This document shows, piece by piece, positions 1-5,207 of a stretch of DNA of 5,207 nt; positions within the stretch are counted from its first letter, which is position 1, and each line of letters begins with the position of its first letter. The notes under the pieces are model-generated. The model worked only from the letters and a program-made list of their open reading frames with translations. It was not told the origin of the DNA and made no database searches. The position numbers and the translations under genes were made by a program. The stretch comes from Promethearchaeota archaeon. GTDB lineage: Archaea > Asgardarchaeota > Thorarchaeia > Thorarchaeales > Thorarchaeaceae. The stretch covers positions 1 through 5,207 of the forward strand of contig JALVPN010000083.1 in assembly GCA_027031765.1 (NCBI GenBank), given 5' to 3'.

Positions 1-2067
1 TCCCGTACGTGCTGGTTTTACCTGAACGACACCGTGACCGGCAGACCCGTGACATCGGCCACGGTCACTGCGGTGTTCACCGGTACCCAGACGGTGCTTG
101 TCGCGAACGGCACTCCGGGCTTCTTCACAGGCACGGTCAACAGCACTGGGCTTGCAGTGGGCCAGTACTCCATGGTCGTACGGGTGTACGAGCAGAACCA
201 CGACTTCCTGGACCTGGAACTGCTGGTCAACGTGGTGCCGAGGCCAACAGCGCTCCGTCTGAAAGGAGGCCAGCAGTCTCTCACAGTATACTATGGTGAC
301 GTGCTCAACGTCACGGTAGAGTACATCGACCTCGTTTCCAGTGACTATGTTGCCGGGGCGAACGTGACCTTTGCCCTCTCTGACATCGCAGGCCAGGCCG
401 TGTTGGGACCCGACGGCACACATCGGGTGCTCATTGACACCTCCGGCCTCTCGGCCGCATCGTACAGCCTCAGACTCGTCGCCCATCACTACGGCCATGT
501 CACACAGGTCCGCAGCATCTCTGTGACCGTCCTCGCACTCCCAGTCGACGTGGGCGTGGACCAGACCCTGCTTGTGGGGCATCACGGTGACACTGTGACG
601 GCGACGTTCTACCTCCACGACACACACAACGACAGGCCAGTACCTGGTGCATCCGTGTCCGTCAAGTGGGAGGGCGGCAACCACTCGTGGACAGACTTTC
701 ATAACGGGTCGTACGTGGTGCGCATCTACCTGAACCAGACAGTACCGCAGCTCTACGAGCTCGTTGTGACGTTCTATAGACTGGACCACGAGTCGGAATC
801 GGTCAGACTCGACGTACTCCTCGCGGCCACTCCGACCACTGTATTGGGGCCGACGGAACTGTCAATACCCGTCAACGACACGGCAACCCTGGCCTACACG
901 GTCGTCAATGGCCTGAATGGAGAGACGGTCACAGACATCTCGGGGACGGCATACTGGCAGGGCATAGGCGAGTCCGTACTGACCCCGATAGCCAACGGCA
1001 GTTTTGTCCTCGACGTGCCGGGCGACCTGCCGATGGGCAGTTACGAGATTGCGGTAAGGTTCACGGGTGTGACATACTCGATACCCATCACGAACCTCAG
1101 GGTGACCGTGCGCACCGTCAGGACGGCACTGGTGGTCCAGAACACGACGGTCTCGACATCGCCGGGCTCGGTCATCATCTTGACAGTGACATATCTTGAT
1201 GTCGACCACAACAGGGGCATCTCAGGGGCGGATGTCGAGCTCGTCTACAATGAGGATGACATGACGTACTATGCTGACCGGACGACAGAGCACAACGGGG
1301 TCTACACCTTCGAGTTCCTGGTCACCGGTGCCCGTACGTTCACGATGACGGCCATCTTCTCAAAGGAGGACTACGACACCAAGACCGTGGTCTTCACGAT
1401 AGAGTCCGACATAACAGCAGGACAGCGATTGGCACAACAGGTCACCTTCGCCGGGAGCACAATCGTCGTCGTTGTTGCCGTCCTCGGGTTCCTCTATGCC
1501 AAGATATGGAGCGTGCCCAGGGAGATACGGATCATCAACAGGATGATGGGTGCACTCCGGAAGGGCAAGGTGCCCAAGCCCACGAAGATGCCGTCACGTG
1601 GTGACGTCCTCCTCGGGTTCATGAACGAGGACCTGGCGCCAGTGGGGATAACCAAGACCCCCGAAGATGCTGTGGACCACACCGTTGAGGCCATCGTACC
1701 AGAGGTCGACGCCCTACTGGACAGGCTGGTAGAGATCACCGGTCTCGGCCCAGATGAGATAGCAGCCTTCAGGACCGACCTCGCAAGGATGCCCGCCAGT
1801 GAACGTGTGGGCTTCCTCAGGGAGGTCATCACACAGGAGGAACAGCGCCGTGCACAGGCACTGGCAGAGGCGGAGGCGGAGGCCAAGGAGGTCGAGGAGG
1901 CGGAGCTCTTAGGCGCAATGCCCGAAGAGCTTGAGGCCATCCGCAGGAGACTACGGGAGAAAGGGATTGAAGACTCTGAGATAGACCTCATAATAGAGCA
2001 GGCAAAGAAACTGACCAAGGCCGACTTCAAGGCCCTCCTCGAGAGCATGGGGATCCGCATGGACTAG
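1..2067 (+). CDS. Large single-pass cell-surface/S-layer-like glycoprotein with Ig-like beta-sandwich repeats, a C-terminal TM helix and a cytoplasmic tail (5'-truncated)
   Basis: The frame is open from base 1 (SRTCWFYLNDT then the 34..2067 ORF), so the true start lies upstream of the window. The ectodomain is T/V-rich with alternating beta-strand patterns and 11 N-x-S/T sequons by hand count. A hydrophobic segment VTFAGSTIVVVVAVLGFLYA (1441-1500) is followed by a basic stretch (KIWSVPREIRIINRMMGALRKGK, positive-inside) and an acidic helical tail. GC3 is about 82% in a 60-codon sample. The tail style resembles giant membrane proteins of Asgard archaea as I recall them (inference). Confidence 0.9.
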   Translation, partial: SRTCWFYLNDTVTGRPVTSATVTAVFTGTQTVLVANGTPGFFTGTVNSTGLAVGQYSMVVRVYEQNHDFLDLELLVNVVPRPTALRLKGGQQSLTVYYGDVLNVTVEYIDLVSSDYVAGANVTFALSDIAGQAVLGPDGTHRVLIDTSGLSAASYSLRLVAHHYGHVTQVRSISVTVLALPVDVGVDQTLLVGHHGDTVTATFYLHDTHNDRPVPGASVSVKWEGGNHSWTDFHNGSYVVRIYLNQTVPQLYELVVTFYRLDHESESVRLDVLLAATPTTVLGPTELSIPVNDTATLAYTVVNGLNGETVTDISGTAYWQGIGESVLTPIANGSFVLDVPGDLPMGSYEIAVRFTGVTYSIPITNLRVTVRTVRTALVVQNTTVSTSPGSVIILTVTYLDVDHNRGISGADVELVYNEDDMTYYADRTTEHNGVYTFEFLVTGARTFTMTAIFSKEDYDTKTVVFTIESDITAGQRLAQQVTFAGSTIVVVVAVLGFLYAKIWSVPREIRIINRMMGALRKGKVPKPTKMPSRGDVLLGFMNEDLAPVGITKTPEDAVDHTVEAIVPEVDALLDRLVEITGLGPDEIAAFRTDLARMPASERVGFLREVITQEEQRRAQALAEAEAEAKEVEEAELLGAMPEELEAIRRRLREKGIEDSEIDLIIEQAKKLTKADFKALLESMGIRMD

Positions 2068-2101
2068 GGCGCCAATATGTGTGCCTCCCTGATGGCGCCC
2101 T
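2066..2101 (+). terminator. Possible terminator/stem-loop directly after the surface-protein stop codon
   Basis: 9-bp perfect inverted repeat AGGGCGCCA (2066-2074) / TGGCGCCCT (2093-2101) with an 18-nt loop, followed by a pyrimidine-rich tract (ttccaccttcccgctccc). The function is inferred; archaeal terminators are usually oligo-T rather than hairpins. Confidence 0.3.
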
Positions 2102-2426
2102 TCCACCTTCCCGCTCCCACACTCTGCGACCAGATGGCATGCCACACGGCGCAGTGCCTACGATGTCCGAGTCGAAGTAAATAGTGGTGTCCGCGCGTTT
2201 CAAGACACTTCCCAGAGCTCCCCATTCACCCTCCCAAGCGGCATTGACCCCAAGGGTATCGCAAGAATGACTATCGAGTGAACAGGAGGTGCAAAGCCTG
2301 CGGTCGTACCGGCGGACCTAACAATGCCCGGTGCGATGGTGCTCCAGTCCTACATACGAATACCCAGTATGTGTCCCCCGATGGTCCAACAAGAAGTGTG
2401 CCAATGCATGACCTATCTTGTCTGGG

Positions 2427-2460
2427 GCACTGCTACTAATGGGGCCTTAGGTAGCAGGGC
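2427..2460. other. Stem-loop in the intergenic gap between convergent genes
   Basis: CTGCTAC (2430-2436) / GTAGCAG (2451-2457) is a perfect 7-bp stem. It extends inward by TAA/TTA across a one-base bulge and outward by 2 bp past one mismatch. Role unknown. Confidence 0.3.
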
Positions 2461-2618
2461 GACACTGCGTCAATGACCACTTGCAAGGTACACGAAGATG
2501 CGAGGGATTCTCCACATGCTGGTCTTGCTCAATGACTGTACGGTACCATTGATGGCGGATACCACGGTGGGCCCCGCAACCTGTACAATGGGCATTGGCT
2601 GGCGGAAAAGTGCTCTCC

Positions 2619-3086
2619 TCACAGTCGCCTCCTGAACTCGTCGACATCTGGCATCTCCATGGGAACGTACTTTCCCTTCTCCCAGTGGAGGACTTCGTAC
2701 TCGCCTGTGTTTGCAAGAAGACTGCCTATGGTGAATGCAGCAGTGACCGGACACGCCAAGGCAAGGGTGAGGGGACGCTCACCTATGCGTGACTTGATCC
2801 GCTCCATGACTGCCGCAGCATCCTCAGACCACCGGATAATCTCCTTGGATGAGAGTTCCTTTGGTGTGCCAATCTCGGCGACAACACAGTACCCGGCTCT
2901 TTCCACATCGGTCTTCACATCGTGACTGAAACTCACAACCACTGCGGGTTGCCTATCAAAACAGGCATGCAGACTATACGGGGCCTTCCCACCGTTCCCG
3001 AAGAGGCCCGCAATCTCCTTGTATACCGTCCGGATTGTCACAACGCTACCAACAAGACTTGCAACGTGAAACAGAATCTCTGCCAT
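2619..3086 (-). CDS. N-terminal hydrophobic helix + half (C-terminal lobe) SAVED-like domain protein, 155 aa
   Basis: ATG at 3086 (the track uses the in-frame TTG at 3095). The N-terminus ILFHVASLVGSVVTI is hydrophobic. The C-terminal ~110 aa contain AVVVSFSHDV...LTLALACPVTAAFTIGSLL...YEVLHWEKGKY, matching the SAVED C-lobe pattern as I recall it (strand-S, then HLFxAxPxxxAFxxG, a terminal aromatic strand and a final Y). The clear paralogue at 3535-4008 confirms it is coding. Confidence 0.75.
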   Translation of the reverse strand: MAEILFHVASLVGSVVTIRTVYKEIAGLFGNGGKAPYSLHACFDRQPAVVVSFSHDVKTDVERAGYCVVAEIGTPKELSSKEIIRWSEDAAAVMERIKSRIGERPLTLALACPVTAAFTIGSLLANTGEYEVLHWEKGKYVPMEMPDVDEFRRRL

Positions 3087-3123
3087 CGCGTACAAGACTC
3101 CCGCCGCACACAGAGTACAGTGA

Positions 3124-3138
3124 CTTATTGCTTTTTTG
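3124..3138 (-). promoter_or_regulatory. Weak BRE/TATA-like element for the minus-strand half-SAVED gene
   Basis: The minus strand reads CAAAAAAGCAATAAG: a purine-rich BRE-like run plus an AT-rich box ending 38 nt before ATG 3086. A mirror ATAAG (3496-3500) lies 35 nt before ATG 3535 of the divergent gene. The match to the archaeal consensus is poor. Confidence 0.25.
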
Positions 3139-3195
3139 CCATCTGGCTCGCAGGGCCGGACATGGTCTAGTACACAACACCCACACAGATACGCT

Positions 3196-3297
3196 GATTG
3201 TGGACTGGGAACTCAACACTGTGACGTGTACGTCCCCGACTCATCGAAGAGAGCGTTGTCACTCCGTTGACTGTGGACTGAGTGGATCTCAACACTG
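3196..3297. repeat. Imperfect direct repeat pair (26 and 29 nt) separated by 47 nt
   Basis: GATTGTGGACTG---GGAACTCAACACTG (3196-3221) vs GACTGTGGACTGAGTGGATCTCAACACTG (3269-3297): 24/26 aligned bases identical plus one 3-nt indel. Confidence 0.8.
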
Positions 3298-3534
3298 GGG
3301 CCCGTCACGCCCGCCCGCTACGTCCGGGGGTCTGCGATGGCTGCATGGGGTCCAGACGGAGCTGGAAACAGTCGAGGCCAACCTACGTCCCTGTCGGCCC
3401 TGCAAGATTCCCCCTGCTCACGGCACACATTCTCCCACAAGACCGTGTCCAACACCGTGCCAGCCCCACATGGCTGGTGCACGCCCGTCAAGTCCATAAG
3501 GCGGGGTGTGTCACAGCAGGAAAGAGGCATACCA

Positions 3535-4008
3535 ATGAGGACCTGGGCGGAAACCGAGAAGAGGACACTAAGAATGGGCAGGATTACAGTCACTCTCCCA
3601 GTGGAGATTGCGGCTTCTCTCCAGAGGCAGGCGCCGCCAACCCGCAGGAGAATGAGGCGAGCAGCAATTGCAGTGAGCATCACGAGGGATATCGCCAATG
3701 ACCTGCAGCAGGAAGGACACCACGTGATTGCTGACATCGCCACTCCCCGTCCCGTCCCGCCAGCCTACATGCCATACATTGCCATGGACGCGTCTCTCGC
3801 TATCGACAGGATACGGCGCGCGGTGCGGGCAAAGACCCTGTGGGTCGCACTGTGCTGCCCCGTGGCCATCGCCTTCATGATGGGCATTCTCCTCGGGCAC
3901 CACTCCACCTACCGACTACTGCACTGGGAAAACGGTTACAAGTCACTCCCTGCGTACAGCCTCGACCGCTTCCGCAAACGCTGCACAGAGATCCGCCAGT
4001 CCACCTGA
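3535..4008 (+). CDS. RHH-like N-terminus + half (C-terminal lobe) SAVED-like domain protein, 157 aa (144 aa if it starts at ATG 3574)
   Basis: ATGs at 3535 and 3574 are each preceded by AAGAGG; the track's 3337 extension looks non-protein-like. The C-terminal part AAIAVSITRDI...LWVALCCPVAIAFMMGILL...YRLLHWENGY aligns to the 2619-3086 protein with a single gap. MGRITVTLPVEIAASLQRQA resembles the beta-strand and helix A of CopG/Arc/MetJ ribbon-helix-helix proteins. Confidence 0.75.
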   Translation: MRTWAETEKRTLRMGRITVTLPVEIAASLQRQAPPTRRRMRRAAIAVSITRDIANDLQQEGHHVIADIATPRPVPPAYMPYIAMDASLAIDRIRRAVRAKTLWVALCCPVAIAFMMGILLGHHSTYRLLHWENGYKSLPAYSLDRFRKRCTEIRQST

Positions 4009-4459
4009 ACGAAAAACGCACCAGCTCCAGATGTCCTTACCACAAGCCCCCTCGTACTCATCGACTCCGTGAGCCCTGACGATGTGCTGGAAAAGTGCCC
4101 TCTTGGCCCAGCAGGCAGTGCTTCCAGTGCCTAGGATGGACATCATTAGTGGGGCCGCTCACGTGGTGGCGACTGTCCCAGAACAGGCAATGCTGGTGGG
4201 ACAGGTTTCCGGAACCATTCAGCCCACATGTGTCTGGTACGTGCCCGGCTACATACTTGGTGGCTATGGGGTACAACTACTGAGCATGACACAACACTTC
4301 GGACATGTCCAGCACTGGTACCAGAAGTGCCCACATTTGAGATGGTGCCCCACTAGAACAACTTAAGTCCCGGATTGCCGGAATAGAAATAGAGGTGACG
4401 AGTGGCACACAACTGGGCCATGCGTTAGAGAAAGAGAGAAGAATGGGGCTGGGCAGACA

Positions 4460-4777
4460 TTGTGGAGCATACTCCTGTTCATCGTTGGCTCAATTGTGAC
4501 AGTAGCGGGCGCAGCATGTGGGGCCATGTACCTCCGAGAGAGATACGGGGCCCGCCCAGTCGACTCCTATGATGTGGAGGGCCTCTTCAAGAGGAAAGGC
4601 CTCTGGGGACTGTTCCGGTCGGGAGGTCTCCAGTGCGTGATATGCGGTGAGCCGGTGACATTTGCAAACTTGGGGACGATTGCGGAGGATGAGTCGACGG
4701 GTGACGTCGACCTGATCTGTCGGCAGCCCGTGTGCCTGAGCCGATATATTGCCAGAGTTGAAGACGACATCCTATAG
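4460..4777 (+). CDS. Small membrane-anchored Cys4 zinc-ribbon protein, 105 aa
   Basis: N-terminal TM-like segment ILLFIVGSIVTVAGAACGAMYL followed by basic residues, then CVICG-x22-CRQPVC (CxxC...CxxxxC). The start is TTG with no clear SD, so the start position is uncertain; the frame is open from 4367. Confidence 0.7.
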   Translation: MWSILLFIVGSIVTVAGAACGAMYLRERYGARPVDSYDVEGLFKRKGLWGLFRSGGLQCVICGEPVTFANLGTIAEDESTGDVDLICRQPVCLSRYIARVEDDIL

Positions 4778-4891
4778 GCCACTGTTGGCCCTTGAACCTC
4801 GATGATGTCCCCCCTTCGGAGCACTGTGAGCGTTTCTGGTGGGTCTGTCAAGTGCACGCTGTGCTGCCAGTCGGGCATCCAGTGGTGCCTC

Positions 4892-5206
4892 CTACACAAG
4901 TCTTGTCTGCTCCACCTCTGGTTTCTGACCCGTAGCACCTTGGATCAGGGTTACTGCATCCTCCTCGCTGGAAATCTGGCGTGCCCCCTGTGACAACAAA
5001 TAGATAGGGAGCTGTGCTGACGGCTTGGTTCGGTCTACAGGCCTGACCACAAACAGTGGACGACCAAGGTCGACAGCATATCTCGCTTGATGACGTGTTC
5101 CACTTCTCATGCTACCCTCAACAATAATTGTTGATTCTGCTAGGGCAGCAATTATCCGGTTCCTGTGGACGAAGTTCCCAAGGGACACCTGGGATTCAGG
5201 CCCGTA
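4892..5206 (-). CDS. dprA: DprA/Smf-family (SLOG superfamily) Rossmann-fold protein, C-terminal part (5'-truncated)
   Basis: The frame is open to the window edge (YGPESQVSLGNFVHRNRIIAALAESTIIVEGSMRSGTRHQARYAVDLGRPLFVV). This matches the DprA signature FxxRNRIIxxL...VVEA...SG...A...GRxVF. It ends about 45 aa after GRPLFVV, so there is no C-terminal winged-helix domain. Confidence 0.9.
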   Translation of the reverse strand, partial: YGPESQVSLGNFVHRNRIIAALAESTIIVEGSMRSGTRHQARYAVDLGRPLFVVRPVDRTKPSAQLPIYLLSQGARQISSEEDAVTLIQGATGQKPEVEQTRLV

Positions 5207-5207
5207 C

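Follow-up and report, generated by a model that had tools for sequence, protein, structure and literature searches.

SAVED domains are central sensors in CBASS and type III CRISPR signaling. The stretch of DNA analyzed here (5,207 nucleotides, hereafter 'the window') carries two head-to-head genes, A and B, each of which had been read from the sequence as encoding a stand-alone half of such a domain. The locus thus raises two questions: whether each protein is a single SAVED lobe, and what a pair of such lobes would sense and do. Two ORFs are present at positions 2619–4008, as the original prediction had placed them (Table 1), and the Asgard origin that it proposed agrees with the source names of the orthologues, which belong to the same GTDB family.

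Table 1. Coordinates of the half-SAVED pair and its parts in the window.
Feature	Coordinates	Strand	Description
Gene A (A-type half-SAVED)	2619..3086	minus	155 aa from ATG 3086; ORF call
SAVED-lobe domain of A	2622..2990	minus	residues 36–158; pLDDT 89–97; top Foldseek and VIA matches (Z 8.9–13.3) are all SAVED C-terminal lobes
N-terminal hydrophobic/amphipathic helix of A	3003..3089	minus	residues 3–31 of the 158-aa form; followed by a basic stretch
Divergent promoter region A/B	3087..3534		448 nt; far longer than in orthologous loci
Gene B (B-type half-SAVED)	3535..4008	plus	157 aa from ATG 3535; ORF call
Strand-plus-helix N-terminal segment of B	3535..3654	plus	residues 1–40; aligns with the inter-lobe linker of the fused orthologue
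SAVED-lobe domain of B	3655..3984	plus	residues 41–150; Pfam and NCBIfam SAVED matches

Both genes have more than one possible start. The ORF of gene A stays open back to a TTG codon at 3095, giving a 158-aa form (P0001/P0003); ATG 3086 (MAE...) is most likely the true start, because the aligned orthologues begin MAE, MAD, or MPD. Similarly, the ORF of gene B is open from ATG 3337, the codon that gene callers choose (223 aa), and alignment with 10 B-type orthologues, which starts at ATG 3535, makes the latter the most likely start; a GAGG lies 8–11 nt upstream of it. Between the two genes, an imperfect direct repeat of ~30 nt occupies 3192–3221 and 3265–3297. It has no counterpart in the other loci and is distinct from the CRISPR repeat of the genome. 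An Rfam search of the window gave no match.

A and B are paralogues. BLASTP aligns them with 36 identities over 104 positions (35%), one gap, and an E-value of 3e-21, close to the 38 identities over 112 positions first counted by hand, and a MAFFT alignment contains 39 invariant columns. The predicted motifs (VS..D...D, V.A.I.TP, DA....RI, L.[LV]AL.CPV..AF..G.LL, and Y..LHWE.G.Y) are all present in both proteins, and the N-termini are indeed unrelated, i.e., a hydrophobic helix in A and a short strand-plus-helix in B. Across the family, A-type and B-type paralogues share 29% mean identity, and A and B resemble each other more than either resembles a lobe from a complete SAVED domain.

Profile searches link both proteins to SAVED. 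Pfam PF18145 matches A with 26.6 bits and B (157-aa form) with 27.0 bits, which is above the cut-off of 26.2 and borderline, and covers only positions 77–186 of 190, corresponding to the second lobe. NCBIfam NF033611 gives 23–24 bits, under its cut-off of 33, over positions 138–255 of 261. The Pfam model matches 19 of 20 family members at E ≤ 0.1. The PADLOC profile 'SAVED4--SAVED', from whose name we take the label of the 'SAVED4' group, matches A and B with an E-value of about 3e-9 across its whole 104 positions. In a PDB sequence search, the family profile matched both lobes of AcrIII-2 (9r8s) and also CalpL (E = 1.5e-6), and a single-lobe HMM matches each two-lobed SAVED relative twice. 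Two lobes in one polypeptide are found only in a fused relative (G004); A and B have one match each.

The AlphaFold model of A (pLDDT 87) agrees with the profiles. Its lobe is a five-stranded Rossmann-like sheet with one additional N-terminal strand. In an unbiased search, the best 12 structures were all SAVED C-terminal lobes (Z 8.9–12.8; 111–123 residues aligned; rmsd 2.2–3.7), followed by a structure at Z 6.9, with CARF domains at 6.6–6.8; in a second search, SAVED lobes reached Z 13.3 and CARF 7.8. SAVED lobes at Z 9–13, with CARF well below, together with the single-lobe HMM and the SAVED profiles, suggest that A and B are single SAVED-type lobes, one per protein, as the original prediction had proposed.

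The half-SAVED family is very rare. A word-indexed protein search recovered almost nothing (with A as the query only A itself, with the family alignment 5 proteins), so an exhaustive HMM search was required, which found 13 clusters in a set of 1.8 billion representatives. Every cluster that could be traced comes from Thorarchaeota. A metagenome scan added only one further copy of a locus already known, and no relative was seen in viral contigs, where the patterns came from A-types only and the result is no proof of absence. Loci were also sought in 86 genomes of the same family and 400 genomes of the phylum. The pair is conserved across 6 genera at 29–49% identity with its motifs retained. In the phylogenetic tree, the A-types form a single clade (support 100/99), and A and B both sit outside the clade of CalpL/2TM-SAVED lobes, itself supported at 97/97.

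Several observations argue that the two proteins work together. Exactly one A-type and one B-type gene are found at every locus, and apart from these two, no neighbor gene is common to the loci. The arrangement is divergent in seven loci, tandem with a 14-nt gap in one (L029), and a fused A-B gene in another (G004). The A-B complex predicted by ESMFold2 reaches an ipSAE of 0.91 versus 0.00 for the best control. Of 80 solved complexes 58 attained this mark, as did 2 of 110 mismatched pairs; since A and B are paralogues, AA and BB homodimers may match this score, and it may be due in part to SAVED and CARF dimers that the model has memorized. Repeated runs share at least 90% of contacts with a partner pLDDT of at least 86, and the predicted interface takes in B residues 76–154. 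In an alignment, the fused protein is colinear with two-lobed SAVED domains. Its model matches both lobes of AcrIII-2 (TM 0.74–0.75 by target, E = 8e-12), but is mediocre (pLDDT 63, pTM 0.69), and its matches count as support only. It was folded from the distant two-lobed SAVED alignment alone because MAFFT left the B-types off its C-terminal half. The fused and tandem forms argue for A and B as a joint unit, and the complex model predicts that the two pair, in keeping with one of the two kinds of dimer that had been suggested.

How does this pair compare with known single-lobe and two-lobed proteins? Csx15 and AcrIII-2/Crn5 are effector-less proteins of the same fold that act as sponges or ring nucleases (PMC13148439, PMC12751052). 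By its published description, Csx15 resembles A and B in having ~120–160 aa, five strands, and no effector domain, and in lacking one alpha-beta unit of CARF (PMC13148439; bioRxiv 10.64898/2026.10.26.761840). A Csx15 dimer equals one SAVED monomer, Csx15-Csx15 fusions exist, and the protein is linked to type III CRISPR loci with cA4-activated effectors (PMC13148439; bioRxiv 10.64898/2026.10.26.761840). However, Csx15 forms homodimers from the product of a single gene, whereas A and B are two diverged paralogues that always occur together, and the A-types carry an additional N-terminal helix. The catalytic His that follows beta-1 in Csx15 (H8, H11, or H13) is not conserved either. In this loop, A-types have Q, H, R, V, or G, then D/N/S, and B-types an invariant R, then P; in B of the window, the Arg is R51 and follows the beta-1 Ser/Thr. 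Csx15-named models gave no match to A or B at E ≤ 1 in Pfam, NCBIfam, and PADLOC, libraries that may not contain one, and no solved Csx15 chain was among the PDB matches listed in the sequence and fold searches.

AcrIII-2/Crn5 (PDB 9R8S) is the closest solved relative, with a sequence E-value of 1.6e-14 and a fold Z of 12.1. It is a stand-alone two-lobed SAVED ring nuclease that binds cA4 between head-to-tail units (PMC12751052) and, like A and B, has no effector domain. In AcrIII-2, two old, diverged lobes share one polypeptide, whereas the A and B lobes are encoded separately, by genes that a more recent duplication produced. At the equivalent of AcrIII-2 H128, where the alignment is approximate, A and B have no conserved His, and the residue preceding Cys-Pro in the family is Ser or Ala. 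A conserved basic motif, RFR/K, in the C-terminal helix of A and B aligns with the R96–K99 region of AcrIII-2.

CalpL is a cA4 sensor of type III CRISPR. CalpL and the 2TM-SAVED proteins, i.e., the 'SAVED4' group, have the motifs L.L..CP...AF..G and YHW..G.Y in both lobes in common with A and B. They join a fused two-lobed sensor to Lon protease or transmembrane modules; unlike them, A and B each consist of one lobe and a short extension (about 35–40 residues). Another parallel is a PADLOC 'SAVED4--SAVED' mini family (P0028, P0030, P0041, P0042) of stand-alone single lobes of 120–165 aa, several of which have an N-terminal helix and, after it, a basic stretch. This mini family is a separate clade (100/100) on a long branch and matches the 'SAVED4--SAVED' profile at 1e-26 versus 3e-9 for A and B; no pairing of paralogues of the A/B type was seen for it in the data examined. 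The description of the module as new therefore holds only in part. Single-lobe SAVED-like proteins were already known (Csx15 and 'SAVED4--SAVED'), while we found no literature report of an obligate pair of A/B paralogues. The advance is incremental, since neither the fold nor the ligand class nor the idea of a single lobe standing alone is new.

In a survey of gene neighborhoods, the pair has type III CRISPR genes within 10 kb in five of the eight loci with usable context, and two of these pairs are embedded in, or directly beside, an effector operon. The pair is flanked by a Cas10/RAMP operon and by a CRISPR array in G031, has cas6 on one side and cas1-cas2-cas4 on the other within a Cmr locus with Csx1 in L029, and is next to a Can2-like gene and Cas10/Csx19 in L034; the fused gene adjoins a CRISPR array, Csx1-like genes, and Cas10 (G004), and Cmr genes lie ~8 kb from a fifth pair (G013). 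An effector-less SAVED protein in a type III CRISPR locus is thus a reality in the relatives. The window itself (5.2 kb) and a near-identical 6.7-kb scaffold contain no cas gene. The genome to which it belongs has two Cas10 genes with GGDD (C139, C69), RAMP genes, and a CRISPR array, and CD-NTase/SMODS was not found in it. Among sequencing runs, no RNA run is listed for the window, and the one DNA run that contains it is a hydrothermal-vent metagenome, possibly its source. Because of this GGDD Cas10 complement without SMODS, and because relatives sit in type III loci, it is plausible that a cyclic-oligonucleotide signal is produced elsewhere in the genome, one of the two options given in the original prediction.

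The reading we favor, with a probability of roughly 0.55, is that A and B form a split SAVED heterodimer that binds cyclic oligoadenylate and most likely acts as a sponge or (slow) ring nuclease. We infer the heterodimer, its ligand identity, its stacking, and its role as a regulator as follows. One A and one B, side by side, would make a pseudo-symmetric unit equal to a whole SAVED domain. This unit would bind a cyclic oligoadenylate (probably cA4) produced by the type III CRISPR Cas10 enzymes, whose genes lie elsewhere in the genome, and such units would probably stack head to tail around the ligand, like Csx15 dimers and the SAVED monomers of the CalpL/AcrIII-2 group. As A and B both lack an enzymatic effector domain, and Csx1- or Can2-type effectors are already present at related loci, the pair would most likely damp or reset the signal. 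It is doubtful that the pair is a true nuclease, because neither AcrIII-2 H128 nor the Csx15 His is conserved.

A conserved hydrophobic N-terminal helix, as found on A, is unexpected in a soluble sponge.

The main rival turns on this helix. A tentative alternative, it holds that the A-B unit is a membrane-tethered effector in which A-B would be the sensor and the helix the output: ligand-driven head-to-tail filaments would cluster the A helices on or within the membrane, thereby disturbing it. Membrane disturbance has been proposed for 2TM/3TM-SAVED (Cap14), Cam1, and Csx23. The helix is modeled with a pLDDT of 65–73 and lies outside the predicted A-B interface; it is kept in nine of nine A-types, the fusion included, with an acidic N-terminus and a basic stretch after it. 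Its 19-residue Kyte–Doolittle mean is 1.79 in A of the window and 0.9–1.94 across the A-types, four of which, counting the window's A, have values of 1.7–1.9. Relatives by profile include 'SAVED4--SAVED_TM' and 2TM-SAVED proteins, and fusions of TM helices to Csx15 have been reported (bioRxiv 10.64898/2026.10.26.761840). However, the hydrophobic run is just 14–17 residues long, and four of the nine orthologues have Asp, Glu, or Lys within the helix and score 0.9–1.35, compared with 2.0–2.6 for the helices of true 2TM-SAVED controls. The short run and the internal charges make a membrane helix in A, and with it the membrane link suggested in the original prediction, doubtful. Moreover, each heterodimer would bring a single helix, and loci with the pair already have Csx1- or Can2-type effectors.

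It is unlikely that the nucleotide signal sensed by the pair has nothing to do with type III CRISPR, or that the pair was recruited to a different role in this genome, so that the cas adjacency of its relatives would reflect only the general clustering of defense islands. Three of the eight loci (the window, G007, and G014) have no cas genes in the DNA examined, and the pair in G007 lies amid restriction-modification genes; for a quarter of the Csx15 genes, the genome has no type III system (bioRxiv 10.1101/2024.09.24.614671). On the other hand, this reading would have to account for the five loci with type III genes close by, two of them in or beside an effector operon, for a genome in which CD-NTase was not found, and for nearest characterized sequence relatives that are the cA4-binding SAVED domains of CalpL and AcrIII-2.

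Far less probable is an effector/regulator pair of the kind that the original prediction had envisaged, here one in which A is linked to the membrane and B is a ligand-controlled RHH transcription factor, each as a separate homodimer. The divergent genes, their long intergenic region, and a direct repeat that could be an operator would fit such a pair, as would a weak RHH_5 match in B (E = 0.007). This match spans 19 residues, reaches 16.5 bits where the cut-off is 26, and is present in one of 20 family members, the window's B, in a segment that is too small for both RHH helices and corresponds to the inter-lobe linker of the fusion; a DNA-binding B is thus not borne out. The absence of the repeat from the other loci, and fused and tandem forms that point to a joint unit, weigh further against this proposal. 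A and B each span half of the SAVED profile, and both could be remnants of one eroded SAVED effector gene that was once full-length. This reading can be set aside as highly improbable, contradicted by two intact ORFs conserved across genera, by their head-to-head rather than collinear order, by their common resemblance to the same (C-terminal) lobe and, above all, to one another, and by a tree that places them outside the CalpL/2TM-SAVED lobes.

The favored split heterodimer also bears on how two-lobed sensors arose. According to a 2026 preprint, SAVED domains arose from the duplication and fusion of a Csx15-like single lobe. The Thorarchaeota family would represent the missing step in this account, an unfused diverged pair with tandem and fused forms in close relatives, and shows within one lineage how duplication and fusion can yield a two-lobed sensor. 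In a bolder and speculative extension, which we consider possible rather than probable, the pair would be an obligate heterodimeric SAVED, a living intermediate between homodimeric Csx15-like proteins and fused, pseudo-symmetric SAVED, and a single-site, membrane-associated sensor of cyclic oligoadenylate whose output is assembly and not an enzyme. Divergent, tandem, and fused arrangements, all preserved within one archaeal family, would be in line with such an intermediate, and the asymmetry of the pair (an invariant Arg in B only; a Trp, an Arg, and the N-terminal helix in A only) with such a single-site, membrane-associated sensor. The family is also a compact, testable system for asking what asymmetry gives a cyclic-nucleotide sensor, it bears on whether effector-less SAVED units are sponges, nucleases, or assembly-driven effectors, and it extends the type III CRISPR systems of Asgard archaea, which have been little studied, by an accessory module. 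The 'SAVED4--SAVED' mini family has its own, independent tandem fusion (P0033), and the tree suggests that lobe duplication and fusion occurred independently at least three times.

Genes A and B, the head-to-head paralogues on the minus and plus strand, respectively, are identical at 36 of the 104 positions aligned by BLASTP (one gap, E 3e-21) and share 39 invariant columns in a MAFFT alignment; every motif listed in the original prediction was found in both proteins, and their N-termini are indeed unrelated. Orthologue alignment places the likely start of A at ATG 3086, giving a 155-aa protein beginning MAE, and that of B at ATG 3535, giving 157 aa; the 223-aa call for B in public assemblies is probably over-extended. 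Mean identity is 42% among orthologues of A (A-types), 34% among orthologues of B (B-types), and 29% between the two types.

Positions, strands, and products of features in the window
Feature	Position	Strand	Product
Gene A ORF	2619-3095	minus	158 aa
Gene B ORF	3337-4008	plus	223 aa
Direct repeat, first copy	3192-3221		
Direct repeat, second copy	3265-3297		
DprA-like gene	4892-5206	minus	312 aa where complete (L003:866-1804)
Zinc-ribbon-like gene	4460-4777	plus	105 aa
Ig-like/prealbumin-like repeat gene	34-2067	plus	cut by contig end

Both proteins match the Pfam SAVED profile (PF18145) just above its cut-off of 26.2 bits (A, 26.6; B, 27.0), covering only positions 77-186 of 190. The NCBIfam SAVED profile is matched below its cut-off and only over positions 138-255 of 261, and matches to the 104-position PADLOC profile 'SAVED4--SAVED' span its whole length (~3e-9). 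A profile of the A/B family recovers both lobes of the viral SAVED ring nuclease AcrIII-2 as separate matches (PDB 9r8s, E 1.6e-14), as well as CalpL (1.5e-6), and a single-lobe HMM built in the present analysis gives two matches in every two-lobed relative. The AlphaFold2 model of A (17 homologues, pLDDT 87) combines a long N-terminal helix (residues 3-31) with a compact domain of five core strands and one extra strand. Its best 12 matches in a structural search independent of Foldseek are all SAVED domains (from Cap5, AcrIII-2, TIR-SAVED, CalpL, Cap4, and Cap14; Z 8.9-12.8), matched in the C-terminal lobe every time, below which scores drop to Z 6.9, with CARF domains at 6.6-6.8; Foldseek and a second-look structure search agree. 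Given the SAVED profile matches and the SAVED-only top structural matches, A and B are each one SAVED-type lobe, not a generic CARF domain. The half-profile coverage and C-terminal-lobe matches bear out the earlier view that each protein has room for a single lobe.

Four agreeing lines (co-occurrence, fusion, complex prediction, and colinearity of the fusion with SAVED) suggest that A and B pair. Co-occurrence is strictly 1:1, each locus holding a single B-type gene and a single A-type gene, the latter encoding the hydrophobic N-terminal helix. The A-B complex predicted by ESMFold2 has an ipSAE of 0.91 versus 0.00 for the best control; of 80 solved complexes 58 score this high, and of 110 mismatched pairs 2 do. 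The score may draw on SAVED and CARF dimers already known to the prediction model. Between runs, contacts agree to at least 90%, with a partner pLDDT of at least 86, and the predicted interface is symmetric, using in both chains the helix after the Cys-Pro...Ala-Phe..Gly motif, a beta-hairpin, and the C-terminal helix. In genome G004, the two genes are fused into a single protein of 336-348 aa that aligns colinearly with two-lobed SAVED domains; its model, a weak one (pLDDT 63, pTM 0.69), matches both lobes of AcrIII-2 (E 8e-12, TM 0.74-0.75 by target) and also CalpL filament structures. Of the homo- or heterodimeric sensor first envisaged, the A-B heterodimer fits the complex prediction and the existing fusion, though AA and BB homodimers, the two being paralogues, could score as well.

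A and B belong to a very rare family: an HMM run exhaustively against 1.84 billion representatives returned 13 clusters at E <= 1e-10, its other matches being two-lobed CalpL-like, 2TM-SAVED, and AcrIII-2-like proteins and a separate 'mini' single-lobe family. Within the same GTDB family, 6 of 86 genomes are carriers (six genera, one species each), and nothing close was found outside it among 400 genomes of the phylum. The sole match there, L050 (G388:C9:1945-2184), is weak (E 4e-8), covers the C-terminal part of the lobe, and contains one in-frame TGA. Orthologue source names read Candidatus Thorarchaeota, and a hydrothermal-vent metagenome is the probable source of the DNA. Besides the G004 fusion, the pair is divergent in the window, in G031, G013, G007, and G014, and in the L031 and L035 groups of loci, and tandem at L029/L030 (A then B, 14-nt gap). 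No other neighboring gene is common to the loci compared; A and B are therefore retained, and move, together.

Surveying the neighborhoods of homologues placed type III CRISPR genes near the pair in five of the eight loci having at least 5 kb of context, a count that is not a formal test since the loci are related. In G031, the pair has a CRISPR array on one side and, on the other, a type III effector operon encoding Cas10, five RAMP proteins, and a Csm2-like small subunit. The G004 fusion lies ~700 nt from an array and adjoins a Csx1-like gene, with a CARF-HEPN-CARF gene and Cas10 within 8 kb. At L029, cas6 and cas1-cas2-cas4 flank the tandem pair within a Cmr locus that also has Csx1; at L034, the pair adjoins a Can2-like CARF-nuclease gene, with Cas10, RAMPs, and Csx19 at 4.5 kb; and in G013, Cmr genes are ~8 kb away. 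In G007, two restriction-modification methylases flank the pair, and no cas genes were found near it in the available DNA of G014 and the window. The window's genome has three type III-like loci (contigs C139, C69, and C6) and a CRISPR array on C63. A signal made elsewhere is plausible: Cas10 on C139 and C69 keeps the GGDD cyclase motif, and no SMODS/CD-NTase was found in this genome (95% completeness). The C6 protein has HD motifs, lacks GGDD, and matches the palm domain only weakly.

Three proteins in or beside Thorarchaeota type III loci have no Pfam or PADLOC match and are candidate unknown accessory genes: L014:10431-11303 (-), 290 aa; L014:11995-13107 (+), 370 aa; and L013:13171-14931 (+), 586 aa. 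A few kb from the G007 pair, a 656-aa protein (L016:4569-6539, minus strand) carries a small GTPase domain of the Arf/Roc/Ras type; the same region encodes a C5 DNA methylase and an Eco57I-type IIG restriction-modification enzyme.

The nearest characterized proteins are AcrIII-2/Crn5 and CalpL, whose SAVED units sandwich the cyclic oligoadenylate cA4 head to tail and then cleave it (PMC12751052, PMC11417357). Closest in concept is Csx15, a single-lobe homodimer equivalent to one SAVED monomer that, stacked on cA4, serves as a sponge or as a slow ring nuclease (PMC13148439; bioRxiv 10.64898/2026.10.26.761840). Because the A/B pair is without an effector domain and is found alongside effectors of the Csx1 or Can2 type, an association typical of ring nucleases (bioRxiv 10.1101/2024.09.24.614671), we favor by analogy a regulator that would bind, and possibly degrade, cyclic oligoadenylate. 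The catalytic His is not conserved in A- or B-types in the family alignment, so efficient nuclease activity seems less likely than a role as a sponge or pure binder. The near-invariant Ser of beta-1 is followed by variable residues in A-types and by an invariant Arg-Pro in B-types; conservation is specific to A for Trp89, Arg155, and the N-terminal helix, and to B for Arg51. This asymmetry fits a pseudo-symmetric unit with one specialized site.

A serious rival, which we nevertheless consider rather unlikely, is that the pair is a membrane-tethered or assembly-driven effector. The membrane link predicted for A draws on a hydrophobic helix that is conserved and lies outside the predicted A-B interface, but this helix is short (14-17 hydrophobic residues), contains charged residues in four of nine A orthologues, and is far less hydrophobic than true 2TM-SAVED helices. 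DNA binding by B, also proposed originally, is not supported: the RHH match spans 19 residues, falls below the cut-off, and occurs in one of 20 members, and the segment is the counterpart of the linker between the lobes in both the fusion and AcrIII-2.

In a maximum-likelihood tree of 72 lobes (built on 134 columns, too few to resolve many forks), all A-types fall in a single clade (support 100/99) that includes the N-terminal half of the fusion, while the fusion's C-terminal half groups with the B-type gene from its own sub-lineage (L035/P0007). A separate clade (97/97) holds both lobes of the CalpL and 2TM-SAVED proteins, and the two halves of P0033, a tandem protein of the mini family, are sisters. 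This grouping therefore rejects the pair as a broken old SAVED gene. The pair stems instead from its own duplication of a single-lobe gene, with a later fusion in one lineage; independent lobe duplications seem to number at least three, and these inferences depend only weakly on where the root lies. The mini family (metagenomic proteins P0028, P0030, P0041, P0042, and P0033) comprises single-lobe SAVED proteins of 120-165 aa that strongly match 'SAVED4--SAVED', several having an N-terminal helix and then a polybasic stretch. In the tandem two-lobe P0033, mutually closest halves indicate an independent duplication and fusion.

Csx15 and the PADLOC profile already provide examples of stand-alone SAVED-like proteins with a single lobe, and Csx15-Csx15 fusions have been described. 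Further small SAVED-only clusters exist, such as one of 125 aa, mostly archaeal (commonest phylum Thermoproteota), and one of 182 aa, bacterial. The searchable literature yielded no account of diverged single-lobe paralogues that form an obligate pair: 'heterodimer' is absent from both Csx15 papers and the ring-nuclease survey, 'paralog' is absent from one of these, and the other papers found on heterodimers concern different proteins.

The A-B intergenic region is unusually long (448 nt) and holds an imperfect ~30-nt direct repeat, CG[CT]TGA[TC]TGTGGACTG...GGA[AT]CTCAACACTG, in copies 73-76 nt apart that differ by a 3-nt indel. This repeat occurs nowhere else in the genome, does not resemble the genome's CRISPR repeat, and has no counterpart between the orthologous genes; its two copies could be a pair of operators. 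The DprA-like protein beside the pair (DNA_processg_A, SLOG superfamily) is not conserved there in other genomes. The 105-aa protein combines a hydrophobic helix at its N-terminus with a zinc-ribbon-like C-terminus (CxxC...C) and matches no family above threshold. The large protein with repeated Ig-like/prealbumin-like domains is probably a surface protein, with a single transmembrane helix around residue 480 and a cytoplasmic tail that is acidic and coiled-coil-like.
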